A stretch of DNA of 32,000 nucleotides from Candidatus Korarchaeum cryptofilum OPF8. Its GTDB lineage: Archaea; Korarchaeota; Korarchaeia; Korarchaeales; Korarchaeaceae. The stretch lies in assembly GCF_000019605.1 (NCBI RefSeq), contig NC_010482.1, positions 1,110,001-1,142,000 on the forward strand. Reading direction: 5' to 3'. This document shows positions 1 to 32,000 of this stretch, piece after piece. Within the stretch, counting starts at the first letter, position 1, and the number at the start of each line of letters is the position of its first letter. Made by a program: the position numbers and the translations under genes. The notes below the pieces were generated by a model that saw nothing but the letters and a program-made list of their open reading frames with translations, ran no database searches and was not told where the DNA came from.

Positions 1-983
1 ATTTTCCCGTACTAGGTGGAGTCTTGAAGAGGCCTGTGGCATGGGTTAAGGCGGTCGATGGAGTCGATCTCTGGATAAACAGGGGGGAGACCTTCGGGCT
101 CGTTGGGGAATCGGGTTGCGGGAAGACTACTCTGGCGAAGACTATACTGAGGCTCCATAAACCTACCTCTGGCCATATATTCTTCGATGTCCCTGAGGAC
201 GTCATAAGGAAGGTAACCTTGGGTGACGAGAAGCTCAGGAGAGAGTACGATCTAGCCCTTATGAACGGGAGGAAGCTCATGGAGTACAGGAGGAGGATGC
301 AAATCGTCTTCCAAAATCCATTGACATCCCTGAACCCTAGAATGATGGTCAAGGATATAGTAGCTGAGCCTCTGATAGTCCAAGGAATAGCGAAGGGAGA
401 CGAAGCTTATGAGATCGTCCTGAAAGCTTTGGAAGAAGTTGGGCTCGGGAGAGAGCATATGTGGCGTTACCCCCATGAGTTCTCGGGAGGCCAGAGGCAG
501 AGGATAGCGATAGCTCGCGCTATAATAACAAAGCCGGATTTCATCGTGCTGGATGAGCCCACTTCCAGCGTGGATGTATCGGTCAGGGCTAGGCTCATAA
601 ACTTGTTCAAGGAACTCCAGAGGAAGTACAACTTAACTTACCTCTTCATAAGCCATGATTTATCTCTGGTTCAAGTGGTAAGTGATAGAGTTGGTGTGAT
701 GTATTTAGGAAAGCTTGTCGAAGTCGCGGACTCTAAGGAGATATTTGAGAGGCCACTACATCCCTATACTCAGGCATTGTTCTCAGCTAAACCGATCCCA
801 GATCCCACAGTGAAGAGAAAGAGGATAGTGCTCCAGGGGGATGTCCCGAGCCCAGTGAATCCACCTAAGGGCTGCAGGTTCCATCCTAGATGCTTCAGGA
901 GGTTTGATCCATGCGATAAGGAGGAGCCACCGCTCGTAGAGGCTGAGCCAAGGCACTGGGTAGCTTGCTATCTCTATCATTGA
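1..983 (+). CDS. oppF: Oligopeptide/dipeptide ABC transporter ATP-binding protein (OppF/DppF type); 5' end cut by the window edge
   Basis: The frame stays open to the window start (FPVLGGVLKRPVAWVKAVDGV). Walker A is GESGCGKTT, the ABC signature is FSGGQRQR and Walker B is FIVLDEPTS. The C-terminal oligopeptide-transporter tail is HPYTQAL...PPKGCRFHPRC. The listed start at 24 is a TTG inside the gene. Confidence 0.9.
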   Translation, partial: FPVLGGVLKRPVAWVKAVDGVDLWINRGETFGLVGESGCGKTTLAKTILRLHKPTSGHIFFDVPEDVIRKVTLGDEKLRREYDLALMNGRKLMEYRRRMQIVFQNPLTSLNPRMMVKDIVAEPLIVQGIAKGDEAYEIVLKALEEVGLGREHMWRYPHEFSGGQRQRIAIARAIITKPDFIVLDEPTSSVDVSVRARLINLFKELQRKYNLTYLFISHDLSLVQVVSDRVGVMYLGKLVEVADSKEIFERPLHPYTQALFSAKPIPDPTVKRKRIVLQGDVPSPVNPPKGCRFHPRCFRRFDPCDKEEPPLVEAEPRHWVACYLYH

Positions 984-1214
984 TTCTACCGAAATGAGAA
1001 AATTTTAAAGCTATCATATTTTTCATTAATAATTTTTGGAGATTACACTAACATGAACCGGGTAAATTTCTAACGACAGACATTTTTATATACTCCACAG
1101 TTAAATTAACTTGAATTTGAGTATATTCGTATTTGATTAAAATTCATCGACTTCGTTCCCCATAAATCTTTAATGATAGGTTTACTCTATCGCTCCGGCT
1201 AGAAGTTTCAGTAT

Positions 1215-2744
1215 ATGTTTAAGAGATCCTCGTACTGCAAATGTTGTCGTATGAGAATAAAGATCCTTCCCTCAAATGTTGACCTCGAAGTTGAGAGAGG
1301 CGAGATAATCGGAGAAGTGTTGAGTAGGGAGCTCGGATTCCCCCTACCGTGCGGCGGAGCTGGTTTCTGTGGCGGTTGCGCCGTTAGGATAATTGAGGGC
1401 GAAGTATCTGAACCGAGGATAGAGGAAGCGCTCTCCGGAGCTCTGGAGAGGGGGATGAGATTAGCTTGCATGACTAGAGTGTTGAGCGATGTCGTAGTGG
1501 AGATACCTGAAATAGTCCCTACTGCTTCAGTCTCGGGAATAATGCCTAAGCTGGAGCTAGATACATCGCACCTTCCTAATGCGCGCGGCCTAGGTCTAGC
1601 TGTGGACCTGGGGACTACTAACATAGTCGGTTCCCTTATCGAGCTCAGTAGCGGGAAGGTAATAGCTGAGAGCTTCGTCAGGAACCCTCAGATCGCTAAG
1701 GGGAGCGATCTAATCACTAGGATCGAGAGGGCGATGAGGGGGGAGGATATGGGGCCCCTAGCTGTGGAGGGGATCGAATCCCTCATATCCAAACTAACCG
1801 GGGATAGGGAGAGGATATGCTCCCTGATTATAGTCGCCAATTCCGTCATGCAAGCCTTACTGCTGGACCTAGATATAAGATCCCTCTCCTCAGCCCCCTT
1901 CGATCCTCCCCTGAAGGACTGGCTGACAGTTCCAGCTCTCGAGATAGGAATAGAGCTGCCCGAAGCTATTGCTATAATTCCGCCCGCGATAGGCGGCTTC
2001 GCTGGATCCGATGCACTAGCTGATGTAGTCACAACTAGGCTCCTGGGGATAGGGATCCCCTACTTACTCATAGATCTCGGTACCAATAGCGAGGTAGTAT
2101 TGGATACGGGCGATTCAGTACTCGTGGCTACAGCTCCAGCAGGTTCGGCGTTCGAGATGAACGCAGGAGGAGTGGGAGGGATAGAGGAGGCCGTTAGCGA
2201 GGTTAGATTCGAGGATGGGAGGTGGAAGTTGAAGTACTTGAGGAGGCCCTTAGGGCTCACGGGCTCCGGGCTAATATCGGCTGTAGCCGAGATGCTCAGG
2301 ATAGGATTTATTGATGAGAGCGGGAGGATGAGGAGGGAATTCAAAGGGTCTATCTCTCTTTTAGAAGATCCCAGGATAGAGATAACTCAGAGGGATATCA
2401 GGGAAGTTCAGAAGGGAGTTAGCGCTATTTACTCAGCTTGGAGGATCCTTATAGATGAGGCCTCAATTGAGCCGGAGAGAGTAGTCATAGCAGGGACCTT
2501 CGGGAGCAATTTGAAGTATGAGGACGCCCTCAGGATAGGATTGATACCTCCAGTTCCTGAGGGTAACTTCATATCCATCGGCAACTCCGCTCTTACCGGG
2601 GCTAAATCGATGATGATGAGCAGGAGGGCCTACGAGCTAGCTAAGGGCATACTGAGGATAGCGAGGCACATCGACCTTACCGGAAAGCAGAACTTTCCGG
2701 ACATCTTCATCGAGGGGTTGATGTTGAGGGAGAGGAGACTCTGA
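1215..2744 (+). CDS. 2Fe-2S ferredoxin domain fused to an ASKHA/DUF4445-type ATPase (RACo-like, corrinoid reductive activase family)
   Basis: The N-terminal plant-type 2Fe-2S motif is PCGGAGFCGGCAV...LACMT. It is followed by sugar-kinase/actin-fold phosphate motifs (AVDLGTTNIVG, LIDLGTNSE, LTGSG). The family-typical N-terminus MRIKILP suggests the true start may be the ATG at 1251. Confidence 0.75.
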   Translation: MFKRSSYCKCCRMRIKILPSNVDLEVERGEIIGEVLSRELGFPLPCGGAGFCGGCAVRIIEGEVSEPRIEEALSGALERGMRLACMTRVLSDVVVEIPEIVPTASVSGIMPKLELDTSHLPNARGLGLAVDLGTTNIVGSLIELSSGKVIAESFVRNPQIAKGSDLITRIERAMRGEDMGPLAVEGIESLISKLTGDRERICSLIIVANSVMQALLLDLDIRSLSSAPFDPPLKDWLTVPALEIGIELPEAIAIIPPAIGGFAGSDALADVVTTRLLGIGIPYLLIDLGTNSEVVLDTGDSVLVATAPAGSAFEMNAGGVGGIEEAVSEVRFEDGRWKLKYLRRPLGLTGSGLISAVAEMLRIGFIDESGRMRREFKGSISLLEDPRIEITQRDIREVQKGVSAIYSAWRILIDEASIEPERVVIAGTFGSNLKYEDALRIGLIPPVPEGNFISIGNSALTGAKSMMMSRRAYELAKGILRIARHIDLTGKQNFPDIFIEGLMLRERRL

Positions 2745-2914
2745 TATTAGCGGAGGTCCGTCAGCAGCAAAAAGTTAACTATGACTCCCGTGTGCATACT
2801 CACAATGTTCATAAATAAAAGATCCTTCGTTCCTCTGCGCCCGGTATGTGGCGGTAAGTAGCACCGAGTCTCGATGAAAAGAGGATTGAAGAAAGATGAA
2901 GAAGAATTGAGAGG

Positions 2915-3526
2915 TTATGAGATGATTTCCTTCATCTCTCTTCCTATTATAACCATTATTCCGTGCTTCTCAGCGATCTCCCTCAGGAATTCGACTGCCT
3001 CCGCTCCCACGTTAGCTATAGCTAGGATTTTTATATCTACATCTCTTTCATACATTTCCTTAACGAAATTCACCCTCTCCAGTAGTTTATTGATCTCTCT
3101 TCTAGCGTCCTCTAAGGAAGCCACTCCGGTCGTGACCTCGCCCACGAGGAGGGGGTCCTCGCAGAAAAGGTCTAACTCGACGGTCTTACCCATGTACTTC
3201 AGCTTGACGCCCACCTCCACCCTAGCTCCCTCATACCCCCTCTCGCTCAGATACTCCTCGAGGAAAGCAGCAGTGTAATACTCCAATGTCATCCCGACGG
3301 CCTTACCCAGCTGCTCGAAGTTCTTCCTCAATCCTCTGACTTCCTTCCAGAGCTCTTGCTGACCTTTCCAGAGCTCCTTTTGCCCCTCTTCGATCTTATC
3401 GAGCCTCTCCAATATCTCCCTAATACCTATAAGCCCTGCGATGGCATACCTGAATTCCTTATCCTCTTCTAGCGTTCTAAGTATCCTTTCCTTCTCTTCC
3501 TTCGTGAGTACTTGAGTCATCGTCAA
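2915..3526 (-). CDS. Hypothetical protein with an N-terminal coiled coil (DUF3782-like) and a C-terminal PD-(D/E)XK-like nuclease fold
   Basis: 203-aa ORF. The N-terminal half is E/K/L-rich with heptad character (EEGQKELWKGQQELWKEVRGLRK). The C-terminal half has a VELDLF...VGEVTT pattern resembling the restriction-endonuclease-like core. The opposite-strand ORF 2874-3278 is S/L-rich and low-complexity, so it is a shadow. The family assignment is from memory only. Confidence 0.6.
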   Translation of the reverse strand: MTMTQVLTKEEKERILRTLEEDKEFRYAIAGLIGIREILERLDKIEEGQKELWKGQQELWKEVRGLRKNFEQLGKAVGMTLEYYTAAFLEEYLSERGYEGARVEVGVKLKYMGKTVELDLFCEDPLLVGEVTTGVASLEDARREINKLLERVNFVKEMYERDVDIKILAIANVGAEAVEFLREIAEKHGIMVIIGREMKEIIS

Positions 3527-3781
3527 TTCGCACTACTTAGGAATTTAAAGCTTCTGATCGCTCTAGCTTCATCTCATTGAGATTGCCCATGATGATAGGG
3601 CTCCCCGATGAAACTTGTTAATAATCTATCCGAATGTTTCCCAAAATTAATCATAAAATCGATTGAACACTCTATATTCAAACTGATCCCAGAATGAATA
3701 TAGATCAAAAGGCCCTTCGTATATTTGAACATTCCCTGCGCCTATCACTGAGCACTATTGCAAAACTATTCGTACTCCCCG

Positions 3782-3789
3782 CTTAAAAT
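3782..3789 (+). promoter_or_regulatory. TATA-like box for aroB' (leaderless geometry)
   Basis: CTTAAAAT ends 21 nt upstream of the ATG at 3811. There is no Shine-Dalgarno-like purine run between them. Confidence 0.4.
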
Positions 3790-3810
3790 GAGCTCACTCT
3801 ACCTCAGGAT

Positions 3811-4815
3811 ATGCGATCTAAGGAGTTAATCATATTAGCTGACTCATCTCCTGACTCGGTCGTTGAGAAAGCCATTAAGATGGGACTTAAAGTAGCTGCC
3901 GTAGATCAGAGTGTCAAGGAGAGGCTTAAGGGCTATTTAGATCCCTCTCTCATAGTAGAGGTGAGCGAGTGGCCCTCAGAGGGGGAGCTTACTCTCTTCA
4001 AGATAAGAGGGCCCGAGGATGTTGAGATCCTCAGGAGGGAAGCTAACGAGAGGAAGTTTCTTATAGAGAGCGAGAGCTGGAAGATAATACCCCTCGAGAA
4101 CATAATAGCTGAAGTAGGTGGGGAGAGGATTTACGCTATAGCTGATGACTTGGAGGAAGCGAGATCCCTCTTAGGGGTCCTCGAAATCGGTGTTAAGGGA
4201 GTGGTGATCCCTATAAAGGATTCCGCACAGCTCGAAAGAGCTCTGAGGCTCTCGGAAGAGGTAAACCCGCTTAACTTGAGGGAAGCTAGGGTCACTGAAG
4301 TCAAGCAAGTGGGCATGGGAGATAGGGTTTGCGTTGACACTACATCGATACTATCGAAAGGAGAGGGGATGCTAGTCGGGGGTTCAGCCTCCTTCCTCTT
4401 CTTAGTGCACAGTGAGAACATAGAATCCCCCTTCACATCACCTAGAGAGTTCAGGGTGAATGCGGGAGCTGTATCGAATTATCTGCTCGCTCCAGGTGGG
4501 AAAACGCTTTACCTCTCGGAGGTGAGAGCTGGGAGCGAGGTGCTAGCCGTCTCGGTCGATGGTAGGAGGAGGGCGGTCAGCGTGGGTAGAGCTAAGGTGG
4601 AGAGGAGGCCCATGGTCTTAGTGAGGGCCAGTAGCGATGGGGAGGAGGGATGGACAGTCCTCCAGCTGGCCGAGACGATACCTCTAGTCAAACCCGATGG
4701 CTCGACAGTAGCTGTGACTGATCTGAAGCCGGGGGATAGAGTACTCGTTTACGTATCGGAGAGAAAAGCCAGGCACTTCGGTACAGCTGTAGATGAGTTC
4801 ATAGAGGAGAGGTGA
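3811..4815 (+). CDS. aroB': 3-dehydroquinate synthase II (archaeal type, ADH-dependent, EC 1.4.1.24)
   Basis: Family-diagnostic block VGMGDRVCVDTTSILSKGEGMLVGGSASFLFLVHSENIESPFTSPREFRVNAGAVSNYLLAPGGKTLYLSEVRAGSEVLAV..GRAKVERRPMVLV. The length of 334 aa fits the family. Confidence 0.9.
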   Translation: MRSKELIILADSSPDSVVEKAIKMGLKVAAVDQSVKERLKGYLDPSLIVEVSEWPSEGELTLFKIRGPEDVEILRREANERKFLIESESWKIIPLENIIAEVGGERIYAIADDLEEARSLLGVLEIGVKGVVIPIKDSAQLERALRLSEEVNPLNLREARVTEVKQVGMGDRVCVDTTSILSKGEGMLVGGSASFLFLVHSENIESPFTSPREFRVNAGAVSNYLLAPGGKTLYLSEVRAGSEVLAVSVDGRRRAVSVGRAKVERRPMVLVRASSDGEEGWTVLQLAETIPLVKPDGSTVAVTDLKPGDRVLVYVSERKARHFGTAVDEFIEER

Positions 4816-4817
4816 CT

Positions 4818-5222
4818 TCAGCTCACCTCTATCCCGAACTTTGGGGCTATGGAGTTCAGAAAGTAATCTATAGCGAATAGGACTGAGTCGAACCTGGAGG
4901 AGAATGACTCCTTATTCAGCCCGCTGATCGGTATTGTGGTGCTCGCCCCCAAGTTGCCCTCATCATCTAGATGATACCTGACTTCAGCTAGGGCATAGTG
5001 GACGTTGAGCAACGCTTTGTAGAAATCGATATCATCCCTCAGCCTCTCTCTATCGACTATATTCGTCGTTATAGTTATCCACTCCTCCCCCACGAGCACA
5101 GCTACCATGTAACTGCCCTCACCTATCTTCCAGAGGGAGGCGAAGTAACCTTCTCCCCTCTGGTACTTGACTCCCATCTCGGAGAGGTAACTCTCTATCT
5201 CATCCATCGGATCAGGTGACAA
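4818..5222 (-). CDS. Hypothetical protein (possibly YbjN/T3SS-chaperone-like fold)
   Basis: 134-aa ORF with normal composition, convergent with aroB' at a 2-nt gap. GAGGAGGTG lies 5 nt upstream of the TTG at 5222. An alternative ATG is at 5207. The fold guess is weak. Confidence 0.6.
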   Translation of the reverse strand: MSPDPMDEIESYLSEMGVKYQRGEGYFASLWKIGEGSYMVAVLVGEEWITITTNIVDRERLRDDIDFYKALLNVHYALAEVRYHLDDEGNLGASTTIPISGLNKESFSSRFDSVLFAIDYFLNSIAPKFGIEVS

Positions 5223-5248
5223 CTCAACACCTCCTCACCGCGCGATAA

Positions 5249-5797
<549 letters not shown>

Positions 5798-5801
5798 TCC
5801 C

Positions 5802-6329
5802 TTGCTAATAGTAGGGGTTATGGGGAGCAGGAAGGATGTCCTCATGAAGCCCCTGATAAGGGCTTTCACGAACAGGAGCTATAGAGTAGCCGCTGCTACG
5901 CAGAATAGGAGGGTAGGAGTTCCGGATGAACTTAAAGAACTAGCGGAAGCGGGTTCCAGCCTCAGAATAGCTTGCTCAATAGATAGAGTTCTTATTTCAT
6001 CGAACTTCCCGTTGAGAGGGCTCGATGATATTATAAAACCGGTGTCCTCTCTCTCCCCTATCGAGCCTGATGTAATAGTTCTCTTCGGATTTGAGGATAT
6101 TTTAGGTAGGGAAGAAAGAGTACTGAAAGTGATAACTGCAAGCAGCTCTCATGAAGCTGAGCAACTCCTCGAGAGACTTTCAAAACCTGTGGTAGGCGTT
6201 TATGTAGAGAGGGGAGATTTTGAAGGAGGATACAAGGATTTAGATGTGTTGATAGGGGCTATAATTGAGGAAGGGATTAAAAGAAAGCTTTTACAACCTT
6301 CCCCATTGGGAGCCAAACTGGAAGGTTAA
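5802..6329 (+). CDS. Hypothetical protein, MobB-like architecture with a degenerate P-loop
   Basis: 175-aa ORF starting 4 nt after the ITPase stop. The N-terminus LIVGVMGSRKDVL sits where MobB-type proteins carry GxSGSGKTT. A later DVIVLFGFED resembles the MobB LvEGfK strand. The start is a TTG, and an ATG is available at 5820. Confidence 0.5.
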   Translation: MLIVGVMGSRKDVLMKPLIRAFTNRSYRVAAATQNRRVGVPDELKELAEAGSSLRIACSIDRVLISSNFPLRGLDDIIKPVSSLSPIEPDVIVLFGFEDILGREERVLKVITASSSHEAEQLLERLSKPVVGVYVERGDFEGGYKDLDVLIGAIIEEGIKRKLLQPSPLGAKLEG

Positions 6330-6366
6330 GCTTAATATTGGCGGAAGTATCGTTAGGGGGATCGGA

Positions 6367-6684
6367 ATGTTGACACTCAGCTTGGAGGTGACTGAGGTTA
6401 GGAAGACGCAATCGGGTATAGTGCTCTCATTGAGCAGGCCTAGTGGTATAGAGGAGATCCCCCCTCCTGAGAGTGAGGAGGAAGCTATGATGTTCCAGGT
6501 GATGAGAGCTATGGAGAAGTACATGAGGCTGCCGATTCCGATAGCTCAACCATCTGTGCCCACGGTCACTATAATACTGAACGAGGAGGAGTACGACAGG
6601 ATAGGTAGGCCCACTGTAGGGGATAGCTTGAGGTTGGTCATCTCGAAGGAGGAAGGCGGATTCAGGGTCGGTGTGGATTATTAA
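6367..6684 (+). CDS. Hypothetical small protein (105 aa)
   Basis: The ATG at 6367 is preceded by GGGGGA (6355-6360). The longer listed ORF (6265) would overlap the upstream gene by 65 nt. I recognise no family motif. Confidence 0.55.
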   Translation: MLTLSLEVTEVRKTQSGIVLSLSRPSGIEEIPPPESEEEAMMFQVMRAMEKYMRLPIPIAQPSVPTVTIILNEEEYDRIGRPTVGDSLRLVISKEEGGFRVGVDY

Positions 6685-6715
6685 AGTTTAATTAGCTTCT
6701 GAGGGACGATTCCTT

Positions 6716-7030
6716 ATGTCATTGGATGAGGCTATTACGATAAGTAAGAGGGGAAAGAAAGAGCTGAGGACCTTGGTATCTAGGGGGAGGTTCGCCCTCG
6801 TTGAGTACAGAGATCCGGTGACGAAGGAGAGGACCGAGGATAAATATAAGCTAGTCTTACTGCATGATGATGGTAGAATTCAGGAGTTCTTCTTAGTGAA
6901 GACGAAGACTGAGGGGAGGAGCCTGCTCCTCGAGCCCAAGGAGAAGAAAGGCGCTGAGCTCAAAGTGTGGAATCCCGTGAGCGGGGAAGTTGAGGATATG
7001 TTCCCTGAGGGAGGATCCCAGCAAAAATAG
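6716..7030 (+). CDS. Hypothetical small basic protein (104 aa)
   Basis: The ATG is preceded by GAGGGA about 9 nt upstream. It is co-directional with the three genes upstream. I recognise no motif. Confidence 0.55.
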   Translation: MSLDEAITISKRGKKELRTLVSRGRFALVEYRDPVTKERTEDKYKLVLLHDDGRIQEFFLVKTKTEGRSLLLEPKEKKGAELKVWNPVSGEVEDMFPEGGSQQK

Positions 7031-7090
7031 CGATCTGAGGCCATATTTCATAAATATATTTTACGTCGAAAAATTGTTGAAGAAAAATGA
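7031..7090. terminator. Convergent intergenic spacer with oligo-T tracts on both strands
   Basis: The plus strand has TTTT at 7059-7062 after the 7030 stop. The minus strand has two T5 runs (A5 on plus at 7069-7073 and 7083-7087) immediately after the CBS gene stop at 7091. Oligo-T is the usual archaeal termination signal. Confidence 0.35.
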
Positions 7091-7525
7091 TTAGGCTTGA
7101 CCCGTCATGAGTTGCATCAGCATCATGACGGCATCTAGGACATCTCTCACAGCGATCACACCAACTGGTTTGTTTTCCTTATCGACGACCGGTAAATGCT
7201 TCACATCAGCATCCCTCATTTTCCTGAGGGCCTCTGTGATTGGTTCATTTGGAGCTATCGTTATCGGATTCTCCGTCATCAGCATGTGGATCGGGATCCC
7301 CTTCCCTATCTTACCGTTAGCAGCCGCGAACCTCAGATCCCTGTCAGTGAATATTCCAACTAGTTTTCCGTTATTATCAACAACCAATATACTACTTATC
7401 CTCTTCTCATCCATTATTTTAGCGGCTTCTTCAACAGATGCATCCATCTTTATGGTGACAGCGGGCGTCGTCATCACATCCTCTACCCTCAGGGGTAATT
7501 CCCTCTTCTTCTTCGCGAATGCCAT
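7091..7525 (-). CDS. CBS-domain pair protein
   Basis: Two tandem CBS repeats: VEDVMTTPAVTIKMDASVEEAAKIMDEKRISSILVVDNNGKLVGIFTDRDL, and LMTENPITIAPNEPITEALRKMRDADVKHLPVVDKENKPVGVIAVRDV. Confidence 0.9.
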   Translation of the reverse strand: MAFAKKKRELPLRVEDVMTTPAVTIKMDASVEEAAKIMDEKRISSILVVDNNGKLVGIFTDRDLRFAAANGKIGKGIPIHMLMTENPITIAPNEPITEALRKMRDADVKHLPVVDKENKPVGVIAVRDVLDAVMMLMQLMTGQA

Positions 7526-7804
7526 GGCATCACCCGTTTATCAATCAGCGGAATATTTTAAATGTGATGACGGCGAATTCCAGATTACTTACGTTAAATA
7601 TTTATCGCGATCCCAAGCCGAATTATCTATTTAATCATGAGATACAATGAATGATTAATAACTCACATGCGAATTTTTGAAATTAATCTTTTACTAATGT
7701 CACGAATATACGAATTTTATATATCAATGAATCTTTTAACAATAAAATTGGTGATGTAATCTTGAGAGGATATCGTGAGCAGTGAGATCACATATTCGAC
7801 AACA

Positions 7805-7813
7805 TTATTTTTT
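7805..7813 (+). promoter_or_regulatory. TATA-like box for nikR (leaderless geometry)
   Basis: TTATTTTTT ends 21 nt upstream of the ATG at 7835. Confidence 0.4.
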
Positions 7814-7834
7814 CATTAAGTAGATAGCATAGCG

Positions 7835-8245
7835 ATGCCTATGGGTAGAGTATCCAGAACGGCTATATCTATACCGAGGGAGCTCATGAGTGACTTGGAT
7901 GATCTCCTCTCTCAACTGAATTTGAAGAGCAGATCTAAAGCTATATCTGAAGCTATAACCCTCTACATCGCTGAGAGGTACTGGGTTCTCTCCGATGTAG
8001 AGAAGGAAGTGGCTGGTGCGATAATAATGGTTTACGATCATCACAAGGAAAGCGAGATCACTGAAGTTCAGCATAAATACTTGGATCTCATAAGATCGAC
8101 ATCTCATGTGCACATCGATGAGGAGAGGTGCATGGAAGTTTTGATGGTCCTAGGATCCCTCTCTAGGGTCAGGGAGCTCTTCAAGGAACTTCAAGCCCTA
8201 GGTACAGCTGAGGTCCTCAAGCCCTTCCTAGTCCCTAGAGGATGA
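7835..8245 (+). CDS. nikR: Nickel-responsive transcriptional regulator NikR
   Basis: N-terminal ribbon-helix-helix (RTAISIPRELMSDLDDL...RSKAISEAI). C-terminal Ni-binding domain with YDHH ... VQHKY ... SHVHIDEERCMEV, which is the H-x-H-x5-C high-affinity site pattern. Confidence 0.9.
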   Translation: MPMGRVSRTAISIPRELMSDLDDLLSQLNLKSRSKAISEAITLYIAERYWVLSDVEKEVAGAIIMVYDHHKESEITEVQHKYLDLIRSTSHVHIDEERCMEVLMVLGSLSRVRELFKELQALGTAEVLKPFLVPRG

Positions 8246-9034
8246 AAGTGCTCTCTTAAGGGCATTTATCAGATCATCCATTCTGAGAGGGCATTCACTG
8301 AGAAAATGAGACAGTTCTTTGCATATCTTCACCGTTGCAGGAGCCTTCACGCCTATTTCTTCTAGGGGGGCCTCATATAAAATGTTCACTCTTCCCCCGG
8401 AGATAAGCTTTCCCTTATTAAATATATATACTTTATCCGCGACTTCTGAGGCGAGGTCAGAATCCTGAGTAGCTATTACCACTATTTTCCCCCTTTCCTT
8501 GAGTTTCCTCAGGATTTCCATGAGGGCTTCCATGCCCTTCAGATCCAGGGATGAGGAAGGCTCATCCAACAGGTATACCTCGGGATCCAGCGCTATGAGG
8601 CCTGCGAGCGCAACTCTAGCGATTTCACCTCCACTGAGCCTGAAAGGTGATCTATCCTCGAAACCTAGGAGCTCTAGAGCTTCCAATGCTCCTTTGACCC
8701 TCCTCTCTATCTCCTGATGTTCCAATTTCAGTTGTCTCGGTCCTAAGGAGACATCCTCTCCCACAGTAGGAGCTATTAACTGGTCAGATGGGTTCTGAAA
8801 GAGGATACCGCATATCTTCCTGTAATCCCTCCCTAAATTCTCACCATCAATCGTTATGGACCCTGAAGTTGGCTTTATGAGGCCCGCCAGTAGTAAGAGG
8901 AGTGTGCTCTTCCCAGATCCATTAGGCCCTAAGAGGCAAACTATTTCGCCTGAAGAGATGCAGAGGCTCACGTCTTCAATTGCCTTAGTCCCATCTGGAT
9001 AAGAGTAGCTCACGTTGTTCGCGCAGAGCTTCAT
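8228..9034 (-). CDS. cbiO: Ni/Co ECF-type transporter ATPase (CbiO/NikO)
   Basis: Walker A GPNGSGKST, signature LSGGEIARVALA, Walker B YLLDEPSS. The start abuts the cbiQ stop (9034/9035). The 3' end overlaps the nikR 3' end by 18 nt. Confidence 0.9.
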   Translation of the reverse strand: MKLCANNVSYSYPDGTKAIEDVSLCISSGEIVCLLGPNGSGKSTLLLLLAGLIKPTSGSITIDGENLGRDYRKICGILFQNPSDQLIAPTVGEDVSLGPRQLKLEHQEIERRVKGALEALELLGFEDRSPFRLSGGEIARVALAGLIALDPEVYLLDEPSSSLDLKGMEALMEILRKLKERGKIVVIATQDSDLASEVADKVYIFNKGKLISGGRVNILYEAPLEEIGVKAPATVKICKELSHFLSECPLRMDDLINALKRALSSSRD

Positions 9035-9769
9035 TCAAGCACCCAAGAAGAGGGGGACAAGGTAAGAAAAGGCTATCGCTACTAGAATTGAGGTGTCCCT
9101 AAAGCTGTTCCTCACCTCTAAATTCAGAGATCTCGCTTCCACGACGAGAGATGCCTTAAAGGCATCGTTGGGCCCCCTGAAGAAGAGCTCAGATGCTGCG
9201 ATTGAGAGAGTATCGTAAACGCTCCCCTCTATGATCCTAGATGCTTTGGCTAAGATCAGCTCGTTCAGAGATCTCAAATACCTCCCTATATGAATTATCA
9301 TTATCTCGAATGCTAGCCCTAGATTTCCGCCTAGAGCGGGCTCAATAAATTTACTGATGCCCATTATAATCCTCCTGAAACCTAGAAGCTGTATTAGGAA
9401 ACTGAGGGTCATTATGGAAGTAGCCACCCTCAGGGGCACTATTAAGATTCCATTTATCGTCTCTGTTGAGCTAAAAGCCCTGGGGATCATTATTATTAGG
9501 GAGAAGAGGAACCAGAGCGATGATATTCTCAGGGATCTGATGAGATCCCTGAGGCCGCATGAAGAGAAGAGGAGTATCGATGTCAAGAGGAATGAGAAGA
9601 TTAGTTGAGTGAGTTTAACTGAGAATGCTGAGATCGAAACAGAAAAAAGACATAAGAGGAAGGATAGAGTTGGGTTAGCGTTCAATCTACCGGTAGAGCT
9701 CTCTATAGATGATAACCAATCGGAGAAAGCCCTTATGAGACCATCGAAAGCCCTATCTATTCCCCTCAA
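9035..9769 (-). CDS. cbiQ: Ni/Co ECF transporter transmembrane component (CbiQ/NikQ, EcfT-like)
   Basis: A multi-helix hydrophobic protein sitting between cbiN-like and cbiO in the canonical cbiMNQO order. The exact start is uncertain. The listed start overlaps the upstream gene by 17 nt. Confidence 0.75.
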   Translation of the reverse strand: MRGIDRAFDGLIRAFSDWLSSIESSTGRLNANPTLSFLLCLFSVSISAFSVKLTQLIFSFLLTSILLFSSCGLRDLIRSLRISSLWFLFSLIIMIPRAFSSTETINGILIVPLRVATSIMTLSFLIQLLGFRRIIMGISKFIEPALGGNLGLAFEIMIIHIGRYLRSLNELILAKASRIIEGSVYDTLSIAASELFFRGPNDAFKASLVVEARSLNLEVRNSFRDTSILVAIAFSYLVPLFLGA

Positions 9770-10031
9770 CTTTACCCCTCTTAATCAGAGCGGGGAGCAG
9801 GAGGATGAAGACGCCTACGAATCCAGCTACAATGTAACCTAACTCATCCGGTAGCCCTGGAACTGTGTAATCTGGGAGTATCCCTCTCCATAGGGGCTCG
9901 GATTCCTTAATCCCTATGATCTCAGCTGCTAGGTCCAGTGGTTCCCTGTAGCCAACGATATTAGCTCCTATCACTCCGAAGAGCGGGCTTATGAGCACGA
10001 GAATTATTATCGCGATGTAGCTCTTCCTCAT
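9753..10031 (-). CDS. cbiN: Small two-helix membrane component of the Ni/Co transporter (CbiN position, PDGLE-domain-like)
   Basis: The ATG at 10031 overlaps the cbiM TGA (an ATGA overlap at 10028-10031). The 93-aa product has hydrophobic helices at both ends and a central PDYTVPGLPDELGY segment resembling the PDGLE motif. The upstream 51 aa of the listed ORF lie inside cbiM and are spurious. Confidence 0.7.
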   Translation of the reverse strand: MRKSYIAIIILVLISPLFGVIGANIVGYREPLDLAAEIIGIKESEPLWRGILPDYTVPGLPDELGYIVAGFVGVFILLLPALIKRGKVEGNR

Positions 10032-10636
10032 TTTATCAACCCCCTTAATGAGAGGTATTTCACTAAGAGGCCAGTGGCTATGCCCTCTATCACGCCGAGG
10101 GCCAAGTGCCATATCCCCATCACGGGGACAGTGATGCTCAGGGGATAGCCGAAGCTGGGGGATAGGCCCAGCTCGAAACCGCAAGTTACAGCTGCTAGAG
10201 TTATCCCGATCCAGCCCCCGAGGAAAGCTGCTAAGAATTTCCTCCCTAGATACTTCAAGCTAGCTTTATATATCGCGTAACCTGCGAAGACATCTACTAC
10301 AGCCATGTTGAACGCGTTAGCTCCTAGGGCTGTGATCCCCCCGTCCCCCATCAAGAGGCATTGAACGACTAAGTTCATGAACATAGCTAAGCAAGCTCCG
10401 AATGGACCTAGGAAAATGGATGCGAACGCTCCCCCAACGAAATGCGCTGATGTACCACCGGGAATCGGCCAATTCAACATTTGAGCCGCGAATATTGCTG
10501 CGGCCATTACAGAGAGGTAGTATACGCTGCCCCCCTCCCTGAAGTACTTTCTGCCTGAGTAGATCACGATGGCTAGCGATATGACGTAGAGCGAGAGTGA
10601 TACGAGCGGGTCCAGGAAGCCGTCGGGGATATGCAT
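10028..10636 (-). CDS. cbiM: Ni/Co ECF transporter substrate-capture component CbiM/NikM
   Basis: Hallmark metal-binding N-terminus MHIPDGFLD, plus multiple TM helices (202 aa). Confidence 0.9.
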   Translation of the reverse strand: MHIPDGFLDPLVSLSLYVISLAIVIYSGRKYFREGGSVYYLSVMAAAIFAAQMLNWPIPGGTSAHFVGGAFASIFLGPFGACLAMFMNLVVQCLLMGDGGITALGANAFNMAVVDVFAGYAIYKASLKYLGRKFLAAFLGGWIGITLAAVTCGFELGLSPSFGYPLSITVPVMGIWHLALGVIEGIATGLLVKYLSLRGLIK

Positions 10637-10656
10637 AATACCATCCTTCGCTCTCA

Positions 10657-10682
10657 GTAATACTATTGCTTAAAAATATTAC
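10657..10682 (-). promoter_or_regulatory. Inverted repeat GTAATA-N14-TATTAC overlapping the cbiM TATA-like box; candidate NikR operator
   Basis: Perfect 6-bp arms at 10657-10662 and 10677-10682. The TATA-like element (minus-strand TATTTTTAA, plus-strand coordinates 10670-10678) lies about 34 nt upstream of the cbiM ATG and is overlapped by one arm. Confidence 0.4.
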
Positions 10683-10744
10683 GGAGTATAGCGATCTGTA
10701 ATAACTTGATGGGAGCTAGTTTCTTCCGATCTTCACGAATCGGC

Positions 10745-11884
10745 CTAAATATCACCAGCTATATCACTCAGAAACTCACTACTGCCGTACTTAGCCCATA
10801 TGAGGCAAGTTCCTTCCCCAGAGACCATACAGGGACCGTAAGGACTCTCAGGCTTGCATACCTTCATGAAGAGGGGACATTCCGTGGGCTTAGCTATCCC
10901 TAAAGTTATCTCAGTGCATTTGCAACCAGGAATAGAATCATTATACCATTCTTCCTTGGAGATCTCCTTGATCCCATATTTCCTGAAGGCATCATACCTC
11001 TCGTATTTCTCCTTGAGTATTAACCCGCTCTTAGGAACGAACCCTATGCCCCTCCAAGCGGCATCGACGACATCACTGGTTTCCTCCATTACTTTGAGAG
11101 CTCTCTCATTTCCCGAGGCTTTAACAGCCCTTGAGTATTCATTGAAGAGCTTGGCTTCCCCTCTATCTATCTGCTTCACTATCTCGAGTATCGAGAGCAG
11201 TACATCTATGGGCTCAAAGCCAGAGACGACTATGGGGATCCCGTACTCTTCGGCCACGAACCTCCAAGCATCAGCTCCTGTTATCGTTGAGACATGACCC
11301 GGTGCTATTATCCCCCTTATCGGTGAGCCCGGGTAGTTCTCGAGGACGTACCTCATTATCGGGGGAGTTAACCTATGGGCTATGACGAGGCTCAGATTTT
11401 CAGGCAAATTCCTGGAGCTTATCGGGCCTAAAGTAGCTGGAGCAGTGGTCTCGAATCCAACTCCGAAGAATATTGATTCCTTATCATCCTTGGCTATTTT
11501 TATCGCATCCAGAACACTGTAAACGATCCTTACATCCGCACCATCTTGCTTCGCTTCCTCCAAGTTCCTCGGCAATCCCCTAGCTTTAGTCCCCATGAGC
11601 CTGAAGGCATCCCCGAATGTCATCACTCTTATGCCCTCTACAGCTAGCTTGACTACGGCATCCACGTAGTAAGCTGGCGTTATGCAAACGGGACAGCCTG
11701 GTCCTGCCACTAGCTCGACTTCCTCCGGCATCAGATACCTTATGCCGTAATGAGTTATCGTCCACTCATGAGTACCGCAGAAGTTCATTATCTTTACGCT
11801 TCCAACTCTCTTAGCTATTTCTCTTATCTTGGAGGAGATCCTGGAAGCTATCTCATCGCTCCTCAGATCAGTTAGCGATCTCAT
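10745..11884 (-). CDS. hypD: [NiFe]-hydrogenase maturation protein HypD
   Basis: Motifs FCGTHEW, GPGCPVCITP, GFETTAP and PGHVS, plus a C-terminal Cys cluster (CKCTE...CPLF..C...PCMVSGEGTC). Confidence 0.95.
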   Translation of the reverse strand: MRSLTDLRSDEIASRISSKIREIAKRVGSVKIMNFCGTHEWTITHYGIRYLMPEEVELVAGPGCPVCITPAYYVDAVVKLAVEGIRVMTFGDAFRLMGTKARGLPRNLEEAKQDGADVRIVYSVLDAIKIAKDDKESIFFGVGFETTAPATLGPISSRNLPENLSLVIAHRLTPPIMRYVLENYPGSPIRGIIAPGHVSTITGADAWRFVAEEYGIPIVVSGFEPIDVLLSILEIVKQIDRGEAKLFNEYSRAVKASGNERALKVMEETSDVVDAAWRGIGFVPKSGLILKEKYERYDAFRKYGIKEISKEEWYNDSIPGCKCTEITLGIAKPTECPLFMKVCKPESPYGPCMVSGEGTCLIWAKYGSSEFLSDIAGDI

Positions 11885-14180
11885 CTAGATCCCTCCATAG
11901 CATAGAGGCGACCTGCCCCAACGCTATTCCTCCGTCTCCAGCCGGTACCATCGAGTTAAGCTTAACCTTAACTTTGAACTCCTTTAGGGAATCCTCTATC
12001 CCCTTTATGAGGATGGAGTTAACAGCAGCGCCCCCAGATACGAAAACAGAATCGTAATCGCTCCGATTCAAGTATCTAGATACCAGCTCGCCTAAGGAGT
12101 AGCCCAGCAAGTATATAGAGGTGTAAGCTAGATCCTCCTTCCTCCCCTCAGCCCCCAGTAACCTCTCAATGAACTCGCTCGTATCTATCACGCTACCCCT
12201 TATCTCAGGCGGTTCCATCCTCAGTAAGCTGCCCCTAGCAGCTGCCTCGAGCTTCATAGCTGGCTCCCCCTCGTAAGTCCTCTCGAGGCATATCCCCAGC
12301 AGAGAGCTTATCGCATCTAAGACCCTGCCCAAGCTCGAGATCATAGGGCAGCTACCTCTAGCCTGAGCTAGAGAGATCCTAGCCTCCCTCTCCCCCTTAG
12401 GGAGACCCTTAAGCAGATCCCTCCTCCTCAGTAGATCCAAGATTTCATCATCGCTCATGAAGGTACTCAGGATCCCTATGAGCATCCTCACTGGGTAAAT
12501 AGTAGCTCTATCACCTCCGGGCATGGGCTGGGGCCTCAAGTGACCCACCCTCTCATAATCGGAGAAGCTAGCGATCATGACCTCCCCTCCCCAGAGCGTT
12601 CCATCGTCCCCCATCCCGAGCCCATCTACAGCTATCCCCAAAACTCTCCTAGAGGGATCTACCCTCTCCTCAACCATGACTGAGCATATATGGGCGTGAT
12701 GATGTTGAACTTCGATGAAAGAGCTTCCATGTGCCAAGGCCCATGATTCAGCCAGCCTCCTGGAGGAGTAGCCCTTGTGCATGTCAGCCACTATTATAGC
12801 CTCGGATGGCTCTATCCTATACACATTTGAGAAGAACTTGAGCATCCTATCTAGGAACTCTAGGTTCTCCAATTCATCAGTATCCCCAATGAATTGCGTC
12901 AGAACTGCTTTATCCTTGAAGGCAACTGCTCCAGCGTTCTGAAGCTCGGCACCGAAAGCTATGACTGGCTTGCTCAGAGTTGAGGGCAACCTTATCCACA
13001 TAGGGGCGTAACCCCTGCCCCTCCTCAACATAGTGACCCTACTCCCAGTGAGCCTGACGACGCTATCATCGACTCTATTCACTATCTCCCTATTGTGATG
13101 TAAGAAATAATCGACTATTGGAGAGAGCCTCTCCCTCGCGCACTCGACACTAGTGCACATAGGCTTGTTGTGCTCATTACCGCTCGTCATTATCAGTATT
13201 TTATCCCTCACCTCGCTCAGGAGCATGTGATGTAGGGCTGTGTAGGGCAGCATTATTCCTATAAGATCTAGTCCAGGAGCTACTAGCTCAGAAATTCCTT
13301 CCTTCGAGGGCATAAGTACTATCGGCCTCTCGGGACTCGTTAATAAGTTTCTAGCCATCTCACTGACTACTGCATATCTCTCAGCTACTTCGACGTTTAA
13401 AGCCATGAGAGCGAAGGGCTTAGATGGTCTCCTCTTCCTCTCCCTCAGCTTCCTGACTACATCATCATCTGTAGCGAGGCAAGCTATATGGTAGCCCCCT
13501 AGACCCCTTATCGCTAGTATCTTCCCCTCATCTAAGAGCCTAGCTGCATCCCTCACCGGATCCTCCGACTCTACCTTTTCCCCATCGCTGCCCTCCATCC
13601 AGAGCTTAGGCCCGCAATTCGGGCAGGATATACCCTGAGCGTGGAACCTCCTCAGATTCTCCCTATCTTTATACTCCCTCTCGCAATCCTCGCATAACTT
13701 GAACTCTATCATAGATGTCTTCTCCCTATCGTAGGGCACATCCCTCATCATGGAGAACCTGGGGCCGCACCACGCACAACTATTGAAAGCGTACCTGTAA
13801 TGTCTATCATTTGAATCGTAGATCTCAGCTAAACAATGATCGCATATGCTGAAATCAGGAGGGATCATTGAATAGAGCTCTGCTTCCTTAGCGCTCGGGA
13901 GTATCGAGAACCCCTCGATATTATCGGGCTGGGTGAACTCTATAAGGACCTCCTCGAGCCTAGCTGGTGGTGGCTTTTCATCGAGTAGAGCCTTTAGGAA
14001 AGAGGAAATTGATGAATTATTCCCCTCAACTCTTATCTCTACCTCACTTCCTCCCATATTCCTGACATAACCGGCAAGCCGATATCTAGAAGCCAGCCTA
14101 TGGATGAATGGCCTGAAGCCCACTCCCTGCACTATACCTGAGACTCTAATATTCAGCGCGACGTGATCCTCTTTCGGCAT
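11868..14180 (-). CDS. hypF: Carbamoyltransferase HypF
   Basis: Acylphosphatase domain (VSGIVQGVGFRPF). Two zinc-finger pairs (CDHC...CAWCGPRFS and CEDC...CPNCGPKL). YrdC-like LAIRGLGGYHIAC and a Kae1-like C-terminal domain. 770 aa. It overlaps the hypD start by 17 nt. Confidence 0.95.
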   Translation of the reverse strand: MPKEDHVALNIRVSGIVQGVGFRPFIHRLASRYRLAGYVRNMGGSEVEIRVEGNNSSISSFLKALLDEKPPPARLEEVLIEFTQPDNIEGFSILPSAKEAELYSMIPPDFSICDHCLAEIYDSNDRHYRYAFNSCAWCGPRFSMMRDVPYDREKTSMIEFKLCEDCEREYKDRENLRRFHAQGISCPNCGPKLWMEGSDGEKVESEDPVRDAARLLDEGKILAIRGLGGYHIACLATDDDVVRKLRERKRRPSKPFALMALNVEVAERYAVVSEMARNLLTSPERPIVLMPSKEGISELVAPGLDLIGIMLPYTALHHMLLSEVRDKILIMTSGNEHNKPMCTSVECARERLSPIVDYFLHHNREIVNRVDDSVVRLTGSRVTMLRRGRGYAPMWIRLPSTLSKPVIAFGAELQNAGAVAFKDKAVLTQFIGDTDELENLEFLDRMLKFFSNVYRIEPSEAIIVADMHKGYSSRRLAESWALAHGSSFIEVQHHHAHICSVMVEERVDPSRRVLGIAVDGLGMGDDGTLWGGEVMIASFSDYERVGHLRPQPMPGGDRATIYPVRMLIGILSTFMSDDEILDLLRRRDLLKGLPKGEREARISLAQARGSCPMISSLGRVLDAISSLLGICLERTYEGEPAMKLEAAARGSLLRMEPPEIRGSVIDTSEFIERLLGAEGRKEDLAYTSIYLLGYSLGELVSRYLNRSDYDSVFVSGGAAVNSILIKGIEDSLKEFKVKVKLNSMVPAGDGGIALGQVASMLWRDLDEIAN

Positions 14181-14643
14181 CAGCTCACTAAATTAAGCGA
14201 TGCATCATCTCATTAATAAGTTTAACTATAATGTGTTAGAAATTTATAGCTATTTAGATCAAGAAATAATAATGATTTATTTATAACTCAGTTATTTCTA
14301 TCATTAAATATTAAATAAACGATAAGGGAGAGGTATATTCTGTTTTTGTCTGGGAATCCTTCCTTTAGGGAATTTTTAGAGAGATAGTTCAAAATGAAGG
14401 AAGATACATATAAAATTTATATATAAATCATCAAAAATATACTTTATATAATGTTAAATTGATCATAAATATCCTTAATGAAAGATGCGAATGAGCTTAT
14501 ATTTTGATAAATATATTATTTTTTATCTCACCTTCATTAGCCAAATTGATGTATTTTTTAATGATAAGTCGATTGTTCTACCCAAGACAGAAGAGGAAAT
14601 ATTTTTATTATTTGTGGAGGCGCTTTTGGTGGGGGACTCATGG
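14181..14643. promoter_or_regulatory. Divergent, very AT-rich control region between hypFD and the hdr/mvh operon
   Basis: 463 bp with no credible ORF. TATA-like ATTTTTATTA (14601-14610) lies upstream of the 14644 ATG. CTTATTAAT (minus strand, about 14212-14220) lies upstream of hypF. There is an inverted repeat AGAAATAA (14262-14269) / TTATTTCT (14292-14299). Confidence 0.5.
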
Positions 14644-15780
14644 ATGGCCCTCATGCCAACTGAGAAGTTCTATGTTTTAACCGAAGATGTGCCGAGAGAA
14701 CTACTGAAGCTTGGAGGAGACGGTATAAGAAAGTGTTACCAATGCGGCACTTGCACTGCAATCTGCCCAAACTCCGAAATCCAAACAGTGAGAGTGAGAA
14801 GATTAATAAAGAAGATTCAGCTGGGAGCAAAAGATGGAGTTCTAGGGGATCCCACACCATGGACCTGCTACTTCTGCGGTGATTGCAATGCTACATGCCC
14901 GAAGGATGCTACTCCAGGGTATATCATGGATTCCGCTAGAAAATATCAAATAATTAATTATAGCATCCTTAAGTTGGGTAAACTTTTCTATAATAAGCTC
15001 TCTATGGCATTAGCTTTCATTGTAATGACGGCTATCGGATTGTTAGGGATAATGGTATGGCCGGGTAGCTTGAGCGAGCTCGATCTAGGGAGGGCAGATA
15101 TATATAGCTTCATGGGCTCCGAGCTAATACATGAGATAGGCCTCTGGCTGTTAGCCTACGTAATTTTAGTAACATTGGCCAATATATTCAATATGTACAG
15201 ATATATGAGAAAGGCATATCAAGGAAAAAATACTAATGCATCTCTCTGGATCAAGGAGCTATTCTATACAATAAAGGAGGCTCTGTTCCAATCAAGATTG
15301 AGATGCCAAAAGGGAACAAGCTATAGGTATTTGTCCCATTTATCGATTTTCTGGGGGTTCATTTTAACCTTTGCCGCTACAGGAACTCACTTCATATGGC
15401 TTATGTTATATCCTGGAACGTCTGAGCCCTCCTACATCACTTACGCTGCTAGGATTTTAGGGATAATTGGAGGAATCCTCCTCATATACGGAAGCGTCTA
15501 TTACGTCATTCACAGGCTGAAGAAAGACGACGTCTATGCGGAAAGGACTTATCTTCCAGACTGGTGGTTCCTCTCGTTGATCACGGTGATCGCGATCACT
15601 GGCTTCTTAACGACTTCTGGTGTATATTTGAATGCCCCTATACTAACTTACGCCTCCTATGGTGTTCATCTCATGGCAGTATTCTATCTAATAGTCTCAG
15701 CGCCATTTTCGAAGTTCGCTCATCTGATATATAGGCCACTTGCCCTCTGGTTCGCGAAGGTATGGGAGGGAGAAATATGA
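14644..15780 (+). CDS. Fusion protein: HdrC-like 2x[4Fe-4S] ferredoxin domain plus a NarI/HdrE/DsrM-like polytopic membrane (putative cytochrome b) domain
   Basis: CYQCGTCTAICP and CYFCGDCNATCP are followed by about 6 hydrophobic helices carrying His residues (IHEIG, YLSHLS, GTHF, VIHR, GVHLM, SKFAHLIYRP). The start is placed at ATG 14644 (GGTGGGGG at 14628-14635), with 14653 also possible. The listed N-terminal 53 aa (from 14485) are translated AT-rich spacer. Confidence 0.75.
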   Translation: MALMPTEKFYVLTEDVPRELLKLGGDGIRKCYQCGTCTAICPNSEIQTVRVRRLIKKIQLGAKDGVLGDPTPWTCYFCGDCNATCPKDATPGYIMDSARKYQIINYSILKLGKLFYNKLSMALAFIVMTAIGLLGIMVWPGSLSELDLGRADIYSFMGSELIHEIGLWLLAYVILVTLANIFNMYRYMRKAYQGKNTNASLWIKELFYTIKEALFQSRLRCQKGTSYRYLSHLSIFWGFILTFAATGTHFIWLMLYPGTSEPSYITYAARILGIIGGILLIYGSVYYVIHRLKKDDVYAERTYLPDWWFLSLITVIAITGFLTTSGVYLNAPILTYASYGVHLMAVFYLIVSAPFSKFAHLIYRPLALWFAKVWEGEI

Positions 15781-17057
15781 AACCCGTAGCAGTTATTGGT
15801 GGTGGTATAGCGGGTATTCAGGCGGCTCTAGATCTAGCTAACCAGGGTATAAAAGTCTACCTAATTGAGAGAACTCCTTCAATAGGAGGGAGAATGGCTC
15901 AGCTGGATAAGACGTTCCCCACACTTGACTGCAGCATGTGCATCCTGACGCCGAGGATGGTGGAAGTTGCGAGAAATAAGAATATAGAGCTCCTGACTTA
16001 CTGCGATCTTATTGATCTAAAGGGAAGCGTTGGGAACTTCAAATTGAAAGTTAGAAAGAAACCTAGGTACGTAGATGTGGATAAGTGTACCGGTTGCATG
16101 GTCTGCTCCAAGTACTGCCCATCCAAAGTTCCTGATGAGTATAATGAGGGGATGAGTGAAAGGAAGGCTATTTATATTCCATTTCCTCAATCAGTTCCTC
16201 TAAAAGCCACGATAGATGCAGAACACTGCCTTTGGTTCCAGAAGGGGATATGCAGGAACTGCGAGAAGTTCTGCCCAGCTAAGGCCATAAATTATGATCA
16301 GAAACCTGAAGATATTGAGCTTGATGTCGCTGCTGTTATATTCGCTACCGGATATGAACTGATAATGGATGCAGAGTTTCTCAGAGAGCAGTATGGATAT
16401 AGTAGGTATGCGAACGTTTACACGAACTTGGAGTATGAGAGGATCGTCTCAGCGACAGGACCGACTGGAGGAGAGATCTTGAGGAGGTCTGACAAAGCTC
16501 ATCCGAAGAGAATAGCTTTCATTCAATGTGTTTGCTCAAGAGACGCTAGAATCAACCCGAATTGTTCTTCAATATGCTGCATGGCATCCGTTAAGGAGGC
16601 CATATTGACCAAGGAGCATATGCACGATGTTGATGTGACAGTCTTCTACATGGACGTCAGGGCCTTCGGAAAGGGTTACCAGGAATTCTATGATAGAGCA
16701 AAGCAGGAGTTCGGTATAAGATTCGTGAGAAGTAAGCCCGCTAAAATAGTAGAGGATCCCAGTACAAAGAATCTCATAGTTTACTATGAGGATACTCAAA
16801 GTAGTAAGTTCGTTAAGGAGGAATTCGATATGGTAGTCCTAGCGGTAGGGGTGAGACCTGTGAAACCCGATTCATTCATCCCGATGAGTGAGGATTCATT
16901 CGCTCAGCTCAAGGATCCAATTATGGAGCCGGTTAGCTCCCCGATCCCCGGTATCTTCGTGGTAGGGATGTTAAGCGGCCCCAAGGATATACCCGACTCA
17001 GTCGTTCAAGCGAGCGCTGCCGCGATGAAGGCATCTCTAATAGCTGTGAGCCATTAG
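15777..17057 (+). CDS. hdrA: HdrA-like flavoprotein, short form (no N-terminal Cys domain, no C-terminal ferredoxin domain)
   Basis: [16 protein letters not shown] FAD fold, the [15 protein letters not shown] motif, an inserted ferredoxin ([12 protein letters not shown] and [13 protein letters not shown]) and FIQCVCSRD...[10 protein letters not shown]. The ATG at 15777 overlaps the upstream TGA (ATGA). Confidence 0.85.
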   Translation: [426 protein letters not shown]

Positions 17058-17062
17058 GGGGG

Positions 17063-19039
17063 ATGGGCATGAGTGAAAAGGTTAGAGGATCTGAGAATAT
17101 CAGGATAGGTGTTTATGTTTGTCACTGCGGTTTGAACATAGCTGGCGTGATAAACGTGAAGGAGCTCGTTGAATACGCTAAAACTTTGCCTAATGTAGTG
17201 GTTGCCAAGGAATACATATTCATGTGCTCCTCGCCGGGTCAGAACTTGATAAAGGAGGATATTGAGCAATGTAAACTCAACAGGATAGTTATAGCTGCAT
17301 GCGGGCCTGAGATGCATGAACCTACGTTCAGGGCGGCAGTATCCGAGGCCGGGCTCAACCCGTTCTTAATAGATCTAATAGCCATACGTGAGGGAAGCTC
17401 TTGGGTGCACTATGATGATCCTAAAAGAGCTACGGAGAAGGCAAAGGACATGATAAGGATGTCAGTAGCTAGAGTTAGGAACCTGGAACCCTTGGAGAAG
17501 ATAAAGGGAGAGGTCAAGCACGAAGCGCTTGTGGTGGGTGGAGGAGTTGCGGGGCTTACAGCAGCTCTAGATCTAGCTAATAGGGGGTTCGATGTCCATT
17601 TAGTCGAGAAGAGACCGACTCTTGGAGGGCATACTGCTATGATGGGGGTCCTGAACTGGGAAGGGAGGAGATTGTCGGGTAGGGAGATTGTGAGGACTCT
17701 GATTAAGATGGTCAAGGATAATCCGAAGATAAAGGTCTACACGAACTCCGAGGTAGTTAAAGTCGATGGATCAATAGGAAACTTCAAGATAACTGTTATG
17801 AGGAAGCCTAGATACGTAAATGAGAGATGTAATTTATGCGGAAAATGTGAGGAGGTCTGCCCAGTTTCCGTCCCCGACGAGTACGAGTACGGCATAAAGA
17901 AGAGGAAGGCCATATATCTCCCCTATTCAGGCGCCTATCCGGAAAGGTATGTGATAGATCCCAATTCATGCACCTTCTGCGGCAAATGCGTCGAAGTATG
18001 CCCGGTCAATGCGATAGACCTCAATGAGAAGGAGGGGGAAATCTCCCTCAATGTTGGGGCGATAGTCATGACCTTAGGACACGATGAATATGAGCCTGCT
18101 ATAGGGGAGTATGGCTACGGTCTCTCCAAGAACGTGATAACATTGAGTCAGCTTAAGAGATATCTGAGTGATGATGGACCGACTAAAGGAGAGCTCCTCG
18201 TTAACGGCACTAAACCGAAGAACATCGTCTTCATATCATGCGTTGGCTCTCTGGGTACAACTCCTCATGCGAATCAATATTGCTCGAGAACGTGCTGCAT
18301 GGCTGCCCTATCCGAGATGCTCCATCTAAAGAGCAAGTACCCCGATGCGAATATCTTCTATGTGCACAAGGATATCAGGGTCTATGGAAGGGATGAGAAA
18401 CTGTATTGGGAAGCCATAGATAACTTAATCAAGTTCGTTAGGTTTGATGAGCCTCCTAAAGTCTCTATCGATGGTAACAAAACTTTCGTTGATGTGTATG
18501 AGAGCACCTTGCAGGAAAGGATTTTAATACCAGCCGATCTCGTCGTCTTAGTCACTGGAATGACTCCAATAAAGGAGGTAGATGCCGTTAGAAGTTTATT
18601 CAAGGTTGGATGCGGTGGAGATGGCTTCCTGAAGGAGCTCCACCTCAAGTTGAATCCTGTAGAGTCGCTGACCGGAGGGATATTCCTAGCTGGGACTGCA
18701 ACAGGTCCGAAGAGTGTTGCTGAAAGTATAATAGCTGGAAGTGCGGCTGCTGTGAAAGCTTCTATACTACTAGCTAAGGATCATATCGAGGTTGAGCCAT
18801 TAATTGCCGAGGTCGATGAGAGCAAATGCTCTGGCTGTGGGATATGTGTATCAATCTGCCCGTTCAACGCGATATCTATGCAGAAGAGGGAGGATGGGAC
18901 CAGGTACTCGAAGATAGATCCCCTACTTTGCGAGGGTTGTGGGACCTGCGTTGCCGCTTGTCCCTCGGCAGCCATACAGCAGTACGGGTATAAGGATAAG
19001 CAGATAATCCCGCAGATATTGGCTGTATTCGGGAGGTGA
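17063..19039 (+). CDS. hdrA: HdrA-like flavoprotein, full-length form
   Basis: N-terminal Cys domain (VYVCHCGLNIAG, FMCSS, IAACGP). FAD fold VVGGGVAGLTAALDLA. Inserted ferredoxin (CNLCGKCEEVCP, CTFCGKCVEVCPVNAI). FISCVGS...YCSRTCCMAA. C-terminal 2x[4Fe-4S] (CSGCGICVSICP, CEGCGTCVAACP). An alternative ATG at 17069 has better spacing to the G-run at 17057-17062. Confidence 0.9.
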   Translation: MGMSEKVRGSENIRIGVYVCHCGLNIAGVINVKELVEYAKTLPNVVVAKEYIFMCSSPGQNLIKEDIEQCKLNRIVIAACGPEMHEPTFRAAVSEAGLNPFLIDLIAIREGSSWVHYDDPKRATEKAKDMIRMSVARVRNLEPLEKIKGEVKHEALVVGGGVAGLTAALDLANRGFDVHLVEKRPTLGGHTAMMGVLNWEGRRLSGREIVRTLIKMVKDNPKIKVYTNSEVVKVDGSIGNFKITVMRKPRYVNERCNLCGKCEEVCPVSVPDEYEYGIKKRKAIYLPYSGAYPERYVIDPNSCTFCGKCVEVCPVNAIDLNEKEGEISLNVGAIVMTLGHDEYEPAIGEYGYGLSKNVITLSQLKRYLSDDGPTKGELLVNGTKPKNIVFISCVGSLGTTPHANQYCSRTCCMAALSEMLHLKSKYPDANIFYVHKDIRVYGRDEKLYWEAIDNLIKFVRFDEPPKVSIDGNKTFVDVYESTLQERILIPADLVVLVTGMTPIKEVDAVRSLFKVGCGGDGFLKELHLKLNPVESLTGGIFLAGTATGPKSVAESIIAGSAAAVKASILLAKDHIEVEPLIAEVDESKCSGCGICVSICPFNAISMQKREDGTRYSKIDPLLCEGCGTCVAACPSAAIQQYGYKDKQIIPQILAVFGR

Positions 19040-19044
19040 TATTC

Positions 19045-19470
19045 ATGAGTGGTGAATTCGAACCAAAGATAGTAGTTATCGCATGCCACTGGTGTACGTA
19101 CCAAGCGATAAATCTCGCCGGTACCAGCAGGATGAAGTATCCACCTAATGTGAGGACGATAAGAGTCATGTGCTCCGGCAGAACTGATCCTCAGTTCGTG
19201 ATTGAGGCCTTCAGAAACGGTGCTGATGGCGTCTTAGTAGCCGGATGTCATCCTGGCGATTGTCACTATGTCAACGGTAATATGAAGACAATGAGGAGGA
19301 CCGTTCTGCTCGAGAAAATGCTGGAGCAGATGGGGATTGAGAAGGGAAGGTTTAGGAGAGAATGGATCTCGGCAGCCGAAGCTAAGAAATGGGTCGATGT
19401 TGTTACTGAGATGGTGGATCAGATAAAGAAGTTGGGCCCGCTTAAGCTAGCTGGAAGGGGTGATGAGTGA
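19045..19470 (+). CDS. mvhD: Methyl-viologen-reducing hydrogenase delta subunit MvhD
   Basis: KIVVIACHWCTY...RVMCSGR...VAGCHPGDCHY. GGGAGG (19031-19036) lies 8 nt upstream of the ATG at 19045. A GTG at 19036 overlapping the hdrA stop is an alternative start. Confidence 0.9.
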   Translation: MSGEFEPKIVVIACHWCTYQAINLAGTSRMKYPPNVRTIRVMCSGRTDPQFVIEAFRNGADGVLVAGCHPGDCHYVNGNMKTMRRTVLLEKMLEQMGIEKGRFRREWISAAEAKKWVDVVTEMVDQIKKLGPLKLAGRGDE

Positions 19471-20429
19471 TGGCAAAGGCTAAGATAGCCTTCTATTGGT
19501 GCGCCAGCTGTGGAGGTTGTGAGGAAGCCCAAGTCGATCTAGCTGATAAACTATTTGACTTGATAGAGGCCGCAGATATTGTGCTATGGCCAGTCGCTAT
19601 GGACTTCAAGAAGGAGGACGTGGAGAAAGTGGGAGATGGCTCTATAGATGTCGCTATCATAAACGGTGGGATAAGGACGAGTGAGCATGAGGAGATGGTG
19701 AAGCTCCTCAGAAGAAAGTCGAAGCTCGTTATTGCCTATGGCAGCTGCGCACATATGGGAGGGATCCCTGCCCTCGCTAATGCTTATACGAGGGAGTCCA
19801 TTCTGAAGTATGTATACGAAGAAGCGCCTACTGTAACTAACCCAGAAGGGAAGAGGCCTAAAACTAGAGTGAGTGTGGACGGAATGGATTTTGAGTTACC
19901 TGAGTTTTTAGAATACTTAGATCCATTGGATGCTGTAATAGACGTCGATTATTACATTCCGGGATGCCCTCCGACACCGGAGATAACTTGGGAGGCCGTA
20001 TCTTCTATACTCTCCGGCAATCTACCACCGAAGGGCCACGTGTTCGGTAGCGATAGGGCTTTGTGCTACGAGTGTCCGCTCAATGAGACAAAGCCTGAGA
20101 AGGTGACTATTGACACTATAAAGAGGGTCCATCAAACCGAGCTGGATCCTAATAAATGCTACTTGACTCAGGGTGTATTGTGCATGGGACCGGTCACCAG
20201 GGGCGGATGCAAGGCTCTGTGCATCAAGGGGAACATGCCATGTACGGGATGCTTCGGTCCAGTCGATGGTGTAAGCTATCAAGGGGCTAAAGCGCTTTCC
20301 TACTTCTCCTCAGTAATAAACATCGATGATGAGGATGCCTTCAGGAAGCTTGTTGAGGAGGTCGGTGTCGATCCTCTTGGATGGTTCTCCAAGTACTGCC
20401 TCGGGAAGGGTACCATAAAGAGGAGGTGA
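19470..20429 (+). CDS. mvhG: [NiFe]-hydrogenase small subunit, group 3c type (MvhG)
   Basis: N-terminal FYWCASCGGCEEA, with no twin-arginine signal. Also GSCAHMGG, GCPP and CMGPVTRGGCKALCIKGNMPCTGCFGP. The ATG overlaps the mvhD TGA by 1 nt. Confidence 0.9.
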   Translation: MAKAKIAFYWCASCGGCEEAQVDLADKLFDLIEAADIVLWPVAMDFKKEDVEKVGDGSIDVAIINGGIRTSEHEEMVKLLRRKSKLVIAYGSCAHMGGIPALANAYTRESILKYVYEEAPTVTNPEGKRPKTRVSVDGMDFELPEFLEYLDPLDAVIDVDYYIPGCPPTPEITWEAVSSILSGNLPPKGHVFGSDRALCYECPLNETKPEKVTIDTIKRVHQTELDPNKCYLTQGVLCMGPVTRGGCKALCIKGNMPCTGCFGPVDGVSYQGAKALSYFSSVINIDDEDAFRKLVEEVGVDPLGWFSKYCLGKGTIKRR

Positions 20430-20434
20430 TACTG

Positions 20435-21895
20435 ATGAAGGAGGTCATAATAGATCCAATAACGAGGTTGGAAGGGCATGGAAAGATAACGATAAAGTTG
20501 GATGAGAATGGAAACGTCAAAAGAGCTCTACTTCAAATTCCAGAGCTAAGAGGATTCGAGAAGTTTCTAGTAGGCAGAACTGTTGAAGATGCTCCTCAGA
20601 TAACTTCTAGGATATGCGGTGTATGCCCATGGGCCCATCATATGGCCGCTACGAAGGCCCTAGATGATTTATTCAAAGTAGATCCTCCGCTAACAGCTAA
20701 GCTGATCAGGGAGTTCGTCTACAATGTATTTATGCTCGAGGATCATTCTCTGCACTTCTACGTATTAGGAGGACCCGATTTCTTGGTAGGACCGAAGGCT
20801 CCGAAGGAGGAGAGGAACCTCGTCGGCATAATTAGGAAGCTGGGCGCCGATATAGTCAAGAACATTATAGTGACCAGAAAGAAGCTCAGGTATTTGGAGC
20901 AGCTTATAGGAGGGAAGATAACGCACCCTGTCTTGGGACTGCCAGGAGGGGTCGCCAAACCCCTCTCAGATGAGGACTGGAAGTTATGCTATGAGACAAC
21001 TAAGGAGGGTATAGAATTCGCTAAATTCGCGTACAGGGCCCTTAAGGATCTGGTCCTCTCGAACGATGAGTATGTAGAGCTCATGAGATCCGATATCTAT
21101 ACACATAGGACTTATTACATGGGGCTAGTTGATCAAGGGAACAATGTTAATTTCTATGACGGGAAGATAAGAGTCGTAGATCCTGAAGGGAAAGAATTTG
21201 CTAAATTTGGTGCGAGAGAGTACTTAGATCACATAGCTGAAGACGTGGAACCTTGGAGCTACGTCAGGTTCACCTATTTGAGGAGGGTCGGCTGGAAGGG
21301 GTTCATCGATGGGAGAGAGAGCGGTATATACAGCGTTGCCCCACTGGCTAGGCTGAATGCCTCGGATGGGATGGCAACGCCGATGGCCAATGAGCTCTAT
21401 AAGGAGTTCTACCAAGCAATGGGAGGAAAGCCCGTCCATAATACCTTAGCTTTCCACTGGGCTAGGGTAGTCGAGATGGTCTATGCTGCTGAGAGAATGA
21501 TGGAGCTTATTGAGAATCCTGAGATAAAGAGGAAAGAAGTCAGAAACATCCCAAAGGAGAAACCGGATGTTGGGATAGGCGTCGTCGAAGCGCCCAGGGG
21601 GACCCTTATACATCACTACGAGACCGATGAGAAGGGTATAATAAAGAAAGCTAATCTAATCGTCGCGACACAAAACAATTCGGCAAGGATGGTTTTATCC
21701 GTAGAGAAAGCAGCAAAATCCCTCATAAAGAATGGGAAGGTAGATGATGGAATATTGAATATGGTCGAGATGGCGTTCAGAGCTTACGATCCATGCCATG
21801 CATGCGCAACACACTCTCTTCCGGGATCTATGCCCCTCATAGTCAGGATATACGACAGTGAGGACAACCTGATAAAAGAGATAAGAAGGGACTAA
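20435..21895 (+). CDS. mvhA: [NiFe]-hydrogenase large subunit, group 3c type (MvhA)
   Basis: ITRLEGHG, the L1 motif RICGVCPWAH and the C-terminal DPCHACATH, followed by a 26-aa extension. AGGAGG (20421-20426) lies 8 nt upstream of the ATG at 20435. Confidence 0.95.
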   Translation: MKEVIIDPITRLEGHGKITIKLDENGNVKRALLQIPELRGFEKFLVGRTVEDAPQITSRICGVCPWAHHMAATKALDDLFKVDPPLTAKLIREFVYNVFMLEDHSLHFYVLGGPDFLVGPKAPKEERNLVGIIRKLGADIVKNIIVTRKKLRYLEQLIGGKITHPVLGLPGGVAKPLSDEDWKLCYETTKEGIEFAKFAYRALKDLVLSNDEYVELMRSDIYTHRTYYMGLVDQGNNVNFYDGKIRVVDPEGKEFAKFGAREYLDHIAEDVEPWSYVRFTYLRRVGWKGFIDGRESGIYSVAPLARLNASDGMATPMANELYKEFYQAMGGKPVHNTLAFHWARVVEMVYAAERMMELIENPEIKRKEVRNIPKEKPDVGIGVVEAPRGTLIHHYETDEKGIIKKANLIVATQNNSARMVLSVEKAAKSLIKNGKVDDGILNMVEMAFRAYDPCHACATHSLPGSMPLIVRIYDSEDNLIKEIRRD

Positions 21896-21903
21896 ACTCA
21901 CTC

Positions 21904-21916
21904 TTTTTTTAAAAAA
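21904..21916 (+). terminator. T7A6 tract between mvhA and the maturation protease gene (possible partial terminator)
   Basis: TTTTTTTAAAAAA lies 9 nt after the mvhA stop and runs into the ATG of the next gene. Confidence 0.3.
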
Positions 21917-22374
21917 TGAGGATCCTCGTCCTCGCTCTTGGTAATGATTTATTTGGGGATGATGCAGTCGCTTTCCTCGTAGCTGATGAAATATCATCTT
22001 CTCTCCCTGAGGATTCCGTAAATGTTATAAAATCCAGTGAATCTGGGTTACATCTCCTGGACTACTTCCTAATGGGATACGATCATATAATACTGGTAGA
22101 CTCCATCGTGGGAGAAGAGGTCGGTAGGATCGTCCAGATAGACCCTAAATCTTTGAGGAGGTCCCTCGCGCCCTCTCCACATTACAGCGGACTCCCTGAG
22201 ATCCTAGCATTACTCGATGAAATAGGAGAGGATCTCCCTGAGGTCGAGATCTATGCTATAGTTATAAGAGAGCCTAGCTTGGGCTCTCCTATTAGCGACG
22301 ATGTCAAAGTTGCAGCCAAAAAGTTAGCTGAGATTCTCTTAGAGAGAATATCGCAAATCCTCCGAGCTTCTTAA
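21916..22374 (+). CDS. Hydrogenase maturation endopeptidase (HycI/HybD/FrhD family)
   Basis: ILVLALGNDLFGDDAVA, a central ILVDS and a downstream SPHYSG His. 152 aa. It is placed directly after the large-subunit gene that carries a cleavable C-terminal extension. Confidence 0.85.
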   Translation: MRILVLALGNDLFGDDAVAFLVADEISSSLPEDSVNVIKSSESGLHLLDYFLMGYDHIILVDSIVGEEVGRIVQIDPKSLRRSLAPSPHYSGLPEILALLDEIGEDLPEVEIYAIVIREPSLGSPISDDVKVAAKKLAEILLERISQILRAS

Positions 22375-22416
22375 ATGTTTATATTGTAAGACTTCTCCCC
22401 GTTCGGGTGGAGGCAA

Positions 22417-22851
22417 ATGCATGAATGGTCCCTAGCTGAAGCTATATTGGAGGGTTTGACCTCTCTAATGAAGCAGGAAGGCATGAAAAAGGTATCTGAA
22501 GTCGAAATTCTTTATGGTGAGATGATGGAGCTTGAGCTCGATATCCTGAAGTTCGCCTTGGAGGAGTTGTCTAAGGAGACCCCCATGAAGGACACTAAAT
22601 TCATATTTTCGGAGGAGAGAGCTTCATTCAGATGTAACTCCTGCGGATATAGGTGGAATTTCGAGCAAGCGCATTCCTCACTGAGTGAGGAGCTCGGTAT
22701 AAGGGAGCTAGCGGGGGAGAGGGAGAGCCCTATTCACTTCATCCCCGAGCTAGCTCAAGCTCTAATGAGATGTCCTAATTGCGGTAGCAGGGACTTCGAG
22801 ATCGAGAGCGGGAAAGGGATAAGGATCTCGAGGATAGTCTTCGAGGGGTGA
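22417..22851 (+). CDS. hypA: Hydrogenase nickel-insertion metallochaperone HypA
   Basis: N-terminal MHEWSLA nickel site. Zn site CNSCG ... CPNCGS with an archaeal-type insert containing IHFIPE. GGTGGAGG lies upstream. Confidence 0.9.
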   Translation: MHEWSLAEAILEGLTSLMKQEGMKKVSEVEILYGEMMELELDILKFALEELSKETPMKDTKFIFSEERASFRCNSCGYRWNFEQAHSSLSEELGIRELAGERESPIHFIPELAQALMRCPNCGSRDFEIESGKGIRISRIVFEG

Positions 22852-22857
22852 GCTTAA

Positions 22858-23619
22858 ATGGATCCTCTATTCGAGAGAGCTAAGAGCAAGATCGAGAAGG
22901 TAGGAAAAGTAACTTTAGTTGCTTCCGGAAAGGGAGGTGTGGGTAAGAGTGTAGTATCATCATCAATAGCCTTAGTTTCAGCGAAAAGAGGCCTTAAAAC
23001 GGGATTGCTTGATTTGGATGTACACGGTCCCTCTATCCCGAAGATCTTCGGTTTCAACGGGGAGATTGTAGCTGGGAAGGAGGGCCTCATACCTCCTACC
23101 TTAAACGGGGTAAAGATAATGTCCTTCGGTTTCATGATAGGAGAGAATCCCCTACCCCTGAAGGGAGAGGATAAAAGATCCGCTCTATCTTTACTCTTAG
23201 CGATAACAGACTGGGGGGAGCTGGATCATTTAGTGATAGACATGCCCCCTGGAACTGGTGATGAAACGATATTCTGCATTAGAGCCCTCAAATCCGCGAA
23301 AGCAAATGCTCTGATCGTTACGACGCCATCTTCTCTATCCCTCTCGGTCGTGTCGAGATTGGTAGAGCTATTGAGAGGGGAAGGGATAAATCTGCTAGGG
23401 CTCGTGGAGAATATGGCATACTTCAGATGCAATAACGAACTTATCAGACCGTTTGGTAGTATAGATGAGGGCTTCCTCAGTAAATATGGCCTGAGGGTCC
23501 TGGAGAGCTTACCTATAGATCCCCTCATCGAGGAAAATATAAAAAGCGGGAGACTACTCGAATCCTCTGGGGAGTTCAGATCTAAGATTGAGTCCCTGTT
23601 CGATAAGATCGTTGGGTGA
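22858..23619 (+). CDS. hypB: Mrp/MinD-family P-loop ATPase in the HypB position (ATP-type HypB)
   Basis: Deviant Walker A ASGKGGVGKS and Walker B LVIDMPPGTGDE. The region where ApbC/NBP35 carries its CxxC reads ENMAYFRCNNELIRPFG, with a single Cys. The gene sits between hypA and hypC. The window contains no GTPase-type HypB. Confidence 0.75.
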   Translation: MDPLFERAKSKIEKVGKVTLVASGKGGVGKSVVSSSIALVSAKRGLKTGLLDLDVHGPSIPKIFGFNGEIVAGKEGLIPPTLNGVKIMSFGFMIGENPLPLKGEDKRSALSLLLAITDWGELDHLVIDMPPGTGDETIFCIRALKSAKANALIVTTPSSLSLSVVSRLVELLRGEGINLLGLVENMAYFRCNNELIRPFGSIDEGFLSKYGLRVLESLPIDPLIEENIKSGRLLESSGEFRSKIESLFDKIVG

Positions 23620-23624
23620 TGCTC

Positions 23625-23837
23625 ATGTGCCTAGGGATACCCGGTAAAGTCCTAGAGGTTAGGGGGAATATAGCCCTAGTCGATTTCGGAGGGGTCACTA
23701 GGGAAGTAGATGCTAGTCTCGAGGAAGTGGCTCCAGGGGACTACGTATTAGTTCATGTGGGCATGATAATAGCTAAGATAGATGAGAAGGAAGCGATGGA
23801 GATATCCAAGCTTTTGAGCGAGATCTTGAGCTATTAG
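23625..23837 (+). CDS. hypC: Hydrogenase assembly chaperone HypC
   Basis: MCLGIPGKV, with the essential Cys2. The start is therefore placed at ATG 23625 rather than the listed GTG at 23616. 70 aa. Confidence 0.9.
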   Translation: MCLGIPGKVLEVRGNIALVDFGGVTREVDASLEEVAPGDYVLVHVGMIIAKIDEKEAMEISKLLSEILSY

Positions 23838-23845
23838 GTGATCCT

Positions 23846-24880
23846 ATGGAGGGATCTATAAAACTATCTCACGGATCCGGAGGGAAGGAAACAAGCCTTA
23901 TCCTTAAATCTCTAATATTATCAGCTCTCTCCGAGGAGGAGCTATCTTTGAGAGGAGGTGTTGGCCTCAAGGAGCTGGATGATGGTGCAGCAATTCCATT
24001 GCCAGATGGGACCTACTTAGTGGTCTCAATAGATGCTTACACAGTGAACCCTCCCTTCTTCCCTGGAGGTGATCTAGGCAAGTTAGCTGCCTGCGGGACG
24101 ATAAATGATATTCTCATGATGGGAGGGGAGCCAAAAGCTATTCTAGATTCTATAGTAGTTGAGGAAGGTTCCCCTATCTCTGATGTGAGGAGGATCGTGA
24201 ATAGTTTCATCGGTGTCCTCAGGGAAGAGGGAGTTAAGCTAATAGGCGGGGATTTCAAAGTCATGCCGAGGGGACAGCTGGATAGATACGTCGTAACGAC
24301 CGCTGGCATAGGGATAGCGAAGAGGCCCATAGTTGACTCCAGCATAAAGCCGGGGGATAAGTTGATAGTCACTGGAACGATAGGAGAGCACGGAGCGGCC
24401 ATACTCTCCGCTCAGGAAGGGATAGCGGTAGAAGGGAAGCTTGAGAGTGACGTTAATACTTTGAGCAAGCTCATGCTACCTCTGTTAGGGGCTTATGGTG
24501 ATAAAGTTCATGCTGCGCAGGATCCGACTAGGGGAGGGCTAGCTCAAACTCTGAATGAGTGGGCTCAGAAGTCAGGGCTCTTCATACTGGTGGAGGAGAG
24601 GAAAATTCCGATGAGGGATGATGTGAGAGCGTTCACTGAGCTCTTGGGAATAGATCCTCTGGCTTTAGCTTGCGAGGGCAGAGCAGTCCTGGGAGTTGAG
24701 GGGGATTCCGCTGAGGATGTATTGAGCTTCATTAAGGAGTTGGGTTATGAGGAAGCTTCTATAATAGGTGAAGTGAGGGAAAGCGAAAAGTATAGCGGGA
24801 TAGTTGTCATGAGGACATCCGTGGGTGGCCTGAGGATACTGGAACCACCTTCTGGCGTCATAGTACCAAGGATCTGCTGA
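23846..24880 (+). CDS. hypE: Hydrogenase maturation protein HypE (carbamoyl dehydratase)
   Basis: KLSHGSGGKE, DAYTVNPPFFPGGDLGKLAACGTINDI, and the invariant C-terminal PRIC. Confidence 0.95.
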   Translation: MEGSIKLSHGSGGKETSLILKSLILSALSEEELSLRGGVGLKELDDGAAIPLPDGTYLVVSIDAYTVNPPFFPGGDLGKLAACGTINDILMMGGEPKAILDSIVVEEGSPISDVRRIVNSFIGVLREEGVKLIGGDFKVMPRGQLDRYVVTTAGIGIAKRPIVDSSIKPGDKLIVTGTIGEHGAAILSAQEGIAVEGKLESDVNTLSKLMLPLLGAYGDKVHAAQDPTRGGLAQTLNEWAQKSGLFILVEERKIPMRDDVRAFTELLGIDPLALACEGRAVLGVEGDSAEDVLSFIKELGYEEASIIGEVRESEKYSGIVVMRTSVGGLRILEPPSGVIVPRIC

Positions 24881-24925
24881 GTTTCATGTGGGAAAGTTTA
24901 TTAGTTAATCTCGGAGGCTACTCAG

Positions 24926-25714
24926 ATGGATATAGATAGGATAAGGGAAAGCGCAGAAAAGATTGTGGAGAAGGATCCTGAGATCTCGGATTCCATTCAC
25001 CTCTTCCTCGATATATTGGCTGTCCAGCTGGAGATAATGGATGAGATAATCGGGAAGATAGATCCGGAGGAGCTAATTGCTGATAGATATCCTCTCTTCG
25101 ATGCGATAGGCATCCCGAAGGTGGAGCCCGAGCTTTGGACGAGGTGCATGGATGAGATAATATCGAGAGTCTCATCCCACAGGGAGGACCTTAGAGAGGA
25201 ATTGGATGCTGTTAGAGAATCTCTTCACGAGAACTTGTTCGATCCGGAGGCTCTGGCCATTCTTTCCTTCAAAGGAGATATGAATTACGCGAGAGGAGTT
25301 TCCGTGAGCATAGGAGTGAGCGAGGACCTCCTCAGTGCTCTAGGGATCTGGACGATACAGCCCATTTTCATGGCGATAAGGGAGCTCTCTAAGGAAATTA
25401 AGGGATGGAATGCCGGGTTCTGTCCGATATGCGGTAGTTACACTAGGACATCTTTCCTGAAGGGAGATAAGGTCTTCATGAAGTGTGAGATTTGTGGAGA
25501 GGAGTGGGAATATCCCAGTAACACATGTCCATTCTGTGGTTCGAAGAAGATAGAGCCCCTCGAGTTGAAGGGAGAGACATCTCAAATTATGAGGTGTGAT
25601 GAATGCGGAGCTCATTGGAATTTGATAAATGAGGACTTACTCGGGGACATTTCAAGAGAGATTTACCCTATGCTAACTTTGAAACTAGAAAGTATGTTAG
25701 ATGAGGGGATTTAG
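24926..25714 (+). CDS. fdhE: FdhE-like protein (four CxxC rubredoxin-type motifs)
   Basis: CPICGS-x17-CEICGEEW-x7-CPFCGS-x19-CDECGAHW reproduces the FdhE pattern, and the N-terminal half looks helical. GGAGG lies 9 nt upstream, 45 nt after the hypE stop. Confidence 0.7.
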   Translation: MDIDRIRESAEKIVEKDPEISDSIHLFLDILAVQLEIMDEIIGKIDPEELIADRYPLFDAIGIPKVEPELWTRCMDEIISRVSSHREDLREELDAVRESLHENLFDPEALAILSFKGDMNYARGVSVSIGVSEDLLSALGIWTIQPIFMAIRELSKEIKGWNAGFCPICGSYTRTSFLKGDKVFMKCEICGEEWEYPSNTCPFCGSKKIEPLELKGETSQIMRCDECGAHWNLINEDLLGDISREIYPMLTLKLESMLDEGI

Positions 25715-25721
25715 GGGGTTT

Positions 25722-25745
25722 CTTCGCGGAAGTATATTTTAATTT
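25722..25745 (+). terminator. Short hairpin plus T-tract after the fdhE-like gene
   Basis: CTTC-GCG-GAAG (25722-25732) is followed by TATATTTTAATTT. Confidence 0.3.
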
Positions 25746-25920
25746 GCTATCTTAAACTATAAATAGCTTCTCTTATCCTCAAGGACCTTTTAATCACTGA
25801 GATGTCTCATAAGGAACTTAAAGTAATCTCATGTGAGATGTGCTAATCATAACGTAGACCATGAACGCGAGTTACCATAAGGTTTTTATGCGGCAATAAC
25901 TCCTCGTTTATGAGAGTGTC

Positions 25921-26247
25921 ATGATAGCCCCTGCTACAGTCAAGCTGATGCAGTTCGGGGGACTCGGTATCTGGGAGATCTTGCTGTTAGTGCTAATAGC
26001 TTTAATTCTCTTCGGTCCTAGGAAATTACCTGAGTTAGCGAGAGCTATGGGAGAAGCCGTGAGAGAGTTTAGGAAGGCGGCTAGTTCTACAGAGGAGAGC
26101 CAAAAAAGCTCGTCCCAAAGCGAGAGAACTGAGGGAAAGAGCAGTATCAGGGAGCTGGCTATTAGCTTGGGTATAGATGTCTCAGGTAAGACCGATGAAG
26201 AAATTTTGGAAGAGATAAAATCTAGAATCAGATCTAATAGTAGTTAG
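25921..26247 (+). CDS. tatA: Twin-arginine translocase subunit TatA/E
   Basis: GLGIWEILLLVLIALILFGPRKLPELARAMGEAVREFRKA is the TM helix, FGP hinge and amphipathic helix. An alternative start (MQFGG) is at 25948. GTTTTTATG lies about 30 nt upstream of 25921. Confidence 0.85.
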   Translation: MIAPATVKLMQFGGLGIWEILLLVLIALILFGPRKLPELARAMGEAVREFRKAASSTEESQKSSSQSERTEGKSSIRELAISLGIDVSGKTDEEILEEIKSRIRSNSS

Positions 26248-26297
26248 ATCCGAGGGAATCATCCGAATATGCTTATAATTATCGCCCCGATCAATAA

Positions 26298-26660
26298 TCA
26301 TGTGATATTGAGCTTTAGTTCCTCTAATATTTTGAGGATTATTAAGCACTTCTCCTCAAACTCCTCCTCATCTATAGTATCGATCGCTGGGCAAAGGTCA
26401 TCCAACTCGCATTCATTAGCTGAGATGTTGAATACAACTGGATAAGCCCTGCAGCCTAGGGGCCTATTCTCATATATCTTGCACTTCCCTCCCTCGAGGA
26501 AGTAGCACCTCCCATTGACGTTCCTCAGCCTATAAAAATCACTCTTCTCTGAGAACTCCTCCCTGCTATAGCCTAGCGACTCTATCCTCCTGATATCACT
26601 TTCCGTCAATATCATCTCCGTCTCGATGCAACAGATATGACATCCCTCCGGACAGAGCAT
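26298..26660 (-). CDS. YkgJ-family (UPF0153, CxxCxxCC) zinc/iron-chelating cysteine-cluster protein
   Basis: N-terminal CPEGCHICC plus downstream C...C..Y..RP..CR.YP (GKCKIYENRPLGCRAYP). The ATG at 26660 is preferred over the listed TTG at 26663. Confidence 0.8.
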   Translation of the reverse strand: MLCPEGCHICCIETEMILTESDIRRIESLGYSREEFSEKSDFYRLRNVNGRCYFLEGGKCKIYENRPLGCRAYPVVFNISANECELDDLCPAIDTIDEEEFEEKCLIILKILEELKLNIT

Positions 26661-26693
26661 CAAGGTTAAAACTTAGGGCTGCCTAAAACTTTT
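26661..26693. promoter_or_regulatory. 33-bp bidirectional promoter spacer with two TAAAACTT repeats
   Basis: TAAAACTT occurs at 26667-26674, about 20 nt before the tldD ATG. It occurs again at 26684-26691, about 24 nt before the ykgJ-like ATG on the other strand. Confidence 0.35.
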
Positions 26694-28052
26694 ATGTACT
26701 TGGAGAAGGCTCTGAGCAAGGGGCTCGAATTAGGAGCGGACTTCGTGGAGCTGAGGGAGGAGCGCTCATTAGGCACGATAATAAGGGTGGTTGATGGAGT
26801 TATAAGGGAGCTCAGCTCGGGAGACGAGTTGAGGATAAGTGTTAGAACTCTTTACAATGGAGGATGGGGCTTCAGCGTCGCTGGATCTGAAGAGGAGCTA
26901 GATGAGGCACTGAAAGAATCCTTCAAGATGGCCAAGCTTTCCTCTAAGTGGTCCTCGAAGTTCGAAGCCTATTGGCCATCCTTCAAGGGGAGCTACGAAG
27001 TTCTGGGGAAAGAACCAGCATGGGAAGTCCCATTGGAGAGGAAAATAGGCATTTTAATGGATCAGCATAGGATCGCTAGCTCGATAAAAGGTGTGAAGAA
27101 TACCAACATCCACTTAGTAGATTCTTTGAGAGAAACGAGGGTCATAAATTCCCTGGGAACGGACACTAGGCAGAAGATATCGAGGGTGAGGATCTCCTCA
27201 TACATATTCGCCCACGAATCCGGAGTTACTGAAGCTGCTTTCGAATCTAAGGGAGGATTGGGTGGAATTGAGATAGTCGAGGGAGCCGAGGTAGCGGAGA
27301 AAGCTGCGAAGAGGGCTGTAGAAGCTCTATCCGCAGTGCCAGCACCTCCAGGGAAACACAGAGCTATTCTGGACCCTAAGTTAGCTGGCGTATTCATACA
27401 TGAGGCATTCGGTCACGCTGCTGAGGGAGATGCCGTACTCAACAATGAGAGCATACTGGCGGATATGATGGGCAAGCCCGTGGGTGCGCCTTCGATAAGC
27501 GTTTTAGATGATCCCACTATAGAGGGGCTCTATGGGAGCTATAGATATGATGATGAGGGGACCGAGGCTAGGAGGAAGTATATAGTGAAGGAGGGGATCC
27601 TATCAGGGTATTTGACGAATCTAGAGGTATCTAAGAAGCTCGGGACTGAGCCCACAGGTAATGCGAGGTCCATGGATTTCGGTAACCCGCCTGAAGTCAG
27701 GATGTCTAATACTTTCATAGAAGCGGGGGACTGGAGCTTCGAGGAGATGTTATCTGAGATTAAGGAGGGGATTTACGCTATAGGATCCCTCTATGGATAT
27801 ACAGATCCCGCTAAGGGTCAGTTCATGTTCAAAGCTGAGGGAGGTTGGCTGATAGAGGGAGGAGAACTTAAGAAGAGGCTCAGAGAGGTAGCGATCACCG
27901 GTATGACTCTGGAGGTTCTACATAATGTTGAAGCAATAGGCAAGGAGCTCTCGCATGACCCCGGGAGCTGCGGGAAGAAGAGTCAATGGGTACCCGTTAC
28001 CACGGGCTCCCCGCATGTAATGGTGAGTAGTATCGTATTCGGCGGGAGGTGA
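26694..28052 (+). CDS. tldD: Metalloprotease TldD
   Basis: Zinc motif HEAFGHAAEGD, plus GSYRYDDEG and a C-terminal GGR. 452 aa. Confidence 0.9.
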   Translation: MYLEKALSKGLELGADFVELREERSLGTIIRVVDGVIRELSSGDELRISVRTLYNGGWGFSVAGSEEELDEALKESFKMAKLSSKWSSKFEAYWPSFKGSYEVLGKEPAWEVPLERKIGILMDQHRIASSIKGVKNTNIHLVDSLRETRVINSLGTDTRQKISRVRISSYIFAHESGVTEAAFESKGGLGGIEIVEGAEVAEKAAKRAVEALSAVPAPPGKHRAILDPKLAGVFIHEAFGHAAEGDAVLNNESILADMMGKPVGAPSISVLDDPTIEGLYGSYRYDDEGTEARRKYIVKEGILSGYLTNLEVSKKLGTEPTGNARSMDFGNPPEVRMSNTFIEAGDWSFEEMLSEIKEGIYAIGSLYGYTDPAKGQFMFKAEGGWLIEGGELKKRLREVAITGMTLEVLHNVEAIGKELSHDPGSCGKKSQWVPVTTGSPHVMVSSIVFGGR

Positions 28053-28056
28053 TCTT

Positions 28057-29373
28057 ATGTTAGTCGAGGAAGCAGTTAGATCCGCTATTAGGAATGGAGC
28101 CGAGGAGGCCGAGGGTTTCGAGATAAGAATAAGGAGGATATCATTGAGCGTAGAAAAGGGGGTATTGAAGACCGCTAGCAGCACTAGAGAAACTGGGCTC
28201 GGCGTTAGAGCCGTAATAGGTAAGAAATTGGGGATAGCTTTCGCAACTAACCCTCTAGATGGGCATTTCGTCGGTAAGAGAGCCTCCATTAATGCTAAAG
28301 CATCTCCAGAGGATCCTAACTTTCACTCACTCCCCGATCCACATGAAGTGAGTCTAATGGACTGCATCTTGGATCCGAAGATAAGGGATGCCGAGATAGA
28401 GGATGTCTCATCCCTCTTCATGGAATCTATAGAAGCAGCTAAGATCTCCCCCAGCGTAGTTTCCGTATCAGGTATGTTCGATCTGATCCACAGTGAGGTA
28501 TCCATATTCAGCTCTAAAGGAGTAGATGTTGAGGAGAGCAGGACATCCTATCACATATTCCTAGAGGTCTCAGCGAAGGATGGGGATAGAAGAGGATCGG
28601 GATTCAACTTCTCGGAGGGCAGGAAACTTGATTCACTCGATCCGAGGAGACTAGGAAGAGAAGCTGGGGAAATAGCCATAAAGAGCTTAGATTCCATGAA
28701 AATAGGAGTTGAGGAGCTTCCAGTAGTATTTAAACCGAAATCCCTCCCTGGAATAATCCCATTCATAGTAGATGAAGCGGCCAATGCTGAGAATTTACAG
28801 TACGGGAGGAGCTTCTTGACCGGCAGGCTCTTCACTCAAGTGGCTAGAGAGGAGGTAAGTTTGATCGATGATGGGAGGATCCCTTGGCTCATAGGAAGCT
28901 CCAGTTTTGATGATGAGGGCGTCCCTAAGGGTAGAACTGCCGTGATCGATAATGGGATCTTCAGTAGCCCCATATACAATTGGTACGCTGCTAAGAGGGA
29001 CGGGAAGGAGAGCACGGGAAACGCATCTAGGGATTATAAGAGAGCCCCCTCTATCTCAGCTAACAACGTCCTCCTGCACGCTCCTAAATTGGAGATGAGT
29101 GAAGAAGAGCTTCTAGATGTAAATAGGGGGATACTAGTTCTATACACGGGCGATACTCCAAATCTGGCTACTGGTGAGTTCAGCGGGATGGCAGAAACTG
29201 CTTTCCTGATTGAGGGAGGGGAAATTAAGAAATCCCTCAGGCAAACGGGGATAGCCTTCACGATAGAGGATGCTCTAAAGGGGTTGGAAGGTGTCGGAAG
29301 GGATATTGAACCTGTAGGCTCATATTACGGGGGCTCCATCAGGATAAGAGCCAGGGTCTCGGGACCGGGATGA
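28057..29373 (+). CDS. pmbA: TldD partner protein PmbA/TldE
   Basis: Paralogous to TldD but without HExxxH. It has FDDEGVP and a conserved C-terminal fold. It starts 4 nt after the tldD stop. Confidence 0.85.
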   Translation: MLVEEAVRSAIRNGAEEAEGFEIRIRRISLSVEKGVLKTASSTRETGLGVRAVIGKKLGIAFATNPLDGHFVGKRASINAKASPEDPNFHSLPDPHEVSLMDCILDPKIRDAEIEDVSSLFMESIEAAKISPSVVSVSGMFDLIHSEVSIFSSKGVDVEESRTSYHIFLEVSAKDGDRRGSGFNFSEGRKLDSLDPRRLGREAGEIAIKSLDSMKIGVEELPVVFKPKSLPGIIPFIVDEAANAENLQYGRSFLTGRLFTQVAREEVSLIDDGRIPWLIGSSSFDDEGVPKGRTAVIDNGIFSSPIYNWYAAKRDGKESTGNASRDYKRAPSISANNVLLHAPKLEMSEEELLDVNRGILVLYTGDTPNLATGEFSGMAETAFLIEGGEIKKSLRQTGIAFTIEDALKGLEGVGRDIEPVGSYYGGSIRIRARVSGPG

Positions 29374-30884
29374 ATATGCTCATCATTAACTTCGGTGGTC
29401 AGTACGCTCATTTAATAGCTAGAAGGATAAGGGATCTTGGCGTCTATTCGGAAGTGATCCCTTATACGAGAGCGAGTTTGGAGGAAATAATGGCTAAGAG
29501 ACCATCGGGATTGATACTTTCGGGAGGGCCTAGCAGCGTTTACGTGCCGGGCTCACCTTCCATAGATCCCAGGATACTGGACCTAGGTATACCGATCCTG
29601 GGGATATGTTACGGCTTCCAGTTGATAGCTAAGATTATGGGTGGAGAGGTCAGGAGGGGCGAGGGGGAGTTCGGCCCAACTAGGGTCAGGGTGATTCAGG
29701 AAGATGAGCTACTCAGTGGTTGGAACGCTGATATAGTCTGGATGAGTCATTCGGATTTCGTTTCGAATCTACCGGAGGACTTCATCGTAACATCCATTTC
29801 TGAGAAAGGTTATCTTAGTTCATTTAAGCATAAGAGTAAGCCGATATATGGCGTTCAATTTCATCCCGAGGTGAAGCATACTAGAGGAGGTTCCCTGATC
29901 CTGGAGAACTTCATAAGGATTTCCGGAGCACAAAAGAACTGGAACGCGGAGAGGATGCTCTCTCTAATTGAGAGTTATCTCGCTAAGGAAATCTCAGGAT
30001 GCAAGAAAGTGCTGGCTGCTGTTAGCGGAGGTGTGGATTCCACGGTCTCCACCCTTCTGGCCAGTAGAGTAGCGGGGGACAAAGTCGTTCCCGTCTTCGT
30101 TAACCATGGCCTGCTCAGGAAGGGTGAGGCTGAGAGCGTCCTCTCTTCCCTTAAGAGTATAGGGATCGATGTTATTTACGTGGATGCCTCTGAGGAGTTC
30201 CTCAGTTCGCTAAAAGGAATCAAAGATTGTGAGAAGAAGAGGGAAATAATAGGAGAAATTTTTGCTAGAATATTCTCGGAGATCTCGGAGAGGGAGGGGT
30301 GCGATTGCCTCCTCCAGGGAACGCTATATCCGGATGTTGTGGAGAGCGGGGCAGAGATAGGAGCTGATAGGATAAAGAGCCATCATAACGTTGCAGGTCT
30401 CCCGCCTTGGTTCAAGGGGAGAGTCTTAGAGCCTTTGAGATACCTCTATAAGGATGAGGTCAGAAAGCTCGCTAAGTACTTGGGAATACCGGAGGAGATC
30501 GTGAATAAGCACCCATTCCCCGGTCCCGGACTTGCGGTTAGGGTGATAGGTGAGGTTACTGAGGAGAAGCTTGAGATAGTTAGGGAGGCATCCAGCATAG
30601 TTGAGGAGGTGCTTAGGAAAAGAGGTCTATATGATAAGGTTTGGCAAGCCTTTTCCGTAGTTGGAGATGACAGATGGGTGGGGATCAAGGGAGATTCTAG
30701 AGTCGATGGGTATATAGTGACCGTGAGGATCGTGGAGAGCGAGGATGCGATGACAGCGGATTGGTTCGCTTTGGATAGGGAGATCATGGAGGAAATATCC
30801 AAGAGGATTTCCTCTATTCCACGAGTCTCCATGGTAACGTATGCAATAACGACGAAACCCCCCAGCACTATCGAGCCCTGTTGA
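29370..30884 (+). CDS. guaA: GMP synthase (glutamine-hydrolysing), fused GATase plus ATP-pyrophosphatase form
   Basis: GATase ILGICYGFQL and QFHPE. PP-loop AVSGGVDSTV. C-terminal dimerisation domain ending PPSTIEPC. The ATG overlaps the pmbA TGA (ATGA at 29370-29373). Confidence 0.95.
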   Translation: MNMLIINFGGQYAHLIARRIRDLGVYSEVIPYTRASLEEIMAKRPSGLILSGGPSSVYVPGSPSIDPRILDLGIPILGICYGFQLIAKIMGGEVRRGEGEFGPTRVRVIQEDELLSGWNADIVWMSHSDFVSNLPEDFIVTSISEKGYLSSFKHKSKPIYGVQFHPEVKHTRGGSLILENFIRISGAQKNWNAERMLSLIESYLAKEISGCKKVLAAVSGGVDSTVSTLLASRVAGDKVVPVFVNHGLLRKGEAESVLSSLKSIGIDVIYVDASEEFLSSLKGIKDCEKKREIIGEIFARIFSEISEREGCDCLLQGTLYPDVVESGAEIGADRIKSHHNVAGLPPWFKGRVLEPLRYLYKDEVRKLAKYLGIPEEIVNKHPFPGPGLAVRVIGEVTEEKLEIVREASSIVEEVLRKRGLYDKVWQAFSVVGDDRWVGIKGDSRVDGYIVTVRIVESEDAMTADWFALDREIMEEISKRISSIPRVSMVTYAITTKPPSTIEPC

Positions 30885-30888
30885 ACTG

Positions 30889-31212
30889 TCACTCCACTTC
30901 TATCTGATCACTTGGTATACCCCACTTCTCCATGAGCAATTTAGCGACTTTATGCCTATGATCCCCTTGAAGAAGGACATATCCGTCCTTGTATGTTCCT
31001 CCGCATGCCAGAATTCTCTTGGTTTCCTTGAGGAAGTTCCATATGTTCTCGTCTGAGAACGGTAGGTTCTCTATTATTGTGACGTCCTTCCCCTTCCTTC
31101 TCTCGTATCTTATCTTAACTGGTCTGAGTTCCTTCTCGACCTCCTCCCAGGCGAAAAGCTCGACTGGGAGCCCGGTAATGGGATCTCTAACCCTCTCCTC
31201 GAACGCGACCAT
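30889..31212 (-). CDS. Translation initiation factor aIF1 / SUI1 family
   Basis: RKGKDVTIIENL ... LKETKRILACGGTYKDGYVLLQGDHRHKVAKLL. The minus-strand TATA-like CTTTTTAAATAA (31236-31247) lies 23 nt upstream of the ATG. Confidence 0.9.
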   Translation of the reverse strand: MVAFEERVRDPITGLPVELFAWEEVEKELRPVKIRYERRKGKDVTIIENLPFSDENIWNFLKETKRILACGGTYKDGYVLLQGDHRHKVAKLLMEKWGIPSDQIEVE

Positions 31213-31514
31213 CCTAGCTTATAGATCGATGTACTTATTTAAAAAGATTAGGGCCTCGCATGATCCACTCGTTGTCCGGAAGTTATGCTTTAGTGATTCG
31301 ATAGAATTTAACAGCGGCTTCATATTCTCTAAAGACCCTCTTAGCTCGAGCTATTCGCGGAATCAGCCCCTGATAGATCCCAAGAAAGTCTAGCTCCTAG
31401 TTTCCATGAACATATCTAAGTTTCATTATTACTCTAAGTTTTAAGGTTTTACCTTCTTAAGGTCTCACTCTTCTTCACAATCCATGGATTAAAAATTAAG
31501 ATTTTCTTCGGGGC

Positions 31515-31919
31515 TTAGAAAAGGCTCGTTATGTTACTTGCCGATTCCATCCACCATTTGTTATATTCATCCCTCTTTTTCTCGATTTCTTCTTCTGTAT
31601 AGAACTCGAATTTAATATCTTTTGCTTTATATACCTCTAAGCTCTTGAGATCCTCGACATCCCATAATAGCGCTAGCACTTGGGACTCGAGCCAGTCCAG
31701 AGGATCTTCATCGGGTGGCGATATCTTCGATGGCCAGTTTGTTTTCCCCTCAAATCTGACATGGCATCTACCGTCCTTCCTTCTTATCTCTAGTATTCTC
31801 AAATTCTCGGATTCCTTCGCTTCTTTCCTTAAATCGATCCCAAGCCTGTTGAAGAACTCCGAACACTTCTCCTCGTTCTCGAATACGAGTTCCCCCTTGA
31901 CCCCTAGGTTGACTCCCAT
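31515..31919 (-). CDS. Hypothetical protein (134 aa)
   Basis: Normal acidic/basic composition. The antisense ORF 31645-31944 is S-rich and therefore a shadow. The minus-strand TATA-like AAGTTTTTAATG (about 31940-31951) lies about 21 nt upstream of the ATG. I recognise no family. Confidence 0.55.
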   Translation of the reverse strand: MGVNLGVKGELVFENEEKCSEFFNRLGIDLRKEAKESENLRILEIRRKDGRCHVRFEGKTNWPSKISPPDEDPLDWLESQVLALLWDVEDLKSLEVYKAKDIKFEFYTEEEIEKKRDEYNKWWMESASNITSLF

Positions 31920-32000
31920 AAGGCTTCGGGATCTAACCCATTAAAAACTTAAGTGATTCAATTGACCCACAATCGAGATCGAGGGAATAGATGTTAATAG

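Follow-up and report, generated by a model that had tools for sequence, protein, structure and literature searches.

Introduction

HdrA is known in structural detail from the MvhAGD-HdrABC, Fdh-Hdr and Elp-Hdr complexes of methanogens (PDB 5ODC, 7BKB, 8RVU, 8RWN). In the solved complexes the C-terminal 2x[4Fe-4S] domain, the N-terminal domain and MvhD are reported to form a mobile arm by which electrons enter (PMC9012536, PMC12350162), and ferredoxin is said to be reduced via the inserted ferredoxin domain. The [4Fe-4S] cluster of the N-terminal domain takes one cysteine, Cys197, that the partner protomer's thioredoxin-reductase domain supplies (PMC9012536), in line with what a preliminary description of the DNA studied here had stated. 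Cryo-EM papers from 2026 present Cys194 and Cys197 as a mobile redox relay binding an unknown ligand, rather than as a fixed cluster ligand, a view that counts against the fixed trans-ligand reading. A lysine of the Lys409 type at flavin N5 is given as the hallmark of bifurcating HdrA-type flavins in the BCRII preprint (10.64898/2026.04.10.717634).

Asymmetric arrangements of HdrA have also been described. Chadwick et al. (2022; PMC9012536) reported tandem or fused 'heterodimeric' HdrA in ANME (HdrA5/6, 12/13 and 3/4) and in Moorella MetFV-Hdr. In BamE, of class II benzoyl-CoA reductase, the first core is reported to hold a Cys-x-x-Cys pair and the bifurcating FAD with Lys at N5, and the second a non-bifurcating (structural) FAD without that lysine (10.64898/2026.04.10.717634). 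A cluster of MvhAGD, two HdrA and a QmoC-HdrC fusion is known from Ca. Methanoglobus nevadensis and Ca. M. hypatiae (Buessecker 2023; Lynes 2024, PMC10945360). It is highly expressed in Ca. M. hypatiae, and menaquinone and ferredoxin have been proposed to receive the electrons that it takes from H2 (PMC10945360; bioRxiv 10.1101/2022.12.01.518715); H2-dependent bifurcation by a Methanoglobus-type cluster is thus a proposal of the literature. In the portions of these papers available to us, the text refers to 'two HdrA homologs' without setting out their complementarity. The idea of an HdrA heterodimer, raised in the preliminary description, had already been published, by Chadwick and colleagues for the tandem or fused ANME proteins and in the Methanoglobus papers for this cluster.

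Results

A hydrogenase operon with two HdrA paralogs

In the 32 kb window, by which we mean the whole stretch of DNA analysed, the plus strand carries genes in the order qmoC-like, hdrA-short, hdrA-long, mvhD, mvhG, mvhA and hycI. The gene for the QmoC-like membrane subunit (14644..15780; NCBIfam qmoC NF038018 and Pfam Fer4) has its longest open reading frame from 14485, and a start at about 14644 is favoured by gene callers and orthologues. Its stop overlaps by 4 bp the start of hdrA-short (15777..17057, 426 aa), which is separated by 5 bp from hdrA-long on the same strand (17063..19039, 658 aa; the gene caller prefers a start at 17069 over 17063). The coordinates and lengths of both paralogs agree with the preliminary description, which made no mention of the adjoining QmoC-like subunit upstream or of the absence of hdrBC. 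The gene for MvhD, the [2Fe-2S] adaptor (19036..19470; Pfam FlpD, E 5e-54; 5ODC_D, E 1e-48), starts at 19036 (GTG) or 19045 (ATG), overlapping or abutting the hdrA-long stop. MvhD retains the equivalents of Cys16, His68 and Asp71 of 5ODC_D, residues reported to oppose the HdrA cysteine pair in cryo-EM state 1. The small and large [NiFe]-hydrogenase subunits follow: MvhG (19467..20429; Pfam Oxidored_q6; NCBIfam VhuG, E 5e-58) and MvhA, of group 3c type (20435..21895; Pfam NiFeSe_Hases; NCBIfam VhuA, E 7e-116). A HycI-type hydrogenase maturation protease (21916..22374) ends the conserved block; this assignment comes from precomputed Pfam HycI matches on the identical contigs and on orthologous loci.

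Among the scanned ORFs of the 32 kb window there is no hdrB or hdrC, and no ORF with a CCG domain. Measured against canonical MvhAGD-HdrABC, the locus has MvhD, MvhG and MvhA of group 3c, and has neither a canonical four-domain HdrA nor HdrBC encoded with hdrA. The cluster belongs to a known kind of hydrogenase/membrane-anchor operon, not to the classical heterodisulfide reductases. The nearest named relatives of the window are Ca. Korarchaeota MAGs, at 84% identity, and the block of seven genes is preserved in the closest relatives labelled Korarchaeota and in Bathyarchaeota, Caldarchaeales, Acidilobaceae and Archaeoglobaceae (in the Caldarchaeales MAG, mvhA was not called after mvhG).

The membrane subunit is QmoC-like

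The product of the first gene fuses an HdrC-like domain with two CxxCxxCxxxCP motifs to a multi-helix membrane domain of cytochrome b type. It matches NF038018 over its full length (7–360 of 360, E 5e-64), and its 217 bits lie below the curated equivalog cutoff of 300 bits; by this score the protein is QmoC-like, not a QmoC equivalog. The HdrC and TcuB models match it partially, and Pfam finds Fer4 domains and, weakly, Nitrate_red_gam. Three histidines in the membrane part are invariant among eight orthologues, and the subunit may bind heme and quinone.

The full-length match invites a different reading of the whole cluster, as a 'type II' QmoABC serving dissimilatory sulfur metabolism, in which the HdrA pair, as QmoA and QmoB, would link APS reductase or DsrC by electron transfer with the membrane pool (and with H2 via Mvh) instead of bifurcating to ferredoxin. 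Type II QmoAB are reported to be nearer to HdrA than to bacterial Qmo, and to be found in Vulcanisaeta moutnovskia and in organisms both possessing and lacking Dsr/Apr (PMC10504309, PMC8477390); DiSCo labels one Methanoglobus copy QmoB (PMC10945360). Yet no sat, apr or dsr gene lies within the 32 kb window, the neighbouring genes being of the hyp, nik and cbi groups. Ca. Methanoglobus, which is without Sat, AprAB and DsrAB, is reported to possess the cluster and to express it at a high level (PMC10945360; bioRxiv 10.1101/2022.12.01.518715). The qmoC score under the equivalog cutoff, together with the conservation of the full bifurcation-type cofactor set (HA3 arm, CxxC pair and inserted ferredoxin domain), also argues against this reading, which we consider unlikely. 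As to type I QmoABC, the locus contains neither a QmoC equivalog nor, within the 32 kb window, linkage to aprBA/sat. The best NCBIfam matches of both flavoproteins are HdrA2/HdrA models rather than Qmo.

Cofactor ligands are divided between the paralogs

The short protein aligns to HdrA of M. thermolithotrophicus (5ODC_A) over residues 147–563 only (E 3e-141), and is made up of a thioredoxin-reductase-like FAD core with the inserted ferredoxin domain. As had been observed before, it starts at the FAD fold; it has neither an N-terminal nor a C-terminal domain, and precisely these two make up HdrA's share of the mobile arm (PMC12350162). The motifs previously picked out in this protein are all present in the alignment: the pair C52-S-M-C55 ('LDCSMC', 15930..15941) equivalent to Cys194/Cys197, all eight cysteines of the inserted ferredoxin domain, and the HA4 motif C251/C263/C267/C268 ('CVCSRD...CSSICC'), followed by K273, the equivalent of Lys409 (16527..16595). 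With the numbering checked, Cys197 is the second cysteine of the DCSxC segment, where the trans ligand had provisionally been placed, and the short paralog can supply it. The AF2 model (pLDDT 88.8) superimposes on the arm-less HdrA core chain 8rwn_A with a TM of 0.94 and an rmsd of 1.8 Å; residues 46–53 are the only internal segment of the monomer with pLDDT below 50, and the CxxC pair lies within it. We propose that the short protein is the catalytic (bifurcating-flavin) protomer, and that its Cys197 equivalent may serve as a trans ligand or as a redox relay facing the partner's arm.

The long protein aligns to residues 2–650 of 5ODC_A (E 2e-183) and has both of the domains that the preliminary description ascribed to it, an N-terminal MvhD-like domain (residues 14–144, 17102..17494, by domain HMM match) and a C-terminal 2x[4Fe-4S] ferredoxin domain (residues 577–646, 18791..19000, by domain match). 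Cysteines 20/22/55/80 of the former correspond to 11/13/46/71 of 5ODC_A and, by equivalence to HdrA, hold the shuttle cluster HA3; the cysteines of HA4 and of the inserted ferredoxin domain and the eight of the C-terminal domain are also retained. In the remodelled segment G188–L213 ('GGHTAMMGVLNWEGRRLSGREIVRTL', 17624..17701), Cys194 is replaced by Ser and Cys197 by Glu, which bears out the earlier remark that the stretch opposite DCSxC is free of cysteine. There is no cysteine at all in residues 81–255, so that no realignment can restore a CxxC pair. Alignment confirms two further substitutions already pointed out, Cys103 to Ser (S112, 'REGSSWVH') and 'GSRD' to 'GSLG', and Lys409 is replaced as well. 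The AF2 model (pLDDT 89.2) gives a TM of 0.88 to full-length 5ODC_A, with G188–L213 predicted to be folded (pLDDT about 78–83) and residues 527–536 the only internal stretch of the monomer below 50. We propose that the long protein is the arm-bearing, non-bifurcating protomer, with a divergent FAD core. Mapped onto the HdrA structure, losses and retentions are complementary across the two chains.

Family-wide conservation and ancestry

Conservation was counted in 120 representatives of each family. Equivalents of Cys194/197 are present in every short-family representative and absent from 117 of the long family, the three exceptions being fusions of ~1090 aa, so that their split between the paralogs is no accident, and the four N-domain cysteines are kept in 120/120 of the long family. 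Loss of Cys103 does not hold as a rule for the long paralog, since 77 of its 120 family members keep this cysteine, and Lys409 is kept by two thirds. All long-family members have GxGxxG, E173 and GG, and HA4 and all eight inserted-ferredoxin cysteines are kept (118/118). With its FAD fingerprints, HA4 and inserted-ferredoxin cysteines, the long protomer is more than a mere scaffold. Decay of the core is asymmetric: the long family has lost 39 positions that the short family still shares with canonical HdrA, against 7 in the opposite case.

The preliminary description proposed subfunctionalisation after a tandem duplication. The adjacency of the genes and their complementary losses could be taken to mean that a canonical hdrA was duplicated in tandem recently and in one lineage, within an otherwise ordinary MvhAGD-HdrABC, and that the losses came afterwards. 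However, the cores of the two paralogs are 35% identical to each other, against 51% (short) and 42% (long) to methanogen HdrA, and each paralog is 55–70% identical to orthologues across archaeal phyla, in Archaeoglobaceae, Bathyarchaeia, Caldarchaeales and Acidilobaceae. In the phylogeny the CxxC-less cores form a single clade (63 sequences, 69% bootstrap), within the same tree as a clade of QmoC-linked long cores with 100% bootstrap. No hdrB or hdrC is present in the window, and the qmoC-like gene stands in that position; in other tandem pairs it is hdrC/hdrB or hdrD that occupies the place of qmoC. Identities, distribution, clades and the absence of hdrBC from the window together effectively refute a recent duplication, which we regard as extremely improbable. 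By these comparisons the duplication behind the pair is ancient and widespread, not lineage-specific.

Leaving aside fragmentary or unclassified ORFs, 90 loci display three main HdrA-like patterns: N-core[CC]-Cfd; core[CC] preceding N-core[no CC]-Cfd; and a fused core[CC]-N-core[no CC]-Cfd. Wherever the flanking sequence suffices, the short and long genes of a locus are adjacent, with junctions of 4–5 bp, and natural fusions exist in two topologies, which constitutes Rosetta-stone evidence for a short/long interaction. In the Nezhaarchaeota-labelled fusions the N-domain sits on the CxxC-bearing core, so the firm rule is the stoichiometry (one arm to one CxxC to two cores), not which chain carries the arm.

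These data also bear on whether the paralogs might work in different complexes, for example a long homodimer with MvhADG and HdrBC from elsewhere, and a short protein joined to the QmoC-like subunit as a QmoA-like, quinone-linked unit. The distance between the paralogs (35% identity) and the long protein's FAD fingerprints, HA4 and inserted ferredoxin domain would suit such a division, and in a Caldarchaeales MAG a canonical hdrCBA adjoins the cluster. But pairing two long proteins would give a dimer with two arms and neither a CxxC pair nor, in the present case, an N5 lysine, and a dimer of two short proteins would be left without an arm for electron delivery. The constant adjacency with its short junctions and the fused single-chain versions, an arrangement reported to work as one unit in BamE (10.64898/2026.04.10.717634), likewise weigh against separate complexes, and we think this alternative decidedly unlikely.

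A reciprocal pattern emerged in the family alignment. An invariant E-x-H-x-K loop (E525/H527/K529 of the long protein) is found only in cores with an N-domain on the same chain, and is lost in every CxxC-bearing arm-less core; alongside it, C517 ('KVGCGG') is newly conserved within the QmoC-linked clade (18611..18649 for both). The available portions of the cited papers contain no mention of this complementarity.

Discussion

The short and long proteins are very probably the unlike protomers of one asymmetric HdrA core, physically joined as a heterodimer. Their domains and ligands are complementary, this is conserved family-wide, the operon is syntenic, natural fusions exist and the origin of the pair is ancient. 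Since the short protein can supply in trans the Cys197 that is absent from the long one, an obligate single-arm short/long heterodimer is the best reading. The preliminary description had envisaged a heterodimer with a single N-domain and a single ferredoxin-reducing arm; the single arm stands, but in the solved complexes the C-terminal ferredoxin domain forms part of the arm that takes in electrons, and ferredoxin reduction is ascribed there to the inserted ferredoxin domain, which both paralogs keep. The explanation as a whole, an asymmetric HdrA core with a single arm, fed by H2 and with the QmoC-like subunit as exit, we consider likely. That the complex passes electrons from H2 to quinone and ferredoxin seems to us somewhat better than an even proposition.

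From these comparisons we infer which flavin bifurcates, where the QmoC-like subunit docks, that quinone is the acceptor and in which direction electrons flow. The short protein would be the rigid catalytic half, with FAD and its N5 lysine K273, C52/C55, HA4 and the inserted clusters HA5/HA6. The long protein would provide the sole mobile arm, its HA3 N-domain and C-terminal 2x[4Fe-4S] domain carrying MvhD-MvhG-MvhA, and its own flavin site, with no CxxC pair, no N5 lysine and GSLG for GSRD, would be degenerate. H2 would be oxidised at MvhA and the electrons passed to the [2Fe-2S] cluster of MvhD on the arm, which would swing over the short protomer and load its FAD by way of C52/C55 or close to them. 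Of the two electrons, the high-potential one would leave by HA4 of the short protein and pass through the QmoC-like subunit, with its HdrC-like clusters and its hemes, to quinone; the low-potential electron would pass from HA3 on the arm to HA5/HA6 and ferredoxin. More tentatively, and on balance rather doubtfully, the E-x-H-x-K loop might complete the flavin/CxxC site of the partner in trans, giving a composite two-chain active site; Korarchaeota and other thermophiles among the archaea would then have a hydrogenase, anchored to the membrane, that divides the electrons of H2 between a quinone and ferredoxin. If so, this would be a type of respiratory enzyme never yet purified.

Compared with methanogen HdrA, the korarchaeal pair has the same fold and cofactor motifs, the partners MvhD, MvhG and MvhA in common with MvhAGD-HdrABC, and a like relation in trans between the N-domain arm of one protomer and the Cys194/197 and FAD of the other. 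In the methanogen protein, however, two identical four-domain chains form a homodimer that has two arms and two active flavins and docks HdrBC, whereas here the functions are spread over two genes, with one arm and one CxxC site, and the QmoC-like subunit replaces HdrBC in the operon. QmoABC (type I or 'type II') likewise combines a small HdrA-like flavoprotein, a large HdrA-like protein with an MvhD module, and a membrane subunit in which an HdrC-like Fe-S domain is fused to an HdrE/NarI-like cytochrome b. Its gene order is A-B-C rather than the C-A-B found here, where MvhD has a gene of its own, a [NiFe]-hydrogenase is added, aprBA is not among the neighbours and the QmoC-like subunit scores 217 bits against a cutoff of 300.

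BamE is an asymmetric HdrA pseudo-dimer of the kind proposed here, and is reported to have, as we propose for the korarchaeal complex, only one MvhD-type adaptor, carried on an arm that swings. It differs in being one fused chain with seven clusters that docks BamD (HdrBC-like), BamBC and BamGHI; the korarchaeal pair has two chains, cysteines for nine clusters by count, hydrogenase input and a membrane subunit. The signature of Chadwick et al. is found in the window, namely tandem hdrA genes, a long protein with the N-domain cysteines and without Cys194/197, and a short one with C52/C55. The ANME and Moorella pairs belong to other hosts and another gene context, in contrast to mvhDGA and qmoC-like here, and most other tandem or fused second cores surveyed matched the core profile over the C-terminal ~250 positions only, whereas the long core here is full-length relative to canonical HdrA. 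The Methanoglobus cluster has the same gene content and order (qmoC-like, two hdrA, mvhD, mvhG, mvhA), and at the orthologous Archaeoglobaceae locus the short copy is 66% and the long copy 58% identical. It comes from another phylum than the window. HdrA pairs of this type are old, occur widely and have been described before; the window adds to them a new member, probably korarchaeal, from another phylum.

Results

The short HdrA paralog (15777-17057, plus strand, 426 aa) is an HdrA core without terminal domains, and the long one (17063-19039, plus strand, 658 aa) comprises an N-domain, a core with its inserted ferredoxin domain and a C-terminal 2x[4Fe-4S] domain. By sequence alignment they match residues 147-563 (E 3e-141) and 2-650 (E 2e-183), respectively, of 5ODC_A, the HdrA crystal structure from M. 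thermolithotrophicus. The 5ODC_A sequence, reassembled from these matches, supplies the numbering used here and was placed in a common alignment with the two paralogs and 240 relatives from the databases. In the alignment the short protein retains Cys194 and Cys197, the CxxC pair, as C52 and C55 in 'LDCSMC', together with all eight cysteines of the inserted ferredoxin domain and all four of HA4 (the 'CVCSRD...CSSICC' cluster), and lacks both the N-terminal and the C-terminal domain. In the long protein, N-domain cysteines 11, 13, 46 and 71 are preserved, as are HA4 and both the inserted and the C-terminal domain; it carries serine at positions 103 and 194, glutamate at 197, 'GSLG' in place of 'GSRD' and serine (S417) in place of Lys409, the lysine at flavin N5. 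Inspection of its residues 81-255 revealed no cysteine, so the CxxC pair is not concealed by misalignment. All that the preliminary description had read from the two sequences is borne out by this alignment and cysteine inspection.

That description had also proposed an asymmetric heterodimer, provided that the cysteine donated in trans to the N-domain cluster (HA3) lay in the DCSxC segment. This is indeed its location: the crystal structure as summarised by Chadwick et al. places the ligand at Cys197, the second cysteine of D-C194-S-I-C197 (PMC9012536). In newer cryo-EM work the arm, a mobile unit of N-domain, C-terminal domain and MvhD, alternates between presenting the MvhD [2Fe-2S] cluster or HA3 to the partner's FAD and cysteine pair (PMC12350162), which may serve as a redox relay and is a Cys/Sec pair in M. 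maripaludis. Under either structural picture, each arm serves the CxxC/FAD site of the opposite protomer, and it is this relationship that the short and long proteins divide between them.

Monomer AlphaFold2 models compared using Foldseek confirmed both folds, the short model matching the arm-less HdrA core chain 8rwn_A (TM 0.94, rmsd 1.8 A) and the long model full-length 5ODC_A (TM 0.88). Internally, pLDDT fell below 50 only in the CxxC loop of the short model and in a loop of the long model, E525/H527/K529 ('E-A-H-x-K', 18635-18649, equivalent to 5ODC 520-524), which is also found in the fetched database loci (L004-L090). Since these are the sole internal low-confidence segments, the models hint that both loops may be interface elements. 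The E-x-H-x-K loop is present in 39/39 canonical proteins, 10/10 full-length and 7/7 truncated long proteins and 45-46 of the 46 second cores of fusions; it is invariant wherever the N-domain shares a chain with the core and lost in all arm-less cores bearing the CxxC pair. As judged by this conservation, the loop adds a second complementarity that runs in the opposite sense to that of the CxxC pair. The long protein further carries C517 ('KVGCGG', 18611-18613), and 108/118 long-family members belonging to the QmoC-linked clade share this cysteine. The position is occupied by arginine, lysine or glutamine in canonical HdrA and mostly by leucine in the second cores of other surveyed tandem pairs and fusions, and no equivalent cysteine was found in either group.

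Conservation was assessed in 120 cluster representatives of each family. Cys194 and Cys197 are present in all 120 short-family representatives, 119 of which lack the terminal domains. All 120 long-family representatives have the four N-domain cysteines and 117 lack the CxxC pair, the three exceptions being fusions of ~1090 aa. Two other substitutions in the long protein are not rules of its family: Lys409 is kept by 78/118 members and its loss is confined to a subset that includes the window's protein, as is loss of Cys103, which cannot be essential in the long family because only 77/120 members have it. Decay is one-sided: the long family has lost 39 core positions that canonical HdrA and short proteins have in common, against 7 in the reverse direction. 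With GxGxxG, E173 and the GG motif all intact, the long family probably still binds FAD. Its inserted-ferredoxin cysteines are conserved (118/118), though the published electron path would have no use for them. Two further features were noted in the short family: an extra cysteine beside the first HA4 ligand ('CVCSRD', 85/121; C253 in the window, 16533-16535), and a 5-residue insertion (73/121) that gives the second cluster motif of the inserted ferredoxin domain the form C-x7-C-x2-C-x3-C (C151-x7-C159 in the window, 16227-16274).

A contig search with the short protein found matches mainly through the generic peptide MAQLDKTF, mostly ordinary HdrA of ~50% identity; these were used as a survey of HdrA architecture, and true orthologous loci were retrieved separately. 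With fragmentary or unclassified HdrA-like ORFs set aside, the 90 surveyed loci displayed three main patterns: canonical N-core[CC]-Cfd, where CC denotes the CxxC pair and Cfd the C-terminal domain; a tandem arrangement with core[CC] ahead of N-core[no CC]-Cfd; and a fused core[CC]-N-core[no CC]-Cfd of ~1010 aa. A further fusion topology, N-core[CC]-core[no CC]-Cfd, is seen in three database proteins of ~1090 aa (P0172, labelled Nezhaarchaeota, P0177 and P0182), and rules out the idea that the N-domain always resides on the chain lacking CxxC. Across these sequences only the stoichiometry appears universal in asymmetric HdrA: one arm, one CxxC pair and two cores. The natural fusions constitute classical Rosetta-stone evidence for an interaction between the short and long proteins. 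At other tandem pairs (in loci L007, 1394-2835; L011, 3-602; L022, 1963-3120; and L012, 11434-13655), hdrC and hdrB, an hdrD-like fusion or NfnAB/GltD-like genes replace the qmoC-like gene. Since hdrC with hdrB or the hdrD-like fusion can stand in place of qmoC, the asymmetric pair appears to behave as a portable unit whose acceptor subunits can be exchanged.

The preliminary description had envisaged subfunctionalisation after a tandem duplication, and proposed a phylogeny to test whether this was lineage-specific. The short and long cores share 35% identity, and methanogen HdrA is 51% identical to the short core and 42% to the long. In a neighbour-joining tree of 156 HdrA cores, the N-domain-linked cores without a CxxC pair all fall in a single clade (63 sequences, 69% bootstrap), within which the QmoC-linked long cores are a subclade (100% bootstrap), and the short cores cluster with the first cores of fusions. 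The tree and identities thus point to a split that is ancient, and probably single, rather than lineage-specific.

The paralogs lie in a tightly packed operon, with overlaps or gaps of 5-6 bp at the junctions, in the order QmoC-like membrane Fe-S gene (14644-15780), short hdrA, long hdrA, mvhD, mvhG, mvhA and hycI. A full-length hit of the QmoC-like protein to the NCBIfam qmoC model (E 5e-64) scores under the equivalog cutoff, and the membrane part of the protein has three invariant histidines. The longest ORF has a 53-codon AT-rich N-terminal extension (14485-14643) with no counterpart in orthologues, and the true start is probably 14644. MvhD retains the equivalents of Cys16, His68 and Asp71, the residues facing the HdrA cysteine pair. 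Among the ORFs scanned in the 32-kb window, no hdrB/hdrC (CCG-domain) gene and no sat, apr or dsr gene was found; the true context of the pair is a hydrogenase/QmoC-type operon. The seven-gene block recurs in MAGs of Bathyarchaeota, Caldarchaeales, Acidilobaceae and Archaeoglobaceae as well as in the nearest relatives, which carry the label Ca. Korarchaeota (84% identity). One Caldarchaeales MAG (L086, 2690-6111 and 14731-15834) has a canonical hdrC-hdrB-hdrA set a few genes upstream of the asymmetric cluster, and a LAGLIDADG endonuclease gene after mvhG, at the expected position of mvhA.

The operon is flanked on one side by hypF/D, with hypA/C/E and a nickel uptake cluster around it. A small hypC gene (23625-23837, plus strand, 70 aa, 'MCLGIPG...') lies between an Mrp/NUBPL-like ATPase gene and hypE, and is short enough to miss the default cutoff for listing ORFs. 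A gene for a NikR-like regulator with a C-terminal nickel-binding domain and a minus-strand CbiM/ABC-type nickel or cobalt uptake cluster (7835-10636) adjoin hypD/hypF and the hydrogenase operon. The window also encodes a RACo-type corrinoid activation protein (2Fe-2S and ASKHA; 1215-2744), an Arcadin-1-like cytoskeletal protein (6265-6684) and a Zn-ribbon/FdhE-like protein (24926-25714), the last likewise conserved downstream of hypE in a related locus (L084).

Discussion

The reading of the short and long proteins as a heterodimer is well supported at the level of sequence. We propose that the long protein and MvhD-MvhGA would form a single arm serving one catalytic flavin, that of the short protein. 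The high-potential branch would run from HA4 of the short protein to the Fe-S clusters and hemes of the QmoC-like protein and on to quinone, and the low-potential branch from HA3 in the arm of the long protein through HA5/HA6, the inserted ferredoxin clusters, to ferredoxin. The single ferredoxin-reducing arm of the preliminary description was misassigned, as the C-terminal ferredoxin domain sits on the input side (PMC9012536; PMC12350162; preprint 10.64898/2026.04.10.717634).

Earlier work has described the reasoning for a heterodimer, the gene cluster itself and the cryo-EM structure of a fused relative (in a preprint), and none of these is new as a discovery. A heterodimer has been suggested for tandem and fused HdrA of ANME and for Moorella (PMC9012536). 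The cluster is described as highly expressed in Ca. Methanoglobus nevadensis and Ca. M. hypatiae, in accounts that propose bifurcation of H2 electrons to menaquinone and ferredoxin (PMC10945360; bioRxiv 10.1101/2022.12.01.518715). 'Type II' Qmo proteins, nearer HdrA than bacterial Qmo, are also on record (Neukirchen et al., DiSCo paper; PMC10504309; PMC8477390). The locus is a further example, probably korarchaeal, of a conserved module of MvhAGD, an asymmetric HdrA pair and a QmoC-like anchor. Such a module could give H2-oxidising thermophiles reduced ferredoxin while supplying the membrane quinone pool, which, if true, would parallel heterodisulfide-driven bifurcation in a non-methanogenic setting. 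With its full-length second core, the two-gene form offers a clean natural setting in which to ask which of the flavins bifurcates and what part the 'silent' half plays. BamE of class II benzoyl-CoA reductase is a fused HdrA dimer in which the first core has the cysteine pair and a bifurcating FAD with lysine at N5, and the second a structural, non-bifurcating FAD without the N5 lysine (2026 cryo-EM preprint, 10.64898/2026.04.10.717634); K273 of the short protein and S417 of the long mirror these first and second cores.
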